Of a DNA stretch of 64,000 nt, positions 1 to 64,000 are shown piece after piece. The first letter of the stretch is position 1. Every line of letters begins with the position of its first letter. The stretch is from Candidatus Latescibacterota bacterium (GTDB lineage Bacteria > Latescibacterota > UBA2968 > UBA8231). Both the position numbers and the translations under genes were made by a program. The notes under the pieces are model-generated. The model worked only from the letters and a program-made list of their open reading frames with translations, made no database searches and was not told where the DNA came from. The stretch spans positions 608,001 through 672,000 of the forward strand of contig OZ253462.1 in NCBI GenBank assembly GCA_965261395.1, given 5' to 3'.

Positions 1-169
1 TGGTCTTGCCGGTGGGCTTTTCCAGCTTACCGAGGGCCCCTTCGTAGTTGCCCTTTTCTAGCTGTTTGAGCGAATGGGACACATAGCCCGAATAAGCGGC
101 CCCGCAACCGCTCAACCAGAGCAGCAGGACCACGCTGAGACCGATGACCGATCTGCTGCTTCCCTGCAT
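1..169 (-). CDS. Lipoprotein, N-terminal part (runs off window)
   Basis: Manual translation MQGSSRSVIGLSVVLLLWLSGCGAAYSGYVSHSLKQLEKGNYEGALGKLEK; hydrophobic signal with LSGC lipobox; alternative in-frame ATG at 205. Confidence 0.65.
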   Translation of the reverse strand, partial: MQGSSRSVIGLSVVLLLWLSGCGAAYSGYVSHSLKQLEKGNYEGALGKLEKPTGKT

Positions 170-459
170 AAGTGATTCCGTCCATTGTCCTCGCACCGGC
201 GACATGGATAAAGACTCCACGTTGGGCCCACCAGATTGACCGTGTGCCATATATAACACCTAAGCGAGGAAAAAGTGTCCCTTCTTATTCAACTTTCTGC
301 CGTCGGCGTAGCGTCCAGAACCGCTTCGACCGCGCCTTCATCCCAGCTAATCCGAATCCGCATTGCACTCCTCCTGAAAATTTGCCCAAACCTTTGAGTT
401 TTCATAATATAAGTGCCCATTTGCTGGCCGCAAAAACGCCCGTCGCACAGATAAAAATC

Positions 460-1509
460 ATGGAAAAACCCAACGTCGTCGTCATCGGTTATGGCTTTGC
501 CGGCCGCTGCTTCCACGCCTATCTAGTGGGGCTGGCCAGTGGCCTGAACCTCTACGGCATCGCCACCAGCCGGCCGCAGGCCCGCGACCAGATTCAGCGC
601 GACTTGGGGGTAAAAACCTTCCGCCACTTCGACGAAGTGCTAGCCGACCCTGCCGTCGATCTAGTCGTCCTCGCCACGCCCAACGACCTCCACGCCCCAC
701 ACGCGATCCAAGCGCTAGCGGCGGGTAAACACGTCGTCACCGACAAGCCCATGTGCTTGAGCATTGCCGAGGCCGACCAGATGATCGCCGCCAGCCAAGC
801 GCACGACCGCTTGCTCAGCGTCTTTCAGAACCGCCGCTGGGACGGCGATTTCCTCGCCGTTAAAGATGCGCTGGCCCAAGGGCTGCTCGGCGATCCCTTT
901 TTGCTAGAAATGTTCTGGGGCCAATACGGCCCCCCGCGCGGTTGGCGCAGCATAGCGCGGCACGGCGGCGGCAAATTCTTCGATCTAGGCGCGCATCTGG
1001 TCGATCAAGCCCTCCAGCTTATCGACGCGCCGCTGACAAAGGTTTACGCCACGTTCCACTCCGGCGACCCGCTCGGCCTCGACGTCGAGTCCCACGCGCT
1101 GGCTGTGCTCCACTTTGCCAACAGCGTCGAAGCCCGCGTGGAGACCTCGTCGCTGGCGTGCAAAGCCAAACCGCGCTGGTATGTACTGGGCACGGAAGGC
1201 GCGCTGGTCAAAGAGGGCGTTGACCCGCAGGAAAAGGCCATGATCGCCGGCGATATCGACGCGGCTGAAGAAGCACCCGAGCACTACGCCCGCCTCTATC
1301 GGCCAGCGGCGGGTCGGACGGCGGAAACCATCATTGAGACTACGCCCGGCCGCTGGCGTTCCTACTACGAAAACATCGCCGACGCGCTAGCCGGCCGCGC
1401 CGCGCTAGCCGTCACCGCCCACAGCGTGCGGCAGACCATGGTCGCCATTGAGGTCGCCCGGCTCTCCGCCGCCCAGCAGCGGCCTGTGTCCCCGGAGGAA
1501 GTCGGGTGA
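460..1509 (+). CDS. Gfo/Idh/MocA oxidoreductase (YdgJ/IolW-like)
   Basis: VVIGYGFAG Rossmann motif, HVVTDKPM, FQNRRWDGDF, DLGAHLVDQ; start trimmed to ATG 460. Confidence 0.9.
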   Translation: MEKPNVVVIGYGFAGRCFHAYLVGLASGLNLYGIATSRPQARDQIQRDLGVKTFRHFDEVLADPAVDLVVLATPNDLHAPHAIQALAAGKHVVTDKPMCLSIAEADQMIAASQAHDRLLSVFQNRRWDGDFLAVKDALAQGLLGDPFLLEMFWGQYGPPRGWRSIARHGGGKFFDLGAHLVDQALQLIDAPLTKVYATFHSGDPLGLDVESHALAVLHFANSVEARVETSSLACKAKPRWYVLGTEGALVKEGVDPQEKAMIAGDIDAAEEAPEHYARLYRPAAGRTAETIIETTPGRWRSYYENIADALAGRAALAVTAHSVRQTMVAIEVARLSAAQQRPVSPEEVG

Positions 1510-2096
1510 AACTCCGGCCGGGCAACTACGGCAAGGAAACCAGCTTTGAGGTCCGCACGTTCGACGCTGAGATGCCCCTCGACGAATACGCCCGCCTGCC
1601 CAAACACCCGCTCTATCTGGTGCTCGACAATTTGCGCAGCGCCTTCAACGTTGGCTCGATCTTCCGCACGGCCGACGCGGGCCGTCTCAGCGGCATCTAC
1701 ACCTGCGGCTACACGGCCCATCCGCCCCATCCCAAGCTCGACAAGACGGCGTTGGGCACCCTCTCGTACATAGAGACCCGCCACTTCGCCACCACCCTAC
1801 AAGCCATTGAGCACTTGCGCGCTCGCCAAGTGCCGGTGTGGGCGCTGGAGACGACGTCGCAAAGCCGCTGCTACACCGAGCTAGACTATCCGCGCCCCTT
1901 GGCCTTAATCGTGGGCAATGAAGCCCTCGGCGTGAGTTGCGCCGCGCTCGAACGCTGCGACGAGCTGGTCGAGATTCCCATGTACGGCTACAAAAATAGC
2001 CTCAATGTCGCCGCGGCCAGCGCCGTCCTCGTCTTTGAGGTCCTGCGCCAATGGCAGGCCGTCAGCCCCACTTGCCAGCCCACCGCCCATGCCTGA
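1506..2096 (+). CDS. TrmH/SpoU-family RNA 2'-O-methyltransferase
   Basis: LDNLRSAFNVGSIFRTAD, VGNEALG, IPMYGYKNSLNVA SPOUT motifs. Confidence 0.9.
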   Translation: MKLRPGNYGKETSFEVRTFDAEMPLDEYARLPKHPLYLVLDNLRSAFNVGSIFRTADAGRLSGIYTCGYTAHPPHPKLDKTALGTLSYIETRHFATTLQAIEHLRARQVPVWALETTSQSRCYTELDYPRPLALIVGNEALGVSCAALERCDELVEIPMYGYKNSLNVAAASAVLVFEVLRQWQAVSPTCQPTAHA

Positions 2097-3921
2097 AGCC
2101 ACCCCGAAGACTCGGGGGCCAGCCGCCCGCTTGCTCCGCGACTGGCTCGGCTTTGAGTTCGTCTCCCGCATCTATCTCTACAGCGTGCTCATCGGCCTGA
2201 TTTCCGGCTTGGGAGCGGTGCTTTTTACCTATGGCCTCGCGCTGGCCAAGTTCCTGCTAGTCGAGAAACTGGCTGGATACCGCCAGATCCATCCCGACAA
2301 CGAGGCGCTATTCGACTTCTCCTTCCTCGACGCGCCCACCTATGGCGAGTTTTTGTGGCTATTGCTGCTGCTGCCGGCGCTGGGTGGCCTGCTCAGCGGC
2401 TACCTAACGCACCGCTTCGCGCCCGAAGCCCAAGGCGCGGGTACCGACGCCATGATCGACGCCTTCCACAACCAGCGCGGGCACATTCGCCCTATTGTCG
2501 CCCCAGTCAAGGCCCTGGCGACCATCATCACGCTCGCCTCCGGTGGCGCCGCCGGTCAGCAAGGTCCTTTGGTGCATATTGGCGCGGGTTTAGGCTCTTG
2601 GATCGGCGACAAACTCAAGCTCTCGGTTGCCCAGCGGCGGATTTTGTTGCTGGCGGGCACGGCCGGAGGGCTAGGCGCAATTTTCCGCGCGCCGCTGGGT
2701 GCTGCGATCGCCAGCGTGGAAGTGCTCTACCGCGAAGACTTTGAAAGCGACGCACTCATCCCCTGCGTCATCAGCTCCTTCGTGGCCTATGCCATCTACA
2801 TAGCCGTCTTTGGCTTCTCGCATATTTTCTCCCTGCCCGACCTGCTGTTTACCGATGTGCGCGAGTTGATCTTCTATTTAGTACTGGGGTTTTTATGCGC
2901 CTTAGTTGGCATTTTTTACGTCAAGGCCCTGCGCCTTGCGCGCACCCTCTTCGACCGCCTGCCGCTGCCCCGCTACTGGGTCGTCTGCTGCGGGGGATTG
3001 CTGGTGGGGCTGGTGGCCCTTATCGATCCCCAGGTGCTGGGCGATGGGTTCGACGTCATCCAACAGGGGCTCGACGGCGAGCTCGGAGTTCGCGCCTTCC
3101 TAGCCCTCGCCCTGCTCAAAATCCTCGCCTCTAGCTGCACGGTCTCCAGCGGTGGCTCGGGCGGCGTCTTCGGCCCCTCGCTCTTTATCGGTGGGATGCT
3201 CGGCGGCGCCGTGGGCCTGCTGGGCCAACAGTACTTTCCCGACATCGTCCACCAACCAGCCGCTTATATCGTGGTGGGCATGGCCTCGTTTTTTGGCGCA
3301 GTGGCCAATACGCCGCTAGCGGCCCTGATTCTCGTCATCGAAATGAGCGGCTCCTATCACCTGCTGCCGCCGCTGATGGTCGTCAGCGCCCTCGCGCTGA
3401 TCTTCGCGCGCAACTTTTCCATCTACCAAAACCAAGTCCAAAACAAGTTCCACTCCCCGGCCCATATCAAAGACCTAACCGTCGATGTGCTGCACAATCT
3501 CCAAGTCCGCGAAGTGTTTCCCCGCCTCAAAAATACCTCCGAGGCCATCGTCAGCAATCGGCTTTCCTATTTTTCCCTGAGTTCCCTGAGCAAAAAGCTG
3601 GGCCACGTGCACTTTGTCGTCACCAATGACGACGGCGGCTTGCGCGGCATGATCAGCCTCGAAGACCTCGACCTGCCCGAAGACGAAATGCTGCGCAACC
3701 TAGTCCTCGTAGAGGACATGGTCGTCGACGACGTCGGGGCCATCGACGCGGATGACAACCTGCACGAGGCCCTGCAAAAACTGCTAGACTCTGGCTACGA
3801 CAAGCTGCCGGTGGTGGACACCACAGACGAAGGAGAAAGCGAGTTTTGGGGCTATCTGATGCACTCAGATCTGATGCGAGTGTACCACGAGGAAGTCATT
3901 CGGTTGGAGGGACAGGATTGA
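2089..3921 (+). CDS. CLC-family chloride channel/transporter with C-terminal CBS domains
   Basis: GAGTD, GQQGP, FRAPLG, GGVFGPSLFIG, NTPLA, SIY motifs; C-terminal CBS pair (YDKLPVVD). Confidence 0.9.
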   Translation: MPEATPKTRGPAARLLRDWLGFEFVSRIYLYSVLIGLISGLGAVLFTYGLALAKFLLVEKLAGYRQIHPDNEALFDFSFLDAPTYGEFLWLLLLLPALGGLLSGYLTHRFAPEAQGAGTDAMIDAFHNQRGHIRPIVAPVKALATIITLASGGAAGQQGPLVHIGAGLGSWIGDKLKLSVAQRRILLLAGTAGGLGAIFRAPLGAAIASVEVLYREDFESDALIPCVISSFVAYAIYIAVFGFSHIFSLPDLLFTDVRELIFYLVLGFLCALVGIFYVKALRLARTLFDRLPLPRYWVVCCGGLLVGLVALIDPQVLGDGFDVIQQGLDGELGVRAFLALALLKILASSCTVSSGGSGGVFGPSLFIGGMLGGAVGLLGQQYFPDIVHQPAAYIVVGMASFFGAVANTPLAALILVIEMSGSYHLLPPLMVVSALALIFARNFSIYQNQVQNKFHSPAHIKDLTVDVLHNLQVREVFPRLKNTSEAIVSNRLSYFSLSSLSKKLGHVHFVVTNDDGGLRGMISLEDLDLPEDEMLRNLVLVEDMVVDDVGAIDADDNLHEALQKLLDSGYDKLPVVDTTDEGESEFWGYLMHSDLMRVYHEEVIRLEGQD

Positions 3922-5095
3922 CCTCCTCGCTTGCTCCCTCGCGATAGGGCGCGTGCAGATAGTGCTGCGCCCGTTGGTGACTGTCCGCGTGGTCGGGCAA
4001 GCGCCGCACCCGCTGGTAGCGCAAAACCGCTTCCTCGCGGCGGCCGGCTAGGTCGTGTACTTGGCCGAGCAGCAAGTTGGCCAGCACGGCAAAAGCTAGG
4101 TCCCGCTTGCGCTCGGAATCAGCGGCGAGGCTATCGGTTGCCGCCAGATGATTGGCGGCCTCGGGATAGCGCCGCTCGAAATAAGCGTATTTGCCCGCGT
4201 AGTAATGCGCCTCCAAGCGGCCGTGGCGGTGATAGCCAGTCTGGCCGGCCACGCTGCGCCGCACGTATTCTTCGTACAAAGCCACACCCGATCGCCAGCG
4301 GCCGAGTTCGACCATAGTCCGCGCGGTGTAGCGGTGGAAGACGGCATTGTCGGGGTAGCGCGCGTAGAGTTCCTCAAAATAGGGCAGGGCCTTGCGGTTG
4401 TCCTTTTCAAAAATCCGGTAGATCTGACCTAGGAAATAGGCGGCCTCGGCGCGGGCATAGGCTCCCTCGCCGGCAACTTCCTCTAGCTGTTGGAGGCCCA
4501 GCAAGCGATCCCCGTCGGGCAAAAAGGCCATGATCGGACGGAGGATTCGGTGGCGTTGGGGCATGACCTCGGCGAAGTAGTGATACAGGCCCTGTCCAAA
4601 GAGGATGTCCTTGTTGGTCGGTTCGAGCTGACGGCTCTTCTTCAGGAGGGGCAGACCGCGCAATCCGTCGCGCGCCGCCCGTACGTACTGCTCTCTGTCG
4701 CCGTACAGACGGCCGCGGAAGCCGATGGCACCGCCCTTGAAGAGAATCGCGTCGAAGTCCATCGGGTCTTTTTTTAGACGCCGGTCGCAGACCTCAATGC
4801 ACTGCTGAAGCCGCGCGTGGAACTCCGCGTCGTAGGTTTTATCGGCCAAGTCTAGGAGGATTCGCCACCAAGAGACCATAGCGCGAAAGAAGTAGCCGAG
4901 CGGGTTGTCCGGCTCGGCCGCGACGATGGTCTGAAAGTGGCGCTCGGCCTCCTCAAAACGCAGATTGTAGGTCAGATCTATGCCCCGCTGGATGCGCGCA
5001 TCAAAGCCGCGCATCGTATAGGAGTCCTCACTCCAAGCGGGCAGAACCAGCGCGCAGCAGAGCAAAACCGCGCCTATGGGGTATAGTGCATTCAA
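3896..5095 (-). CDS. Secreted TPR-repeat protein
   Basis: Signal peptide after TTG 5095 (GAGG upstream); repeated helical TPR-like units (AAYFLGQIY, LLLGQVHDLAG). Confidence 0.7.
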   Translation of the reverse strand: MNALYPIGAVLLCCALVLPAWSEDSYTMRGFDARIQRGIDLTYNLRFEEAERHFQTIVAAEPDNPLGYFFRAMVSWWRILLDLADKTYDAEFHARLQQCIEVCDRRLKKDPMDFDAILFKGGAIGFRGRLYGDREQYVRAARDGLRGLPLLKKSRQLEPTNKDILFGQGLYHYFAEVMPQRHRILRPIMAFLPDGDRLLGLQQLEEVAGEGAYARAEAAYFLGQIYRIFEKDNRKALPYFEELYARYPDNAVFHRYTARTMVELGRWRSGVALYEEYVRRSVAGQTGYHRHGRLEAHYYAGKYAYFERRYPEAANHLAATDSLAADSERKRDLAFAVLANLLLGQVHDLAGRREEAVLRYQRVRRLPDHADSHQRAQHYLHAPYREGASEEVNPVPPTE

Positions 5096-5163
5096 GGAAC
5101 AAACCTCACCGTTCAACAGTAAGACAGAAACCAAGCCGCTCAAGAGTAGGACAAAAACAAATT

Positions 5164-6546
5164 ATGGCAACTGTGCAATGCGATATCGCGATCATCGGCG
5201 GGGGTTCGGCTGGGTACGCCGCGGCGCGCACGGCCCACGCGGCCGGTGCCCATGTCGCGGTTATCGACCAAGGCCCTTGGGGAGGGCTGTGCATTCTGCG
5301 CGGCTGTATGCCCAGCAAGGCGATTTTGCGCTCCGCCGAAATAGCCTCGCATCTAGGCCGCGCCGCCGAGTTCGGCCTAGCGCCGGTGGAAGTCCGCGCT
5401 GACTTAGCCGCCATTGTCGAGCGCAAGGCGCGGCTGGTCGCCGGCTTTGCCGCCTATCGCCGCGAGCAACTGAGCGACGGCCGCTTCACGCTCTGCGAAG
5501 CGCGCGCCCGCTTCCTCTCGCCGCAGACGCTCCAAGCCGGCGACGACGTCATTGAGGCCGGGCATTTTATCATTGCCACCGGCTCTACGCCCCACCGCAT
5601 CTCGATCCCGGGGCTGGACCACGCCGGCTACCTCACCAGCGACGAGGCCCTCGACATGTGCCAGCAGCCAGACAGCCTCCTCGTCCTCGGCGGCGGTCCC
5701 ATCGCCGTCGAGCTGGCCCAGTTCTTTCAGCGCATTGGCACACAGGTAACGCTCATCCAGCGCAGCGATCACATTCTCTCCACCGGCGACGAGGACGTGG
5801 CGCGGCCGGTTGAAGCGCGCTTCCGCGAGGAGGGCATGGAAGTGTACACCGGCACGCAACTGCGCCAATTTACCGAGGAAAACGGGCGCAAGATCGCGCA
5901 TTTTTCCCACGGCAGCGCAGAAAAAACGGCCTCGGCTGATCTCGTCCTGCAAGCCCTCGGCCGCCGCCCGCACATCGACGAGCTGGGCCTAGCGCAAGCC
6001 GGCGTCGAGGTCGCCCGCAGGCGCATTGTCGTCGATGCGGCCATGCGCACCAGCCAGCCGCACATCTACGCCGTCGGCGATGTCAACGGCGAGCACGAGG
6101 TCGTCCACATCGCCATTGAGCAAGGCGAGATCGCCGCGTACAATGCCACGCACCCCGACCGCCCCGAGCACCGCTTCGACGACCGCCTCAACGCGATGGT
6201 CGTGTTCACCGATCCGCAGGTGGCCAGCGTCGGCCTCAGCGAACGGGACTGCCGCGCTGCGGACCGACCCTATTTGGTCGCCAGCTACCCTTTTGACGAC
6301 CACGGCAAGTCGCTGACGATGGGCGAGACCTGCGGCCACGCAAAAATTCTCTGCGACCCGCGCTCGGGCGAAGTGCTCGGCAGCCATATCGTCGGCCCGG
6401 AGGCTGGCGAGTTGATCCACGAGTTGATCGCGGTGATGTACTTTCGCGGCACGGTGCAGGATTTGGCTAAGATTCCCCATTATCATCCGACCTTGGCGGA
6501 GATTCTCACCTATCCGGCCGAGGAATTAGCGGAACAGTTGGGGTAG
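5164..6546 (+). CDS. Dihydrolipoamide dehydrogenase-like pyridine nucleotide-disulfide oxidoreductase
   Basis: IIGGGSAG, GGLCILRGCMPSK redox disulfide, C-terminal HYHPTLAE; no MerA C-terminal Cys-Cys. Confidence 0.85.
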   Translation: MATVQCDIAIIGGGSAGYAAARTAHAAGAHVAVIDQGPWGGLCILRGCMPSKAILRSAEIASHLGRAAEFGLAPVEVRADLAAIVERKARLVAGFAAYRREQLSDGRFTLCEARARFLSPQTLQAGDDVIEAGHFIIATGSTPHRISIPGLDHAGYLTSDEALDMCQQPDSLLVLGGGPIAVELAQFFQRIGTQVTLIQRSDHILSTGDEDVARPVEARFREEGMEVYTGTQLRQFTEENGRKIAHFSHGSAEKTASADLVLQALGRRPHIDELGLAQAGVEVARRRIVVDAAMRTSQPHIYAVGDVNGEHEVVHIAIEQGEIAAYNATHPDRPEHRFDDRLNAMVVFTDPQVASVGLSERDCRAADRPYLVASYPFDDHGKSLTMGETCGHAKILCDPRSGEVLGSHIVGPEAGELIHELIAVMYFRGTVQDLAKIPHYHPTLAEILTYPAEELAEQLG

Positions 6547-6568
6547 GAATGTCCCTTGTGGGTGCCCT
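6543..6568 (+). repeat. Degenerate GTAG-type REP-like element, copy 1
   Basis: GTAGGAATGTCCCTTGTGGGTGCCCT; similar to 56195-56220 and 50693-50709; its GTAG overlaps the TAG stop of the upstream gene. Confidence 0.55.
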
Positions 6569-6605
6569 ATATTAGAGGGCACTAAATACAAATCTAGGGG
6601 ATCTT

Positions 6606-8171
6606 ATGTCTGCGTCTTACGATGTCGTCATTGCCGGGGCGGGAGCAGCGGGAGCGGTTCTTGCAGCGCGGCTCAGCGAGGATCGGAGTCGGTCGGTCTT
6701 GCTTTTGGAGGCCGGGCCGGATTTTGCTGCGGTTGAAGACTTGCCCGAGGAAATTCGCTATGCCTATGGGCGCGACCGCAATATCTGGGATCGTGCCTTT
6801 GGCTTGGGCACCCGATTCGGCTGGGAGTATCGCGCCCGGGCCACGGACTTGCGTCCCGACTTCTTTGTGCCGCGCGGCAAAATTGTCGGCGGGTCCAGTG
6901 CGGTCAACGCGCAGATTTTTCTGCGCGGGGTGCCCGAAGACTACGACTCTTGGGCGGCGGCGGGCAACAACCTGTGGAGCCACGACGCCCTGTTGCCCTT
7001 CTTGTGCCGCCTTGAATCCGACCCCGACTACGGCGACGCCCCCTACCACGGTGCCAACGGCCCCATTCGCGCACGGCGGTTCAAAGATCACGAGCTCAAC
7101 CCCGAGCACCGCGCCTTCTACGAGGCTGCGCTCGCCGCGGGCTACCCCGACTGCCCCGATCACAACGACCCTATTTCCACCGGCGTCGGCCCCTTGGCCC
7201 TCAACAACGCCGAGAGCATCCGCTGGAGTTCTAACATCGGCTACCTCAACCCGGCTCGCGGTCGCCCCAACCTCACCATTCAAGCCAACACCCACGTCCA
7301 TCGCGTGCTCTTTGCCGACCAGCGCGCCACCGGCCTGCTCGTCGAGCGCGACGGTGCCCTATCCACGGTCCACGGCGGAGAGATCGTGCTCTGCGGCGGG
7401 GCGATTGGCTCGCCGCATCTGCTCTTGCTGTCGGGCGTCGGGCCGGCCGCGCACTTGGAGGTGATGGGTGTTGACGTGGTGTGCGATCTGCCCGGCGTCG
7501 GGCAGAATCTGCGCGACCATCCGCAAGTGAGCGTGACTTTGCGAGCCAAGGACGAGTACCTCGGCGATGGCACGGAGCCTCGGCTGCAAATTGGCCTGCG
7601 CTACACCGCCAGCGGATCGGACTGGCGCAACGACATGTTCATCATCCCGGCCTCCTTTGCCACGACCGAGGGCTACTACGTCTCGTCGCATTCCAAACCT
7701 TTGGGCTTTTACTTAGTCGGCTGCATATACCTAGCTGAGGGACAGGGCGAACTCAAACTGGCCTCCACCGACCCGCACGCGCAGCCCGTGCTCGACTACA
7801 ACTACTTGGCCGAGCCTTCAGACCGCGGCCGCCTGCGCGAATCCATCCGCATCATCATCGACCTGCTCAAACACGATGCATTCAACGGGCTTATCGTTGA
7901 GCGCATCGGCCCCACCGACGCCGAACTCGACACCGACGACGCGCTCGACGAGTGGATGCGGCGCGAAGTGGGCACCAGCCATCACGTCTCCTCGACTTGT
8001 AAAATGGGACCAGCGAGCGATTCGATGGCCGTCGTCGATCAGCATGGCCGAGTTCACGGCCTCGAAAACCTACGCGTCGCCGACGCGGCCATTATGCCCG
8101 ACTGCGTGCGCGCCAACACCAACATCACCTCAATGGCCATCGGCGAGCGCATCGCCGATCTCATGCGCTGA
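6606..8171 (+). CDS. GMC-family oxidoreductase (choline dehydrogenase-like)
   Basis: GAGAAG, RGKIVGGSSAVN, GVGQNLRDH, HVSSTCKMG, LRVADAAIMP. Confidence 0.92.
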   Translation: MSASYDVVIAGAGAAGAVLAARLSEDRSRSVLLLEAGPDFAAVEDLPEEIRYAYGRDRNIWDRAFGLGTRFGWEYRARATDLRPDFFVPRGKIVGGSSAVNAQIFLRGVPEDYDSWAAAGNNLWSHDALLPFLCRLESDPDYGDAPYHGANGPIRARRFKDHELNPEHRAFYEAALAAGYPDCPDHNDPISTGVGPLALNNAESIRWSSNIGYLNPARGRPNLTIQANTHVHRVLFADQRATGLLVERDGALSTVHGGEIVLCGGAIGSPHLLLLSGVGPAAHLEVMGVDVVCDLPGVGQNLRDHPQVSVTLRAKDEYLGDGTEPRLQIGLRYTASGSDWRNDMFIIPASFATTEGYYVSSHSKPLGFYLVGCIYLAEGQGELKLASTDPHAQPVLDYNYLAEPSDRGRLRESIRIIIDLLKHDAFNGLIVERIGPTDAELDTDDALDEWMRREVGTSHHVSSTCKMGPASDSMAVVDQHGRVHGLENLRVADAAIMPDCVRANTNITSMAIGERIADLMR

Positions 8172-8220
8172 AGGGACCATGGGCGCTGTAAGCCGTTGCG
8201 GGCTCACCCACAGCGCTGGC

Positions 8221-11130
8221 TCAAAACTCCGTGAGAAACACCGCTTCAAAGCGCGAATCCCCTTCGTCAAAACGGTGGGCGTAGCGCAGGCCCATATCCA
8301 GTGGGATCGGCAGTGAAAAGGGATGGAAATTGGCCGTCAGCTCGGCACCGGCCGATTGGTAGATTTCAGGGGGCTGAGAGTCGTCCTCGCCGCGGCCGTA
8401 GTCATAAAAGAAGTTCACCTTGCCGCGCTTGAGGTACGCCAGCGCCCCCAAGCTCCAGTCCGGGTAGAGCAGCGGCAGGGCATAGTTGGCTGTCCCTTGG
8501 TAAAAGCGGTGGTGGAAGCGGTAGGAGTAGCCGCGGACAAAGGGCTGCTCGCTTGCAAAGCGGTAGGGGTTAGCGTCGGCATCGGCTCCTGCGGGATCCT
8601 GCCACTCGTAACCACCCTCCAGCCGCAGGCTGTGATGGGCTGCCAGACCGGGGAAGACCAGCCCTAGCTGCCCCGACAGCAAGGTGCCGTCGTAGTCGCC
8701 CGCAAAAGGCGTGTGGCGGTAGATTAGCTGCAGGCTCTGGCCATAGGCCGAGGCCAAATCGCGCGACGCCCGGTGGCGCGACCGCCCGAAGGTTAGCTGG
8801 TACGTCAGCGGCGCAAAGCGTCCGTTGTGGTTTTTTGTAAACGCGTCTTTTACTACGTCTTGGTTCGCGCTGCTCGAATCGGGCCAGTAGAGGTCGTCCT
8901 CGGCCCGGTTGAGGTTGTCCCTGCCGGCGATATCGGTCAATTCCGCCCTTGCGCTCAAATGGACGAAAGACTGCCAAGGGCCGCGGGAAAAATTCAAGGG
9001 TAGTTCGACGCCGGCTCTCAGGCTTTTCTCAGTCCACTTGTCCGTTTCTTCTTTGACCTTGAGGCTGTCGCCTTCCATTGCTCTCGTTTTGATCTCGTAG
9101 TCCTCGACCCGCTCGACCCAACGCCCGCCCGCGCTGAAAATGGGATACCACGCCGCCAAGCTGAAACCGCCCAAGACGCCGAAGGCGCTCTCGTTGCTGT
9201 TGTATTCGACCCCCCCGCTCATGTTGCTGAGATTGAGCAAATCGCTGGACGTGAGATTGAGGGCATAGCGCGGCGGCAAGGGACTGTAAGACCAGCTATG
9301 GACTTTGAGCAGATGACCCAGCGGCTGATAACTGCTCACCGGATAGGACCGTTGTGGAATGTCCGCCAATATAGGGCCGCCCTGCTCTTGGTCGATCAGC
9401 GGTTCGTAATAGCGCACTCGGCGGGCGGCGACCTGCTCAACCGGCGTCCAAGTCGCCGGGTCCAAGGGCATGGCCGCGATTCGATAGCCGTCAACGGTGT
9501 ACTCCTGGAACAGGAGCGAATCGCCAGCCACCGCCGCGTGGGTGGCCGCCAGCGGGCGGGAGGTTACCTGGTAGCGGGCTCCGCTCGGCAGGTGGACAGC
9601 GTGGATGTTGTCGAGGCCTCCATAGGGTGCATCGAATAGCAGGTAGGAACCCCAGAAGACCGGCCAGCCGATATCGGCGCTAGTATGCGGCAACACGATC
9701 TGCCCTTGGCCATCGGCAACGTCAATGCGCTCGAGCGCGTTGCCGCGTTCGTCCTGCCGCACCACGGCGACATAGCGCCCGTCTTCCGACCATCCCGGTG
9801 CGCGCCAAAAAACCCCGTCCGGAGCTGAAAAACGGGCTTGCTCCGCACCACTGGCGGTCTCCAATAGCACGAGGTGGCAGCGCCGATCCGGTCCGAATTC
9901 AACCGCGGCAATGCGCGCGCCATCAGGAGAAAGAGCAGGGGCGAACAACTTGGCCTTGTGGGTGAGTTGGCGCGTCTGGCCGCTGTCGACGTCCAGCACC
10001 ACTACATCGGAGTAGTTGCGAAAGCCCCAGCGCCGATCCGGGGTAGAGCGGTTCCAAGCCACTTTGCCGCCGGCCACGCGGATGCTGCCGAGCGATTGGT
10101 AAAAGCGCACGCGTTCCTCGCGGCCGTCGGGGTGTAGCCGCACCAGCGTCGCCGGGTTGGCCAAGCCGCTCTTGCTCGCCAGCACGCTGCCGTCGGCCAG
10201 CGGTTGCGGATATTCGTAGTTGGTCCAGATGCCCGACCGGCTCTGCCCGGCGAGCACTCGCAACGGCGTCGTGGGCAGGTCCTTTTGCTGGGTCTGCCAC
10301 AACTCGGTCAACTCGTCCATTGTCCGCTCGTAGGTCTGGGCGGCGCTGGCCCCGGTGTACTTCCTGAGCGCCCGGCTAAAGGCAAAGGGGTGGAACCCCC
10401 ACCTGGCGGTGCGACCTAGCACCTTGTCCCACGTCTCTGGACCGTAGTGGCGCTTGACGTAGGTGGTGAGAAAATATCCCAGCGGGTAGTGACTGGGGTA
10501 CCAATCGCGGTACGAGCGGAGGTGGGCCTTGTAGTAGGAATAGCGCCGTCCCGCCAAAAGCATGGCCCGAATGTCCAGATCAAACTGGGGCATGCGCCCG
10601 CGCCCGGTCTCGCTCAGCGCCGTCTCAACCCCCACCGCATCCCCCTCCCAAAACCACGGCGGCACCAACAGACCCGCTAAGGCGTAGCCCTGTTCGCCAA
10701 AAAAGAGCCAAGCCAGGCGGACGAAGCCCCGGCGCATGCGGTCGAACTGCACTACGTGGCGCATTTCGTGGACTGCCAATAGCTGGTACCACTCGCCGCT
10801 GAGCCGCCCCGCGTTTTGGGGCGGGGTGCTGAACCACACGCTGCGGCGCGGTGCCCAGGCGACAAAACCGTTGGCCTGAGTCGATTGGTTAACCAGCACC
10901 ACATCCAGCGGCTTTTGCGGCCCCCGCAGCGTTTTGGAGACTGGGCCGTAGACGTGTTCAAGCGTATTGGCTACCCGCTGGGCATCGGCGCTGATCGACG
11001 CGGGAAAAATGACTTTGAATCGCTCCGTTTGGATCTGTCGCCAGTCTAGGCCGGGCGGATTTTGCTGCGCGAATGACGGGCCGACGATCAGCACCGCCAG
11101 CGCGACTGCTTTCAGCATCTTGGTCATCAT
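8221..11130 (-). CDS. Outer-membrane protein: N-terminal HEXXH metallopeptidase-like domain, TolB-like beta-propeller, C-terminal beta-barrel
   Basis: Signal peptide; HEMRH plus PWFWEGDA; PALSPDG/PGWSEDG repeats; amphipathic strands ending in terminal Phe. Confidence 0.7.
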   Translation of the reverse strand: MMTKMLKAVALAVLIVGPSFAQQNPPGLDWRQIQTERFKVIFPASISADAQRVANTLEHVYGPVSKTLRGPQKPLDVVLVNQSTQANGFVAWAPRRSVWFSTPPQNAGRLSGEWYQLLAVHEMRHVVQFDRMRRGFVRLAWLFFGEQGYALAGLLVPPWFWEGDAVGVETALSETGRGRMPQFDLDIRAMLLAGRRYSYYKAHLRSYRDWYPSHYPLGYFLTTYVKRHYGPETWDKVLGRTARWGFHPFAFSRALRKYTGASAAQTYERTMDELTELWQTQQKDLPTTPLRVLAGQSRSGIWTNYEYPQPLADGSVLASKSGLANPATLVRLHPDGREERVRFYQSLGSIRVAGGKVAWNRSTPDRRWGFRNYSDVVVLDVDSGQTRQLTHKAKLFAPALSPDGARIAAVEFGPDRRCHLVLLETASGAEQARFSAPDGVFWRAPGWSEDGRYVAVVRQDERGNALERIDVADGQGQIVLPHTSADIGWPVFWGSYLLFDAPYGGLDNIHAVHLPSGARYQVTSRPLAATHAAVAGDSLLFQEYTVDGYRIAAMPLDPATWTPVEQVAARRVRYYEPLIDQEQGGPILADIPQRSYPVSSYQPLGHLLKVHSWSYSPLPPRYALNLTSSDLLNLSNMSGGVEYNSNESAFGVLGGFSLAAWYPIFSAGGRWVERVEDYEIKTRAMEGDSLKVKEETDKWTEKSLRAGVELPLNFSRGPWQSFVHLSARAELTDIAGRDNLNRAEDDLYWPDSSSANQDVVKDAFTKNHNGRFAPLTYQLTFGRSRHRASRDLASAYGQSLQLIYRHTPFAGDYDGTLLSGQLGLVFPGLAAHHSLRLEGGYEWQDPAGADADANPYRFASEQPFVRGYSYRFHHRFYQGTANYALPLLYPDWSLGALAYLKRGKVNFFYDYGRGEDDSQPPEIYQSAGAELTANFHPFSLPIPLDMGLRYAHRFDEGDSRFEAVFLTEF

Positions 11131-11236
11131 ACTCGCTTCCCCCTGATGGTTGATTAACTGCTGTTATGCAGCGTAAGAGGATATTTGTCCCTTTATCAGG
11201 GATTGATATTTTCAAAGTGACGCACTACCGTTGCGC

Positions 11237-12319
11237 CTAGCCCATCCGCAATTCCCGATCCGCCAGCGGCAAATCCACTCGCCCATTGCCCTGCCGATGC
11301 GACTCGCGCAAGCCAATGGCGATCTCCAGCGCTTCGCGCCCAAATTCCCCCGGGCAAACCCGCTCTTCCCCCTCCTCAATCGCCCGACAGACGCCCTCAA
11401 GCGCATCGACCATGGACGAGCGCGGGTGCCACGGGTTGGGGAATGGCCGCTGGATCGGCTCGCCGGTCTCCGGGTGCGCCCCCCACAGCTCGAATTGCGC
11501 GTGGGCGTTGCGCGAGACAATCATCCCGCGCTCGCCGATAAACTCCAAGGTCCACCCTCGCCCAGAGCGGTCGGCGCGGGAGTTCATAAAGCCGCGCACT
11601 CCGTTGGCGTAGGCAATGTAGCCCGAGCCGGATAAATCCCGGTCGGCTGCGGCCTGCTCGTCATCGTCCATCTCGCCCACCACCCACTCGGCCGGCGCTC
11701 CGGCAAAGAGCCGAAACAGGGCCAGCGTATGGCTTTGCAGATTCGACAGGCTGTGCGGGCTGTGGCAGACCATGGAGCGCAACCGGCCAATCGCCCCGTC
11801 GGCCATGGCCTGCCGCGCATTCGTGTACCAGCTATACCAGTTGAGATGACAGGCGATGGAAAAAATGGTCCCGCTTGCTTTGCACGCCGCGATCATCGCA
11901 TCGGCCTCGGCCAAGGTGCGGCACATCGGCTTGGTGGCAAAAATCGCCCGCACCCCGGCCTCGGCTAAGCCGATGACCACCTCGGCCCGCTCGTCGGGCC
12001 GCGTCGTCACCGCCACCACATCGGGCCGCTCTTGAGCGACCAACTCGCGGTAGTCTTCGTACAGGGCGTCCACTCCCCAACGCTGGGCAAAGTCGTCCAA
12101 TTTGGCTCGATCCACGTCGGCCGCGCCGATCAGCTCAATGCCCCGCGCTTCGATCATCGCCGGGGCGTGTGCCCACGGCCACGGATAGTGCGCCATCCCG
12201 ATGTGCTCGTCGTCGATGGTGCTGCCCATCCGCCCGCAGCCGACCACTGCGCCGCGATACGTTCCACGCGGGCTTGTCGCCGCGATCTGTTTGTAGGCCG
12301 CGCCCAACGGTTGTGCCAT
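11237..12319 (-). CDS. Gfo/Idh/MocA oxidoreductase
   Basis: VVGCGRMG, ATKPM, typical C-terminus; GAGG RBS before ATG 12319. Confidence 0.85.
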   Translation of the reverse strand: MAQPLGAAYKQIAATSPRGTYRGAVVGCGRMGSTIDDEHIGMAHYPWPWAHAPAMIEARGIELIGAADVDRAKLDDFAQRWGVDALYEDYRELVAQERPDVVAVTTRPDERAEVVIGLAEAGVRAIFATKPMCRTLAEADAMIAACKASGTIFSIACHLNWYSWYTNARQAMADGAIGRLRSMVCHSPHSLSNLQSHTLALFRLFAGAPAEWVVGEMDDDEQAAADRDLSGSGYIAYANGVRGFMNSRADRSGRGWTLEFIGERGMIVSRNAHAQFELWGAHPETGEPIQRPFPNPWHPRSSMVDALEGVCRAIEEGEERVCPGEFGREALEIAIGLRESHRQGNGRVDLPLADRELRMG

Positions 12320-12456
12320 GTCGTGCCTCCTCTGCGCGAAATTGCAAAAAGGGGTCTGATTAAATACCATTAATACAATAAGATGTGCGCTTTGCTTCCT
12401 CCTACCAAGGAAGAAGCCTCTCATGTACGTCAACATCCAGCAATTTAATTTGAGCC

Positions 12457-13272
12457 ATGCGCCTCGCCTTTTACACCTATAGCTACACCGACCGGCTTGA
12501 GATGCCGCTCGAGCCGGCACTGAAGAAAATCGCCGCTACCGGCTACGACGGCATCGACATTTCGGGGACCCACGGGCCGTCGGCGGACCCGCGCTCGGTG
12601 ACGCCCGAGTTGCGTGCGCAGACGCGGAGCACGGCCGAGCGGCTGGGCCTCACCATCGAAGCCGTCATCACCCACGCCAATCTCGCTGACTCGCTCTTTA
12701 CCGACGCGCCGCTCGACCTCAAGGGGTCCGTTGATCTGGCGGTGGACGTCGGCGCACCACTCGTCGTCTTCCACATGGGTGGCCCCAAAGACGACGATGC
12801 CGTCCAGCGCGCTGAAGCTTGGCGGCGGGTGGTCGCCTATCTCCAAGACGCGCTTTCCTACGCGGAGCCTCGCAACGTGCAGTTGGCAGTCGATGGCGTG
12901 TGGGCTGGTTGGCTCGCCGACACCCCCGAGCGCTTCTTGGAGTTGCACGACGAGGTCGGCAGCACGTCCTTTGGCGTCAATTTCGATCCTTGCTATCTGA
13001 CGCTCCTCGGCTTGGATCCGGTCGCGGTCGCCCATCAGTGGCAGGGGCGCATTGTGCACGCCCACCTCAAGGACCACATCGGCACCTATCCCGACTGGGA
13101 CCACAAAATCCCCGGCCAAGGAAGCCTCGACTATCCGCGCATCGTGCAGGCGCTCAAGGACATCGGCTTTGCCGGGGCCATGGCGATAGAGACGTTTGTC
13201 ACCATGGATTTCGACGAATCCTGCGCAGTCGGCTACGCGGCGTTGACACCGGCGCTGAGCCGGGAACGCTAG
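12457..13272 (+). CDS. Sugar phosphate isomerase/epimerase (xylose isomerase-like TIM barrel)
   Basis: GYDGIDI, NFDP, HAHLKD, PGQGSLDY, IE motifs. Confidence 0.85.
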   Translation: MRLAFYTYSYTDRLEMPLEPALKKIAATGYDGIDISGTHGPSADPRSVTPELRAQTRSTAERLGLTIEAVITHANLADSLFTDAPLDLKGSVDLAVDVGAPLVVFHMGGPKDDDAVQRAEAWRRVVAYLQDALSYAEPRNVQLAVDGVWAGWLADTPERFLELHDEVGSTSFGVNFDPCYLTLLGLDPVAVAHQWQGRIVHAHLKDHIGTYPDWDHKIPGQGSLDYPRIVQALKDIGFAGAMAIETFVTMDFDESCAVGYAALTPALSRER

Positions 13273-13439
13273 CGATGTCTTGGTCTCCAGCGCGGCGACG
13301 ATGAGTATTTCCCACCCTTTCATTGACATTGCCCGATTTGAGCGCGGCGCGTGGGCCGACGAGCGCAGACGCCGACACTACAGCTCAATAGCGGCCCTTG
13401 CACCGACCACACAGCGGCGAGTATTGCTTTTTACGCCGC

Positions 13440-14282
13440 ATGGCAGAAAGCGAGATAGACGCATTGACTACTTTTGACTTCCACGGCAAAAAGGCCGTGG
13501 CAACCGGAGCCGGGGGGGCCATTGGCGGCGAGATCGCCCGCGGCTTGGCCCAAGCTGGCGCAGAAGTGGCGATCTGGGACATTTCACCAGAGGCGGCCCG
13601 CGCCAAAGCCGACGAGATCAACCAAGACTTCCCGAACAAGGTCCTCCCCGTCGAGTGCAACGTCGTCAGCAAAGACAGCGTCGAGGCCGCGCTCGCGGAG
13701 ACCATCGAACAATTTGGCACCGTTGACTTCCTGCTCAATGGGGCCGGCGGCAGCCACAAGGATACCACCACCTCCCCGGAGCTCGAATTCTTTGATATTG
13801 ATCCAGAGGCGGTCAAGATGGTGATGGATCTCAACTATCTAAGCGCTGTCCTGCCCTCGCAGGCGGTGGGCCGCGTCTTCGCCGCTAAAGGTGAGGGAGC
13901 CGTCGTCAATATCACCTCAATCGGCGGAGGGCTGCCGCTGTCGCGGGCCTTGGCGTATTCCAACGGCAAGGCTGCCGCCGATAGTTTCACTCGCTGGCTA
14001 GCCGTGCACATGGCCACTACCTACGCATCCAAAATCCGCGTCAATGCCGTAGCCCCGGGCTTTATGATCACCACGCAAAACCGCTTCCTGCTCCTCGACG
14101 AAACGAGCGGCGAACTGACCGATCGCGGCGAGACTATTCTCAAAAATGTCCCGATGGCCCGCTTTGGCGGTCCGCACGAGGTCGTCGGCGCGGCCCTGTG
14201 GCTCTTTTCAGACACAGCCGCGTTTGTCACCGGTGCCATCGTGCCCATTGACGGCGGCTTTTCCGCATTTTGCGGCGTATAA
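13440..14282 (+). CDS. SDR oxidoreductase (D-mannonate oxidoreductase-like)
   Basis: [36 protein letters not shown]. Confidence 0.85.
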
Positions 14283-14311
14283 GACCAATTCATTCAAATC
14301 AGGAGTTTACT

Positions 14312-15985
14312 TTGCTACCGGACATAGAAATCGCCCGCCAAACCTCACTCCGTCCCATCGACGACGTAGCCGCCCAACTCGGGATCGGCTCCGAACACCT
14401 CGAACACTACGGCCGCGTCAAGGCCAAGATCTCGCAGGATTTCTGCCAGCAACTCGAAAACACGCCGACTACCGGCAAACTGATCGTCGTCTCGGCCATC
14501 AACCCGACTCCGGCTGGCGAGGGCAAGACCACAACCACCATCGGCCTCGGCGACGCGCTCAACCGCATTGGCAAGCGCGCCACTGTCTGCCTGCGGGAGC
14601 CTTCGCTAGGGCCTTGCTTCGGCATGAAGGGCGGTGGTGCCGGCGGCGGCTACGCTCAGGTGGCACCGATGGAGGACATCAACTTGCACTTCACTGGCGA
14701 CATCCACGCCGTCTCCACCGCGCACAACCTACTCGCCGCGGCCCTCGACAACTACATCCACCACGGCAATGTGCGCCGCATTGACCCCCGTCGCATCGTC
14801 TGGAACCGCGTCCTCGATATAAATGACCGGGCACTGCGCGATATCGTCATCGGGCTAGGGGGGACCGCCAACTCCTTTCCGCGCCAATCGGGGTTCGACA
14901 TTGCCGTCGCCTCAGAGGTCATGGCCATCCTCTGCCTCTCCGAATCGCGGGCCGAACTCAAAGAGCGACTCGGCCGGATCGTCGTCGCCCAGACCCGCGC
15001 CCGCGAAACCGTCCGCGCCGCGGACCTAGCGGTCCACGGCGCTATGGCGGTGCTGCTCAAGGACGCCTGCCAACCCAACTTGGTGCAGACCCTAGAGGGC
15101 AACCCGGCTTTAGTCCACGGCGGCCCTTTTGCCAATATCGCCCACGGCTGCAACTCCATTGCTGCCACCCGCCTGAGCACGCGCCTATCCGAATACACCA
15201 TCACCGAGGCCGGCTTTGGTGCGGACTTGGGCGTGGAGAAATTCGCCAACATCAAGTGTCGCCAGAGCGGCCTAACACCCGACCTCGTAGTATTGGTGGC
15301 CACGGTGCGCGCGCTCAAATTTCACGGCGGTGCCACACTCAAACGCATTGCCAAACCCAATGTCGGGGCGGTTGAACGGGGCGTCGAAAACCTCAAGAAG
15401 CACATCGAAAACATCCGCCTCTTCGGCTTGCCCGTCGTCGTCGCGGTCAATGCCTTCGCCACGGATACCGACGACGAGATCCAGTCCATCCACGACAAGT
15501 GCGCTCACCTCGGCGTTGAGATCGTCCCCGCGGATCACCACGCCCGCGGCGGCGCTGGTGCCGAAGACCTCGCCCGCACCGTGGTGCAGGTAGCCGAAAA
15601 CACGCAGAGCGACTTCAAGCTCCTCTATCCCAACGACATGCGGCTTTGGGACAAGGTCCGCACCGTCGCCCAAGCCATCTACGGCGCCGACGACATCATG
15701 GGCGACAAGCTGCTGCGGAACAAGTTCCGGCGGCTGGAGGACGAAGGCTACGGCAACTTGCCCGTCTGCATAGCCAAGACCCAGTACTCGCTCTCGACCG
15801 ATCCCGGCCTCAAGGGGCGGCCGCGCGGCTTTGACGTGCCGATCCGCGACGTCAAAGTCTCGGCCGGGGCCGGCTTTGTGGTGGTGCTGACAGGCGATAT
15901 TATGACGATGCCCGGCCTGCCAAAGAAGCCCTCGGCCGAGTCGATTGATCTCGACGAAGCAGGACAGACCAAGGGGTTGTTCTGA
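14312..15985 (+). CDS. fhs: Formate--tetrahydrofolate ligase
   Basis: [53 protein letters not shown]; AGGAG RBS before TTG. Confidence 0.97.
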
Positions 15986-16024
15986 GAGGGACACAGAACC
16001 CGTAACCACACAGGACAACGGACC

Positions 16025-17389
16025 ATGTCATTCTCAAAGCGACTGGAATCGTGCTCTCTCGAACGCATTACCAAGATGAAGGATGTGGTAATGCAGGAGA
16101 TAGATAGTATTGACCGTCAGCTAGCCGAAAAAGAAAAAGAGCTCGACGAAATGATCGAGAAGGTAGAGACGGTCAGTTTGAGCAAGAGGCACGGCCAATA
16201 CGAACTGAATCTGGATAAAGCTGAATCGCAGCTCGATAGGTTAAACGCCGAAAAAGATAAGCTGCTAGACAAGGCCGCGATCATTGAGGAAGCACGGCAA
16301 AAGAAGCACCTGATGAACCAACAGGCGCGGGTGCTTGGCAGTACCAAAAGGGTGATGGTCAAAGACATGCTCATCTTTTTCCTCATCCTTTTTATTATTG
16401 GCATTCTGGTGGTTGACTTACTCGGCATTGGGGCCACTGGCGGCGGGGCCGTTGCCCGAGCCGAAGTTGAGGACGGCCAGATACGCCGAGTCGTCGTTCT
16501 GAGTGAGGGCACTAGCTACGAACGGGTGAATATTGAAATAGAGGACAAAGTGGGGTCTGGTGCCTTGGTTACCGGGCAGGTCGTCGAGGGCAAGCTAACC
16601 CAAGCGGAAGTCATTGAGGCCGGCGAACACTACGTCAAGCCCACAGTGGAGATCGCGCCCCACTTTGCAGTCGGCAAGCTATGGCTATTTTGGATCCTCG
16701 ACGTGATCTGCTGCACGGTTTTTATGGTCAACTTCTTTTTTGAACACGCCCTCGCCGCGTCCAAAAAGTGGTACTGGAAGCGCAACTGGATCGACTTCAT
16801 AACGTCCATTCCGCTGCCTCCAGTGCAAGTCATTGCCGCGTCCGGCCAACTGGAGTTTGTCCGCCTTGGGCGTCTGCTCCGGGCCATGCGGATTTTGCGG
16901 GCGCTGAGAGTGTTCCGCATCGCGCTGTTTTTCTGGCGGGGTATGGACCATTTGAGCTCCACATTGGACGTGAGGCTCCTCAAGCGATCCCTGTTGTACG
17001 GCTTGTTATCGCTCGTGTTTGGGGCCTGCATTTTCATGAGCTTGGAGCGCATGGATTCTGGTTCGGGATTCTGGGCGAGTCTTTGGTGGAGCTTTACGAC
17101 GCTGGTCACTGGCGGGTACGCCGACATCCACAATCCCGAGACGGCTTCGGGCAAAATCCTCACCGTTTTTCTGGTGATTACGGGTATGGTTCTGGTGGGT
17201 GTCTTTACGGCTACGCTGACCAGCATCCTCGTAAGCGACGAGGATTCCTTGAAGGTCGAGGAGCTAGAAGAGCAGGTCGGGATCGTAACGAAAATTCAGG
17301 AAGACATAAAAGACACCAACGAGCGTCTAGACCGGCTGGAAGGTACCATCCGCGAAATCCGGGACGCCGTGGCGGCGCAGGAGAAATAG
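16025..17389 (+). CDS. 6TM voltage-gated ion channel (Kv-like) with atypical filter and extracytoplasmic insertion
   Basis: NWIDFI (S3), S4 RLGRLLRAMRILRALRVFR, pore helix SLWWSFTTLVTGGYADI, S6; N- and C-terminal coiled coils. Confidence 0.85.
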   Translation: MSFSKRLESCSLERITKMKDVVMQEIDSIDRQLAEKEKELDEMIEKVETVSLSKRHGQYELNLDKAESQLDRLNAEKDKLLDKAAIIEEARQKKHLMNQQARVLGSTKRVMVKDMLIFFLILFIIGILVVDLLGIGATGGGAVARAEVEDGQIRRVVVLSEGTSYERVNIEIEDKVGSGALVTGQVVEGKLTQAEVIEAGEHYVKPTVEIAPHFAVGKLWLFWILDVICCTVFMVNFFFEHALAASKKWYWKRNWIDFITSIPLPPVQVIAASGQLEFVRLGRLLRAMRILRALRVFRIALFFWRGMDHLSSTLDVRLLKRSLLYGLLSLVFGACIFMSLERMDSGSGFWASLWWSFTTLVTGGYADIHNPETASGKILTVFLVITGMVLVGVFTATLTSILVSDEDSLKVEELEEQVGIVTKIQEDIKDTNERLDRLEGTIREIRDAVAAQEK

Positions 17390-17397
17390 CGGCGGCT

Positions 17398-19035
17398 TCA
17401 GGCGAGCTTTTCTCTAGCTTCCAGGACTTTTGCCACTACTACTTCGACATCCTTTTCATCCACAAACGGCGACACGATAAAGGACTTCAGCGCGACAATC
17501 GGTTCCTGATATTGGGTGTGCCGGTAGCAGTCGGTCGAGGAAAGGATGACCCCGCGTCCGGCCATGGCCTCCGCATGCACGTACTCGAAAATTTTTCGGT
17601 TGTAGTCGTTGTGGGCTAGCAGCGTCTCCCGATAGGCAGGGTCGTCGAATTCTTGGCGCTTGATCGCAAAAGTATCCACGTCGGGTGGATATACCCGGAA
17701 GAGCGTTACCGTGCCAAAATTGTCGCGGTTGAGTACGGTGATGGCTTCGTGTCCTTCGAGGTGCTCGCGCAAAAGCTGGGTCATCTCGACCGTGTGCCCG
17801 AGTGCGACGCGCAAGCCCTGCTCGCCGAAAAAGCGAAAATTGGCCAGCGCAGTTAGCGGGCCGGTCCCGGCTCTGGATGTTTCGAGAGTGTACATGCCGG
17901 GGCGGTGGTCGCCAAAGTGATAGAGGTACGGCATCTGCTCCGGGCTGCGTATCAGTAGGTGCAAATCCGTGCGATCTTTGACGAGGACCAGGCTGGAGAT
18001 ATACGGGGCAAAGCCGGTCTTGTGGAAGTCAATGCCCATGGAATCGGCCAGCGCCAGATGGCGGATGCGCCGGCACGCTCCAGCGAGAGCGCGCAGGGTC
18101 CGCGGTCGAAACTCCAAGGGGTTGTCCTGAAAATCGTAGTCGTTGAACACCGACCACGCCCAGCCAATGACCGCGTCGGCGTGGATGTGCGGGCGGTAGG
18201 AGAGTTGGAATTCATCGACGAGCGAGTCGCGCAAGGCCGCAATCGCCTGCAAGTCGTCCAAGCCGAACGCATCCGTAGTCCCCATAGTCGCAATAATGGC
18301 GGCGATCTTTTTTCCGCTATCCAAGGCCGCCCGCGCTGCATCCGCTAGCTGCGCGAGGTCGATTTCGTTGTCGGCTATCGTCGGAATGACGATCAACTGG
18401 TCGGTGCCAATGCCGAGCCAGCCGACGATGTTGTGGGCGCAATAGTGCCCGGCGTCGGAAACGAGGACCACTACATCTTTAGGTACGCCTTGGTCCATGG
18501 CCCGGGGGCAGGCTTTTTCCAGACCGATCTTTACCCCATAGAGCGTGGTGCCGGTGCCGCCAAAGGTAAACGTGCCGCTGGCTTGTTGTGGGTCGTAGCC
18601 AACCATCCGCGCGGTAATGCCGACCGCTTCGACTTCGGCCAAGGCGACGAGGCGGCTGTATTCATCCCAAGCGATGTTGGGGTTGTGCAACGAGGCGAGT
18701 AAGACGCCGATGAGGCTGGGAATGGTCGGGGGCGCGATGACGTTTTGTTGGGTGTGGGGATGGCTGGAGATGGTTATGCCGCGCAGGTAGCTGACGAGGT
18801 CTGAGGTAACTGCCTCGACCGAAGACATCTCAGCGGGCAACTCGGCGTTTTGCGCTTCAGCAAAGTCGCCAGCAACCACCGGACCAAGCGTCGGCAACTG
18901 CATTTTCAGCGCATCGACCTGGTCTAGGGCGCGCATGATGGAATGCACGAAATACGAATCGTGAATGGGGTCGGATACTGGTTGGGGGAAGGCGCGGCGG
19001 ATGTGTTCTAGGCTGTCGCGGTAGGATGTGGCCAT
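17398..19035 (-). CDS. Group II PLP-dependent amino acid decarboxylase
   Basis: FTFGGTGTTLYG, ATMGTTDAFGLDDL, HADAVIG, ADSMGIDFHK (PLP Lys), TLETSR. Confidence 0.88.
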   Translation of the reverse strand: MATSYRDSLEHIRRAFPQPVSDPIHDSYFVHSIMRALDQVDALKMQLPTLGPVVAGDFAEAQNAELPAEMSSVEAVTSDLVSYLRGITISSHPHTQQNVIAPPTIPSLIGVLLASLHNPNIAWDEYSRLVALAEVEAVGITARMVGYDPQQASGTFTFGGTGTTLYGVKIGLEKACPRAMDQGVPKDVVVLVSDAGHYCAHNIVGWLGIGTDQLIVIPTIADNEIDLAQLADAARAALDSGKKIAAIIATMGTTDAFGLDDLQAIAALRDSLVDEFQLSYRPHIHADAVIGWAWSVFNDYDFQDNPLEFRPRTLRALAGACRRIRHLALADSMGIDFHKTGFAPYISSLVLVKDRTDLHLLIRSPEQMPYLYHFGDHRPGMYTLETSRAGTGPLTALANFRFFGEQGLRVALGHTVEMTQLLREHLEGHEAITVLNRDNFGTVTLFRVYPPDVDTFAIKRQEFDDPAYRETLLAHNDYNRKIFEYVHAEAMAGRGVILSSTDCYRHTQYQEPIVALKSFIVSPFVDEKDVEVVVAKVLEAREKLA

Positions 19036-19068
19036 GTCCTGCGTCCAATTTAGGCAAAGGGATGAGAC

Positions 19069-19108
19069 ACAAAAGGCCGAGTACCAAAACAGGTACCCGG
19101 CCTTTTGT
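19069..19108 (-). terminator. Intrinsic terminator downstream of the TonB receptor gene
   Basis: ACAAAAGGCCGAGTACC-loop-GGTACCCGGCCTTTTGT hairpin with T-tracts on both strands. Confidence 0.75.
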
Positions 19109-19136
19109 TATAACTCAGGATTGCCGTCCGGCGTTC

Positions 19137-21761
19137 CTAGAGACTGTAGCTGTATTTCACATACCAGAATGCGCCACCAAAGCCAAATGGGCTGAACTGG
19201 CTGTACTTGTTGCCAGTCCGATCGGCGGCTAGTTCATGTTCGTCGGGATAGGTGTTGAGAATATTCTGTGCGCCAATGGCTATCGTAGACATACCATCAT
19301 TAAACGAGACGCCGGTTTCAAGATCAAACAGCACCTTGCCACTATAGGTCTGATCGTCTTCAGAGTCGTACCATTCGCCGAAGTAGCTGGCGCGACCTAG
19401 ACCACTCCAACGCTCGGTCAGAGCTTGGGTCAGAGTCAAATTCCCGCGCTGCTTGGGAAGATTCTCCTCCAATTCCCTGATCCGGAGCTCGTCCAGAATG
19501 GCTTCGTTGTAGTCGGTGACTTCGGAGCTCGTGTAGTTGTAGGCGAGGCTCAGCCTCCCCGCACCCACCGGTGCCGACACCACGAGGTCAATCCCGCTGG
19601 TGGCGGAGTCGAAGTCATTGGTGAAGAAGCGGAACTCCTGCAAGCCGGCCGCGCTGGTTAGGCCCTCGTTGATTAGCTGCTGTTTCTGCTCATCGTCCAA
19701 CGCGAAGTCTTGCGAGACCGTCAGGCGGTCCTTCACCTTGATGTTGAAATAGTCGACCGTCGCACTAAGGGCACCCATCTTGACGACGACGCCCCCGGAG
19801 AGGTTGACCGACTTTTCAGACTCGAGCGCCGGCCCACCGCCCTCTAAACCGAGGACCAGCCCAACTGCGCGGCTGGTAGAAGGCACGGTGCCGTTGTTGA
19901 CCAAGTCGTTCTTCTCGAAGTTGAACTCGGTCGTTATGTTGAAGGCATTTTGCTGGCCGGGCGTCGGTGCCCTAAAGCCGGTGCTATAACTACCGCGCAG
20001 CTTCAGATCGTCCGTAAGGGCGAAATTGGAGGCTACCTTGTAGTTGGTTGTGCTGCCAAAGTCGTCAAAGTTCTCCGAGCGCAGTGCCACGGAAATCAGC
20101 AACGGATCAATCGGCTCAAAATCCGCCTCCACGTACAGGGCCGTGTTGGAGCGATCCCAGCGGCCGGCGGCCACCTTGCTAAAGCCCGAGAAACCATTAG
20201 TCGCGGGCTGAAACCCTTGGCTGGCCAACGGCTGACCAATCAGGTAGGACTCGATCTGTCCCTCCACGATCTCGAATGCTTCGTTGCGACGTTCGAGCCC
20301 CGCGGCCAAGAACACCTGATCGCTGACTGGGTACGTAATGTCGAAGTTTAGGTTGACATCCGTCTGGATGTAGTCTCCAGGGTTGAACAATGTCGGCGTA
20401 TCGGGACCCATCGAGGCATTCACGGTATTGAAGATGAAGTAGTCCGCATGGTGCCGGCCATAAGACGCGCTCACGCTCCAACCCAACGTCTCGGCCGCAA
20501 ATCCCTTCAGACCCAAGAGAATGGATTCATCCGTGGTGAAGCCGCCGAAGCGAGGCGTGAAGCCACCGGGAAACATTTTCAGGAACGAGAAGCAATTGGG
20601 ATCATCGCGAACCTGTAGCCAAGCCTCCTGGTCCGGCTTGTTGTCGATTATGGGTACCGGGGCACATTCACTGCCCTGACCCACGCCGTCCAAATCGCCC
20701 ACTAGCAGGGATCCGGTCTCGGGCTCGCCATCGTCATCTAGATCGAGCAACGGCCCCTTGAACACGCCGCTACGGGTATGGGGATTGCGGAAGTAGAACC
20801 CGCCTTCCGTTTCCTTGCTGGCGTAGTTGGCGTGACCGTAGAAATCGAGGTTCTCGCCCAAGGTCGCCCCGTAGTTGGCAAAGAACTTCAGATCGTCTCT
20901 GATGTAGGGCTGCCCCCAGATTTGGGCGGGATTGTTCACATTCGTATTGCCCGCGGCGAGCAGGGCCGCGGCATCATTGCGCTGCACCGAGCGGATGGTT
21001 TCGCCCGCGTTGCCGTATTCCAAGCTGAGATTGGCCCACGCACTCTCGTTGCCCAAGCCGAGATTGCCAGCGATAGAAAACAACTCGCCATCGCCGAGGA
21101 CGCCTTCGCCGTCTTGGAAGCTGCCGACCTTGGTCTCGACCGAAAGCCCTTCGGAACGATTCTTGAGGCGGAAGTTCAACACGCCGGCGATGGCGTCCGA
21201 GCCGTACTGGGCCGATGCGCCGTCGCGGAGGACTTCCACTCGTTCGAGCGCGATCGCCGGGATGGGCGCCAAATCGGGACCCTGCGCGCCATCGGCGACG
21301 CCATTGCCCAGCCAGTGAATCACCGCAGCGCGATGGCGGCGCTTGCCGTTGACCAAAACCAGCGCGTGGTCAGGGGCCAGCCCCCGCATGTTGGGCGGTC
21401 GGACGACCGTACCAGCATCGCTAATCGGCTGAGTATTGACGTTGTACGAAGGCACGATATTCCGCAGCAGGTCTGCTAGGTCCACCCCGCCTTGCTTGGC
21501 AAACTCTTCTCTGCCAATGACGTCAATGGGCACGGGTGAGTCGGTTACGGTGCGCGACTGTGCCCGCGAACCGGTCACCACCATCTCTTCAACCTCCACA
21601 ATACCTTCGAGCATTTCATCTTCGGCGGCGGCCATCTCTTCTACTGCGGTCTCTTCCTCTTCCATGGAGTCTTGGGCCACGGCCTCAGAAGCCAAGCTCA
21701 CAGAGAGCAGGGCCGAAAGGCCAAAGGCAAACGCAAAAGCCGATAGGAACTCTTTCATCAA
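19137..21761 (-). CDS. TonB-dependent outer-membrane receptor
   Basis: Signal peptide, VVTGSR TonB-box region, VEVLRDGASAQYGSDAIAGV plug motif, barrel ending YVKYSYSL. Confidence 0.93.
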   Translation of the reverse strand: MMKEFLSAFAFAFGLSALLSVSLASEAVAQDSMEEEETAVEEMAAAEDEMLEGIVEVEEMVVTGSRAQSRTVTDSPVPIDVIGREEFAKQGGVDLADLLRNIVPSYNVNTQPISDAGTVVRPPNMRGLAPDHALVLVNGKRRHRAAVIHWLGNGVADGAQGPDLAPIPAIALERVEVLRDGASAQYGSDAIAGVLNFRLKNRSEGLSVETKVGSFQDGEGVLGDGELFSIAGNLGLGNESAWANLSLEYGNAGETIRSVQRNDAAALLAAGNTNVNNPAQIWGQPYIRDDLKFFANYGATLGENLDFYGHANYASKETEGGFYFRNPHTRSGVFKGPLLDLDDDGEPETGSLLVGDLDGVGQGSECAPVPIIDNKPDQEAWLQVRDDPNCFSFLKMFPGGFTPRFGGFTTDESILLGLKGFAAETLGWSVSASYGRHHADYFIFNTVNASMGPDTPTLFNPGDYIQTDVNLNFDITYPVSDQVFLAAGLERRNEAFEIVEGQIESYLIGQPLASQGFQPATNGFSGFSKVAAGRWDRSNTALYVEADFEPIDPLLISVALRSENFDDFGSTTNYKVASNFALTDDLKLRGSYSTGFRAPTPGQQNAFNITTEFNFEKNDLVNNGTVPSTSRAVGLVLGLEGGGPALESEKSVNLSGGVVVKMGALSATVDYFNIKVKDRLTVSQDFALDDEQKQQLINEGLTSAAGLQEFRFFTNDFDSATSGIDLVVSAPVGAGRLSLAYNYTSSEVTDYNEAILDELRIRELEENLPKQRGNLTLTQALTERWSGLGRASYFGEWYDSEDDQTYSGKVLFDLETGVSFNDGMSTIAIGAQNILNTYPDEHELAADRTGNKYSQFSPFGFGGAFWYVKYSYSL

Positions 21762-22006
21762 ATTTCCCTCCTTTAGGAGAAGAATGGGAAGAATGGATCG
21801 TATAACTTAAACTTACTCGCGACAGAAATATGTTATATAATGATTTAGCTTCGGTCAATATGTATTATTCTCAATATTGAGCTATATGCTACATATTGTG
21901 TAAATTTGGTTGGGCTGTGGCGGTCTTGCAGCCAATATGTCAAAAGTAGTGGGCTTTTTGATCAACTCTGCGTCTTGCGGCGCGATAAACCGAAAGACAA
22001 CCGTTC

Positions 22007-22930
22007 ATGCTGGGCAAATTTTTCGACAAAGTAAAGCAGGGATTGGCGCAGACGCGGCAGGCGATGACCGATGTTATCGCTGGCAATCCCCGCTTGGACG
22101 ACGACGCCATCGACGATATCGAGGCCGCGCTAATCGGCGCTGATATGGGGCTGGAGACCGCCACCGAACTCGTCGATGAGCTGCGCGAGCGACTCGGGCG
22201 CGGGCAAATGGCGGACGGGCCGGACGGGGTGATGCAGGTGCTAGAAGAGCAAGTAGCCGCGATAATGACCCTCGGCAACGGCGCGTCCTTGCCCCTAGCA
22301 GGCGACCTACCGAGCAAGCCGTTTGTCGTGCTGATCGTCGGCGTCAACGGCACCGGCAAGACGACGACGGCCGGCAAGCTGGCCAAGCAATACGCCGATG
22401 CGGGCAAGAAGGTGGTGCTCGCTGCCGGCGACACGTTTCGGGCCGCGGCCATCCCTCAACTCGCCATCTGGGCGGAGCGCGCCGGAGCCGACCTGATACG
22501 CACGCAGCGCGGGGCCGACCCAGCGGCCGTGGCCTTCGACGCGCTCGCCGCGGCCAAGTCGCGCGGGGCCGACGTAGTGCTGGTGGACACGGCCGGCCGC
22601 TTGCACAACAAGGTCAACTTGATGGAGGAACTCAAGAAGATCCGCCGCTCGCTGGCCAAGCAAGACCCAACGGCTCCGCACGAAACCCTGCTGGTACTCG
22701 ACGGGACCAGCGGCCAGAATGCCCTGTCGCAGGCAACCGCATTCAACCAAGCCACCGAGTTGACCGGGCTCGTGCTGACCAAGCTAGACGGAACGGCTAA
22801 GGGCGGGATCGTCGTCGCGCTGCGGCGTCAGATGGATCTGCCAGTAAAGCTGATTGGGGTGGGCGAGGGGGTGGACGATTTACAGCCGTTTGACGGGGCG
22901 GCATTCGCCCGCGCGTTGTTCGCCGAGTAA
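22007..22930 (+). CDS. ftsY: SRP receptor FtsY
   Basis: GVNGTGKTTT, DTFRAAA, DTAGR, TKLDGTAKGG. Confidence 0.97.
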   Translation: MLGKFFDKVKQGLAQTRQAMTDVIAGNPRLDDDAIDDIEAALIGADMGLETATELVDELRERLGRGQMADGPDGVMQVLEEQVAAIMTLGNGASLPLAGDLPSKPFVVLIVGVNGTGKTTTAGKLAKQYADAGKKVVLAAGDTFRAAAIPQLAIWAERAGADLIRTQRGADPAAVAFDALAAAKSRGADVVLVDTAGRLHNKVNLMEELKKIRRSLAKQDPTAPHETLLVLDGTSGQNALSQATAFNQATELTGLVLTKLDGTAKGGIVVALRRQMDLPVKLIGVGEGVDDLQPFDGAAFARALFAE

Positions 22931-22934
22931 GGAG

Positions 22935-24047
22935 TTACTGCGCGTCCAGCGCGTCTTTTAGTTCCCCCCGTACTTCCGCATCTTCTTCTATTCCCAAGCG
23001 CCGTTCGAGCGCCTCTTTTGCCGCATCGCCCCCGAGTTGACCCAGTGCCCAAGCTACGTGGCCGCGCACTAGCGGCTCTTCGTCGTCGAGTGCGCTGATC
23101 AAGGCCGGCACCGCGGCCTGCATACCCGAATTGCCCAAGGCCACGGCGACGTTGCGCAAAAAGCCACGGCGCTTAGGGCGCTTGACCGGATTGCGGCGGA
23201 ATAGTGCGTTGAAGGCTTCGCGGTCGAGTTGGATCAGGTCGAGGAGCGACGGGCTGTCGAGGCCGGCTCGGCTCTGGTACGCCGGCTCTGGAGCCGGCTC
23301 GGCCTTGCGGTTCCACGGGCAGACCTCTTGACAGATGTCGCAGCCAAAAATCCACTGGCCCATACCTTGGCGCAGGTCGCGGGGAATCGACCCCTTGAGC
23401 TCGATGTTGAGGTAGGAAATACAGCGCCGAGCGTCGAGCACGTACGGCTCGGGGAAGGCGTTGGTGGGGCAGGCGTCCAAGCAGCGCGTGCAGGTGCCGC
23501 AGTGGTCTGGGGCGGGTTCGTCGTAGTCAAGTTCGAGGTCGGTGATGATTTCGGCCAAGAAGAAATAAGAGCCGCGGCGCTTGTCGATCAGGCAGGTGTT
23601 CTTACCCCACCAGCCCAAGCCCGCCCGCTGGGCGAGTTCGCGCTCTAAGACTGGGGCCGTATCCACAAAATAGCGGCCTTTCGTCTCCCCTCCAGCCTCG
23701 GCTAGCACGAATTCCCACAGTGCCGCCAAGCGCTTTTTGACAATGTCGTGGTAGTCGTCGCCGCGGGCGTAACAAGCGATCCGGCCGTGCAGGGGATCAG
23801 GTGCCGCAGGCGTGGGCTGGTAGTAATCCATGCCGAGGCAGATGGCGGTCTGAGCACCGGGGACCATCTGGCACGGGTCCTCGCGCTTGTCGAGGTGGCG
23901 TTTGAGGTAGTCCATCTGACCGGCGTAGCCCAAGGCCACCCAGCGGGCGTAAAACTCGGCCCCTTTTAACGGGTCGGCCGGGGCGAAGCCGACCGAGGTA
24001 AAGCCTAAGGCGCGGGCCTTGCGGCGAATTTGTTCGGTCAGCGACAT
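22935..24047 (-). CDS. queG: Epoxyqueuosine reductase
   Basis: YARGDDYH, VDTAPVLER, CGTCTRCLDACPT, RCISY, GCDICQEVCPWN, C-terminal HEAT repeats. Confidence 0.95.
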   Translation of the reverse strand: MSLTEQIRRKARALGFTSVGFAPADPLKGAEFYARWVALGYAGQMDYLKRHLDKREDPCQMVPGAQTAICLGMDYYQPTPAAPDPLHGRIACYARGDDYHDIVKKRLAALWEFVLAEAGGETKGRYFVDTAPVLERELAQRAGLGWWGKNTCLIDKRRGSYFFLAEIITDLELDYDEPAPDHCGTCTRCLDACPTNAFPEPYVLDARRCISYLNIELKGSIPRDLRQGMGQWIFGCDICQEVCPWNRKAEPAPEPAYQSRAGLDSPSLLDLIQLDREAFNALFRRNPVKRPKRRGFLRNVAVALGNSGMQAAVPALISALDDEEPLVRGHVAWALGQLGGDAAKEALERRLGIEEDAEVRGELKDALDAQ

Positions 24048-24068
24048 ACCGGGCCGCGCAAGCGGCTG

Positions 24069-25379
24069 CTAGAACATCTCCGCGATGCGGCGGAAGACCA
24101 TCTGATTGAGGTCGTTGAACGTGACCAGCACCATGATTAACAGCATCATGGCCAAGCCGATCTGCTGAAAGACCTCGCGCTGGCGCAGCGAAAGCGGTCG
24201 GCGCATGATGCCCTCTAGCGTGAGGAAGGTCAGGTGGCCGCCGTCGAGCACGGGGATGGGCAGGAGGTTGATAATCGCCAAGTTGACGCTGAGCATGGCG
24301 AGGAAGCTGATGAAGGAGTGCAAGCCCTGCTCGGCGGTCTGTCCGGCTAACTGGGCGATGCGCAACGGGCCGCCCAATTCGTCGGTCGAGCGGTCGCCTT
24401 GGAAAAGCTCGCCCAAAAAGTCGAGGATCAACCAAGAGGAATTGTACACGCCCAGTCCCCCCAGCACCACCGCTCGGCCCAACCCGACGGTGTGGCGCGA
24501 GGCCTGCGGGCTGATGCCGATACGACCCACGAGCGCGTCGCCTTCGGCGTGGGTAGCCGGGGTGATTAGCTGCTCCATGCGCTGGCCGTCGCGCTCCCAA
24601 ACCAACGGAATCGTCTCGCCCGGATAGCGGCGGATCTCCTCGCTCATATCAGCCCAGCTCACAACCGGAGCTTGGCCCACGGCGAGGATGATGTCGCCCG
24701 CTTGCAGGCCGAGGCTATCGGCCGGCATATCGGGGACGACCTGCCCCACCGTGGTGGGGCGCATTAGCTGCACGCCGTAGCCCTCGTCGCCCGCGGGTGG
24801 CAGGTTGAAATCCAAGAGGATGCCGTCGCGTTCGACTTCGAGCCTAGCGCCGCGGCTTGAGATCTCGTCCAAGGCGCTGGCCAGCTCGTAGGCATTGCCG
24901 ACGGGCGTGCCTCCGACGGTGCGCACGCGATCGCCGCGCACCAGACCAACCTCGGCGGCGAGGGAATTCTCTTGGGGGTTGACGCGAGTGCTATCGAAGG
25001 AATCAATCCCGTAAACGCTGAAGAGGAAAATCAGGGCCGCGAAGGCGAAGAGGAAGTTCATGGCCGGGCCGGCGGCGATGACCGCCATGCGGATCCCCAC
25101 CGACCTAGAGGGAAATTCCCAATGCGCGCCAGTGGTTTCCTCGGTGCCCACATCGGCCATACCAGCTACCTTGACGTAACCGCCAAAAGGGATCCAAGAA
25201 ATACAGTACTCGGTTTCGCCGCGGGTAAAGCCGATCATTTTGGGTGGATAGCCCAAAGAGAAGCGCTCGACGCGAATGCCCGCCCATTTAGCGACCAGAA
25301 AGTGGCCCAGCTCGTGGACGAAGACTAAGACGCCTAAGGCGAGGAGAAACGAGGCAATAGTAGTGAGGGTATCGAGCAT
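24069..25379 (-). CDS. rseP: RIP metalloprotease RseP
   Basis: HELGH, IPFGGYV, AGPAMN, two PDZ domains, NLLPIPVLDGG. Confidence 0.95.
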   Translation of the reverse strand: MLDTLTTIASFLLALGVLVFVHELGHFLVAKWAGIRVERFSLGYPPKMIGFTRGETEYCISWIPFGGYVKVAGMADVGTEETTGAHWEFPSRSVGIRMAVIAAGPAMNFLFAFAALIFLFSVYGIDSFDSTRVNPQENSLAAEVGLVRGDRVRTVGGTPVGNAYELASALDEISSRGARLEVERDGILLDFNLPPAGDEGYGVQLMRPTTVGQVVPDMPADSLGLQAGDIILAVGQAPVVSWADMSEEIRRYPGETIPLVWERDGQRMEQLITPATHAEGDALVGRIGISPQASRHTVGLGRAVVLGGLGVYNSSWLILDFLGELFQGDRSTDELGGPLRIAQLAGQTAEQGLHSFISFLAMLSVNLAIINLLPIPVLDGGHLTFLTLEGIMRRPLSLRQREVFQQIGLAMMLLIMVLVTFNDLNQMVFRRIAEMF

Positions 25380-25396
25380 ACTCTATCTAGTCCGTC

Positions 25397-26233
25397 TCAA
25401 GAAAAAACGGCCAGCATATCCACGTAGAGATACGCCAGCGGAAAGGCCAAAAAATAAGAGTCAAAGCGGTCGAGCAGGCCACCATGGCCTGGGATTAGCA
25501 GCGGTGCGTCCTTGATGCCCATGTCGCGCTTAAAGGCCGATTCCACCAGGTCGCCCACTTGGGCACCGATGCCCGCGACGAGCAAAAGCCCCAGCAGCGA
25601 CGCCGTAGAAAAGGAGGGCAGCAGAAAGCCCAAGGGTATGGGGAGGGCGCTGCCGACTACGCCGCCGATGCATCCGACCCTCGTCTTATTAGGGCTGATC
25701 GTCGGTGCCAGCTTGGCCCGGCCCCAAAACCGACCGCTGAAGTACGCCCCGGAATCCGCAAGCCAGATGCAGAGAAAGAGCACGGCCACCAAGTGGTGGG
25801 CCTCCTCTCCCTTACCAGCCGCCTGAAAAAGCAGCAGCGGCGCACTGCCCAAGACGCCGAAGAAGAGCACGCCGCCCAACGTCAGAAAGGCGTTGGCCGC
25901 ATAGCGCTCCGTGCCTTGGAACAAGGCCCATACCGCGACCAGCAAGATGGCCGCCATCAGCAATGCGGCGAGGTCATCGCCCGTGCCCTGGCGCCAGAAG
26001 TAGCTGCACAGACCCAAGACCAACAAGCTGCCCGGCAGGCGGATGGGTCGGTAGCCAGCTTCCTCTAGGATGTGGTGGTATTCCCACGAGCAGCGCACGG
26101 CCACGACCAACACCAAGAGGAAGAGGGCCCAGCTTGCCTCTTCGACCAGCAGTAGGATCACCGGCACGAAGACAACAGCCGCGAGGACGCGCTGTCGCAG
26201 GCCGGAGGCCTTTGCCGCGGTGTCAGCCGCCAA
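25397..26233 (-). CDS. cdsA: Phosphatidate cytidylyltransferase
   Basis: DSGAYF, ISPNKT, GDLVESAFKR, PGHGGLLDRFDS; lies between uppS and rseP. Confidence 0.93.
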   Translation of the reverse strand: MAADTAAKASGLRQRVLAAVVFVPVILLLVEEASWALFLLVLVVAVRCSWEYHHILEEAGYRPIRLPGSLLVLGLCSYFWRQGTGDDLAALLMAAILLVAVWALFQGTERYAANAFLTLGGVLFFGVLGSAPLLLFQAAGKGEEAHHLVAVLFLCIWLADSGAYFSGRFWGRAKLAPTISPNKTRVGCIGGVVGSALPIPLGFLLPSFSTASLLGLLLVAGIGAQVGDLVESAFKRDMGIKDAPLLIPGHGGLLDRFDSYFLAFPLAYLYVDMLAVFS

Positions 26234-27029
26234 AGCGCCTCTGCCGTTGTTGGTAGGCGGCAATGGCTTCGTAGAGGTGCTGGCGGCGAAAATCCGGCCA
26301 ATGCACATCGCCGACGAAGCAAATTTCAGTATAGACCATCTGCCAAGGGAGGAAGTTGCTCAGTCGCATTTCGCCGCTGGTGCGGATTAGCAAATCCGGG
26401 TCGGGCAAGTCGGCTGTATAGAGGGCTCCGCTGATTTGTTCCTCGTTGATGTCTTCTGGGTTGAGCCGGCCAGCCGCCACTTCGGCGGCCAGCTTGCGGA
26501 AGGCGTCGACTAGCTCGCTGCGGCCCCCGTAGTTGAGTGCCAAGTTGAGCTTGAGGCCGGTGTTGTCTTTGGTCTGAACGAGGGCGTGTCCTAGGGCCAA
26601 TTGTATGATCGGCGACAACTCGTCGGTGCGGCCTATGGCGTTGAGAGATACGTTGTTTTCGTGAAGTTCCGACACTTCGTCGCGCAGTGCTTCGTGCAGC
26701 CACTGCATCAGCTCTTCTACTTCCGCTTCGGGCCGGGACCAGTTCTCAGTCGAGAAGGTGTACAGGGTCAGCGCCTCGATTTGCAGTTGGCCGCAGGCGC
26801 GCACAATGTCGCGCACAGACTCGCGACCAAAGCGATGCCCTTCGGTCTTGGGCAGATTGCGCTCAACGGCCCAGCGCCTATCGCCATCCATGATAATGGC
26901 GATGTGTTGAGGCAGGTTCCCCTCGTCCTTGAGGCTCTGCTGGATGCGGAAGTCCTCTTCGGGATTGAGGGGTTTTACTGGGTGGTATTCGCGGGGAGAA
27001 ATTTCCAGCGGCAGAGCCTGAGCACTCAT
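26223..27029 (-). CDS. uppS: Undecaprenyl diphosphate synthase
   Basis: HIAIIMDG, FSTENWSR, NYGGR, DLLIRTSGEMRLSNF. Confidence 0.96.
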   Translation of the reverse strand: MSAQALPLEISPREYHPVKPLNPEEDFRIQQSLKDEGNLPQHIAIIMDGDRRWAVERNLPKTEGHRFGRESVRDIVRACGQLQIEALTLYTFSTENWSRPEAEVEELMQWLHEALRDEVSELHENNVSLNAIGRTDELSPIIQLALGHALVQTKDNTGLKLNLALNYGGRSELVDAFRKLAAEVAAGRLNPEDINEEQISGALYTADLPDPDLLIRTSGEMRLSNFLPWQMVYTEICFVGDVHWPDFRRQHLYEAIAAYQQRQRRFGG

Positions 27030-27188
27030 AACGTATAAGGATGATTCGGTGGGTTTCTGTGGCGGCCATCCACGGCCACTTTCATAAATTCGGGCGCGTC
27101 CCGCCTTAAGAAAACAAGGCCGCGCCCATTTGGGTCAATCTAGGGGAAAGGCTCATATTCGTCAAGCAAGCCTAGGTGCCAGATGCGC

Positions 27189-27217
27189 TTGACGCCCATT
27201 CTAGGGGCCAGTATTAT
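27189..27217 (+). promoter_or_regulatory. Sigma70-type promoter, probably producing a leaderless mRNA
   Basis: TTGACG-17 nt-TATTAT, followed 7 nt later by ATG 27225 with no RBS. Confidence 0.7.
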
Positions 27218-27224
27218 GGTACTT

Positions 27225-27821
27225 ATGAAGAATGAGGCGACGCGCGCCCGCAAAGAACGGCTCAGAAAGCGCGTCCTAGCGGTGCGCATGGGGTTGGACC
27301 GCAGCCAAGTAGAGGTCGGCGGGCAGGCCATATTAGAGAAGGTCCTGGGGCTGGAGGCGTACCGCCGGGCCAAGCTCGTCCACACCTATGTCTCCAGCAA
27401 GGAAAGCGAGGTCGATACCCGCGTGTTGATCGGCACTTGCCTAGCGCACGGCAAGCGGGTGGCCGTGCCGGTGGTGACGCCGGGCACGAGGACGATGGCC
27501 CACGCGCTGATCGACAGCCTGGACCAGCTCGTCGTCGGCCCCTGGGGGCTAGCGCAACCTGATCCCGCTGAGGCAGTTTGGCTGCCCTCAGAAGCTCGCA
27601 TAGACTTGGTCGTCGTACCGGGTCTTGCCTTTGACCGGCGCGGGCATCGCATCGGCTGGGGCGGCGGCTACTACGACCGCTTTTTAGCGCAAGTGCAAAC
27701 CATCAAAATAGGGCTGTGCTACGACGAGCTAGTCCTAGACTGCATTCCCGGCGAGCCGCACGATGTGCCCATGGACATGGTCGTCGCCGCAACCGCCATT
27801 TACCAAGGAGGGACCGCATGA
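27225..27821 (+). CDS. ygfA: 5-formyltetrahydrofolate cyclo-ligase
   Basis: EVDT, IDLVVVPGLAFD, RIGWGGGYYDRFL, HDVPMD. Confidence 0.92.
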   Translation: MKNEATRARKERLRKRVLAVRMGLDRSQVEVGGQAILEKVLGLEAYRRAKLVHTYVSSKESEVDTRVLIGTCLAHGKRVAVPVVTPGTRTMAHALIDSLDQLVVGPWGLAQPDPAEAVWLPSEARIDLVVVPGLAFDRRGHRIGWGGGYYDRFLAQVQTIKIGLCYDELVLDCIPGEPHDVPMDMVVAATAIYQGGTA

Positions 27822-28132
27822 TCTACGAATTGCGCATCTACCGCTTCCACAAGGGAGCCGACAACAAGAAAAAATTCCTCGCCGGCTTTACCAAGGCCCG
27901 CCGCTTCATGCCTAAGTACGGCGTGACGTTTGTCGCCGCGTGGGAAAATCCCGACCGCGACGATGAGTTCATCTGGATTCGCGCCTTCCCCAACGCCAAG
28001 GCCCGCGACAAGGCGATTGAAGCATATTACGCCAGCCCGGAATGGGCCAAGATCGTCGATCAGATCCGCCCGCTAATCCGCCGGCGGGAGGTGCGGGTGA
28101 TGAAAGCATTGCCCTATTCGACCCTAAAATAA
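27818..28132 (+). CDS. NIPSNAP-family protein
   Basis: MIYELRIYR, FIWIRAF, YYASPEW; AGGAGG RBS. Confidence 0.8.
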   Translation: MIYELRIYRFHKGADNKKKFLAGFTKARRFMPKYGVTFVAAWENPDRDDEFIWIRAFPNAKARDKAIEAYYASPEWAKIVDQIRPLIRRREVRVMKALPYSTLK

Positions 28133-29127
28133 TGTTCCGCATCGGCTCAATAACCGCTGATCCCGGCATCCTGCTAGCGCCCATGGAGGATGTCTCCGAG
28201 CTACCGTTCCGCCTGATTTGCAGGGAACTGGGAGCCGACGTCGTCTATACCGAATTCGTCAATGCCGAGGGGCTGCTGCGCGAAGATCCCGACGGGCCGC
28301 GCCGCGCTTTTCGCAAGCTGCGCTTTTCAGAAGCTGAGCGGCCTTTGGCGATCCAGCTCTACGGCGCGGCCTCGCTGTCTATGGAAAAAGCCACTGAGAT
28401 CGCTAGCGCGCAGGATCCAGACTTCATCGACATCAACTGCGGCTGCTGGGTGAGCAATGTGGCGCTGCGCGGAGCCGGGGCCGGGCTTCTGCGCGACTTG
28501 CCGCAGATGAAGGAGGTCGTCTCGCGCGTCATCGGCGCGACGCATTTGCCGGTGACTGTGAAGACGCGCCTCGGCTGGGACCAGCAGAGCATCCGCATTG
28601 TCGAGGTAGCCCAGATGCTCGAGGATCTGGGCGTACAGGCGCTGGCTATTCACTGCCGCACCCGCGCGCAAGGCCACAAGGGCGCGGTGGACTACGAGTG
28701 GATACCCAAGGTCAAGGCGGCGGTCTCGATACCGATCATTCTCAACGGCGACCTGACCTCGCCGCAGACGGTCAAACACGCCTTCGACAGCACGGGATGC
28801 GACGGGGTGATGATCGGCCGCGGCGCCATCCGCCATCCGTGGATTTTCCGCGAATCCCAGCACTACCTAAAGACGGGTGCGCTCTTGCCCGAACCAAGCC
28901 GACAGGAGCGCACCGAGCTGTGCCTCAAGCACCTGCGGCTGGCCGTTGAGCACGGCGGTCCGCAGGAGGCGCTGGTCGGCGTGCGACGCCACTACGCCGG
29001 GTACTTTCGCGGTCTGCGCGGCGCGGCGCAGCTCAGAGCCGAACTGGCCAGCTACAAGGAGCTAACTCCCTTGTTGGCGCGCCTTGCGGAGCTGCGCGAC
29101 ACCGATCCAGAACGCCTCGCCGCCTAA
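28132..29127 (+). CDS. dusB: tRNA-dihydrouridine synthase
   Basis: LAPM, IDINCGC, TVKTRLGW, HCRT, NGD, GVMIGRGA. Confidence 0.92.
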   Translation: MFRIGSITADPGILLAPMEDVSELPFRLICRELGADVVYTEFVNAEGLLREDPDGPRRAFRKLRFSEAERPLAIQLYGAASLSMEKATEIASAQDPDFIDINCGCWVSNVALRGAGAGLLRDLPQMKEVVSRVIGATHLPVTVKTRLGWDQQSIRIVEVAQMLEDLGVQALAIHCRTRAQGHKGAVDYEWIPKVKAAVSIPIILNGDLTSPQTVKHAFDSTGCDGVMIGRGAIRHPWIFRESQHYLKTGALLPEPSRQERTELCLKHLRLAVEHGGPQEALVGVRRHYAGYFRGLRGAAQLRAELASYKELTPLLARLAELRDTDPERLAA

Positions 29128-29296
29128 TTCTCGCCCTTCTGCGCTTTCGCTGGACTGGTCCGACCCTGTTACCGTACAAGATACATTAATTTTTTCTATT
29201 AATAACATAGCAATAATCAATTTGCCCAATGAATAGAACCCTCTAACTTTAGCTGGCGGCAAACGACACAACTCTTCAATACAAAAGGAGACACCC

Positions 29297-30610
29297 GTGA
29301 ACCAACCCACATCCATCGCCCCGGCCACGGGCAAACTCGGCGTCCTAATCCCCGGCATGGGCGCTGTGGCCACCACGGTTATCGCCGGCGTCGAAGCCAT
29401 CAAAGCCGGCATCGGCCAGCCCATCGGCTCGCTGACCCAGATGGGCACCATCCGCCTAGGCAAGCGCACCGAAGGACGCTCGCCGCTCATCAAGGACTTC
29501 GTGCCTCTGGCCGGCATCGACAGTCTGGTCTTCGGCGGCTGGGATGTCTTTCCAGAAGACGCCTATGACTCCGCCGTTCACGCCGGTGTCTTGGACAACA
29601 AGCTGCTCGACCAGCTAGCGGACCCGCTCAAGGCCGTCAAGCCGATGCCCGCAGTTTTCGACCGCAACTACGTGCGCCGCCTCGAAGGCTCTAACGTCAA
29701 AAGCGCCAAGAGCAAGTGGGATGCCGTGCTGGAAGTGCGCGAAGACATCCAGCGCTTCAAGGCCGACAACCGCGTCGAGCGGCTGGTGATGATCTGGTGC
29801 GGCAGCACCGAGATTTTCATGGAGCACCACGAAGTACACAACGATATTGAGAGCCTCGAAAAAGCCATCCGGGAAAACCACCCGGCCATTCCCCCGAGCA
29901 TGATCTACGCCTACGCCGCGCTACAGGAAGGCGTGCCCTTTCTAAACGGCGCGCCGAACTTGACTGTGGACGTCCCGGCCATGGTCGAACTGGCGCGGCA
30001 AAAGGGCGTGCCCATCGGCGGCAAGGATTTCAAGACCGGCCAGACCCTGATGAAGACCCTGATAGCTCCTGGCCTCAAGGCGCGGATGCTCGGCGTGCGG
30101 GGCTGGTTTTCGACCAACATCTTGGGCAATCGCGACGGCGAGGTGCTCGACGATCCCGATTCGTTCAAGACCAAGGAAGTCAGCAAGCTCGACGTGCTGG
30201 AGTTCATCTTGCAGCCCGATCTCTACCCCGAGCTCTACGGCGATATTTACCACAAAGTGCGGATCAACTACTATCCTCCGCGCGGCGACGAGAAGGAGGG
30301 CTGGGACAACATCGACATCTTCGGCTGGCTGGGAATGCCCATGCAGATCAAGATCGATTTCCTCTGCCGCGATTCGATTCTCGCCGCGCCGCTGGTCTTG
30401 GACTTGGTGCTGTTTACTGACTTGGCGCAGCGAGCGAATATGGCGGGGATCCAAGAGTGGCTGTCGTTTTACTTCAAAAGCCCGATGACCGCGCCCGACC
30501 TCTACCCCGAGCACGACCTCTTTATCCAGCTAATGAAGCTAAAGAACACGCTGCGCTTCCTGCAGGACGAAGACCTGATTACCCACTTGGGGCACGAGTA
30601 CTACGACTAG
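29297..30610 (+). CDS. ino1: myo-inositol-1-phosphate synthase
   Basis: GGWD, WCGSTE, FLNGAP, GKDFKTGQT, NILGNRDG, CRDSILAAPLVLDL. Confidence 0.95.
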   Translation: MNQPTSIAPATGKLGVLIPGMGAVATTVIAGVEAIKAGIGQPIGSLTQMGTIRLGKRTEGRSPLIKDFVPLAGIDSLVFGGWDVFPEDAYDSAVHAGVLDNKLLDQLADPLKAVKPMPAVFDRNYVRRLEGSNVKSAKSKWDAVLEVREDIQRFKADNRVERLVMIWCGSTEIFMEHHEVHNDIESLEKAIRENHPAIPPSMIYAYAALQEGVPFLNGAPNLTVDVPAMVELARQKGVPIGGKDFKTGQTLMKTLIAPGLKARMLGVRGWFSTNILGNRDGEVLDDPDSFKTKEVSKLDVLEFILQPDLYPELYGDIYHKVRINYYPPRGDEKEGWDNIDIFGWLGMPMQIKIDFLCRDSILAAPLVLDLVLFTDLAQRANMAGIQEWLSFYFKSPMTAPDLYPEHDLFIQLMKLKNTLRFLQDEDLITHLGHEYYD

Positions 30611-30612
30611 TC

Positions 30613-31380
30613 TCACCAAAGCGTGTACCCACCATCGACGACCAAGTCGTGACCAGTCGCGTAGGCCGAAGCGTCCGAAGCGAGAAAAACGACGGCACCC
30701 TGATAGTCGGTTGGGACGCCCAAGCGGCCCATCGGGGTGTTGGCTAGCCAAGCGTTTCTCGTCTCGTCTTCGGCGTGGGCGGTCATGGGGGTGAGCGTGT
30801 GGCCGGGGCTGATGGAATTGACGCGGACGCCACGCGCGGCCCATTCTGCGGCGCATACTCTAGTTAGCTGGTAGGCACCTGCCTTGGCGGCGTTGTAATG
30901 GCCGTGCTGTTGGGGGCGGTTGACGGTGTGGGACGAGATCGAGACGACGTTGATGATCGAGCCGGAGCCTCGTTGCAGCATGGCGCGGCCCTCGGCCTGG
31001 CAGCAGAGGAAAACGGCCTTGAGGTCGAGGTCGAGGACCCGGTCCCAATCGGCCTCGCTGATGTCCTCAATGGGGCCGCGCAAGGCAATGCCGGCGCTAT
31101 TGACGCCGATGTCCAGCCGACCCCAATCGGCGAGGACGCTATCGATCATATTTTCGACTTGGTCCTTGGCGGTGACATCCGCAGCGATGGCTAGGGTCTG
31201 GCGACCGAGATTCTCAATTCGGGCACAGGTATCGGCGGCACCAGCGGCGTTGATGTCGGCGAGGGCCACATCCGCACCGGCCTCGGCGAGGGCAACGGCG
31301 AGAGCCTGCCCAATGCCAGAGCCACCGCCGGTGACCAGTGCCTTGCGGTCGAGGAGGGAGAAGCGGTCGAGGATGCCCAT
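30613..31380 (-). CDS. SDR oxidoreductase (sorbose/sorbitol reductase-like)
   Basis: TGGGSGIG, HYNAAKAG, NSISPG, VDGGYTLW. Confidence 0.9.
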   Translation of the reverse strand: MGILDRFSLLDRKALVTGGGSGIGQALAVALAEAGADVALADINAAGAADTCARIENLGRQTLAIAADVTAKDQVENMIDSVLADWGRLDIGVNSAGIALRGPIEDISEADWDRVLDLDLKAVFLCCQAEGRAMLQRGSGSIINVVSISSHTVNRPQQHGHYNAAKAGAYQLTRVCAAEWAARGVRVNSISPGHTLTPMTAHAEDETRNAWLANTPMGRLGVPTDYQGAVVFLASDASAYATGHDLVVDGGYTLW

Positions 31381-31418
31381 TTGCTCTTTATCGATCCGTG
31401 GACGAGAAAGGCGCGTCG

Positions 31419-32555
31419 CTACAAAGCTGAAGGAGTGAGCCTCATCCCCGAGTGCTTTTCAATCCCTTCGTCATTCCATTCAACACCCAAGCCAGGCTGG
31501 TCGGAGATGGTTAGGAAGCCTTCTTCGTCGAGGGAAAAGGGCGCGCTGATGAGGTCCTCAATATAGGGGGACGGGGTGATGTATTCTACCCAACGGGCGG
31601 TCGGCACGGCCGCTACTAGCTGCAGGTCGGCCGCCAGTCCGACGGCAGTGTTCCAGCCGTGCGGAACGAAGAGCACCGAGTGGTCGTAGGCGTACATCGC
31701 GATGCGGAACTCCTCGGTGAGGCCGCCGACCTTGGTGACGTCGGGTTGGATGTAGTCAACCGCTCGGCGCTCGATCCAGGGGAGGAAGGACTGCCGGCGC
31801 GTCAACACCTCGCAGCCCGTAATCGGCAAGGGAGCGTGCTCGGTGAGTTTGATGTACCCTTCGATATCGTCGGGACGCAGGGCTTCCTCGAACCAAGCGA
31901 CACCATAGCTGGCGAGCATGCGGGCGGTTTCGATCGCCCATTTGTAGCCGTGCGGCCAGTACTGATCGGAGCCCCCCGCATCGACCATCAGCTCGACATC
32001 CGGGCCGACGGTCTCGCGGGCGGTTCTGACGATGTTTTCGTCGAGCGTTTTCGACACGCGACCAAAGGGTCCCCAGCCCATCTTGATCGCGCGGAATCCC
32101 CTGCCTATCGCGGCTTGGAGCCTCGGCTTCAGTTCGTCCGGCGCGGCCATGATGAGCGAGCCATACGGCTTGATGCGCTCCCGGTAGCGCCCGCCCAACA
32201 GGCGCGAAATGGGCTGGGCAGTGACCTTGCCAAAGAGGTCCCACAAGGCAATGTCGATGCCGGAAATAGCGTGGGTGACGGCACCGCCCCGGCCCTGCCA
32301 GAAGGTGGCCTGATGCAGCTTCTCAGCGACCCGCGCCGGCTCGATGGACTCGCCAATCAGCATGGGGCGCAGCAGCGCGAGCGACCCAGACACTAGGCGG
32401 GCAGAGGTAAAGACGGACCCCAGACCAGTCACCCCCTCGTCGGTGATGACCTCCAAGAGAGTATGTAGGTTATCGCCGGGATCGTACCCCTGCTCCCATC
32501 CACCGTCGGGCGTGGCTCCCACAAGCGGTATTGTGCGAATGTCTGCTATCTTCAT
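31419..32555 (-). CDS. Mandelate racemase/muconate lactonizing enzyme family
   Basis: SGIDIALWDL, LMVDAG, WFEEAL, GCE, QPDVTKVGG. Confidence 0.9.
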   Translation of the reverse strand: MKIADIRTIPLVGATPDGGWEQGYDPGDNLHTLLEVITDEGVTGLGSVFTSARLVSGSLALLRPMLIGESIEPARVAEKLHQATFWQGRGGAVTHAISGIDIALWDLFGKVTAQPISRLLGGRYRERIKPYGSLIMAAPDELKPRLQAAIGRGFRAIKMGWGPFGRVSKTLDENIVRTARETVGPDVELMVDAGGSDQYWPHGYKWAIETARMLASYGVAWFEEALRPDDIEGYIKLTEHAPLPITGCEVLTRRQSFLPWIERRAVDYIQPDVTKVGGLTEEFRIAMYAYDHSVLFVPHGWNTAVGLAADLQLVAAVPTARWVEYITPSPYIEDLISAPFSLDEEGFLTISDQPGLGVEWNDEGIEKHSGMRLTPSAL

Positions 32556-32968
32556 CGCTGGACAAGTTCGATGAGGATCCCGTCGGGGTCCAGGGTACAG
32601 ACGACGCCCGGAGTATCTGGGGCGACCATAGGCTCGGACAGAAATTCCACGCCTTTCGCCTGCAATGCGGCGCACTCCGCCTCCACGTCGGCGACGAAGA
32701 AGGTGAGCCAGCGCACCCCAGCGGCAAATTGGGAAGTTCGCGGCGGCGGCGGCGCGGCGATCTCCATCAGCTTGATCAGCGTCTCTCCCGCTTGCAGGCG
32801 TACCTGTCTGAAGCCTTGCGGCGCCAGCCCGATCCCCGTCGCTAGGTCTTCGGGGATGTCAATGTCGAGCACCACCTCGAATCCCAATGTATCCCGATAG
32901 AACTTCAACGATTCTTCAAAATTGCTGCACACTATGCACAGGTCAACGACCGGATGTGAGAGCTTCAT
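32552..32968 (-). CDS. VOC/glyoxalase family protein
   Basis: FYRDTLGF, DPDGILIELVQ; AGGAGG RBS. Confidence 0.85.
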   Translation of the reverse strand: MKLSHPVVDLCIVCSNFEESLKFYRDTLGFEVVLDIDIPEDLATGIGLAPQGFRQVRLQAGETLIKLMEIAAPPPPRTSQFAAGVRWLTFFVADVEAECAALQAKGVEFLSEPMVAPDTPGVVCTLDPDGILIELVQR

Positions 32969-33115
32969 TTACCACCTCCTTGGGAATGGGAGTCAATCTA
33001 CGCAGAATCGAGATGGATGTGAACACCACCGGAGCAATCGAGCGAGGAGGAGACGTCGCGGCAACTCTCGGGCTAGGTGCCAAGGCCAGCGGCCGACAAC
33101 TCGCGTGCGACCGGC

Positions 33116-33153
33116 GTCATTTTCCCGGCGGTGCTGGGACCGCCGGGAATGAC
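33116..33153. repeat. REP-like palindrome
   Basis: GTCATT(TT)CCCGGCGGT-GCTGGG-ACCGCCGGGAATGAC, a 15-bp stem with a 2-nt bulge in an intergenic region. Confidence 0.55.
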
Positions 33154-33220
33154 CGCTACGGAAAAAGGGGGTTTACCGCAGGTCCTTAGGTTTTCCATCT
33201 CGTTTTCTGCCTGTTGGGAA

Positions 33221-33523
33221 TTAGTCTTCCCACGCGCAGAAGCCCCCGTCCATGCTGTAGACATCCTCGAAGCCGTTTTCTTGGAAGTAGGCGGCCCCGC
33301 TCTGGCTCGTTATGCCGTGGTAGCAATAGACGATATGGGTCTGGGTCTTGTCGGCCGCGGCGAGGAAGGTGCCGACATTGCTGTCGTTGAGCTGAACAGC
33401 GCCGGGGATATGGGCCTCCTGGTATGAATCGGGGTCGCGGACGTCGATGAAGACGGCTGTGTTCTGTGCGAGTTTTTCCTTGGCGTCGGCGATCGAAATG
33501 GCCTTGATCGTGATTTCTCCCAT
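33221..33523 (-). CDS. glpE: Thiosulfate sulfurtransferase (single-domain rhodanese)
   Basis: IDVRD, HIPGA, YCYHGITSQ active-site loop, SMDGGF. Confidence 0.88.
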   Translation of the reverse strand: MGEITIKAISIADAKEKLAQNTAVFIDVRDPDSYQEAHIPGAVQLNDSNVGTFLAAADKTQTHIVYCYHGITSQSGAAYFQENGFEDVYSMDGGFCAWED

Positions 33524-33534
33524 AAGTCCTCTCT

Positions 33535-33949
33535 TTATAGTAAAGGCAGGTCGTCGATGCCAGCTTGTCGCTCGGTAGGTTGGAACTCGACCTGTTGGTA
33601 AAGCCTTGCCGCGTCCGAGCCTTCGTCGGCGACGAGGACCAGTTTTTGTGCATCCATATGCTCGAAGGCGTAATGCGACGCTTGATAGACGAGGCTGCGA
33701 CAGACCCCGCGGCGGCGGAATGCCGGGTAGGTCTCGACTTCCTGGAAGCGGCCGATCCGGTCTTTGACGAAAAGCCCTAAGTCGCCAGCCAACTGGCCTT
33801 CGGCAAACGCTCCGAACCACGCGCCGAAGCCCGCTTCGGTCAGCGCGCGCAATCGCGCCAGCCGGGTCTGCGAAATATCGTGGTTATGTCCGACCTCCCG
33901 CCAATCAAAGGAACAGGTCAGTCTGACACGCGAGCGATTGTACGCGCAT
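33535..33949 (-). pseudogene. GNAT acetyltransferase pseudogene (internal deletion/frameshift)
   Basis: ATG 33949 reads MRVQSLACQTDLFL then TGA; the C-terminal GNAT part (VETYPAFRRRG...ARLYQQVEF) lies in another frame. Confidence 0.65.
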
Positions 33950-33983
33950 GTTCTATCCCCTTAGCTACTGAGCTTGAAGTGAA

Positions 33984-34766
33984 TTAGCGCTCGATTGACC
34001 GCACGTCGTCGAACATGCCCTTGACCTTGACGTAGAGCAGGTTGAAGTCGCCGCCGAGCGAGATCCACTGTAGCCCGAGACCGAGCCAGTGGGTTACGGC
34101 CTCGCGGTCGTAGCCCATCGAGATGCCGATCGTCTTGTCGGTCAGACGGGTTTTGCGGATGACTTCCTCGGTGACTTCGATGACTTTGCGGTCGGTGACC
34201 TGGCCGGAAAGGCCCATCGAGCCGGCGAGGTCGTTGAAGCCGACGCATAGCCCGTCGAGACCCTCTACGGTGAGGATCTCGTCGAGGGCGTTGACCGCGT
34301 CGATATGCTCGATCTGCACGATGACCATGATCTGCTCGTCGGCGTCGACGAGGTATTCGGGATAGGGCTGGCCACCGAACCGGCGGCCCCGACGTGGGCC
34401 GAAGCCGCGGATGCCGACGGGCGGATATTTGCAGGCGGCGACGACTCGCTCGACATCGGCGACAGTCTGTATTTGAGGCGCGATAATGGCGGCGGGGTGG
34501 AGTTCGAGGATGGGTTTGATGATAATAGGGTCGCCGGCGGGTACGCGGATAAAGGGCGCGGTGCCGGTGCCGCGCACGGCCATTACATGGCCCAAGGCGG
34601 TGGCGATGTCGATAGGGCAGTGCTCCATGTCGATCCAAGTGAAATCGTAACCGGCGTCGCCGATGAGCTCGCTGATGGCGGGGTCGGTGAAGGTGATCGA
34701 GGTGCCGACGCAGAGCTCGCCGCGGGCGATTTTGGCTTTGAAGCGATCGACATTGTTGATGGTCAT
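33984..34766 (-). CDS. HpcH/HpaI aldolase family
   Basis: WIDMEH, YPPVGIRG, VQIE, VGFNDL. Confidence 0.9.
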   Translation of the reverse strand: MTINNVDRFKAKIARGELCVGTSITFTDPAISELIGDAGYDFTWIDMEHCPIDIATALGHVMAVRGTGTAPFIRVPAGDPIIIKPILELHPAAIIAPQIQTVADVERVVAACKYPPVGIRGFGPRRGRRFGGQPYPEYLVDADEQIMVIVQIEHIDAVNALDEILTVEGLDGLCVGFNDLAGSMGLSGQVTDRKVIEVTEEVIRKTRLTDKTIGISMGYDREAVTHWLGLGLQWISLGGDFNLLYVKVKGMFDDVRSIER

Positions 34767-34866
34767 GGGCGGTTTCCTTTTCGATTGGAAGGGATGCCCT
34801 CGATGGCTATACTTGGGGAATCATCCCGAAACAAACGCGCAAGGCGCTTGGAAGCGCCGAAATCCA

Positions 34867-35306
34867 AGTAGCCTTCGTTTTTGATTCGATCGCCCAAGGG
34901 CAAGAAAATATCGCCAGCGACCTGGATATCGGCGGCGCGGCGGGCTAGCCTCTTTCTGCCACGTGCAAACTGGAGCTGATGGACGTGTTGGCCTTGGCTT
35001 TCGGTCGCTCAATCGACTTGATCGACTTGCGGCATGCGTCGATATCGCCGCGCATCTGGTCGCTGACTCCGAAGTGCCTCCTCCCGCAACCATGGCCGCT
35101 GGCTTCGCCGCGTTGCATTCGCTCGGCACCTTGTCCGAGCAGTTGTCCGAGCGCATGCAGAAGGCTGTTGGTTTCCGCAATGTAGCGGTTCATTCCTACC
35201 GGGAAGTCGACTGGGAGACCGTCTAGATAATTATCACCACTCTCTTAGGTGATTTCTCCGCCTTTGCAGGTCGCGTCGACGACCTGTTGTCAGCCGTCGA
35301 AAACTA
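34867..35306 (+). pseudogene. Decayed MNT-HEPN (MntA/HepT-type) toxin-antitoxin pair
   Basis: VAFVFDSIAQG...SDLDIG*...FGRSIDLIDL (nucleotidyltransferase, in-frame TAG) joined out of frame to ACVDIAAHLV...GFRNVAVHSYREVDWETV* (HEPN RX4HXY motif). Confidence 0.75.
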
Positions 35307-36068
35307 ATTCACGTCCACATCGAGGATATAGCGCGCCCCTGGCGAGATGCGCTTCCAAGTCTCGTAGCGCAGATACTCGCGCTGGTTGAGCTGCTGGCCG
35401 TGCTCGCGGGCGGTGAAGTAGCAGTGCATGGCGCGGCGCGGCAAATCCTTGCTCTGGTTGCGGGTGCCGCCGTGCCACGTGTGGCTGTTGAAGACGGCGA
35501 CCGTGCCGGCCGGGGCGATGAGCAGCTCTTCATCGGGGTGGGATGCTTGCGCGTCTGTTAGGACTTTGCTCGGGTGCTGGCCCTTATGCGAGCCGGGCAC
35601 CAGCCGAGTGCAGCCATTTTCCTCGCTGAAGTCGTCCAGCAGCCAGACCGAATTGCAGACGTGAAACTGGCCGTCGTAGTCTGCTCCCCAGTCGGCGTGC
35701 AGCCCCTGTAACCCCTCGCCGGGCAGGGCGTCGCGGGCATTGAGCGAGGACAGCTTGAAGGGGCGGCTAATGACGTGGTGGACGGCGGCCAGCACTTTAG
35801 GGTGAGTATAGACGAGGTCGAACATCGGCCCCTTGTTGCAGAGGTCGGAGAGGCGGCGAGTGCCCTGCTCCTGATGGACTTCAATACCGGCGTGGACCCC
35901 TTCTTTCTCGCATAGCTCCTCGAAGCGGTCGCGCAGTGCCGCGAGCCACTCGTCGTCGATAATGCCCGGAAGCACTGCGTAGCCCTTCTCGTCGAGGTCG
36001 TTTCTGTTCTGCTCGGTCAGCAGATCGTCGCGGGCGCCCAATGCATCCAATGCGCGTGTGATATCCAT
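35304..36068 (-). CDS. Phytanoyl-CoA dioxygenase (PhyH) family
   Basis: LHAD...WHGG...R Fe/2OG motif, LVPGSH. Confidence 0.9.
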   Translation of the reverse strand: MDITRALDALGARDDLLTEQNRNDLDEKGYAVLPGIIDDEWLAALRDRFEELCEKEGVHAGIEVHQEQGTRRLSDLCNKGPMFDLVYTHPKVLAAVHHVISRPFKLSSLNARDALPGEGLQGLHADWGADYDGQFHVCNSVWLLDDFSEENGCTRLVPGSHKGQHPSKVLTDAQASHPDEELLIAPAGTVAVFNSHTWHGGTRNQSKDLPRRAMHCYFTAREHGQQLNQREYLRYETWKRISPGARYILDVDVN

Positions 36069-36077
36069 GTGTGCCCT

Positions 36078-36911
36078 CTATTGGTTCGCTGCCGTTTCGA
36101 CGAGCGCCTTGAGCGGCACGTCTTCGTCCCGGGGCAAGTAGTAGCTCAAGGGATCTCCGACGACGCCAATGAGCTGTTTTTGGATCGGATTGCAGCGGGC
36201 GACGAGTTCGTCGGGCATGGCAATATAGTCCATGGGTTTGACCCAGCGATAACCATAGCCAAAGAACGCGGTCTTGCGCGGGAAGCCCGCCCAGTTGTGG
36301 CCGATGGAATGATAGGTGCGCTGCTCAAATAGGAAGGCCGAGCCGGCGCGAATATTCATCGCCTGTGCGCCGTATGGCAGACCAGTCGTGGGGTCCGTGG
36401 CCGGGCGTCCGAGCAAGCGGTTGGACCCAGGCACGATCCAAGTGGCCCCCGAAGCCGGAGCGGTCTGGTCGCTGAGGGCATAGGCGATCTTGAGCAAAAT
36501 CCGCGGGTGTGGCTCGCTCATCTCACGGGGCGAGGTGCCGCCATCGCGATGCCAGCCGAGCTTGTTTTTCTCGCCTTCAGCCGGCTCGTCGCCCGAAGGC
36601 AGGACGATCAAGTGCGAGGTCAGCATCTGGATATTCCAGCCGAGGAGCTGCCAAGCCAGCGGGACCGTGGTGGGCCAGTCGAGGAGTTGGAGGAAGGCGG
36701 GGTGCTCGACAATGCAGTTGCGCATGTTGAGCTTACCGCCCTTTTCGAGCCGGTCGGCGTCGGCGTCGCGTGCGTAGAGCTCGTCGGTGGCCGCGTTGAG
36801 TTCGGCGAGTGTGTCGGGAGGCAGGGCATCTTCGACGAGGAGATAGCCCTGCTGTTCGAAAAATGCTTGACCTTCGGGGGAGAGGACGGCTTGGGCGAGG
36901 GGCTGGGTCAT
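36078..36911 (-). CDS. PhyH-family dioxygenase
   Basis: WHRDG, IVPGSN, TYH...R. Confidence 0.88.
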   Translation of the reverse strand: MTQPLAQAVLSPEGQAFFEQQGYLLVEDALPPDTLAELNAATDELYARDADADRLEKGGKLNMRNCIVEHPAFLQLLDWPTTVPLAWQLLGWNIQMLTSHLIVLPSGDEPAEGEKNKLGWHRDGGTSPREMSEPHPRILLKIAYALSDQTAPASGATWIVPGSNRLLGRPATDPTTGLPYGAQAMNIRAGSAFLFEQRTYHSIGHNWAGFPRKTAFFGYGYRWVKPMDYIAMPDELVARCNPIQKQLIGVVGDPLSYYLPRDEDVPLKALVETAANQ

Positions 36912-36987
36912 GGCGTACATGTCTCCCAATGTAGATACTAATTACTACGGACGGCAAGCTCTCGGTCTAGTCGTGTTATCACGTCGG

Positions 36988-37022
36988 GCAGACTTGAGAT
37001 TGTCTGCTTGGGCGGGTATAAT
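36988..37022 (+). promoter_or_regulatory. Sigma70 promoter with an inverted-repeat operator around the -35 box
   Basis: TTGAGA(36994)-17 nt-TATAAT(37017); GCAGAC-8 nt-GTCTGC brackets the -35. Confidence 0.7.
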
Positions 37023-37050
37023 ATCCAGTATCCAGTGCACAAAGATGAAG

Positions 37051-37281
37051 ATGAAAGAGAAACCATCAGAATCTCGATTTGCTCTGTGTATCGAGAACAG
37101 CGAGTGCGAAGATTTGGAGAAGCGAAAAATCTACCAGATTCTGCCTGACGCAGAAGCGGCCCGAGAGGGGTACTTGAGGGTCGTAGATGAATCAAGAGAA
37201 GACTACTTATATCCCGCAGCTTATTTCATCCTCGTCGAACTGCCTCGTAGAGCCAAAGAAGCACTGGTGGTGACAACCTGA
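37051..37281 (+). CDS. Small hypothetical protein (TA-associated type)
   Basis: FALCIENSECEDLEKRKIYQILPD...LRVVDESREDYLYPA; first gene after the promoter. Confidence 0.6.
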   Translation: MKEKPSESRFALCIENSECEDLEKRKIYQILPDAEAAREGYLRVVDESREDYLYPAAYFILVELPRRAKEALVVTT

Positions 37282-37311
37282 ATTAAGACAGAAAACTGAG
37301 TGAGGTCCCAC

Positions 37312-37542
37312 ATGGAAATCTCTTTAGACCTGCCTGACACGGCTGCGCTTCTTCAGCTTGACCAAACATATCTCAAGGAAGCATTGGTGGTAACACTCTA
37401 CCATGTGGGAAAACTCTCCGAGAAAGAAGCGTGCCTCACGCTCGGGATCTCTCGTCGTGCGTTCGAGGAATTGCTGCCAGGGTTCGGGTTTTCCATCTTG
37501 GCGGATACGCAGGAGACTATTGATGTAGAACTGCGTGCATGA
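37312..37542 (+). CDS. UPF0175-family antitoxin
   Basis: LYHVGKLSEKEACLTLGISRRAFEELL HTH pattern; upstream of a DUF3368 remnant. Confidence 0.8.
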   Translation: MEISLDLPDTAALLQLDQTYLKEALVVTLYHVGKLSEKEACLTLGISRRAFEELLPGFGFSILADTQETIDVELRA

Positions 37543-37549
37543 GGGAACT

Positions 37550-37886
37550 GTGCAGCAGATTGTGAGCAATACTCATTGAGGTTCGTCCCGCATCACAAAC
37601 TCCCCTTATTCCAGGAGCAGAAAGGTTACACGATGGAGAGATACAAGCGATACAACTTGCGCTTGAATTACAGTTGCCTCTCCTCATTGAGGAAACGGTC
37701 GGACGCCGTGTTGCACAGAGTATGGGGATACATGTCTCAGGCATTGCAGGGCAGATTATCATGGCGTTTCGGCAGAATGGCATTTCAGCAACAGACGCGC
37801 ACGATAAACTCAATGAGTTATTCCGCGCAGGACGCATTAACCAGAAAATCTATGACTCGCTTCTCGACGCAATATCCACGGCCTAA
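37550..37886 (+). pseudogene. DUF3368 PIN-domain toxin pseudogene
   Basis: GTG start with GAGGGA RBS gives MQQIVSNTH*; C-terminal half LHDGEIQAIQLALELQLPLLIEETVGRRVAQ...GIAG is in another frame; the middle is missing. Confidence 0.75.
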
Positions 37887-37915
37887 CTGTGGCGTACAGG
37901 GAGAGGAGCCGTAGG

Positions 37916-39136
37916 ATGTCCATGCCCGCACTCGACGGCATCCGCGTCCTCGACTTTACCCAAGTGATTTTTGGCCCAGCCGCCACCCAGGTTCTGGCCG
38001 ACCACGGTGCCGAAGTCGTCAAGATAGAGCGCCCCGGTGGCGACCTAGCTCGCGCCTTTGGGCCGTGGATAAAGGAGCAAAGCCTGCCTTTTGCCAGCTT
38101 CAACCGCTCCAAGAAAAGCCTAATCGTCGATCTCAAGAAGTCCGCCGGGCTGCAGATCGTCCATCGCCTGCTAGAAAACGCGGACGTGCTGGTGCACAAC
38201 TTCCGCTCCGGTGCCGTCATGGCCAAACTAGGGCTGGATTACGCTGCGCTACGGGAGCCATACCCGAGGCTCATCTACGCCGTTGGCTCGGGCTATGGCT
38301 CGCAAGGCCCGTACAGCGAGCGCAACAAGGGCGGCCACGAGTCCATGGCTCAGGCGCTGAGCGGCGTGGCGGCCCGCTTCGTTGGCCCCCACGGCACGCC
38401 CCAACGCCTGCCCTATACGGTCGCCGACTTCAACGGCGGCATGTTGCTGGCGCAGGGCATTCTCCTCGCGCTTTTGGCCCGCGAGCGCACCGGTACTGGG
38501 CAATATGTGGAAACCTCGCTCCTCGACGGCATGGTCAGTATGCAGGCTTGGGCGACGACCAAAATCCTCAACTTGGGTGACGACGGAGAAGACGATGGCT
38601 CGGGAGGGGCGACTCATCCGCGCGGCAACCCGCTCGACGGAGCCGTGTTCAAAACGGCCGATGGCTTCTTGATGGTCACTGCGCTTTTCCGCCCCTTTGA
38701 CCAACTATTGCGCGATCTGCAAGAGGCCCTAGCCATCGAAGGACTCGTCGGGGACCCGCGCTTTGCCACGCTCGCCGCAGCCGTGGATCACCGCGAGGCC
38801 CTGCGGGAACGGCTGGTGCCGGTCTTTGCTGAAAAAACGAACGCCGAGTGGATTCCGCTATTGGAGGCCAAGGACATCCTCGTGGCACCGGTGCGCTCGA
38901 CAGCCGAGGCCCTAGCAGACCCTCAGCTCGCCGTCAACGAAATGCTAGTCGAAGTCCAGCATCCGCAGGTGGGTGCTATGCGCCACGTCGGTACCCCCCT
39001 GCGGCTAGCGGGGACACCAGCCCCAGCACCGACACCCGCCCCCCTAGCCGGGGAACACACCGAGGCTGTGCTGCGCGAGGCCGGGTACGCGGAAGCCGAG
39101 ATCGCCGCGTTGCGCGCACAGGACGTCATTCTCTGA
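37916..39136 (+). CDS. CaiB/BaiF family III CoA-transferase
   Basis: LDGIRVLDFTQ, GAEVVKIE, NRSKKS, ADFNGG, PLAGEHT. Confidence 0.92.
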   Translation: MSMPALDGIRVLDFTQVIFGPAATQVLADHGAEVVKIERPGGDLARAFGPWIKEQSLPFASFNRSKKSLIVDLKKSAGLQIVHRLLENADVLVHNFRSGAVMAKLGLDYAALREPYPRLIYAVGSGYGSQGPYSERNKGGHESMAQALSGVAARFVGPHGTPQRLPYTVADFNGGMLLAQGILLALLARERTGTGQYVETSLLDGMVSMQAWATTKILNLGDDGEDDGSGGATHPRGNPLDGAVFKTADGFLMVTALFRPFDQLLRDLQEALAIEGLVGDPRFATLAAAVDHREALRERLVPVFAEKTNAEWIPLLEAKDILVAPVRSTAEALADPQLAVNEMLVEVQHPQVGAMRHVGTPLRLAGTPAPAPTPAPLAGEHTEAVLREAGYAEAEIAALRAQDVIL

Positions 39137-39157
39137 TTGTACAGCACAGGAGACCCC

Positions 39158-40141
39158 ATGACTGACATCGTGCGCTATGGAGTATTGAGCACCGCCCAGA
39201 TCGCCCTCAACCGCCACCTGCCGGCGGCCCAAGCCATAGGCAATGCCGAGATCGCGGCCATATCGAGCAGAGACCAAGCCAGGGCCGAAACAAGCGCAGC
39301 CCAATACGGCATTGCCAAGGCATACGGCTCGTACCAAGCTGTGCTGGACGATCCTGAAATCGACGCGATCATCAACCCCTTGCCCAATAGCATGCACTGC
39401 GAGTGGACGGTCAAGGCGGCGCAGGCCGGCAAGCACATCCTCTGCGAAAAACCGCTCGCCGTTACTGTGGCGCAAGCGCGGCAGATGATCGACGCCGCCC
39501 AAGCCAACGGGGTGCTCTTAGTCGAGGCTTTTACCCATCGCCTCAACCCGCAATTGCAGTGCGCGCGTCGGCTGGTGCAGCAAGGGGAGATCGGCGAGGT
39601 GAAATTAGCGCGGGCCGAGCTGACCTTCGGCATCCGCGATTGGGCCACCGACGTCCGGGCCCAAAAAAAATTGGGCGGGGGCGCGCTCTTGGACGCCGGA
39701 TGCTACTGCGTCAGCGCAGTGCGTTTTGTGCTCAATGCCGAGCCCGTGGCCGCGCAGGCGTTTCAGCACGTGCGCAACGGCGTGGATGCGACCTTAGCCG
39801 GGCTGTTGCGCTTTGCCGGCGACCACGTCGCCTATATCGCGACCGGCATGGAAGAGCCGTTCCGCTGCGTGTTGGAGGTCGTCGGCAGCCACGGCACAAT
39901 CCGCGTGCCCAACATGTTCGACGAACAGGCCGCGGTCCACATCGCCATCGGCAACGACGAGCGCGTGGAGACCTTCTCCGGGCCGGATCGCTTTCAGGTG
40001 CAGCTAGAGCGCTTCTCTAGTTGCATTCTCCAAGGCAAAGCTCCCGAATTTCCCCCCGCAGACGGCCTCAAGAACGTGGCCGCGCTACAAGCGCTAAAAC
40101 AGGCCGCCGAATCGGGGAGCCTAGTCGAAGTACCGTCTTGA
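39158..40141 (+). CDS. Gfo/Idh/MocA oxidoreductase (D-xylose dehydrogenase-like)
   Basis: GVLSTAQIA, PLPNSMH, HILCEKP, GGALLDAGCY. Confidence 0.9.
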   Translation: MTDIVRYGVLSTAQIALNRHLPAAQAIGNAEIAAISSRDQARAETSAAQYGIAKAYGSYQAVLDDPEIDAIINPLPNSMHCEWTVKAAQAGKHILCEKPLAVTVAQARQMIDAAQANGVLLVEAFTHRLNPQLQCARRLVQQGEIGEVKLARAELTFGIRDWATDVRAQKKLGGGALLDAGCYCVSAVRFVLNAEPVAAQAFQHVRNGVDATLAGLLRFAGDHVAYIATGMEEPFRCVLEVVGSHGTIRVPNMFDEQAAVHIAIGNDERVETFSGPDRFQVQLERFSSCILQGKAPEFPPADGLKNVAALQALKQAAESGSLVEVPS

Positions 40142-40275
40142 GCAATGGTCCACTGCGAATTCATCCTCTACTAACAGCGCGACCATGTCGCCACGTTTAC
40201 CCAGAAGCGGAAGCCGGTGTGGAAGGGAAAGCAGGGAAGACACCGCGCAAACTTCAACGACGAGAAAGCACTGCT

Positions 40276-41157
40276 ATGGAAAAATTTGCCCCCTTGAACA
40301 TGTCTCCAGAAGAGCTAATCGAGTACACCCCAGAGTGGCAGGGCGAGCGCTTTGCCGACGGCCGTCCCAAGGTGCCCGACGACATCCTCGCGCGCATGCA
40401 CAACGTCAACATTACCCAAGCCTGGGGTGTCTTGCGCGGCCCCGGCTACAACTGGCAGTACGAAGACGGCTGGATTTGCACGCATCCCGGCCAAGTCCTG
40501 GTGGGCCGCGCCCTGACGGCCGCGTATATGCCGCGGCGGCCCGTCATGCGGCGAGTCATGGAAGAGAAAGGGGAGCGGGCCGGCTGCGTTGGCGACCAGA
40601 TCTCGTGGCCTATTGATATGCTGGTGCCCGGGGATGTGTACGTGGCCGACGTATTCGGCAAAATCGACCAAGGTGCCGTCATTGGCGACAACCTCGCCAC
40701 CGCGATCTACGCCAATTCGGGCAATGGGGTGGTACACGACGCGGCCGTCCGCGATATCGACGGCATCCAAGAGCTACCCAATTTCACCAGTTTCGTGCGC
40801 GGCTTTCACCCCACCTTTGCCTCGCCCACCATCATGCTGGCCGGGGTCAACTGCCCAGTGCGCATTGGCGGCGCCACGGTCATGCCCGGCGACGTAGTCC
40901 TCGGCCGCGACGATGGCGTCGTTTTCATACCGCCTCATATAGCCGAACAGGTGGTCAAGACCTCCGAGCTGATCGCGCTTCGCGACCGCTTTGGCAAACA
41001 GCGCCTGACCGAGGGCAAATACACGCCCGGCCAGATCGATACCCGCTGGTCCGACCCCATTGAGGCGGACTTCTCGCGCTGGCTAGAGAGTCTCATCGAC
41101 GAGCTGCCCGTGCCGCGCGCCGCCATCCAAGAGCTGCTCAAGGAGCGGACTTGGTGA
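40276..41157 (+). CDS. RraA/HMG-aldolase family protein
   Basis: RFADGRPKV, IGDNL, AVRD, VMPGDVVLG..DGVVFIP. Confidence 0.85.
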   Translation: MEKFAPLNMSPEELIEYTPEWQGERFADGRPKVPDDILARMHNVNITQAWGVLRGPGYNWQYEDGWICTHPGQVLVGRALTAAYMPRRPVMRRVMEEKGERAGCVGDQISWPIDMLVPGDVYVADVFGKIDQGAVIGDNLATAIYANSGNGVVHDAAVRDIDGIQELPNFTSFVRGFHPTFASPTIMLAGVNCPVRIGGATVMPGDVVLGRDDGVVFIPPHIAEQVVKTSELIALRDRFGKQRLTEGKYTPGQIDTRWSDPIEADFSRWLESLIDELPVPRAAIQELLKERTW

Positions 41158-41920
41158 TCTCGGGCGGCGGCTGACCGACTACCAACTCACCTGCCTTGAG
41201 AAAAGGCTCGGCATTCCCCCAGAGTTTGCTGCCGTCTGCCGAGGTCATCGGCTCGCAGGAGTACTGGGCCAAATACACGCGGCGCATCTGATTGGTGTTG
41301 TTGGTGCCGCTGGAGTGGAAGTTGTAGCTGGTGAAGACGGCAATGCTGCCGGCCGGAGCGATGACCGAGACGCCGGGGTCGCTGCCGAAATAGCCGATCA
41401 AATCGTTGCTCCCCTCCTCGCGGACGTGCTTGACCCACGTGCGAATGCCCGAGCGCGAAAAAGGCAGCAAGTGGACGGTGCCATTGGCCTCGGACATGTC
41501 GTCGAGGGCGCACCAACAGGTTAAATACGGCTTGTGATCCGGGTAGCCGACGTAGCCCGAGTCTTGGTGCCAGGAGAACTTCATGCCGGCCTCGGCACCC
41601 TTGACTACGTATTGCTCCCAAAACAAGTAGGCGTCGTCGCCTAGGGTGGCTTGGCAGATTGCGGCCATTAGGGGGCTGAAGAGAAACTCGCGCAGGCGCG
41701 GCTGCGCGCGGAAGCAGTTGGAGACAAAGTAGCGGCTGTTGCGGTGATTGAGACCCAAGGTATCCGTGCCCTCGGCGTCCATCCGGGCGTTGGCTTTGTC
41801 GATGAAGTCTTGGCATTCGCCGCGCAGGAGATCGAGGTGGTGGGCGGGGACGGCGTTTTCGAGGATGAAATAGCCCTCTTCTTTGAATTGCTGCTTTTGG
41901 GCATCGGTGATCTGGTGCAT
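41138..41920 (-). CDS. PhyH-family dioxygenase
   Basis: WHQDSGY, WCALDD, FHSSG..N...RR. Confidence 0.9.
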   Translation of the reverse strand: MHQITDAQKQQFKEEGYFILENAVPAHHLDLLRGECQDFIDKANARMDAEGTDTLGLNHRNSRYFVSNCFRAQPRLREFLFSPLMAAICQATLGDDAYLFWEQYVVKGAEAGMKFSWHQDSGYVGYPDHKPYLTCWCALDDMSEANGTVHLLPFSRSGIRTWVKHVREEGSNDLIGYFGSDPGVSVIAPAGSIAVFTSYNFHSSGTNNTNQMRRVYLAQYSCEPMTSADGSKLWGNAEPFLKAGELVVGQPPPEITKSAP

Positions 41921-42063
41921 GAATCGCTCCCGTCGATTGCAATGTTAATGTAAACTGAGGCGATATACTGATAGGCAGAACCCAAGAGACACGCAACCGC
42001 GCCAAAGGAAATAACATGCTCGCCGAACAGCACAACGGCCCAAGCGAACGCTGGAGCATCTGA

Positions 42064-42696
42064 ATGGAAACCCCGGCAATACTCCAAGCGCTGGAACTGA
42101 CCTCTTGGTGGGAGGTGCCGGCTGTTGTCTTGGCTATTCTCTACTTGGTACTGGCGGCGCGGGAAAACATCTGGTGTTGGGCGGCAGCTTTCGCTAGTAC
42201 CGCGATTTACATCCACGTCTTCTTCGATGTTAAGCTGTTCTTAGAGTCGGGCCTACAGATTTACTACTTGGGCATGGCGGTCTATGGCTGGTACCAGTGG
42301 CGGCGGCCCACCGATCAATCCGCAACGCTGCCCATTTCTACCTGGTCACTCAAAAAGCACATTGTGGTCATTGCTGCGACGGGAGTGGTGGTGGTGACGT
42401 CTGGGTACCTTTTGAGCGAAAACACAACGGCGGCATTGCCTTATGTCGATGCCTTCACCACCTGGTATGCGGTGGTGACGACCTATATGGTGACAAAGAA
42501 GATTTTGGAGAATTGGGGGTACTGGTTTGTCATCGATAGTGTCTCGGTTTATCTCTACTACAGCCGAGGGCTTTACCTGACCGCTTTGTTGTTTGTCGCC
42601 TATCTGATTATCATCGTCTTTGGCTATCTGAAATGGAAAAAGGAGTACGACCAGCAAATGTCCGAATCAACTCTTGAAGGTGAATTGAGCAAGTGA
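42064..42696 (+). CDS. pnuC: PnuC-family vitamin (nicotinamide riboside-type) transporter
   Basis: RENIWCW, LQIYY, YGWYQW, DAFTT, LENWGYWFVID. Confidence 0.9.
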   Translation: METPAILQALELTSWWEVPAVVLAILYLVLAARENIWCWAAAFASTAIYIHVFFDVKLFLESGLQIYYLGMAVYGWYQWRRPTDQSATLPISTWSLKKHIVVIAATGVVVVTSGYLLSENTTAALPYVDAFTTWYAVVTTYMVTKKILENWGYWFVIDSVSVYLYYSRGLYLTALLFVAYLIIIVFGYLKWKKEYDQQMSESTLEGELSK

Positions 42697-42700
42697 GCGT

Positions 42701-43558
42701 ATGAAACGAACAGAGACATGCGGGCCTGTGGCCATCCAAGGGCACGTCGGGTCGTTCAGCGAGGCGGCGGCGCGGGCCTATTTTTCCCCAGAGACCCAAC
42801 TGGTGTCACAACCCGATTTCAAGGCGCTTTTCGCCTCAGTGGAAGACGGGTCTTGCGCTTGCGGAGTCGTGCCGATCGAAAATTCGCTAATGGGCAGCAT
42901 CCACGAGAATTACGACCTGCTGCTGCAGAGCGATGTGCACATCGGCGGCGAAATTAAACTGCGCATCGTTCACAACCTCATCGTCAATCCTGGCGTGCAG
43001 CTAGCGGACATCCGCTACATCGCGTCGCAGCCGCCCGCCTTGGCCCAATGCACTCACTTCATCGACTCGCTGGCAAGTGCTCAGACGATAGCGGCGGAAG
43101 ATACGGCCGGAGCGGTCAAAGAGCTGGCCGCCAGCGGCGCGCGTGACCGAGCGGCCATAGCCGGAGCGCCAGCGGCCGCCGCGTACGGGATGGAGATCCT
43201 CGTCCCCGGCATTGAGGACGCCACCCACAACTTTACTCGCTTCTTGGTGGTGAGCCGCCGCGCCGCGCCAGCACCGACCGAGCCAGCCAAAGCCACGCTC
43301 GTCTTTGGGCTAAAAGACGTGCCGGGCGCGCTGTGCCGGAGCCTCGCGGCCTTTGCCGAGCGCGGCATCAACCTGCTCAAAATCGAGTCGCGACCCATGG
43401 CCGAGCGGCCTTGGGAATACGTCTTCTATCTGGATTTGGAGGGTCACTTGGGACAGGCGGCTTGCGCCCAAGCCGTAGAGCAGCTTCAGGAGACTACCGA
43501 ATTCGTCCGCATCTTGGGCTCGTACCGACAGGGCGATACGGTCGATAACCTTGGGTAA
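42701..43558 (+). CDS. pheA: Prephenate dehydratase
   Basis: GSFSE, VPIENS, NFTRF, INLLKIESRP (ACT domain). Confidence 0.93.
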   Translation: MKRTETCGPVAIQGHVGSFSEAAARAYFSPETQLVSQPDFKALFASVEDGSCACGVVPIENSLMGSIHENYDLLLQSDVHIGGEIKLRIVHNLIVNPGVQLADIRYIASQPPALAQCTHFIDSLASAQTIAAEDTAGAVKELAASGARDRAAIAGAPAAAAYGMEILVPGIEDATHNFTRFLVVSRRAAPAPTEPAKATLVFGLKDVPGALCRSLAAFAERGINLLKIESRPMAERPWEYVFYLDLEGHLGQAACAQAVEQLQETTEFVRILGSYRQGDTVDNLG

Positions 43559-43564
43559 GCCCGC

Positions 43565-44518
43565 TTAAGCGCCCACGGCGCGGGTGCGAACTTGGTCGAG
43601 GCCGACGGCCAACAGGAGCACTGCGCCGCGCGTTACATCCTGCCAGAAGCTCGACACATCCATCAGCGTCAGCCCGTTGTTGAGGGTGCCGAGCAAAAGC
43701 ACCGCCAACAAGGTACCCCAGACCGTGCCGCGCCCCCCGAAGAGACTCGTGCCACCCAAGATCACGGCCGCGATCACCGTCAACAGATGCTGCCCCGCCG
43801 CGTCGGGTGCCGCCGCGTAGAGCATGGCCGCCAGGATTAGACCGCTGACCGCTCCGCTGAGGCCGGAGAGGACGTAGAGGATCATCAAGGTGCGGGCGAC
43901 GGGAACGCCAACGAGCCGGCTAGCTTCGGCGTTGCTGCCTGCGGCATAAACGAAGCGACCGAAGCGAGTTCGGGCGAGCACCCAGCCGAGTGCGCCATAG
44001 ACCAGCAGCATCAATACCAGCGGCACCGGCAGCCGCAAAAGCTGGCCACTGCCGAGCCAGTTGAAACCGGCTTCCATCAGCGGTTTGGTTAGCCCGCCGG
44101 TCAGGACTAGGGCCAGCCCACCGATGACGCTCATCGTGCCCATGGTGGCGATAAGCGGGTTGAGCCCGAGGCGTACGGCCAACAGGCCGTTGAGCAGTCC
44201 GATGCCCCCGCCCAGTGCCAGCGCGATGAGACAAGCGGTGACAATGCCGACGCCCAAGGCGTGGAGCAGCGCGACGACGACCCCGGCCAGCCCGGCCACT
44301 GCCGCCACCGACAAGTCGAGACCCCCGGCGATGATCAGCGGCGTTTGCAACGCGCACATCAGGCCGATAAAGGCCATATTAGCGCCAATGCTCATCATAT
44401 TGTCGAAGGACAAAAACCAAGGCGAGAGTACGCTGAAGAGCACGGCGACCAAGAGGTAGAACGCCAACAACAAGGCGACGCCAGCACCGGGGCGATTTAA
44501 TAAAGCAGCGATACTCAT
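43565..44518 (-). CDS. Sugar ABC transporter permease (RbsC-like)
   Basis: GGLDLSV, TRFGRFVYAAGSN.EA, IAAVILGGTSLFGG. Confidence 0.92.
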   Translation of the reverse strand: MSIAALLNRPGAGVALLLAFYLLVAVLFSVLSPWFLSFDNMMSIGANMAFIGLMCALQTPLIIAGGLDLSVAAVAGLAGVVVALLHALGVGIVTACLIALALGGGIGLLNGLLAVRLGLNPLIATMGTMSVIGGLALVLTGGLTKPLMEAGFNWLGSGQLLRLPVPLVLMLLVYGALGWVLARTRFGRFVYAAGSNAEASRLVGVPVARTLMILYVLSGLSGAVSGLILAAMLYAAAPDAAGQHLLTVIAAVILGGTSLFGGRGTVWGTLLAVLLLGTLNNGLTLMDVSSFWQDVTRGAVLLLAVGLDQVRTRAVGA

Positions 44519-46026
44519 TGAGGGGCCTTCGCGGTCGGGGTGTGGAGCAAGTCGGCCGGAGCCGCGCCGCCAGAAAAGCGGCTGGACACCCGACCGCGGT
44601 CGAGGACGATGGAACGGTCGCAGACGCCGGCGACTTCTTCGGCGTCGGAGGAAATCAAGAGCACGGCAAGCCCCTGTTGGGTCCACTGCCGCAGCGCCAA
44701 GTAGAGCTCGTGGCGGGCGCCCAAGTCCACGCCTCGGGTCGGTTCTTCGAGGATGAGCACCTTGAGGCCCTCGACCAACCAGCGGGCCAAGCAGGCCTTC
44801 TGCTGGTTGCCGCCCGAGAGCAAGCGCAGCGGTTGGTCGAGGTGAGCGGCGCGAATCCCCAAGCGGTCGATCCAGCTTTGCGCGTGGCTTGCTTCGCGCG
44901 GCTTGGACACGGAAAACAAGCGCACGAAGCGGTCGATAAAGGGCAGGGTGATATTGGCACGGACGCCGAGGTCGGGGACGATGCCCTCGCGTTGGCGTTC
45001 GGCAGCGACAAAACCGATGCCCGCGTCGCGGCCCCGGCGCGGGTTGGTCGGGGTATAGGGCGCACCTCCGAGCGCAATGCGTGCGTTGGGCAGCGGACCT
45101 AGCGCACCGTAGATGGCCCGGCCGAGTTGGTCAATTCCCGAGCCAAGCAGGCCGAAGACGCCGAGAATCTCGCCGCGGTGGATCGCAAAGGACACGTTGT
45201 CGAGCGCGCCGGGCAAGCTCAGGTTCTCGACCTCCAGCGCGACCTCGCCGGTGCTTGCGCCGCGCGGTGGGTAGAGTTCGTCAACAGTGGTGCCGAGCAT
45301 GGCGTCGAGGACGTCGCGCCGCGAAGCAGTGGCGGTGGCGAAGTCGCCGGCGTTTAGCCCATCGCGGAGCACGGTGATGCGGTCGGCGATCTCGAAGACC
45401 TCGTCGAGGTAGTGGGAGATGTAGATGATGCCGATCTGCTGCGCCTTGAGTCGCTCGACCACGGCGAAGAGCGCTTGCACCTCACGATCGGCGAGGGCGG
45501 CGGTCGGCTCGTCCATGACGATGATCCGCGCTTGACCAGCGAGGGCGCGGGCGATTTCGACTAGGCGCTTGTGCGGCGCGGAAAGCCGATGTACCGGCGC
45601 GTCGGGATCGAGGTCGCAGCCGAGCCGATCGAGCAATGCCCGCGCTTTGGCGCGCAGCGCCGGGCGATCTACCTGTTTGCCAAGCCACGAGCGTTTGAGC
45701 GGCAGGTCGGCGATGAGGATGTTTTCGGCGACCGTGAGATCGGGCAAGACCGATACTTCCTGGGGCAAAAAGCGGACGCCGTGGGCGATGGCCTCCTCGG
45801 GCCGGTCGTAGCGCACTGCCTGACCGTCGCAGTGGATGGTACCGGCGTCGCGGCGGTACACGCCGCAGAGGATCTTCACTAGGGTGGATTTACCCGCCCC
45901 GTTGGCGCCCAGCAGCGCTAGGACCTCCCCGGCGTCTAAACGGAGATCGACCTCGCGTAAGACCTGGGCGCTGCCGAAGGATTTGCAGATGCCTGCCATC
46001 TGCAACAAGGGTGCGGTATGGCCCAT
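44515..46026 (-). CDS. Sugar ABC transporter ATP-binding protein (RbsA-like)
   Basis: GANGAGKST, MDEPT, LSGGNQQK, EPTRGVD. Confidence 0.94.
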   Translation of the reverse strand: MGHTAPLLQMAGICKSFGSAQVLREVDLRLDAGEVLALLGANGAGKSTLVKILCGVYRRDAGTIHCDGQAVRYDRPEEAIAHGVRFLPQEVSVLPDLTVAENILIADLPLKRSWLGKQVDRPALRAKARALLDRLGCDLDPDAPVHRLSAPHKRLVEIARALAGQARIIVMDEPTAALADREVQALFAVVERLKAQQIGIIYISHYLDEVFEIADRITVLRDGLNAGDFATATASRRDVLDAMLGTTVDELYPPRGASTGEVALEVENLSLPGALDNVSFAIHRGEILGVFGLLGSGIDQLGRAIYGALGPLPNARIALGGAPYTPTNPRRGRDAGIGFVAAERQREGIVPDLGVRANITLPFIDRFVRLFSVSKPREASHAQSWIDRLGIRAAHLDQPLRLLSGGNQQKACLARWLVEGLKVLILEEPTRGVDLGARHELYLALRQWTQQGLAVLLISSDAEEVAGVCDRSIVLDRGRVSSRFSGGAAPADLLHTPTAKAPQ

Positions 46027-46027
46027 G

Positions 46028-47200
46028 CTAGTGGTCGGGGATCAACTGCTCGTAGCCGGCGAGTTCGGGCTTGCCCTTCAGGGTGGCCAGATGTTCGACA
46101 AAGGCTTCCTGTGGGAAGACGTAGTCGAAGCCCGGCTCGCCTTGGCATTCGTACTCAGGGTAGAATTGGCAGATATTGGCTGGCTGGACCATTACGTGGT
46201 TGACCGAGACCGCCGGCGGCACGTCGCGGCCAGCTAGACGCATCAGACTCAGCGGGATGAGATAGTTGCCGTAGCGCTCGGGGAAATAGGCGACCGAGGC
46301 GATGAAGTGCTCCTCGGCGACCATCGTCTCCAGCTCGTCGGCACCCTTGCCGACGACCAGCGCGTCTTCGCCGCGCCCCTGCTGCTGTACGGCGCGCAGC
46401 ATGCCGGAGACTGACTGGTCGTTAATGGCGGTGATCAGGATTGGCGCACCTTGGGGGATGCGTCCAAGCGCGTTGCTCATCTGCTGGAAGGAGTACTGTA
46501 GCGTATTCTTGGTGTCGATGCGGATGATGCGCTCGGGCGGGAAGCCGGGCAGCGAGGCGAGGAATCCGGCGATCTGCCCCTCGGTGCGCATGGCCGGGAT
46601 CGCGCCCGACTGCGGCAGTTCGCCAACGACGAAATACCCCTCGGTGAGCGCCTGATCGCCAAAGCGCACTTTGGCCGCCTGCGCCAGATAGGAGCCGCCC
46701 ATAAAACCCGAGCGGGGGTTGTTGGCGCCGAAGTAGGTGGCACCCGGCATGGGGATGTCGATGGCGACCACGCCGATCTGCTTGCGGTTGAAGTGCTGCA
46801 TGATCGCCGGGCCGAAATTGACGTCGGTTTGGAACTCGATGCAGAAGTCAACTTGGCGTCGGGCAAAGCTCTCGGCGTTGGCGAGGGCGGTCGGCCCGTC
46901 GAGCCGATTGTCGGCGATCAGCAGTTCGATGCCGGCGGCCTCGGCGTTGCGCTCAATGCTCTTTTCGACCTTGATGCCAAAGCTGATGTCGCGCTGCAGG
47001 TTGGCAAAGCCAAAGACTAGGTTTGCGCCATTTTTAGGGGGCGAGTGTTGCGCGGCTTCGGCAGCCATAGCCTGTAGCGCTGCCGGCGGGAGCATCAGCC
47101 CGTCGTAGGTCGCCGGGTCGAAGCCGTGGAACCCTTCGCTCGATGCTGGGACTGGGGCGAGAAACAGACAGGTGACGAGAATAAGTCGATTCGGAATCAT
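46028..47200 (-). CDS. Sugar ABC transporter substrate-binding protein
   Basis: Signal peptide, ADNRLD, AIDIP, GANN, IND; first gene of the ABC operon. Confidence 0.88.
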   Translation of the reverse strand: MIPNRLILVTCLFLAPVPASSEGFHGFDPATYDGLMLPPAALQAMAAEAAQHSPPKNGANLVFGFANLQRDISFGIKVEKSIERNAEAAGIELLIADNRLDGPTALANAESFARRQVDFCIEFQTDVNFGPAIMQHFNRKQIGVVAIDIPMPGATYFGANNPRSGFMGGSYLAQAAKVRFGDQALTEGYFVVGELPQSGAIPAMRTEGQIAGFLASLPGFPPERIIRIDTKNTLQYSFQQMSNALGRIPQGAPILITAINDQSVSGMLRAVQQQGRGEDALVVGKGADELETMVAEEHFIASVAYFPERYGNYLIPLSLMRLAGRDVPPAVSVNHVMVQPANICQFYPEYECQGEPGFDYVFPQEAFVEHLATLKGKPELAGYEQLIPDH

Positions 47201-47317
47201 AAAAATCTCCGTGAGAGACCGTCGTCTTTAGGCGACGGCAGGATAACGGTTCAACAGGCGATGGGCTGGCAATGCACAAGGCATTATCTGTCCCTGAGTC
47301 TGTTGAAATCTACATCT

Positions 47318-47346
47318 TTGCGTAATGAAAATAAACTCACTATGTT
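47318..47346 (+). promoter_or_regulatory. Probable tnpB promoter (leaderless)
   Basis: TTGCGT-17 nt-TATGTT, ATG 47354 follows after 7 nt. Confidence 0.5.
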
Positions 47347-47353
47347 TAGGTGC

Positions 47354-48487
47354 ATGGAAACGATTAGGACCCTCTCTTGCAAGTTGGTGGTTCCGCCGCC
47401 GGTAGCTGCTCGCATTGACGCGACACTTGAAGCGTTTGCCGCAGCCTGCAACTTCGTGGCTGATTGGGGAAATGAGCACAAGCGCCATCGCCAATACGAT
47501 CTGCACAAGGGCTGCTACCGCGACGTGCGCGAGCAGTTCGGTCTGTCGGCTAACCTCGCCGTCCGTGCTATTGCTCGGGTTGCGCCCCGGTTGGCTAATC
47601 CTAAGACGCGGCACAGTCAGTTCAAGCCGACCAGCATCGACTACGACGCTCGCATCTTCAAGCTGGACGTGTCGAGCGAGACGGTCAGCTTGCGCCTGCT
47701 GGATGGTCGCTGCATCCTCGCGCTGGCCTTGGGGGACTTTCAGCGCGAAGGGTTGGTTGGTCAGAACCCCACTAGTGCCACGCTCAAGAGAGGCCACAAG
47801 AATCGTTACTACCTCGATGTTCAGGTTAAAGACGAAGCGCCCGAGCCGCCCAATGATGCGGACCTTGATGCCACCCTCGGCGTCGATCTGGGGCTCCGCC
47901 AGATCGCCACCGATTCCGCAGGACACCAGTTTCAAGGGCAAGACCTTGCCGACTATCGCCAGCATCGCGCTGACATTCGTGCGTCGTTGCAGGCGAAGGC
48001 AGATACCGGCAGTCAATCCACGCGCAAGGCGTGTCGCCGGGCACTCAAACGGCTTTCCGGTCGGGAGCGACGCCACCAGAAACGGGTCAACCACGAAATC
48101 AGCAAGCAGCTTGTCGTCTTCGCCAAAGAACACGGGCTGGCTATTGTCTTCGAGTGCCTGAAGGGCATCCGTGACCGCTGCCGGTTCCGCAAGAGACAGC
48201 GCCGACCACTCCACTTGTGGGCGTTCTACCAGCTTCAGCAGTTTGTCGAGTACAAAGCTGCTCGTGCGGGCATCCGCGTCGTGTTCGTCGATCCGCGCTA
48301 CACGTCTAAGACATGCGCGGAATGCTTGTATATCGGCCTTCGCCGTCAAGATGATTTCTCCTGCCAAAATTGTGGGCAGCGTTCCCATGCCGATTTCAAC
48401 GCGGCGAGGAACATTGCCCGCTGGGGCCTCGCTGTAATCCGAGGCGAATACTCCCTACTCTCCTGTGCGCTCCCAAGCGGCGGATGA
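47354..48487 (+). CDS. tnpB: TnpB RNA-guided endonuclease
   Basis: RuvC-I GVDLG, RuvC-II IVFECL, VDPRYTSKTC, Zn finger CAEC/CQNC, RuvC-III ADFNAARNI. Confidence 0.95.
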   Translation: METIRTLSCKLVVPPPVAARIDATLEAFAAACNFVADWGNEHKRHRQYDLHKGCYRDVREQFGLSANLAVRAIARVAPRLANPKTRHSQFKPTSIDYDARIFKLDVSSETVSLRLLDGRCILALALGDFQREGLVGQNPTSATLKRGHKNRYYLDVQVKDEAPEPPNDADLDATLGVDLGLRQIATDSAGHQFQGQDLADYRQHRADIRASLQAKADTGSQSTRKACRRALKRLSGRERRHQKRVNHEISKQLVVFAKEHGLAIVFECLKGIRDRCRFRKRQRRPLHLWAFYQLQQFVEYKAARAGIRVVFVDPRYTSKTCAECLYIGLRRQDDFSCQNCGQRSHADFNAARNIARWGLAVIRGEYSLLSCALPSGG

Positions 48488-48549
48488 GTGGGAGGGTAAA
48501 GCTGCCTGCTTTAGCGGCAGTGCGATTACAGATGCACTTTCGTTTGGAA
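48400..48549 (+). ncRNA. Predicted omega/reRNA of TnpB (5' limit uncertain), guide about 48530-48549
   Basis: By TnpB family rule the RNA spans the tnpB 3' end, the right-end hairpin and the flanking DNA; not independently folded. Confidence 0.5.
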
Positions 48550-48633
48550 ATGGGCTGAGAATATACGGAGCGGCTAGCGGGTGGCTCAAGGTGCGGGGTG
48601 GATGCCACCGCGCTCAGCCTACTTTTCAGGAGC

Positions 48634-48667
48634 GATGCGGTTCGTTAAGATGCGGTTCGTTAAGATG
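48634..48667. repeat. Perfect 15-bp tandem duplication
   Basis: GATGCGGTTCGTTAA x2 plus GATG. Confidence 0.85.
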
Positions 48668-48762
48668 TCCGTCCCGTCGCCGTTGCGATTGACAGAAACC
48701 AAGCCGCATACCAGCGCCCGCAGCAGAGGAGTGCTGGCGACAATACCGAAAAGGAAAACACT

Positions 48763-49899
48763 ATGCTGACCAAAGAAGGATGCCGCACGCGGCAGCAACG
48801 CCTGTGTGCGCGGCTGGCCGAACTCGACATCGATGCGGCCGTGATCAATCACCCAAAGGAAATCTACTACTTCACTGGGATAATCATCCCCGAAGAGTTT
48901 CCTGGCCCGCCGGCGCTCCTCTGGCTGGGGGCTGATGGGCGCTCCTTGCTGATCGCGCATACCGACGAAGGCGAGCCGTGCGCCGACGAGTGTTTCACCT
49001 TTTCCCTCAGCGTCGGCGGCACGGTCACGCCCGACTTGCGCGAGGTGATAAGTGGGCTAATCGTCGATACGCTGCGGGCCAAAAAGCCGGCGGCTGGGCG
49101 CTTGGGCTGGCAGAGCGAGTTTTTGCCGCGTCGCTTGGGACTGGCGGTTGAGGAAGGGCTGGGCAAAACGCCCGCATGGGTCGCGGTTGATGATCTGCTC
49201 GCCGACATGCAGGAGGTCAAGGATCCCGACGAAATCGAGCTGCTGCGCAAGGTCGTGCAGGTCGATTTGGCGGCCTACGCCGCGGCGGAAGCGGCGATCG
49301 CTCCGGGCGTCAACGAGCTGGAGGTGCTAGCAGCGGCGCAGCGAGCAGCGCATCTGGCGGCCGGTGAGAAGGTTTTCCACGACGGCGACTACCAGTGCGG
49401 CGAACTGGGCGGTTTTGCGCGCAATCGCCCGATTGAGGCCGGAGAAATCTACGTCATCGACGCTTGGTCGGTGTACCGCGGCTATTGGGCCGACTTGTGC
49501 CGCAGCTTTGCGGTGGGCGAGCCGACCGAGGTGCAGCATTCCGTCTTCGAGCACGTCAAGGGCTTTCACGACCGCGTCGGCGAGTATTTGCGACCGGGCA
49601 AGGACGGCCGCGAATGCGCGGTGGCCATGGACGCCTATATCCGCGAGCATCCCAAGCTGGCCGACGTCGGCTTGATCCACCACGCCGGGCACAACATCGG
49701 CCTGCGGGCGCACCAGATGCCCGATCTCAACAAGGAGCGCGGCGGCACCCTGCGCGTGGGCAATGTGGTCTCGGTCGAGCCGGGGGCCTATATCCCCGAG
49801 GCGCGGGCAGGGGTGCGATTGGAAAACATGTACCTGATTACCGAGGACGGCTTGGAGAACTTGTCGCCGTATCCAATGGAATTGGGGGCGCACTGTTGA
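48763..49899 (+). CDS. M24 (Xaa-Pro peptidase/creatinase-like) protein
   Basis: VKDPDEI, ID...GYWADLCR, GHNIGL..H, VEPG, RLEN. Confidence 0.88.
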   Translation: MLTKEGCRTRQQRLCARLAELDIDAAVINHPKEIYYFTGIIIPEEFPGPPALLWLGADGRSLLIAHTDEGEPCADECFTFSLSVGGTVTPDLREVISGLIVDTLRAKKPAAGRLGWQSEFLPRRLGLAVEEGLGKTPAWVAVDDLLADMQEVKDPDEIELLRKVVQVDLAAYAAAEAAIAPGVNELEVLAAAQRAAHLAAGEKVFHDGDYQCGELGGFARNRPIEAGEIYVIDAWSVYRGYWADLCRSFAVGEPTEVQHSVFEHVKGFHDRVGEYLRPGKDGRECAVAMDAYIREHPKLADVGLIHHAGHNIGLRAHQMPDLNKERGGTLRVGNVVSVEPGAYIPEARAGVRLENMYLITEDGLENLSPYPMELGAHC

Positions 49900-50696
49900 G
49901 CGAGGTGCTCGAATTTGCCGAAGACCTCGCCCGGCGCGCTGGTGTGCTAATCGCCAAAGCACGGGCGGACCGGGCGCTGGATCTGAGCTACAAGGAAGGG
50001 ATCGAGCTGTTGACGTCGGCTGATCTGCAGTCCGACCAGCTCATCCGCAGCGAGATCGAAAAGACCTTCCCCGAACACTACATCCTCTCCGAAGAGTCTT
50101 CGCCCGACATTGCGGATCCCGCACGGCTACGCGGCTCTTTGTGGGTCATCGACCCGATTGACGGCACCGTCAACTACGCCTATAACCAGCACCAAGTAGC
50201 CGTGTCCATTGCCTTTGCTAAAGGCGGCCAAGTGCAGGTCGGAGTGGTGCACTGCCCGTTTGTGGACGAGACCTTTACCGCTCGGCGCGGTGCAGGTGCT
50301 TGGCTCAACGGCCAAGCCATCCGGGCCAGCGAGTGCAATCAGCTATCCCGCGCCCTGATTGGCACGGGCTTCCCCTACGCAGCCGAGGAAAGAGTGGCAC
50401 TGGTGGAGCGCTTGCGCCGCGTCCTCGGACACTGCCGCGACATCCGCCGCGTAGGCTCGGCTGCAATTGATCTCTGCTGGGTGGCGATGGGCCGACTCGA
50501 CGGCTTTTACGAGGCGCTCAAGCCCTGGGACTTGGCGGCAGCGGCCCTGATTGCGCGGGAAGCGGGCGCTCACGTCGGGCACTTACAACCTGTGGAGGGC
50601 GAGCTGCCAGAAGAATTGGACGGCCGCGACTTGGTCGCAGCCGCGCCGGGAATCTACCAACAACTGGTCGCGCTTTTGCGCGGCACCCCGTCGTAG
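49896..50696 (+). CDS. suhB: Inositol monophosphatase family
   Basis: SEE, WVIDPIDGTVNY, RRVGSAAIDL, KPWDLAAA; TTG start overlaps the upstream stop. Confidence 0.88.
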   Translation: MSEVLEFAEDLARRAGVLIAKARADRALDLSYKEGIELLTSADLQSDQLIRSEIEKTFPEHYILSEESSPDIADPARLRGSLWVIDPIDGTVNYAYNQHQVAVSIAFAKGGQVQVGVVHCPFVDETFTARRGAGAWLNGQAIRASECNQLSRALIGTGFPYAAEERVALVERLRRVLGHCRDIRRVGSAAIDLCWVAMGRLDGFYEALKPWDLAAAALIAREAGAHVGHLQPVEGELPEELDGRDLVAAAPGIYQQLVALLRGTPS

Positions 50697-50709
50697 AGGC
50701 GACCCTTGT
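50693..50709 (+). repeat. Truncated GTAG-type REP-like element, copy 2
   Basis: GTAGAGGCGACCCTTGT overlapping the TAG stop. Confidence 0.4.
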
Positions 50710-51818
50710 ACGCTGAATATCTAGCTTTCCAATCATATGCTTTTTTATTCGACGATCCCAGTATCGGCTAAGTCCCAAAGGAGACGCTCACATGAAAACG
50801 CTGAGAATCTTAACTCTCATCCTGCTTGGACTTGCTTTTGCTAGACCTATCGAAGCGACTAGCATCGATCGGGCCAACATGTTGAAAAAGCATGGATTGC
50901 TTGAAGATGCTAAACGGCAGTTTATCGACATCCTGTATGGTGACTCTAACGAAGAGGACAAGGCCACCGCATTGTACAATCTCGGGGTTATGGCTTTCAA
51001 CGAGAAGGATATGGCCTTAGCTACCGACATGTGGAAACTGCTTGTTGACCAGTTTCCTAATTCAGAGGAGGCCAGACGAGTTGCCGCAGGGATGGATTAC
51101 TTGGTAGCTGATGCCGTAGCACTGACCAATGAAATCGTCGAAAACGAAATCGCTAGATCGTACCTCCTTAACGGGGATTTCTGGTCAAACGACATCAAGA
51201 ATCACCGCTGGGTCATCGACAGTAGCTGGTTGGATGAAGCGGGATTGGCTGTTGAGTGGTACGACAAGGTGATAAAAGAATTCTCTAGGACTCCTGCGGC
51301 TAAGTTGGCATACTTGGAGAAGTTCAAGACTGTAATGGCTTCAGAGGACCAGATCGCAAAGTTGGTCTCAATCTACAAAAATTTCTCGAAGGATTTTCCC
51401 GATGATATACACATCCCAGTCTTGGAATTTCAGATTGCCCAAAAGTATTGGGCGTTGGATATAGACTACTACAATCAACTAAAAAATGCTGTTTCAGACG
51501 GCGACACCACATGGATCGAGTTTGACCATCTCTTCGTGAGCACTAGGAAGTGGTTGGAGACTGTTGTCCACAACAGTAAAGGGGTTTATAAACAAACTGC
51601 TCAAGAACGACTCAAAGAAATCGATCTCAAAAAATCGCAGTTGCAGAAAGAGCGACTCGAAGAAATCGAATTGCAGCAGTTAGCAGTTCGGACACAGTCT
51701 AGGCTAGATAAATTTAGGAAGGATGGGTATAGGTTCCCCACAGATGCAAAAGATATTCCCCACTTTGCTGTAGAATGGCAGCAAGACGGTTTAGTCCGGA
51801 GTACTTCATATTACTTTA

Positions 51819-52750
51819 GAAGCCGTCTGAAAACCCTTGCTGTAGCCGGTATTTGAATCGGCGTACTCATCGAGCCATATTCAGGTTTCGCGACAAAATC
51901 TGAACAGAAAGGCTCGTATGATGAGTACGCCTAGTAGGCAATATGCCACCGATGTAACCGATGTGCAATGGCGTCGGATCGAACCGTTGCTGCCGGCTTC
52001 GACATGGCAGCCGAACGGTCCGGGTCGGCCACCGCGGGATCGACGCCAGATCGTCAACGGCCTTTTGTATCTGACCAAGACCGGTTGTCCTTGGGCTTTG
52101 TTGCCTTCTTGTTTTGGACCGTGGAAAACGGTGTATGATTACTTTCGTCGCTGGAGTCTACAAGGGGTCTGGCCGCAGGTATTGGATCGACTCACCCAGC
52201 GGGAACGCCGCCTCAACGGACGGGCTCCAACGCCGTCGGCTGGCGTAGTCGATAGTCAGACGATCAAGACGGCAACCCATGGTAAAACAACCGGTTATGA
52301 CGCCGGAAAAAAGGTCAAGGGGCGCAAGCGTCATCTGTTGGTCGACACCTCGGGCTTGCTTAGACAGGTGGTGGTCACCGCCGCCGATGTAGAGGATCGG
52401 GACGGCCTCAAGCAGGTGTTGACCCGCTTGGGGGCCTCCGGCGTAGCCCGGTTACGCAAACTGTGGGGCGATGGCGGCTATCGAGGCGATCCGATCCGAA
52501 CGTGGGTGGCTAACGTAAAAAAGACGCACAAAATAGACTTGGAAGTCGTCGCCAAACAAGGCCCCGGCTTTGAGGTGTTACCACGCCGTTGGGTCGTCGA
52601 GCGCACGTTTGCGTGGTTGATGAATTTTCGCCGACATGCCCGAGATTATGAGGTGTTGACCCACCATAGCGAAGCCTTGATCCAGATTGCTATGATCCAC
52701 TTGCTGCTCAAACGGATCAAATAGAAAAAATATAGTTTTCAGACGGCTTC
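51819..52750 (+). mobile_element. IS5-family insertion sequence
   Basis: Perfect 16-bp IRs GAAGCCGTCTGAAAAC (51819-51834 / 52735-52750); TTA target duplication (51816-51818 / 52751-52753). Confidence 0.93.
51918..52724 (+). CDS. IS5-family DDE transposase
   Basis: YATDVTDVQW, GCPW..LP, VDSQ, GRKRHLLVD, GDGGY, RWVVERTFAW; uninterrupted frame. Confidence 0.95.
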   Translation: MMSTPSRQYATDVTDVQWRRIEPLLPASTWQPNGPGRPPRDRRQIVNGLLYLTKTGCPWALLPSCFGPWKTVYDYFRRWSLQGVWPQVLDRLTQRERRLNGRAPTPSAGVVDSQTIKTATHGKTTGYDAGKKVKGRKRHLLVDTSGLLRQVVVTAADVEDRDGLKQVLTRLGASGVARLRKLWGDGGYRGDPIRTWVANVKKTHKIDLEVVAKQGPGFEVLPRRWVVERTFAWLMNFRRHARDYEVLTHHSEALIQIAMIHLLLKRIK

Positions 52751-52912
52751 TTACCGTCAACGACAGCATCTTTGCTCTCCGTGGCGGGGGTATTGCCATT
52801 AAGCGTCCTATTGAGGAGTTCGACAACTACCAAGGAACGGGAGTGAAATTCATAAAGGAACTGATTAAAAAAGAAAAGTAATATTAATCTTCCTCATACC
52901 CTATTCCCTTTG

Positions 52913-52990
52913 AAATTCGTCAAGGTGAAGACTGGCCAAAACCGACCCGATAGACGCGAGCGTATTAGTCGAATTTGGTCGCGCTGTTGC
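52913..52990 (+). pseudogene. IS110-family transposase remnant
   Basis: RLAKTDPIDASVLVEFGRAV matches the IS110 AKTDxxDA motif; upstream KFVKV is in a shifted frame. Confidence 0.55.
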
Positions 52991-53011
52991 GCTAAATAAC
53001 GAGGAGATCCC

Positions 53012-54172
53012 ATGAAAATCAGCGACATCAAAGCCTATCCAACTTGGGTCGGTCACCGCAATCAGCTCATCGTCAAGGTCGAGACCGACGAAGGCATCCA
53101 CGGCTGGGGTGAGTCGGGGCTATCGGGGCGCGAGCTGGCCGTCGTGGGCGCGGTGCGGCACTACCGGGAGTTTTTGCTCGGTCGCGACCCGCGCGAAATC
53201 GGGCGGCTCTGGCAGGAGATGTACCGCGGCCAGTACTTTGAAGGCGGGCGAGTGTTGACCGCGGCGATTTCGGCGATCGACATCGCCTTGCACGACGTGG
53301 TAGGCAAGGCTCTCGGTGTGCCGGTCTATCAGCTTTTGGGCGGCAAGCAGCGCGAGTGGGTGCCCTGCTTTGCGACGACCGGGGCACCGGATCTAGAGAC
53401 CTTGGTCAAAAACTGCAAACTGCTATTGGACAAAGGCTGGGACGTGATTCGCACGGGAATGGCCCAGCGCAAACAGTACGACGACGAGCGGCTGTTCGAG
53501 CCGCGCGATACCATCGGCCTCACCGCGGCTTGGCTGACTGAAGTGCGTCAAGAAATTGGTCCCGACCCGACTTTGGGCATCGACTACCACCATCGGCTGA
53601 CGGTCGCCGAGAGCGCGTCGTTTTGCCAGAAGATGCCGCCGGGGACGCTCGACTTCCTCGAAGAACCCATCCGCGACGAGTGCCCAGAAGCCTACGAGTC
53701 GCTTCGCACCATGACAGACGTGCCCTTTGCCATCGGCGAGGAATTTGCCAGCAAGTGGCAGTTTTTGCCCTATCTCGAACGGGGCCTCACGCAATTTGCG
53801 CGGATCGACGTGTGCAATGTCGGCGGGCTGACCGAATCGATGAAGGTGGCGAGCTTGGCGGAGTCGCACTACATCGACCTGATGCCACACAATCCGCTGG
53901 GGCCGATCTGCACCGCCGCGACGGTGCATCTAGCGGCGGCAGTGCCCAACTTCTCGTGGCTTGAGCACCGCGTGACGCCGACGGAAGCAGGGAAGTTCAT
54001 GGACGAGGAATTGTTTCCGATGCAGTGCGAATTGGTGGGGTCGATGTTGAAGGTGCCCGAGGGGCCGGGGCTGGGCGTGGAGTTCAACGAAGAGCTAGCT
54101 AAGGAGCAGGAGTTCAAATTTTGGGAAGCACCGCACTTGCGGCGGCGGGATGGGTCCCATACGAACTGGTAG
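53012..54172 (+). CDS. Enolase-superfamily acid-sugar dehydratase (DgoD-like)
   Basis: SAIDIALHD, IDYHHR, LEEP, IGEE, MPHNPLGP. Confidence 0.9.
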   Translation: MKISDIKAYPTWVGHRNQLIVKVETDEGIHGWGESGLSGRELAVVGAVRHYREFLLGRDPREIGRLWQEMYRGQYFEGGRVLTAAISAIDIALHDVVGKALGVPVYQLLGGKQREWVPCFATTGAPDLETLVKNCKLLLDKGWDVIRTGMAQRKQYDDERLFEPRDTIGLTAAWLTEVRQEIGPDPTLGIDYHHRLTVAESASFCQKMPPGTLDFLEEPIRDECPEAYESLRTMTDVPFAIGEEFASKWQFLPYLERGLTQFARIDVCNVGGLTESMKVASLAESHYIDLMPHNPLGPICTAATVHLAAAVPNFSWLEHRVTPTEAGKFMDEELFPMQCELVGSMLKVPEGPGLGVEFNEELAKEQEFKFWEAPHLRRRDGSHTNW

Positions 54173-54207
54173 TGGCTGCTATTCCGTGCCTTGATACGAT
54201 TTCCCGA

Positions 54208-54855
54208 TTAAGCACTAAGCAGTCGAGGCAACGCTGAAATGTCATCGATAACCGCAATTTTGGCGACTTCATTGAATTCACGTTTGCTTGTAGTGCCTGA
54301 TAGTACCGCAATAAAGGGCACCTTAGCCCGCTCGGCCGTTAACGCGTCAATCGTACTGTCGCCAACGTAAAGTGTTTCATTAGCATCCATTTGCATTCTA
54401 GAGATAGTGGTTGTTAACGCGCTGGGATGTGGTTTGTGTTCGGCAACATCTTCTCCGCCGATGATGACGCGAAAGCGATTGGATAGCCCTTCTCTTGCTA
54501 GGATCTCCTCAATTCTATAGCGAAATTTCGTTGACGCGATTCCCAATGCAAAACCCATTTCGATCAACTGCTCAGTTGTCGCGGAGACGCTATCAAACAT
54601 GGACGTTAAGTCCGCCATAACCTGATCAGCTCGTTTAACAAAGTTGCTTACGAACAAACTGACGTTCTGATTGTTTGTTTGCCCAGTCAGACTTAGAAAG
54701 GTGTCCTCTAGGGACATACCGATAGTTCGCTTGATTCGCTCGTCATCGGCTTGGGGCAGATTCAGCTTCTCCAGCGCAAAATTAACACATTCAATGGTGC
54801 CTTTTGTCGAGTCCGCTAGTGTAAGGTCAAAGTCAAAAATGATCGCCTGAGCCAT
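54208..54855 (-). CDS. HAD-family phosphatase (phosphoglycolate phosphatase-like)
   Basis: FDFDLTLADS, STK, KPHP, YVGDS..D; more A/T-rich than its neighbours. Confidence 0.9.
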   Translation of the reverse strand: MAQAIIFDFDLTLADSTKGTIECVNFALEKLNLPQADDERIKRTIGMSLEDTFLSLTGQTNNQNVSLFVSNFVKRADQVMADLTSMFDSVSATTEQLIEMGFALGIASTKFRYRIEEILAREGLSNRFRVIIGGEDVAEHKPHPSALTTTISRMQMDANETLYVGDSTIDALTAERAKVPFIAVLSGTTSKREFNEVAKIAVIDDISALPRLLSA

Positions 54856-54929
54856 AGCTTTTAGTGCGAACCCTTCCCTCAATATGGTGCGATGAGCCTG
54901 ACACTTCTTGACCGGCGCTAGACATCAAT

Positions 54930-54977
54930 CGGCAGGGCGTACAACGCGGCCCAACAGCAGCGTTGCACGCCCTGCCG
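54930..54977. terminator. Long stem-loop downstream of the lactonase gene (terminator or REP-like)
   Basis: CGGCAGGGCGTACAACGC-12 nt-GCGTTGCACGCCCTGCCG, 18-bp stem with one mismatch. Confidence 0.55.
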
Positions 54978-54985
54978 TCTATTCC

Positions 54986-56143
54986 TTAAAAAACCGGAAT
55001 GAATTTGTGACACACGGGAGAGGCGACTTCGGCCTTGTGGCCGGTAGGCGTGAGTTTGCCGGTGTCTGGATCGACGCGGAAGGTGAAGATGTCGTTGGTA
55101 CTGTGGTTGCCAGCGATTAGGTAGGTACCCGTGGGGTCGAGGCCGAAGTTGCGCGGGTTGGAGCCGCCGGTCAGCGCGATCTCGACGAGCGCAAGCTGGC
55201 CGTTGTCTTGGTCAATCGCATAGACGGCAATGGAATCATGGCCTCGGTTGGAGCCGTAGAGGAAGCGGCCGTTGGGATGAACGTGGATGTCGGCGGTGTG
55301 GCTGACCCCGGCATATCCATCGGGCAGCGTCGAAATAGTCTGGATGGTGGTGAGCGTGCCAGCGTCGGCGTCGTAGTCGAAAGCCGTGATGGTGTTGCTT
55401 AGTTCGTTGATGACGTAAGCGCGTTGGCCGTCGGGGTGGAAGGCGAGGTGGCGCGGGCCGCTGCCGGGAGCGATTTCCGCGGGCGTCTGCGCGCTGAGCG
55501 TCCCCTGGTCGTGGTCAATGGCGTAGATGAGCACCTTGTCGATGCCCAAGTCTGGGGCAAAGGCGTGTTTGTTGTTGGGGGCGACCATAATCGAGTGGGC
55601 GTGTGGCCCCTCCTGGCGTCTTGGGTTAACCGAAGAACCCTCGTGTTGGACGAAATCCGTGGCCGCACCGAGCGAGCCATCTTCCCGAATCGGCAGGATT
55701 GCGACACTGCCGCCGCCGTAGTTGGCGGCCAGCGCGTACTGGCCGGCGCGGTCAACGCTGATGTGGCAAGGACCAGTACCAACGGTCGATTCGGTGTTGA
55801 TATGGGTGAGGGCTCCGCTCTGCTGGTCAATGGCAAAGGCCGCGACCGCGCCGCCGGGCCGATCGCCGACCGCGCTAACCTCGCCGATGGCGTAGAGAAA
55901 GCGGCGGTTGGGAGCAATGTCGAGGAAGGAAGGGTTGTCAATGCCCCCAATGCTGCTTTGATGCGCGAGCGCACCGGTGGCCATGTCGAGGCGATAGACG
56001 TGAATGCCGTCCTCGTCGCCGCTGGAATAGGTGCCGACATAGACGAGATAGTCACTCATAGTGGAACTCCTTTGGGTTGTTGGGTTGTGATTGGCGCAAG
56101 AGAGAAGAAGAAGAGAGATAAAACCGCATAAAAGAGCATTCAT
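54986..56143 (-). CDS. pgl: 6-phosphogluconolactonase (YbhE/Pgl beta-propeller)
   Basis: YVGTY, NPSFL, ANYGGG, RQEGPHAH, GSGPRH, YGSNRGHDSI; upstream lipobox extension. Confidence 0.9.
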   Translation of the reverse strand: MNALLCGFISLLLLSCANHNPTTQRSSTMSDYLVYVGTYSSGDEDGIHVYRLDMATGALAHQSSIGGIDNPSFLDIAPNRRFLYAIGEVSAVGDRPGGAVAAFAIDQQSGALTHINTESTVGTGPCHISVDRAGQYALAANYGGGSVAILPIREDGSLGAATDFVQHEGSSVNPRRQEGPHAHSIMVAPNNKHAFAPDLGIDKVLIYAIDHDQGTLSAQTPAEIAPGSGPRHLAFHPDGQRAYVINELSNTITAFDYDADAGTLTTIQTISTLPDGYAGVSHTADIHVHPNGRFLYGSNRGHDSIAVYAIDQDNGQLALVEIALTGGSNPRNFGLDPTGTYLIAGNHSTNDIFTFRVDPDTGKLTPTGHKAEVASPVCHKFIPVF

Positions 56144-56194
56144 AATTTATATCCCCAAGGGTGTAATAGGTACCCATCCGCCGGACCGAAACAA

Positions 56195-56220
56195 GTAGGG
56201 GCGTCCCTTGTGGACTCCCT
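56195..56220 (+). repeat. GTAG-type REP-like element, copy 3
   Basis: GTAGGGGCGTCCCTTGTGGACTCCCT imperfect palindrome preceded by GTAG. Confidence 0.6.
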
Positions 56221-56291
56221 ATCCTAGATAGACGCTATCTCCTAAGCCCTGAATACGTCGCTAATACTTAGGTGTAGGGGGAGATCGCTAT

Positions 56292-58637
56292 CTAATAGAC
56301 AACCGAGATCGCACCCGCGTGCGTCCCCGGCCCCGACTCGGCTCCCAGATCGAGGCGATAGAGATAAATGCCCGGCGCGACCAAGGCCCCCGCCTCGTCG
56401 CGAGCCGTCCAAGTGAAGTGGTGCCCCGTTGCGGTCGGCGTAGCCCCGACCTCGGCGACTTGGCGGCCCGCTAGGTCGTAGAGCGCGAGCATGGGAGTCG
56501 CCGCGTCTAGCTTGAAGACCACAAAGCGCATGTCGAGCGCGTCGTTGATCCCGTCGCCGTTGGGCGTGATCACGGGCGAGGCGAGTTCTAACGCATCGAT
56601 GAGTTGGCCATGCTCGGCTAGTTCGGGGAGCATGACGACCTGAGAGCGGCGCTCGGCTGGCTCGACCGACTGCCAGAGGCCGGGCCGCTCGCTCAGCCCG
56701 AGATCGAGGGGGAAAACCGTGGCGTTGTGCAAAACCCGCGTCGTGAAGCCCACCCGAATCGAATCCTCGGTCACAATGCGCGGCAGGGCGACCAACAGCG
56801 AGTCGCCCCGCTGCTCGACGCGGGCGGGCGCGACCGGCGCGGAGCCGATGTGCAGTTCGAGATCCTCGGCGTCAACCCGACCCGGCACAATAAAGCGCAA
56901 CAGGTCAAAACCCGAGTCCTCAGCCTCCATCTGCGGCCAAAGCGTATAGGTGAAACGGGTGTCCTCGTTGGGGATGGTTTGGCGCGGCTCAATGCGGCCT
57001 ACCGCGCCCTGCAACAGCGCGTCCTCAAACTCGACCGAGAGCGAATGGACTACCGGCGCCACGCTTGGGTCATCGGTGGAGAGGATCATCTCCAGCAGGA
57101 TAAAGCGGCGCGGGCTTTCCGACTGGAATGCCTCGCCCGAGAACTGATAGACGTTGCTCCACTCGCCCCAATCCTCGCCTACCACGAGGGTCGTATCGAC
57201 CGGGCCGCGCAGCACCTTGGGCGAGCTTTTCCACTTCTCCTCGGTGACCTGTTCGCCAATCTTGTTGTAAAACGTATAGACCGGCTCTAGCGAATTGCCC
57301 GAGCGCGAGCGCAGTTGCAAGCGGGTACCCGCGGCCTGTTCGGCGTTCCAAGAGAGGTGTTTGATGACTTTCGGACGGCCATCGCCCGCAATTTGGCCCA
57401 AGTCCACGAAGTCCGACTGCAAGGCGACTTCGGCGGGATAACCTGGAGAGAACAGCATGAACTCGGCCCATTTGACGATGCCCCAACCGGTGTCCCTGAT
57501 GCCGTGCCACAAGAAGTAGCGCATCTTGCGCGGCTTGAACATATAGCGAATGTAGAGCAGGCGGTCGGCGTTGGGGTTGATGTGGGTTAGGAGCTCTGTA
57601 TAGTCAAACGCATCGGGGACGGGCAGGTTGGAACTGAGGCTGCGGGTGCCGTCTGAATAGAGCACTGTATGACCCGGGCCGGTGCCATTGATCGAGAAGC
57701 CCACCAAGCCCTCGTCGGACCTAAAGGAATAGAGAAAGAATTCATCGACGAAGAACACCGCCCCCAAATCCACTCCGAACCACACCCCACCCTCCTTCCA
57801 GCCGAGGCTGCCATACGAAGAGCCGATCAGGTTGTTGGTGTTCATGTCGGCGTCGAAGAGATTTTGCGGATCGACCGAATTGACCCCGTTGACAAAGCGA
57901 CCCCGCTGCATGGTGCCAATGCTGATGTTGTCGCCGATGCCGCGGACCTCGATCTCGGCCAAGGCCGCGCCCGGGATTTTCTCTTCAGCCTCAATGCGGA
58001 TGCGCTGGATCACTCGATAGTTGTTCTTGGCCACCGGGTCAATGTTCAAACCCTCGTCGAGCTGCAACACAGTGTCGCGGGCGGCGAACCCGAGGGGGAT
58101 GACGATTTCGCTGGCCGAGTTGGGCTGGGTTGTGCGGAAGAGCGGATCCAGCAGCACCAAGTCGTCTTGGACTGAGATGCGGGTCCCCGGGCTGCCGTAC
58201 ACGGTAAACTGGCGGAAGGGACGCGCGCCCTCCTCGTCGGCAAAAACGAGGCGTATCTCCCGGGCCAGCACGGCTCGGCCCAAGTCTATTTCAATGGCCC
58301 AGTCCTCGACGGCGTCCGCCGGGTCTGGACGCCAGAAGGTCTGGAGATCCCCATCGATGATGTGGTCTGCATCGGCTGGATTGGAGGTCGCCTCCCAGAT
58401 GCCGCCCGCAACTCGCCCGCGACTCTTGCTCTCGTAGGAGAAGCGATGGGCATTAGCAACCGCGTTGATGTCCTTGCGGAACTTGACGAGCTGTAGCTGG
58501 CCGTTCTCGCCCACTTCGGTCAGGCCGAAGGGCACCTGCCAAGTCGCCCAAGCATCTCGTCCTTGGAAGGTCAGAGTTTCGCTGCCAGCGGCCATGGCGA
58601 CCAACGCGACTAAGACGAGTGGCAAAAGAAATCGCAT
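56292..58637 (-). CDS. Large secreted protein with discoidin-like modules and FlgD/CHU-like C-terminal domain
   Basis: Signal peptide; IDGDLQTFW..IDLGR, VDLG; ITPNGDGIND...YDLAGR...WTARDEAG...PGIYLY. Confidence 0.75.
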   Translation of the reverse strand: MRFLLPLVLVALVAMAAGSETLTFQGRDAWATWQVPFGLTEVGENGQLQLVKFRKDINAVANAHRFSYESKSRGRVAGGIWEATSNPADADHIIDGDLQTFWRPDPADAVEDWAIEIDLGRAVLAREIRLVFADEEGARPFRQFTVYGSPGTRISVQDDLVLLDPLFRTTQPNSASEIVIPLGFAARDTVLQLDEGLNIDPVAKNNYRVIQRIRIEAEEKIPGAALAEIEVRGIGDNISIGTMQRGRFVNGVNSVDPQNLFDADMNTNNLIGSSYGSLGWKEGGVWFGVDLGAVFFVDEFFLYSFRSDEGLVGFSINGTGPGHTVLYSDGTRSLSSNLPVPDAFDYTELLTHINPNADRLLYIRYMFKPRKMRYFLWHGIRDTGWGIVKWAEFMLFSPGYPAEVALQSDFVDLGQIAGDGRPKVIKHLSWNAEQAAGTRLQLRSRSGNSLEPVYTFYNKIGEQVTEEKWKSSPKVLRGPVDTTLVVGEDWGEWSNVYQFSGEAFQSESPRRFILLEMILSTDDPSVAPVVHSLSVEFEDALLQGAVGRIEPRQTIPNEDTRFTYTLWPQMEAEDSGFDLLRFIVPGRVDAEDLELHIGSAPVAPARVEQRGDSLLVALPRIVTEDSIRVGFTTRVLHNATVFPLDLGLSERPGLWQSVEPAERRSQVVMLPELAEHGQLIDALELASPVITPNGDGINDALDMRFVVFKLDAATPMLALYDLAGRQVAEVGATPTATGHHFTWTARDEAGALVAPGIYLYRLDLGAESGPGTHAGAISVVY

Positions 58638-58650
58638 CGTTCCCACTCCC

Positions 58651-60708
58651 TCAGTACGCTATGCCCACGGGGCGGAGCACGGCGGCAGCGCGGCGCTCGG
58701 ATTGCAGGGCCACGGAAATTAGGTACACGCCCGGAGGCAGGGCGCGGCCCTCTGCGTCGCGGCCGTCCCAGCGCGCCGTTTGCGGGCCGGCCGTTTGCAA
58801 GCCTTGGGGCACAGTCGCCACGAGGCGTCCGTCGAGTGTATAGATCACCAGTTCGACGGGCACTTGTTCCGGCAGACCATAGAGGGCATAGGACGCCCAG
58901 AGCTCGTCGTGAACGCCGTCGCCATTGGGCGTCAACACGGGCGTTGAAAAGCGCAAGTTTTGCAGCAGGGCGGGTTGTTGATCCGCAACGCTGAGGACGC
59001 GCAGGCTATTGGTGGAGAGCAATTCGCTGGCGTCGCCAGAGACGATGGGTTGGGGCAAGGTCTCGGCCTCTGAGTCGGTGACTGTGCCCAAGAACGTGGT
59101 GGCTAGTTCAAAAACTTCTGCCGCAAAGACAATGCGCAACGGCGCGTTGTTGGCGCGAGTGACGCGCTCAGGCAGGATCACCGTTAGCCCGTCGTCCTCT
59201 TCGCGAACGACGGCTGGATCGGTCGCTTGGCCGCCGACGAGCAGCGCTTTAAACGCGGGTTGGGCACCCGTGTGGATATGCACTTGGTCGAAGCCGCGCT
59301 GATTCCCCCCTGAGAACGAGGCCGACAGGTCGTACGCAAACTCGACCATTTCGCCCAAGGCCACCTCGCCGAACCCGTGCGCGGGCCGCGGGTCGGCGAG
59401 CGGGGCCACTTCGCCGAGGACGCGCGCCGCCAACAGCGGTGCCCGCTCAACCCACAGCGAGTCCAAGCGCACAAAATCCGCAAAACGGGTGCTGTGCAAG
59501 GTGATTAACACCTGTATAAAGGAGCCGCTGTCGAGGTTGAGCGGCAGACCCGACTGGGTCGTGGGCGTTGACCAGAAGGTCCAGTTATCGCGGTCGTAGG
59601 TGATTCCGGCCCGCATTCCAGGACGGGGACTGCGCTGGACAAAGTCGCAGGCGGCGCACGTGCGGGCAAACCCGGTGCGGAGATCGTTCTCGTAGCGGGC
59701 GCGGGAGACGACCTTCTCCTTGCCAGTGACCGTGTACTCATGATAGATGTTTGGGTCGTCGTCTCGACCCGTGCGAACCTCGACCTCGGCAAAGGCCCGT
59801 GCATCGGGGGCCTCAACGGCCTCGCCATCGACAAAGCGCATCGGCGTGGCGGTAAAGAACAACCGGCCAAAGTTTTGCTCGGTCCCGAGGTCGATGATTT
59901 TGGAGCGGTACGTGGCTCGCTTGGGGAAGCCCTCGCCATAGACCTCGAACTCGCTGATGGTGCCCAAGAGGGAGCGAGCCTGATTGCCTTGGCCGCCGGA
60001 TGAGCCACTAACGCGGTTCCGGGTCAGGGCCGTCTCGTCGATGATGGAGAATTTGCGGGCCCAGCGGAAGAAACGGACGTATTGTTGGTCGAAACCAACC
60101 CGCACATCAGGCGCAAAATTTTGCGCCGGCTCGGCGACGATCCTTGCGAGGGGCAGCGGGCCTTTGATGGCGAAAATCTCGCTGTTTTCCTCTTGGATCG
60201 AGATTTGGAAGGCCGGCGTCGAATCCGTGCGCAGCGGTGTGCCGTCGGAGCGGAAGCCGCCCGAAGGCACGTGGAAGCCGAAGGTGTGCGCTGGCATAGG
60301 CACGGCCAAGTCAATGGTGAAAAACTGCTTGTCAACGCCCTCGGCCTTGGAGGAATTGTACGTGGTGCTGTCGGCATCGATGAGCGCGACGCCGTTTTCG
60401 GTGGGGTCGCCGTTGCCCTCGTTCCACTTCCAGATGCGGGGTCGCTCGCCGTCGATATAGCCCAGCTCTTTGGGCTGGCGGAAGGTCGTCCAGTTGTCGA
60501 GCAGGGAGATGATGTTGACGCTTGGATCGACCCGCACCGGCTGGATGGCACCGGGGACGCGCTCAAAGTCGATCATAATACTGACGGTGTCTTGGCCGGC
60601 CCAGGGCTGGCTGCCGCCGAGCTGCCAAGTCGTCACCTCGGCTTTTAGGGCGGCCGAGGCCAGAAGCCCAATACCAGCGGCCAGCGCGAAGCTGCGGGTA
60701 CTCAGCAT
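58651..60708 (-). CDS. Large secreted protein, paralogous architecture with FlgD/CHU-like C-terminal domain
   Basis: Signal peptide; YRSKIIDLG, VRTG, LTPNGDGVHD...YTLDGR...WDGRDAEG..LPPGVY. Confidence 0.75.
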   Translation of the reverse strand: MLSTRSFALAAGIGLLASAALKAEVTTWQLGGSQPWAGQDTVSIMIDFERVPGAIQPVRVDPSVNIISLLDNWTTFRQPKELGYIDGERPRIWKWNEGNGDPTENGVALIDADSTTYNSSKAEGVDKQFFTIDLAVPMPAHTFGFHVPSGGFRSDGTPLRTDSTPAFQISIQEENSEIFAIKGPLPLARIVAEPAQNFAPDVRVGFDQQYVRFFRWARKFSIIDETALTRNRVSGSSGGQGNQARSLLGTISEFEVYGEGFPKRATYRSKIIDLGTEQNFGRLFFTATPMRFVDGEAVEAPDARAFAEVEVRTGRDDDPNIYHEYTVTGKEKVVSRARYENDLRTGFARTCAACDFVQRSPRPGMRAGITYDRDNWTFWSTPTTQSGLPLNLDSGSFIQVLITLHSTRFADFVRLDSLWVERAPLLAARVLGEVAPLADPRPAHGFGEVALGEMVEFAYDLSASFSGGNQRGFDQVHIHTGAQPAFKALLVGGQATDPAVVREEDDGLTVILPERVTRANNAPLRIVFAAEVFELATTFLGTVTDSEAETLPQPIVSGDASELLSTNSLRVLSVADQQPALLQNLRFSTPVLTPNGDGVHDELWASYALYGLPEQVPVELVIYTLDGRLVATVPQGLQTAGPQTARWDGRDAEGRALPPGVYLISVALQSERRAAAVLRPVGIAY

Positions 60709-60718
60709 GTCCTGTCTC

Positions 60719-61459
60719 CTAGCGAAAATGAGCATCGGCCGCGTGGGGAACACCGGGGCCGCGCTGCATCCGCATTAGCTGGCGCTGACGCGGGCTCAAG
60801 CCATCGTACCATTCCGGCGGAAAGCCATCGTGCGGGTCGAGCTGGAAGACCAGCATGTGCTTTCTATAGTGGCCGAAGAGGGCGTGGCGGTTGCGGTCGC
60901 CGGTGTTGGCTCCGCCGCCGTGCCAGCACTGGCCGTTGAAGACGATCACCGAGCCGGCCGGAGCTGTGGGCTGCACCTCGTGCTGGACCGCAAATCCCTC
61001 TGGGGGCGCGGTGAGGCCGCTCTTGTGCGAGCCGGGCACCACGCGGGTGCCGCCGATCGCGGGGCTGAAGTCGTCGAGCATCCACACGGTATTCATCATC
61101 ACCGGCGTGTCCATGTTGAGCATATAGGCAGGGATGTCGCTGTGCAGGTTTTGGAAACCGTCGCCGGGGCGGACGATGCGCGAGTTGAGGCTACCCAAAA
61201 TCAGCGAGGGCTCGAGAAAGTGTTCGAGGATGGGCAAGACGCGGGGGTGGTCGATGCACTGGTGGAAGATGCGATCCATGACCGGGAGGTTGGCCACGTG
61301 GCGGGCCGCGCCGCGGTGGGTGTGTTCGGTGCCGTGCTCTTGTTCGCAGCGGATCAGGGCTTGGCGCATGGCAACGGCAGTGTCGGAGTCGAGGACATTT
61401 TCGAGCAGGGTAAAGCCGTAGATTTCGATTTCTTGGATGGCTTGTTCGCGTTCGTTCAT
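60719..61459 (-). CDS. PhyH-family dioxygenase
   Basis: LHSD, VVPGSH, WHGGG.N...R. Confidence 0.9.
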   Translation of the reverse strand: MNEREQAIQEIEIYGFTLLENVLDSDTAVAMRQALIRCEQEHGTEHTHRGAARHVANLPVMDRIFHQCIDHPRVLPILEHFLEPSLILGSLNSRIVRPGDGFQNLHSDIPAYMLNMDTPVMMNTVWMLDDFSPAIGGTRVVPGSHKSGLTAPPEGFAVQHEVQPTAPAGSVIVFNGQCWHGGGANTGDRNRHALFGHYRKHMLVFQLDPHDGFPPEWYDGLSPRQRQLMRMQRGPGVPHAADAHFR

Positions 61460-61554
61460 GGAAATCTCCTTTACAACGGGCTACTAAAATAAGCCCGCAA
61501 AGTTCGCTTCTGCAAACGACCGCTTCTAATCGGCAAGAAGCGAGTATCCAGTGA

Positions 61555-62274
61555 TTACGCTAGATAGAGCGCCTCTACGATCATGCGCAGCGAGAGGAGC
61601 GTGATCACTATCCTGAAGATCTTGCGGAAAAGCTTTTCGGGAACCCGGTCTCGCAAGCGCGTGCCGCACCACGAGCCAAGCGTCGCCGTACCAATCATCC
61701 CGGCGATGAGCGGCAAATAGGGCGCGAAGGCGAAGCCGACAAAGCCGAAGACTAGGATTTTGCACAGGTGGGTGACGGTCATTACCGTGCCGTGGGTAAT
61801 GACCAAGCGGTCCTTGGGCAAACCCGCGCTGGCTAAGAAGGCACCGGTCAGGGGACCGGCGACGCCGACGAAGAGGGAGAGGAAGGTCTGAAGGGCACCG
61901 AAAATGGCAAAATGGCCGGGGAGGCGAAAAGCGCGTTTGGGTACGGGAACCCAGATGACGAGAAGGATGAAGACGCCCAGGTACAGAGGGAGGTTGTCAA
62001 AGCTAAAGCCACCGACCACCTGCGCCCCCACGACAGCGCCGAGGACTGCGCCGCCGGAGAAGGGCCAGAAGATGTGCCATTCGATGTGGCGCAGGCCAAA
62101 GAGTACGCGGCTGGCGTTGGAGGCTAGCTGCACGGCACCGTGGACGGGAATGATGGCCGCGGCGGGCAGCAAGCCCGGCATGACCGAGATCAGCGCAATA
62201 CCGCCGCCCACGCCGATGATGGCGGTAAAGGTCGAGGTCAGGAAGGAGACGCCAAGGAGGAAAAAGGGATCCAT
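61555..62274 (-). CDS. TauE/SafE sulfite exporter family
   Basis: GVGGG, IPVHGAVQL.SN..R, GVAGPL; multiple TM helices. Confidence 0.85.
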   Translation of the reverse strand: MDPFFLLGVSFLTSTFTAIIGVGGGIALISVMPGLLPAAAIIPVHGAVQLASNASRVLFGLRHIEWHIFWPFSGGAVLGAVVGAQVVGGFSFDNLPLYLGVFILLVIWVPVPKRAFRLPGHFAIFGALQTFLSLFVGVAGPLTGAFLASAGLPKDRLVITHGTVMTVTHLCKILVFGFVGFAFAPYLPLIAGMIGTATLGSWCGTRLRDRVPEKLFRKIFRIVITLLSLRMIVEALYLA

Positions 62275-63306
62275 TCAGTCGCAGTCGGCGAGCACTTCTT
62301 GAGCATAGGCGAACAGGGCGGGGTTGCCGCCGGTGTGCAGGAAGATCGCCTCGCCGTCGAGCCTGCCGTCGCGTGCGTGGGCAACAAGGCCAGCGAGGGC
62401 CTTGCTGGTGTACACGGGATCGAGGAGAATGCCCTCTTTGCGCGCCAAGGTGTGTAGGGCATCCAAACCAGCGGGGGTGGGGATGCCATACCCCTGGCCG
62501 ACGAAGGAATCGTCGTTGTCGAAGTCGGCGGCGCTCATGGCACAGTCGAAGCCGAGGCGGCGGGCGGCTTGATTGGCGAGATTGGCCATGTCCGCGTGGC
62601 GGTTTTCGACTTGGGGGATAGGGCAGAATCCGCGCACTTGAATCGGCGACTCGATATAGGCTAGGCCCAGTGCCACGCCGGCCTGGGTGGTGTCGAGGGC
62701 AGAGAGGTAGAGGTAGGACGGATTGATGCCTTGCTCTTGGCATTGGTCGGCAATCTCCACGCCCACTTCGGCATAGGCGATGGCGTCGAGATCGATAGTA
62801 TCTTCGCGGCGCGGCCAGTACACTCTTTTCCCCTGTGCAGAAAGCTCTTCGACTTTGGCTTGGAGAGCGTCTTGTTGGCTGCGATGGTCGCCTTTCGCTA
62901 GGACGGTGATCTGTGCGCCGAGCAGGTGCTGTAGCAGGTTGTTGCCTTGCGATTGGGTTCGGTCGATTGCGCGCACCGGCCGGAGGATCAAGTGGAGCTC
63001 TAGGTCTAGTTTGGCGCAGGCCGCGGCGAGTTGGCGGCAGTAGTTGGACTGCACCGCCGCGCCCGAGACAATGGTGTCGGCCCCTTTGGTCAAGGCGTCG
63101 GCCAAGGCAAACTCGAACATCCGCGTCTTGTTGCCGCCAAAGGCCAAGCCGGTCAGATCGTCGCGCTTGATATAGAGTGCAGGGCTGTCGAGGTGAGCGG
63201 TTAGGCGCGGCAGCGGCTCCAGCGGGGTCGGGCGGATTGAAGCTAGCTGGACGCGAGGTAGCTCGGCGATGGCTGCAGTGAGGGCGTTTGCTTTGGCGGA
63301 GTTCAT
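62275..63306 (-). CDS. D-cysteine desulfhydrase / L-cysteate sulfo-lyase-like PLP enzyme
   Basis: PTPL, IKRDDLTGLAFGGNKTR, QSNY, LLDPVYTSKA, LHTGG. Confidence 0.88.
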   Translation of the reverse strand: MNSAKANALTAAIAELPRVQLASIRPTPLEPLPRLTAHLDSPALYIKRDDLTGLAFGGNKTRMFEFALADALTKGADTIVSGAAVQSNYCRQLAAACAKLDLELHLILRPVRAIDRTQSQGNNLLQHLLGAQITVLAKGDHRSQQDALQAKVEELSAQGKRVYWPRREDTIDLDAIAYAEVGVEIADQCQEQGINPSYLYLSALDTTQAGVALGLAYIESPIQVRGFCPIPQVENRHADMANLANQAARRLGFDCAMSAADFDNDDSFVGQGYGIPTPAGLDALHTLARKEGILLDPVYTSKALAGLVAHARDGRLDGEAIFLHTGGNPALFAYAQEVLADCD

Positions 63307-64000
63307 CTCGCGGATTCCTTTGGCCAACCTTGGGGCGGCAGTTGGGAGAGGCGGTTTTGGCGGTGGCACTCTTCGATGACGGCAATTTGGACGCGCACTT
63401 GTTGCGGCGTGATCGCGGGTTGGGCTGCTTCCTGCAACACGGCGAATACGCCGTCGTAATAGGCGTTGGACATATAGGTAAATGCGCTTTGCTCGTCCTC
63501 GTTCGGGGCCCAGGACCGCTCGATCATTTTTAGCTCTTCGCGGCAATAGCTCGGGCCGGGCAGTGGGCTGCGGATGAGCATTTGCTCGGGTGCCTTTTGC
63601 GGATCGTAATAGCGCCAAGTCAGTCCCGCAGGGCCACCGGAGAGGCCGCCGCGCTCGCCGTGGACGGTGTACATGGGCTGCGAGAAGGGGGTGCAGGAGG
63701 AGATTTCGACGTCGATGACGGGTTTGTCTTTAGTGCGCAGTAGAATTTTGACGTAGTCCTCGGCGTCGCCGCAGGTATTAGCGCGATCCATGGCGCAGAG
63801 TATGTGGTCTGGCATGTTGAAGTCGAGCAGGCGCATGGCTTGGTCCATGGGGTGGGGGCCGGTATTGAGCAGGTTGCCGCCCCGGTATTCCTGCAAGGTC
63901 TGCCAATCCCAGCGGCGGGCAAAGCCGCTGAAAGAGATCGAGACCTGGACGATGCGGCCGAGGACGCCCGACTCAATGACTTGGAGCATCTTTTGGAATT
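63303..64000 (-). CDS. Gfo/Idh/MocA oxidoreductase, C-terminal part (runs off window)
   Basis: RRWDWQTL, GGNLLNTGPHPMDQ, DAEDY. Confidence 0.85.
   Translation of the reverse strand, partial: FQKMLQVIESGVLGRIVQVSISFSGFARRWDWQTLQEYRGGNLLNTGPHPMDQAMRLLDFNMPDHILCAMDRANTCGDAEDYVKILLRTKDKPVIDVEISSCTPFSQPMYTVHGERGGLSGGPAGLTWRYYDPQKAPEQMLIRSPLPGPSYCREELKMIERSWAPNEDEQSAFTYMSNAYYDGVFAVLQEAAQPAITPQQVRVQIAVIEECHRQNRLSQLPPQGWPKESAR

Follow-up and report, generated by a model that had tools for sequence, protein, structure and literature searches.

The closest described systems to the channel analyzed in this study are the prokaryotic six-helix K+ channels of the KvAP type. Similar to the channel of this study, P0001, they possess an S1–S4 voltage sensor with an Arg residue at every third place, counter-charges in S2 and S3, a pore helix, a selectivity filter and S6. 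The canonical K+ filter motif is TVGYGD or, written as a pattern, T-[VI]-G-[YF]-G-D. To our knowledge, the S1–S2 loops are bare in the bacterial voltage-gated channels characterized to date. The second group for comparison consists of phage virion proteins, in which a repeat of ~38 amino acid residues (aa) agrees with the insert found in the S1–S2 loop of P0001 in motif, period, predicted three-strand unit and two-unit packing. The phage proteins are, however, soluble arrays of 1–32 units, whereas the channel possesses exactly two units in a membrane-protein loop of a cellular gene.

P0001 is encoded in the window, which is the whole stretch of 64,000 nucleotides analyzed, from a Candidatus Latescibacterota bacterium (GCA_965261395.1 OZ253462.1:608001-672000). 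The gene and its parts are as follows, with coordinates counted from the first letter of the window.

16025..17389, + strand: whole gene of the six-helix voltage-sensor cation channel P0001, 454 aa (ORF list and translation; stop codon included)
16025..16342, + strand: cytoplasmic N-terminal helical/coiled-coil region, residues 1–106 (model helices 12–47 and 54–104)
16343..16429, + strand: basic stretch before S1 and helix S1, residues 107–135 (model helix 107–133; covered by Ion_trans in the P0253 equivalent)
16430..16546, + strand: beta unit 1 of the S1–S2 insert, residues 136–174 (phage-only unit HMM; three strands in both models)
16547..16663, + strand: beta unit 2 of the S1–S2 insert, residues 175–213 (phage-only unit HMM; three strands in both models)
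16664..16963, + strand: S2–S4 of the voltage sensor, residues 214–313 (sequence and alignment A3)
16964..17239, + strand: pore domain with S5, pore helix and S6, residues 314–405 (Ion_trans_2 at 328–403)
17108..17125, + strand: selectivity-filter place TGGYAD, residues 362–367 (sequence and alignment A3)
17240..17386, + strand: cytoplasmic C-terminal coiled coil, residues 406–454 (model helix 376–453)

The ATG of the channel gene was preceded by the sequence AGGA at a distance of 10 nt. In P0001, Pfam identified Ion_trans (PF00520) at residues 220–401, starting from profile position 34 (E 1.6e-15, 57.4 bits with a cut-off of 25), and Ion_trans_2 at residues 328–403 (E 8.8e-11, 42 bits with a cut-off of 22.5). 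No NCBIfam model was found for P0001 (E ≤ 0.01), its insert or the repeat protein P0127. Among the matches listed, at least 120 homologs of P0001 were 437–460 aa long and 67–99% identical to it. The identity between P0001 and the KvAP-type channels was about 30%, limited to the core and with an E-value of about 1e-8. The same genome also encodes a KvAP-type paralog of 281 aa (G000:C1:163991-164500, L065), whose filter is TVGYGD. Compared with the KvAP type, the P0001 family adds an N-terminal helical region of ~105 aa, a C-terminal coiled coil and the S1–S2 module of 78 aa.

The S4 helix of P0001 contained an Arg residue at every third place (R280, R283, R286, R289, R292, R295, and R298). These seven Arg residues as well as D226, F237, E240, and D257 were invariant between clades and phyla (alignment A3). 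By analogy to Kv1.2, we take the S4 arginines and the acidic residues of S2 and S3 to play the same roles in P0001. The filter of P0001, TGGYAD, and that of its Verrucomicrobial relatives, TGGFGD (alignment A3), differ from TVGYGD of the KvAP-type channels, and TGGYAD is not matched by the canonical K+ pattern. Because TGGYAD departs from the canonical motif at two places, the ion preference can only be inferred, and we regard the channel as probably K+-preferring with an unusual filter. The N-terminal region (residues 1–106) was alignable across phyla and possessed a conserved turn motif around H56–D64, of which H56, G57, Y59, E60, L61, L63, and D64 were invariant (alignment A1).

The full-length model of the channel, made from 26 channel homologs, had a mean pLDDT of 61 and was poor for the pore. 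It contained helices at residues 12–47, 54–104, and 107–133, followed by S2 at 216–243, S3 and a long S4 at 281–313. Next came S5, a pore helix at 349–362 and an S6 that continued into the C-terminal helix up to residue 453, and six strands were placed between residues 142 and 213. When the model was compared with the PDB by Foldseek, the best rows were weak and came from Kv channels, with Kv4.2 at the top (E 1.5e-3, under the tool's line). The gene product is likely to be one subunit of a six-helix voltage-gated cation channel, presumably of the tetramer type, with coiled coils before S1 and after S6 that are predicted to be cytoplasmic.

The initial annotation reported two tandem units of ~38 aa at 16430–16660, between S1 and S2. 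Both units are present and correspond to residues 136–212 of the 454-aa ORF, and the peptides quoted for them are found in the translation at residues 139–165 and at residues 177–203 together with 206–210. Their placement between S1 and S2 was also correct, as Ion_trans starts at profile position 34 in P0001 and at position 7 in the insert-less P0253, where it runs through the pre-insert helix (S1) and into S2. The 24 residues ahead of S1 (residues 90–113) include seven K/R and no D/E, an arrangement that by the positive-inside rule should expose the insert loop to the periplasm. The Ion_trans envelopes with and without insert and these charges support the proposal that the voltage sensor carries an extracytoplasmic module. 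The linkers to S1 and S2 are only a few residues long, so that the module would ride directly on the voltage sensor. Unit 1 and unit 2 were aligned without gaps with 10 of 34 residues identical (29%; BLASTP E 2e-5 for the single comparison), and the insert of P0001 is acidic (pI 4.7). It is suggested that the periplasmic S1–S2 loop has been replaced by two tandem beta units of ~38 aa, which together would form one six-stranded module.

The pattern GxGAxAxAxVxxGxIxxVxVxxxGxxY, ascribed in the initial annotation to T4-like phage baseplate/tail-sheath proteins, was borne out as a repeat of T4-like phage virion proteins by matches to PHROGs, HMMs, and BFVD. In full, the unit motif reads GxGAxAxAxV..GxI..I.V...GxGY..P.V.I. 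Search of 1.84 billion representatives with the 86-aa insert identified 132 proteins at E ≤ 1e-3, including the cluster of the channel itself (P0082). The remaining 131 proteins ranged from 109 to 7903 aa in length and none of them contained the channel core; 129 of them had 1–32 units, spaced mostly by 37–41 aa. An HMM for which only units of non-channel proteins were used (180 units), referred to as phage-only, recognized unit 1 of P0001 at residues 138–174 (34.5 bits) and unit 2 at residues 177–212 (33.7 bits). Thus, the resemblance is more than chance. The same HMM recognized both units in 25 of 29 channel-family proteins and a single unit in the fragment P0268, and it did not match P0253, P0254, or P0264. 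Moreover, the insert was aligned with 21 two-unit stretches without gaps, at identities of 29–39%, and the 86-aa insert alone matched PHROG 2885, annotated as baseplate wedge subunit (E 5.5e-9), PHROG 701 (E 8.5e-6), and PHROG 438 (E 2.9e-4).

The repeat is embedded in PHROGs of baseplate wedge (2885, 438, and 708), virion structural (701, 19630, and 4406) and head closure proteins (460). The proteins bearing it include a structural protein of Synechococcus phage S-ShM2 and the baseplate wedge initiator of phage Bellamy. In 28 scanned repeat proteins, Pfam named no family over the repeats and 20 proteins were without any family. PHROGs matched all 28 proteins, but most of these matches run through the repeat itself and are therefore circular. 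Independent phage parts were found in 8 of the 28: a tail sheath domain in P0123, the N-terminal part of a baseplate wedge in P0124 and P0125, head closure Hc3 in P0133, P0138, and P0151, and collagen-type fibers in P0155 and P0157. Outside the channels, the family to which the units belong is arranged in arrays of up to about 30 units on exposed regions of the sheath, baseplate wedge, neck, and fiber proteins of T4-like phages.

Pfam assigned no family to the insert (97 aa, E up to 10), and search of the PDB by sequence with the insert, P0127 and the A2 profile returned only chance rows, such as DsbA (E 0.048) and OXA-1 (E 1.3). The ~38-aa repeat looks unnamed and structurally unsolved, as it has no entry in Pfam, NCBIfam, or the PDB, and among titles and abstract openings no published description of either the channel type or the repeat was found. 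A search of 50,697 phage records with the insert (tblastn) returned nothing at E 1e-3, so that no close phage donor is known. In the Latescibacterota clade, unit 1 has Y-E-R-V-N where phage units have Y-T-x-P-T. The host protein of the insert is a cellular channel, encoded on the chromosome in a locus with conserved synteny, not a virion structural protein, and what the channel shares with the phage virion proteins is the repeat domain, not the protein family.

For folding of the insert, alignment A2 combined 11 channel inserts with 21 two-unit phage-type stretches. The resulting model was one compact six-stranded module (pLDDT 91, pTM 0.78), and the same six strands were found in a model made from channel sequences only. 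A Foldseek search of BFVD with the insert model returned 18 rows at E ≤ 1e-3 (TMq 0.78–0.87, rmsd 0.8–3.9 Å), which included structural proteins of Synechococcus phages S-ShM2 and ACG-2014d, a baseplate wedge subunit, and a protein of Stenotrophomonas phage Mendera. Weaker rows were a cyanophage neck protein, the Bellamy wedge initiator and the phiM9 sheath. The phage kinship first proposed from the motif is thus also seen at the level of predicted fold, with T4-like cyanophage structural proteins superposing at a TM of about 0.8, a likeness that is partly built in because A2 contains phage rows. Among experimental structures, the best Foldseek E-value was 0.5, and VIA-align against 48,161 PDB chains gave a best Z of 4.2 for generic Ig/FN3/filamin sandwiches, which does not show a new fold. 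The best score in the ESM Atlas, 0.77, was below the useful level.

Our preferred reading, to which we assign a probability of roughly 60%, is that P0001 represents a rare and patchily distributed family of K+-type voltage-gated channels, in which the voltage sensor bears a putative two-unit accessory domain, predicted to be periplasmic. The module was probably captured once, early in the channel family, and appears to have been kept since by purifying selection in several phyla. It most likely serves as a fixed accessory ectodomain that would shape or stabilize the outer face of the voltage sensor. It may also touch a component of the envelope and so bias gating.

Regional dN/dS values (NG86) were calculated from 706 pairs of 48 orthologs, which are not independent of each other; L050, L059, L060, and L063 were excluded as too distant or partial. 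The values were 0.06 for the pore, 0.08 for S2–S4, 0.19 for the insert, 0.19 for the C-terminal coil, 0.22 for S1, and 0.23 for the N-terminal region, and 75% of the columns in the pore domain were invariant in the 48 orthologs. Like the coiled coils, the insert is under purifying selection. Its invariant positions were the fold-making Gly, Ala, Tyr, and Pro residues, and its outward positions took 5–8 different residues. The charge of the insert was not conserved either, with pI ranging from 4.1 to 9.4 across relatives, and the alignments revealed no channel-specific surface motif on the insert common to several clades. The lack of a shared surface motif and the variable charge argue against one conserved partner. 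Conservation of the fold only, together with the variable charge, is more in keeping with a scaffold-like role than with a single conserved binding site or an arms race.

These results also bear on the possibility that the module is a sensor in the periplasm, which would bind a defined small molecule or a polymer such as a glycan and gate the channel in the manner of a chemoreceptor. The place of the module atop S1–S2 with very short linkers would pass binding on to S1 and S2, and the stretch Y165–N169, which is invariant within the Latescibacterota clade, could be a site. Accessory beta domains of phage sheaths have been proposed to aid adhesion or stability (PMC9230969, the accessible part of which does not mention this repeat). 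Between clades, however, only the fold-making residues are conserved and the charge ranges from acidic to basic, and a module of ~78 aa whose best structural matches are the generic sandwiches mentioned above has no match to a pocket-forming family. A ligand sensor is thus an unlikely reading.

The related genome records were labeled Candidatus Latescibacterota MAGs, with a few labeled Gemmatimonadota. The repeat was present in 50 of 168 Latescibacterota genomes, and in 49 of these 50 it was a single match inside a frame of 456–621 aa, the channel. The exception was G118, in which a single open frame with matches of the virion type filled a 5.3-kb contig. The window's own genome had the repeat only in this channel, and the full-length channel was found in 20 of 25 genomes of the genus (G000 counted). 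The wider family was identified by a search seeded with a relative from Roseibacillus persicicus. Relatives of 469–493 aa, two of which were named Verrucomicrobiales, had a two-unit insert at the same place, and so did the further clades of P0269–P0274 and of L050/L059, the latter in a MAG labeled Pseudomonadota. The question raised by the initial annotation as to whether homologous channels have the insert is thus answered positively for Latescibacterota, Verrucomicrobiales, and other MAGs. Across four clades with overall identities of 40–46%, the insert has kept its reading frame and remains foldable. Judged from its presence in distant clades of the channel family, the insert does not look like a recent capture.

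In the Roseibacillus pair P0253/P0254, the insert was replaced by an S1–S2 loop of about 15–20 aa, and in P0264 it was decayed with the rest of the channel kept. As read from these sequences, at least one lineage, that of the Roseibacillus pair, can do without the module. In a tree of 30 rows, made with the insert columns removed, the fragment P0268 left out, and a very long outgroup, the insert-less pair was placed beside the Verrucomicrobial clade with a support of 87/61. The AU test did not reject placement of the pair with the outgroup (p 0.234), so that early capture with later loss in Roseibacillus is the favored but tentative history.

Such losses could also mean that the module is a neutral passenger, a stable mini-domain of phage origin that sits in a tolerant loop and is kept because it is harmless. 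In channels of this type, variation in length is best tolerated by the S1–S2 loops, and conservation of the insert was no higher than that of the coiled coils, both of which would suit a passenger. Against this, the insert stayed in frame and foldable in the four clades with both units recognized in 25 of the 29 proteins, its dN/dS is far below 1, and not a single frameshifted or truncated copy was found among the 48 orthologs. We therefore consider a mere passenger quite unlikely.

The channel gene starts 39 nt after the gene for formate-tetrahydrofolate ligase (fhs) and converges on a gene for a PLP decarboxylase, beyond which are genes for a TonB receptor, ftsY, queG, rseP, cdsA, and uppS. 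Genes for GFO and SDR oxidoreductases are upstream. The neighborhood of the channel in the window is thus made of housekeeping genes, and its order was kept in three members of the genus that were checked directly and, according to the cluster map, in 27 of 52 loci. PADLOC matched neither P0001 (E ≤ 1e-3) nor its seven neighbors, apart from P-loop noise for FtsY, and none of the 27 loci with the window's gene order had a defense gene among the annotated clusters.

Another 12 loci had the order moaC–moeA–variable block–channel–MFS–PD40 protein–HNH. In 11 of them, the variable block contained AbiEi, SoFic, type I HsdR or HsdS, or HEC-01A/B, with HsdR fused to a Schlafen AlbA_2 domain. Among the 13 remaining loci, three had PADLOC-type genes, including a Mko/Hhe-like helicase after the channel in L050. 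A PADLOC-type gene was thus found within 6 kb in at least 14 of the 52 loci, which are kin; this count is a lower bound, because ORF calling in the loci was naive and annotation was limited to clusters with at least two members and a few singletons. Since the defense cargo changes and the channel stays, the channel is the fixed flank of a defense hot spot rather than part of its cargo. The hot-spot neighborhood is a weak association, short of evidence of defense. As to the question in the initial annotation of whether homologs of the channel lie in defense islands, PADLOC-type genes were near 11 of the 12 and 3 of the 13 loci described above and, among the annotated clusters, near none of the 27 loci with the window's order.

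The G+C content of the channel gene was 0.537, below the 0.58–0.65 of its neighbors, and its GC3 was 0.684 compared with 0.72–0.81; the insert itself had a G+C content of 0.615. A recent foreign origin of the gene was considered on this ground, and the differences are too mild to argue from. A scan of 15800–17600 found no promoter-like site and four terminator-like sites, with 1.9 expected, none of which lay between fhs and the channel, and was uninformative. Parts of the gene, the insert included, were matched at 90–100% likeness by contigs from three studies (four metatranscriptome runs), which covered, for instance, 16018–16541 and 16552–16839, and a piece of 195 nt from run X8 (16216–16410) was identical to the window. 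This is a weak hint that the channel gene is transcribed, since contigs of RNA libraries are no proof.

The initial annotation had also raised a role of the channel in defense. In this reading, the module would recognize a part of the virion or the envelope damage made by the tail and open the channel, so that the infected cell is depolarized and infection aborted. As a single-gene sentinel of the envelope, the module would bind the matching repeat or a partner on the T4-like tail or sense a breach, and the voltage sensor would be forced. If true, this would be a voltage-gated-channel class of anti-phage defense, beside a hot spot in some lineages. A module type that is nearly confined to phage particles elsewhere, the PADLOC-type genes in the loci with the moaC–moeA order and in 3 of the 13 remaining loci, and the lower G+C content of the gene could be cited for it, as could the rare and patchy occurrence of the family, which was present in 49 of the 168 genomes from Latescibacterota and in only 2 of the 201 sampled from the Roseibacillus order. 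However, PADLOC was silent on the channel and its neighbors, and the 12 loci with variable cargo beside a constant channel are kin and not independent cases. Moreover, the channel is a single gene with no partner conserved across contexts, its full seven-arginine voltage sensor suits a physiological channel, and a dN/dS of 0.19 in the insert gives no arms-race signal. Likewise, neither the age of the module nor the housekeeping genes conserved around the channel in each of the 27 loci of the window's order support a role in defense or phage sensing. A dedicated phage sensor is not likely, and we consider both the abortive-infection channel and the envelope sentinel highly improbable.

The preferred reading, a K+-type channel with an accessory ectodomain, explains the defense genes near 14 of the 52 loci only as chance or as the flank of a hot spot. 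Under it, a very abundant phage virion repeat that looks unnamed and unsolved would have been taken into a cellular membrane protein, and the two-unit module of 78 aa would offer a small handle for the structure and binding of this repeat.

Membrane proteins of described anti-phage systems that depolarize the cell on opening, as was proposed for the channel, include RexB of RexAB, ZorAB of Zorya, and the CARF pore Chp1. As far as the accounts available to us in part describe them, none is a six-helix channel with a voltage sensor, and all use partners or signals encoded adjacently. Different from RexAB, Zorya, and Chp1, the channel is without a partner gene and without a PADLOC match.

In its position, the module is comparable to the Ig-like accessory domains of phage proteins and to the TOP (polycystin-mucolipin) domain of TRPP and TRPML, which is also folded, extracytoplasmic, and placed between helices 1 and 2 of a six-helix cation channel. 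The TOP domain is about 200 aa long and forms a ring over the pore, whereas the module has 78 aa, belongs to another fold family and is known as a single predicted module. No TOP/PMD-like chain was among the Foldseek or VIA rows for the monomeric insert model, and the likeness to TOP is an analogy in predicted position, not homology. In polycystin-2, the TOP domain makes up the extracellular loop that connects helices 1 and 2 and is important for the function of the channel (PMC10192930); by position, the S1–S2 loop of P0001 similarly holds a folded domain, as is characteristic of TOP/PMD channels such as PC2. A folded periplasmic domain on a voltage sensor would thus provide a simple prokaryotic model for the tuning of a channel by its ectodomain, comparable to the TOP domain of the polycystins.

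The channel gene (window 16025-17389) was lower in G+C content than its neighbours (0.537 vs 0.58-0.65) and lower in GC3 (0.684 vs 0.72-0.81). Between members of the genus, the channel gene was 80-89% identical, whereas the identities of the flanking genes were 87-95%. The window's genome (G000) also encodes a plain channel of the KvAP type, whose filter is the canonical TVGYGD and which carries CPHC as a C-terminal motif. Thus, the insert-bearing channel is a second, distinct voltage-gated channel of this genome. Moreover, two near-identical insert-bearing copies, which matched the window's channel at 57%, were found on two contigs of one MAG titled Pseudomonadota.

L065 (G000:C1:163991-164500): plain KvAP-type channel, 281 aa
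L050:2626-3999: insert-bearing channel copy, followed by an Mko/Hhe-like helicase (917 aa) that ends in REase_MTES_1575
L059:3861-5201: insert-bearing channel copy

Repeat units of the same kind as the channel insert were also identified on a 5.3-kb contig binned in another Latescibacterota genome (G118). Three units lie near the start of its single frame, whose further matches were to virion-type PHROG, fn3 and cupredoxin-like families. This contig is possibly viral.

L072 (G118 contig C272, 1-5295): single open reading frame (1764+ aa) that runs off the contig on both sides

Two other regions of the window contained the following ORFs.

8221-11130 (-): 969-aa ORF
12445-13329 (-) and 12457-13272 (+): overlapping pair of candidate ORFs on opposite strands, 271-294 aa

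The 969-aa ORF had no match in Pfam or PADLOC. Over roughly 600 aa it shared 27% identity with the PD40-repeat protein of L009 and L042, loci of other genera in which that protein is directly downstream of the channel. The minus-strand ORF of the overlapping pair had no Pfam match; its counterpart is kept in locus L010 with 75% identity.

In Latescibacterota genera other than that of the window, the interval from moaC/moeA to the channel is a variable defence hot spot, where the same place carries AbiEi, SoFic, type I R-M or HEC-01A/B, depending on the locus.

L033, L038, L041-L043, L045, L054-L056, L058 and L061, about 1-6000 of each: defence hot spot, preceding the channel (near 6001)

In two loci, type I restriction HsdR proteins of 1305-1385 aa had an AlbA_2 (Schlafen) domain fused at their C-terminal end.

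L042:784-4698: HsdR-AlbA_2 fusion
L049:1703-5857: HsdR-AlbA_2 fusion

Follow-up and report, generated by a model that had tools for sequence, protein, structure and literature searches.

The window analysed here is a stretch of 64,000 nucleotides from a Candidatus Latescibacterota genome (contig OZ253462.1, positions 608,001 to 672,000), in which a tnpB-only insertion sequence (IS) ends directly at the start codon of the substrate-binding protein (SBP) gene of a sugar ABC transporter operon (Table 1). The CAT at 47198-47200 is the reverse-strand ATG of the SBP gene, and the rest of the operon follows at 43565..46026 on the minus strand. The operon's native promoter-like site has been pushed away by 1.33 kb and now lies 1.36 kb upstream of the SBP ATG; this promoter-like stretch is 91-98% conserved among congeners, as against 77-87% for the coding flank.

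Table 1. Features at the insertion site, ordered by position in the window
Feature	Position	Strand	Description
Permease gene	43565-44686	-	Pfam BPD_transp_2
ABC ATPase gene	44515-46026	-	Pfam ABC_tran
SBP gene	46028..47200	-	Intact, 390 aa, signal peptide; Pfam Peripla_BP_4
Target / transposon-adjacent motif (TAM) TCAT	47197..47200	+	Read in the sequence; kept in six empty sites and at all 31 left-end junctions
tnpB-only IS200/IS605-type element	47201..48529	+	1,329 bp, no target duplication; bounded by empty sites and by the ends of homology
Left-end tip	47201..47218	+	A/T-rich 6 nt, CTCC 47207-47210, guide GAGA 47215-47218
Left subterminal hairpin	47219..47238	+	CCGTCGTC-TTTA-GGCGACGG; 8-bp stem with one G-T pair, loop TTTA
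Antisense open frame	47228..48388	-	In codon register with tnpB; ATG at 48388, 386 codons
Promoter-like site facing tnpB	47303..47332	+	TTGAAA-18-GAAAAT; consensus scan only
tnpB	47354..48487	+	377 codons plus stop; start METIRTLSCKLV common to copies
Presumed omega-RNA scaffold	48300..48529	+	tnpB 3' end through right end; by analogy
Right end	48498..48529	+	Guide AAAG 48498-48501, hairpin CTGCCTGC-TTTA-GCGGCAG 48502-48520, cleavage motif TTAC 48526-48529
Flank, presumed omega-RNA guide source	48530..48549	+	Also the native SBP 5' leader, GAAAG-7 nt-ATG on the gene strand
Promoter-like site of the ABC operon	48560..48589	-	TTGAGC-18-TATATT; consensus scan

The element and its boundaries

Judged by its ends and gene content, the element is a member of the IS200/IS605 family and of its tnpB-only, IS1341-like group. 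Its boundaries are firm because six congeners (L024, L025, L027, L028, L030 and L031) show the uninterrupted site, ..TCGGAATCAT|AGATGCACTTTCG.., and because other copies agree. In these empty sites position 47200/1 is joined to 48530 (..TCAT|AGATG..), precisely and with the motif TCAT retained, which is the junction GGAATCAT|AGATGCAC foretold by an original prediction made from the window alone. The coordinates of that prediction all hold against the sequence, and the GAAAG-7 nt-ATG leader that it had reconstructed for the empty site agrees with both the sequence and the empty alleles. Homology to copies that are 73-83% identical likewise ends at 47201 and 48529, and the ambiguity that is left amounts to 1 nt, an A found at 47201 as well as at 48530. 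Terminal inverted repeats are absent, and subterminal hairpins are present at both ends. A phylum-wide pattern search of 168 genomes found the right end confined to the window's own genus. The same right-end pattern picked out 4 loci in a metagenome scan, with L071 the sole real copy; L068-L070, which have no TnpB or hairpin, were dropped.

The TnpB protein is full length, matches the Pfam families Cas12f1-like_TNB (4.5e-24) and OrfB_IS605, and in an alignment to solved Cas12f/TnpB chains retains the RuvC D-E-D motifs intact (GVDLG, the E in IVFECL, and HADFNAARNI), together with the CxxC..CxxC zinc finger of the TNB domain. The presumed omega-RNA scaffold is the most conserved stretch among 10 copies, with 66 predicted pairs, 3 of which show compensatory changes; an Rfam search over 46000-50000 returned no family, only two sub-threshold chance matches. 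By analogy with characterised TnpB elements, the 20 nt that follow the right end would act as the omega-RNA guide. The element contains no Y1 HUH tnpA, and since its own genome carries only a tnpA fragment (34/121 profile positions in a 75-aa frame), the copy looks non-autonomous and probably cannot move at present; a missing tnpA is usual in the tnpB-only group. In 6 congeners there are intact tnpA+tnpB elements that share the right-end hairpin, and a related tnpA element could plausibly mobilise such copies in trans.

The TCAT motif and start codons

TCAT is the target motif of the element's family. It stands at 31/31 left-end junctions in the final census of the genus, from which we left out L047/L090 (left tip replaced, no TCAT), L045 and L049 (5'-truncated), and L018 and L038 (right-end fragments). 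Among aligned ends, 11/12 left ends begin immediately after TCAT and 13/14 right ends finish in GATTAC, and when a left-end pattern was searched without TCAT built in, 21 of its 22 matches had the motif in register. The original prediction had taken the GAGA directly 5' of the left hairpin for a guide that calls for a TCAT target, a reading upheld by the census and by a sister family in which the guide GGGA goes with CCAT, a one-for-one compensatory change. Single variant guides AGGA, TGGA and GATA occur with the target unchanged, so the pairing may not follow one exact rule. The hairpin position, too, is held in other copies by differing stem sequences.

The ends resemble those of IS608 from Helicobacter pylori. 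AAAG-hairpin-TTAC at the right end, which can be read directly in the window, is indeed the guide/cleavage pair of IS608, as the prediction had it; in the available part of the IS608 account this pair belongs to the left end (PMC3201880), whereas here it lies at the right end and the left end carries GAGA/TCAT. According to the same part, both elements have subterminal imperfect hairpins with a 4-nt guide 5' of each hairpin foot and insert 3' of a tetranucleotide without duplication, the distance from motif to left hairpin being 18 nt here and 19 in IS608, and the motif ending 9 nt after the right hairpin here and 10 in IS608 (PMC3201880). Unlike IS608, the window element lacks tnpA, and the putative reverse-strand translation signals described below (a Shine-Dalgarno (SD) motif plus spacer at the left, a TAA at the right) go without mention in that part of the IS608 account (PMC3201880).

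The reverse complement of TCAT is ATGA, and it is for this reason that the left end of the IS lands against a start codon, here the ATG of the SBP gene. The share of the family's copies placed at true start codons far exceeds that of TCAT sites in general. Of 31 independent junctions, 17 lie at the start of an ORF that is 100 aa or longer and has a native N-terminus, compared with 24.2% of the 34,985 TCAT sites in the element's own genome (P = 2.5e-4) and with roughly 22-29% of the non-disruptive (intergenic plus start-codon) TCAT sites there (P = 2.3e-3 against 29%), both null rates being crude ORF calls in one genome. No ORF of that length opens at the other 14/31 junctions. Pfam models begin at the N-terminus of STAS, HisG, response regulator, FtsH and SIMPL proteins, of two MR_MLE proteins, and of a PLP decarboxylase and a methyltransferase, and the reconstructed leaders of the start-codon sites show native SD motifs. 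The enrichment that the original prediction had proposed to look for is thus present, and its statement that the element can target start codons stands as far as the position of the copies goes, without implying an aim of the transposase: the enrichment tells where copies survive, not where the transposase aims.

Putative translation signals on the reverse strand

Left ends begin with AAAAATCTC followed by C or G, or with close variants, immediately 3' of TCAT. Because they begin directly after the motif, the CTCC is IS-derived, and the GGAG located 6 nt before the SBP ATG is IS DNA, not host DNA. On the gene strand the tip reads GGAG-ATTTTT-ATG, GGAG being the reverse complement of 47207-47210, just as had been predicted; in the copies and empty sites the left boundary nowhere falls downstream of the CTCC, which would make the ribosome-binding site (RBS) host-derived. 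A GGAG, GAGG or GGAGG core lies 5-6 nt before the ATG at 21/26 junctions, the remaining 5/26 having only GAG or GGGAAG, and by eye the same core is found in 4/5 junctions added later. The 3' end of the 16S rRNA carries the anti-SD CCTCC. These patterns suggest that the left tip serves as a portable SD with an A/T spacer for the displaced gene, and that ribosomes use the IS-borne RBS. Constraint on the tip sequence may come from transposition chemistry instead of translation.

At the opposite end, the right-end motif TTAC has the reverse complement GTAA, which contains TAA, and GTAA follows in 17/17 reconstructed sites. In 4/12 reconstructable start-codon sites an open frame of 249 to 814+ codons that ends in the TGA of ATGA lies upstream, and each of these four ATGA-junction sites shows a synonymous NNA-to-NNG change. 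The right end of small derivatives, 437-488 bp long, carries an ATG; these derivatives also have an open frame and a TGA that overlaps the ATG of the host. Of the 5 derivatives with this type of right end, 4 (437 bp in three cases, 488 bp in one) have a complete frame, which the ATG of the right-end GTAATG opens and which crosses the entire element before closing at the TGA of ATGA. The derivative L100 has the native AGGAGG 7 nt from its right-end ATG. The derivatives' open frames are of unrelated sequence, the sole constant features being the right-end ATG and the TGA of ATGA.

Between the two ends, the strand opposite tnpB is open for 321-426 codons in 9/9 full copies. About 1% of the genome's own genes of similar size are open on their antisense strand over at least 95% of their length. 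In the window the antisense frame ends at a TAA (47230-47228) that the reverse strand of the left hairpin loop supplies, 27 nt before the SBP ATG and in frame with it. Across the nine full copies the stop falls 26-27 nt before the host ATG in four and 120-142 nt short of it in three, and in two the frame runs past the host ATG, out of frame. The codons whose reverse complements are stops are depleted 5-10-fold in tnpB: in nine copies, which are related so that the counts are not independent, TTA occurs 0 times against 12.1 expected, TCA once against 10.9, and CTA 5 times against 28.2. The remaining 11 A-ending codons are not depleted, occurring at 0.53-1.71 times expectation. Unrelated tnpB paralogs contain 2-4 TTA, CTA or TCA codons. 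A depletion this specific to codons points to the antisense frame being kept open.

With regard to transcription, the left end does not seem to provide the outward promoter that the original prediction had put forward with a "perhaps", as a consensus scan of the minus strand over 47201-47342 finds none. RNA-library contigs from two runs of one study span the right junction (47585-48852 and 47719-49035) and, in the four runs examined, leave 46974-47298, including the left junction, uncovered; these contigs give no strand and no transcript ends, and DNA carry-over is possible.

A probable tolerance of insertions at ATGA boundaries

Taken as a whole, we think it probable that the family has adapted to be harmless at ATGA sites, its transparent reverse strand included. 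A non-autonomous, tnpB-only element would have inserted 3' of TCAT by peel-and-paste transposition, its left tip lending the displaced gene an SD and an A/T spacer, and its right end (GTAA) supplying a new TAA, behind a synonymous NNA-to-NNG change, to any upstream gene with its stop in an ATGA overlap. The stop-free reverse strand would allow host read-through transcripts across the IS to be translated, so that polarity is avoided, with ribosomes released just upstream of the host ATG (27 nt away in the window, at the TGA of ATGA in the small derivatives). For its expression, the SBP gene of the window would on this view need transcripts reading on from the native promoter over 1.33 kb of antisense IS, together with the IS-borne RBS. 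The RBS and the readable reverse strand may in this way let the host gene go on working, and TnpB, with a guide that matches the empty site, would retain the element where it is. A further proposition, to which we give slightly less than even weight, is that the IS lineage constitutes a 'translationally transparent' insertion cassette for ATGA starts and stop-start overlap boundaries, defined by a TCAT that is the reverse complement of ATGA, a right-end stop, a left-end SD, and an open reverse strand that relays ribosomes and that, in the small derivatives, has its start codon set beside the host's native RBS. An ATGA start or stop-start overlap is the commonest gene boundary in prokaryotes.

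The main competitor, which we regard as unlikely and still worth weighing, is an ordinary insertion with no adaptation. A motif ending in CAT would sometimes hit start codons and gene-breaking copies would be purged; the GGAG-like tip and open frame would be by-products of transposase needs and codon usage, and the operon, cut off from its promoter and RBS, would decay. The autonomous CCAT sister family fits this account, showing no start-codon enrichment (2/9 junctions at long-ORF starts, near the null); the 17/31 of the TCAT family does not, as it exceeds even the null of intergenic and start-codon sites. An operon on its way to decay would agree with an insertion found in one genome only, with six congeners empty, with the displaced promoter-like site and the negative scan for an outward promoter, and with a left junction outside RNA contig coverage. 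Against this stand the SBP gene, which is intact, equal in length to five empty-site orthologs and 94-97% identical to them, and the cases of ftsH and hisG, at whose ATG a left end or its remnant is found (the ftsH of one genome has nothing but a 212-bp left-end remnant upstream for at least 212 nt). By-products of codon usage would also have to account for a depletion that is confined to the three antisense-stop codons and spares other A-ending codons, and for small derivatives with a complete ATG-to-TGA frame.

The same depletion, as a sign of selection on the antisense frame, could be claimed for a genuine overlapping transposon protein gene with a function of its own in place of a ribosome relay, an idea we consider quite improbable. 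The frame is open in every full copy, and 8/9 of them preserve its first ATG, which lies 141-142 nt in from the right end, through a tnpB His codon that is CAT and not CAC. This ATG has a poor upstream context, however, and a search near the right end of the full-length copies gave the antisense ORF no start codon preceded by a convincing SD; a Pfam search with its product gave no match. The frame's limits also shift between copies: its upstream end lies 13 to 225 nt in from the right end, and its stop anywhere between 142 nt short of the host ATG and a point past that codon. The derivatives, for their part, keep a frame open in unrelated sequence. A third account, in which domestication has turned TnpB and its guide into an RNA-guided regulator of this operon in the manner of TldRs (TnpB-like nuclease-dead repressors, described in the available part of PMC10705468 as lying near ABC transporters and targeting upstream of oppA), can point to a TnpB-family protein whose presumed guide-forming flank is the leader of an ABC substrate-binding gene beside a promoter-like site, and it is nonetheless very hard to credit, as the protein is full length with catalytic residues and zinc finger intact, the TldR hallmarks of catalytic loss or C-terminal truncation and missing transposon ends are absent, the same element occurs at many unrelated sites with both ends intact, and for every TnpB element a match between the guide and the element's own empty site follows by construction.

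Harmlessness at ATGA sites, the reading we prefer, can be set against what is known of related elements. ISDra2 and the Geobacillus ISGst elements share with the window element a RuvC TnpB and, as is presumed here too, have a guide taken from the right flank and a TAM identical to the transposase target, through which the empty site is recut; ISGst5 has the motif TTCAT, related to TCAT (PMC10055086, in the part available). That part does not speak of a link to start codons, an RBS in the left end or an open antisense strand, and it reports no orientation bias for TnpB elements (PMC10055086), whereas at the 17 start-codon sites here the flanking gene is directed away from the left end. IS605 stem-loops near Borrelia lipoprotein genes lie in 3' flanks, not at starts (PMC2775950). 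Our literature search, which covered the main texts of one paper collection, returned no description of an adaptation to start codons or ATGA junctions among IS605-type elements, and no paper combining TnpB, TAM and TCAT. IS1341-type elements are tnpB-only, and palindrome-associated small derivatives keep only the two ends; the sotRNA of the IS1341 type is reportedly the subject of one paper. The family described here resembles them in its tnpB-only copies without tnpA and in its short end-only derivatives, and differs from them in the complete ATG-to-TGA frame that these derivatives carry between the ends. IStrons, self-splicing introns and inteins are 'stealth' mobile elements that act by RNA or protein splicing inside genes. 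They share with the present proposal the logic of limiting insertion damage by restoring host expression, but the mechanism proposed here is translational (a new stop, an RBS and ribosome transit) and operates at gene boundaries.

IS200/IS605 elements and TnpB are intensively studied as Cas12 ancestors and genome editors, and to our knowledge their ends have so far been read only as transposase and guide-RNA signals. Were the translational reading true, mobile DNA would have one more, new means of masking its cost, a third 'stealth' strategy beside self-splicing introns and inteins, and the transparency may be general to TnpB elements whose TAMs end in CAT. For annotation it serves as a warning that a gene with its RBS inside an IS end is not necessarily dead. 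It would also predict which TAMs match which genomic niches, provide natural portable 'insert-anywhere-at-ATG' cassettes, and explain how such elements persist within compact operons and phage genomes.

Boundaries, empty site and family of the element

The element studied here, from an uncultured Latescibacterota lineage, is a member of the tnpB-only group of the IS200/IS605 family and adjoins the start codon of the substrate-binding protein (SBP) gene of a minus-strand ABC operon to its left. The target, guide, hairpin and cleavage motifs named in the original prediction all lie where it had placed them (table). Homology to related copies begins at 47195-47197 and stops at 48529-48535; among aligned copies, 11 of 12 left ends start directly after TCAT, 13 of 14 right ends finish in GATTAC, and flanks are unrelated from the first base outside the element. 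The junction predicted for the empty site, TCGGAATCAT joined directly to AGATGCACTTTCGTTTGG, is present uninterrupted and as an exact match in six congeners. Because these empty sites and the aligned left ends put the boundary right after TCAT, the CTCC of the left tip belongs to the IS, and the ribosome-binding sequence is, as had been claimed, IS-supplied rather than host-derived. The SBP gene remains intact (390 aa, equal in length to five empty-site orthologs and 94-97% identical to them), and its native leader (GAAAG-7 nt-ATG) and promoter-like site now lie past the right end, 1.33 kb from the ATG.

Coordinates of the element, its motifs and its neighborhood in the window
Feature	Position	Strand	Remarks
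tnpB-only element	47201-48529	+	1,329 bp; single gene; within region 47197-48549
tnpB	47354-48487	+	Pfam Cas12f1-like_TNB (4.5e-24), plus OrfB_IS605
SBP gene	46028-47200	-	Pfam Peripla_BP_4; ATG is the reverse complement of CAT 47198-47200
ATPase gene	44515-46026	-	ABC operon
Permease gene	43565-44686	-	ABC operon
TCAT	47197-47200		target motif
CTCC	47207-47210		inside element
GAGA	47215-47218		left guide
Left hairpin	47219-47238
AAAG	48498-48501		right guide
Right hairpin	48502-48520
TTAC	48526-48529		right cleavage motif
Antisense ORF	48388 to 47228	-	ATG at 48388, TAA at 47230-47228
Promoter-like site	48589-48560	-	TTGAGC-18-TATATT; beyond right end
SBP leader/promoter stretch	48530-48600
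Tandem copies of GATGCGGTTCGTTAA	48636-48667		two copies
M24 peptidase gene	48763-49899		divergent

The RuvC motifs of TnpB (GVDLG, the E in IVFECL, and HADFNAARNI) and its CxxC..CxxC zinc finger align with solved Cas12f and TnpB chains. A TldR-like repressor is ruled out, since the catalytic residues and both transposon ends are intact. In IS608, according to PMC3201880, cleavage falls 3' of a TTAC lying 19 nt 5' of the left hairpin and at a motif 10 nt 3' of the right hairpin; guides of 4 nt, situated 5' of the hairpin feet, recognize these motifs, and the left one is AAAG. Our element has corresponding spacings of 18 and 9 nt, and its AAAG/TTAC pair is at the right end. The genus also has an autonomous sister family, with tnpB and a tnpA that encodes 131 aa; it shares the right-end hairpin and AAAG..CTTAC; its left guide is GGGA and its target CCAT, which differ from GAGA and TCAT by one compensating change per side. 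We do not claim an exact pairing rule, because AGGA, TGGA and GATA occur as single guide variants in a few copies whose target is unaltered.

Copies at 73-83% identity are confined to the same genus and its family in a DNA search of 61 related genomes, and the window's own genome holds one copy alongside five distant tnpB paralogs at 31-39% identity. No intact tnpA was found in that genome, where the gene is represented by a fragment, a 75-aa frame covering 34 of the profile's 121 positions; this makes the copy non-autonomous and, for now, probably unable to move. Conservation within the element is highest over its last ~230 nt, with conserved stems of 66 pairs, 3 of them compensatory; no Rfam family matched this segment, which by analogy is a putative omega-RNA scaffold.

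A second tnpB lineage (L094, L102, L103) is 35-37% identical to the window's TnpB and shares the left end and TCAT target; its tnpB has 0-2 antisense-stop codons. One full-length copy (L047/L090; G010:C1, ~3296400) has a replaced left tip, and ..GGGATTAC just upstream resembles a right end and may be left over from a tandem or nested insertion. Open frames of 1,203-1,288 aa (G030:C1:1910658, G012:C1:3515915, G027:C1:707139, G007:C198:1958) contain partial Y1_Tnp matches (profile positions 24/40-121) and may encode a large protein in which a HUH Y1 domain is embedded.

The SBP leader/promoter stretch (also in L024, L025, L027-L031 and further places) is 91-98% identical across congeners, versus 77-87% for the adjoining coding flank. 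Some genomes carry it more than once (G030 has it at three places), and in L029 its left flank is a different one; it resembles a regulatory cassette that paralogous operons share. The tandem GATGCGGTTCGTTAA copies lie between the operon's promoter-like site and the peptidase gene. An autonomous tnpA+tnpB IS605 with target CCAT (L113/L132, G028:C87) sits in the leader of an orthologous SBP gene, ~19 nt before its ATG and in opposite orientation, and is a second, independent insertion into the same leader.

Start codons as insertion sites and the leader the element carries

All left ends that could be located were entered in a census; they came from the search of 61 genomes, a TCAT-free left-end pattern run on 31 genomes of the genus, and one real metagenome copy, with five further matches from the DNA search added later. 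Copies with a replaced left tip (L047/L090), 5' truncation (L045, L049) or only right-end fragments (L018, L038) were left out, as were unrelated pattern matches (L068-L070), leaving 31 junctions with differing flanks that we treated as independent insertions. All 31 have TCAT, and in 17 cases an ORF of 100 aa or more starts at the reverse-strand ATG. All but one of these 17 (L106) have a Pfam match, with models beginning at or near residue 1: STAS (ORF residues 7-108 on profile positions 4-106), response regulator (5-116 on 1-110), FtsH_ext (15-97 on 5-102) and, in two ORFs, MR_MLE_N (28-126 on 25-117), together with HisG, SIMPL behind a signal peptide, a PLP decarboxylase, an HTH protein, LRR and FG-GAP lipoproteins, and a methyltransferase. 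Most reconstructed empty sites have native SD motifs (e.g. AGGAGG, GAGGAG, AAGGGA) 4-10 nt upstream of the ATG, which is the first start after an in-frame stop in 7 of 11. Three of the remaining 14 junctions resemble starts of short genes (VapB/RHH-like, 83 aa; PD40 lipoprotein-like, 68 aa; an ORF of 85 aa) and were scored against the start-codon hypothesis. An MR_MLE gene starting MKITGVTPWL was hit in two genomes: directly at the ATG in G002 (L054), and in G012 (L046) at a point 20 nt upstream.

Among the 34,985 TCAT sites of the window's own genome, 24.2% lead into an ORF of 100 aa or more; at 4.8% of sites the ATG of such an ORF is also the first start to follow a stop. Crude ORF-based calls gave 4,997 genes there, with 1,104-1,595 ATGA starts versus 3,897 intergenic TCAT sites, so that start codons make up 22-29% of the TCAT sites where insertion would spare genes. 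Against either expectation 17 of 31 is an excess (P(>=17/31) = 2.5e-4 at 24.2%, 2.3e-3 at 29%), and the start-codon enrichment is real, with nulls drawn from one genome with crude gene calls. The CCAT sister family lacks such enrichment (2 of 9 junctions). The census reflects where copies persist, not the aim of the transposase.

On the gene strand, 21 of the first 26 junctions have a left tip with GGAG, GAGG or GGAGG followed by 5-6 A/T-rich nt and the ATG, as do, judged by eye, 4 of the 5 later additions; other tips carry GAG or GGGAAG. The 16S rRNA 3' end bears the canonical CCTCC. At L092 (G021:C1, ~1427057), ftsH directly follows a 212-bp remnant of a small derivative's left end, its sole upstream sequence for at least 212 nt; the element's right part is gone, so the IS-derived leader seems to have become the permanent 5' region of ftsH. 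Another genome has a 108-bp mini-element at a response-regulator start. Given the importance of these two genes, the cases suggest that the IS-borne SD is used.

The original prediction thus stands for the TCAT target, the placement at start codons and the IS-borne ribosome-binding sequence, whose function we infer, whereas its suggested promoter gains no support: a consensus scan found no outward promoter-like site in the left end. RNA-library contigs (two runs of one study, strand not given) bridge the right junction, and their coverage excludes the left one. Transcription of the window's SBP gene would have to start at the native promoter and cross the antisense IS.

Right end and antisense strand

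Insertion before ATGA also cuts the last codon, NNA, of a gene overlapping from upstream, and the reverse-complemented right end restores it as NNG followed by TAA; GTAA is found at 17 of 17 reconstructed sites. Four of 12 reconstructable start-codon sites (L039, L048, L106, L091) have an upstream open frame of 249 to 814+ codons in the TGA frame, and their last-codon changes (GGA>GGG, CAA>CAG, and GCA>GCG twice) are all silent. In small derivatives the right end reads GTAATGCC on the reverse strand; in four of them, three of 437 bp and one of 488 bp, its ATG opens a frame that spans the whole element and stops at the TGA of the host's ATGA. At L100 the insertion has left the native AGGAGG, originally 4 nt away from the host ATG, at a distance of 7 nt from the right-end ATG. 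The frame is no longer in phase in a deletion derivative of 187 bp.

The antisense frame in codon register with tnpB stays open over 321-426 codons in every one of the nine full-length copies. Of 938 own-genome genes with 330-430 codons, just 6 lack TTA, CTA and TCA, and about 1.2% have an antisense strand that is at least 95% open; unrelated tnpB paralogs in that genome have 2-4 such codons. Observed against expected counts in the nine copies are 0 versus 12.1 for TTA, 1 versus 10.9 for TCA and 5 versus 28.2 for CTA, with all five CTA at codon 367. The depletion is specific to these three codons with stop complements, as the other 11 A-ending codons stay at 0.53-1.71 times expectation, a control independent of the P values (1.8e-13 and 8.6e-5), whose apparent significance is inflated because the copies are related. 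The antisense stop varies in place among the 9 copies: 4 have it 26-27 nt ahead of the host ATG, 3 end 120-142 nt before reaching it, and 2 run beyond it in another frame. The window's stop, in the left hairpin loop, shares the frame of the SBP ATG and precedes it by 27 nt. We found no convincing start site for this frame in full-length copies, the first ATG being 141-142 nt inside the right end in poor context.

PMC10055086 treats recutting of the empty site by TAM plus guide as established for IS200/IS605, gives TTCAT as the target motif of ISGst5, and reports no orientation bias for TnpB elements. Among the publications we found, PMC2775950 included, none combines a CAT-ending target, a left-tip SD, a right-end stop and an open antisense strand as a device that preserves flanking genes. 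We consider it fairly probable that this IS family has adapted to sit harmlessly at ATGA start sites.
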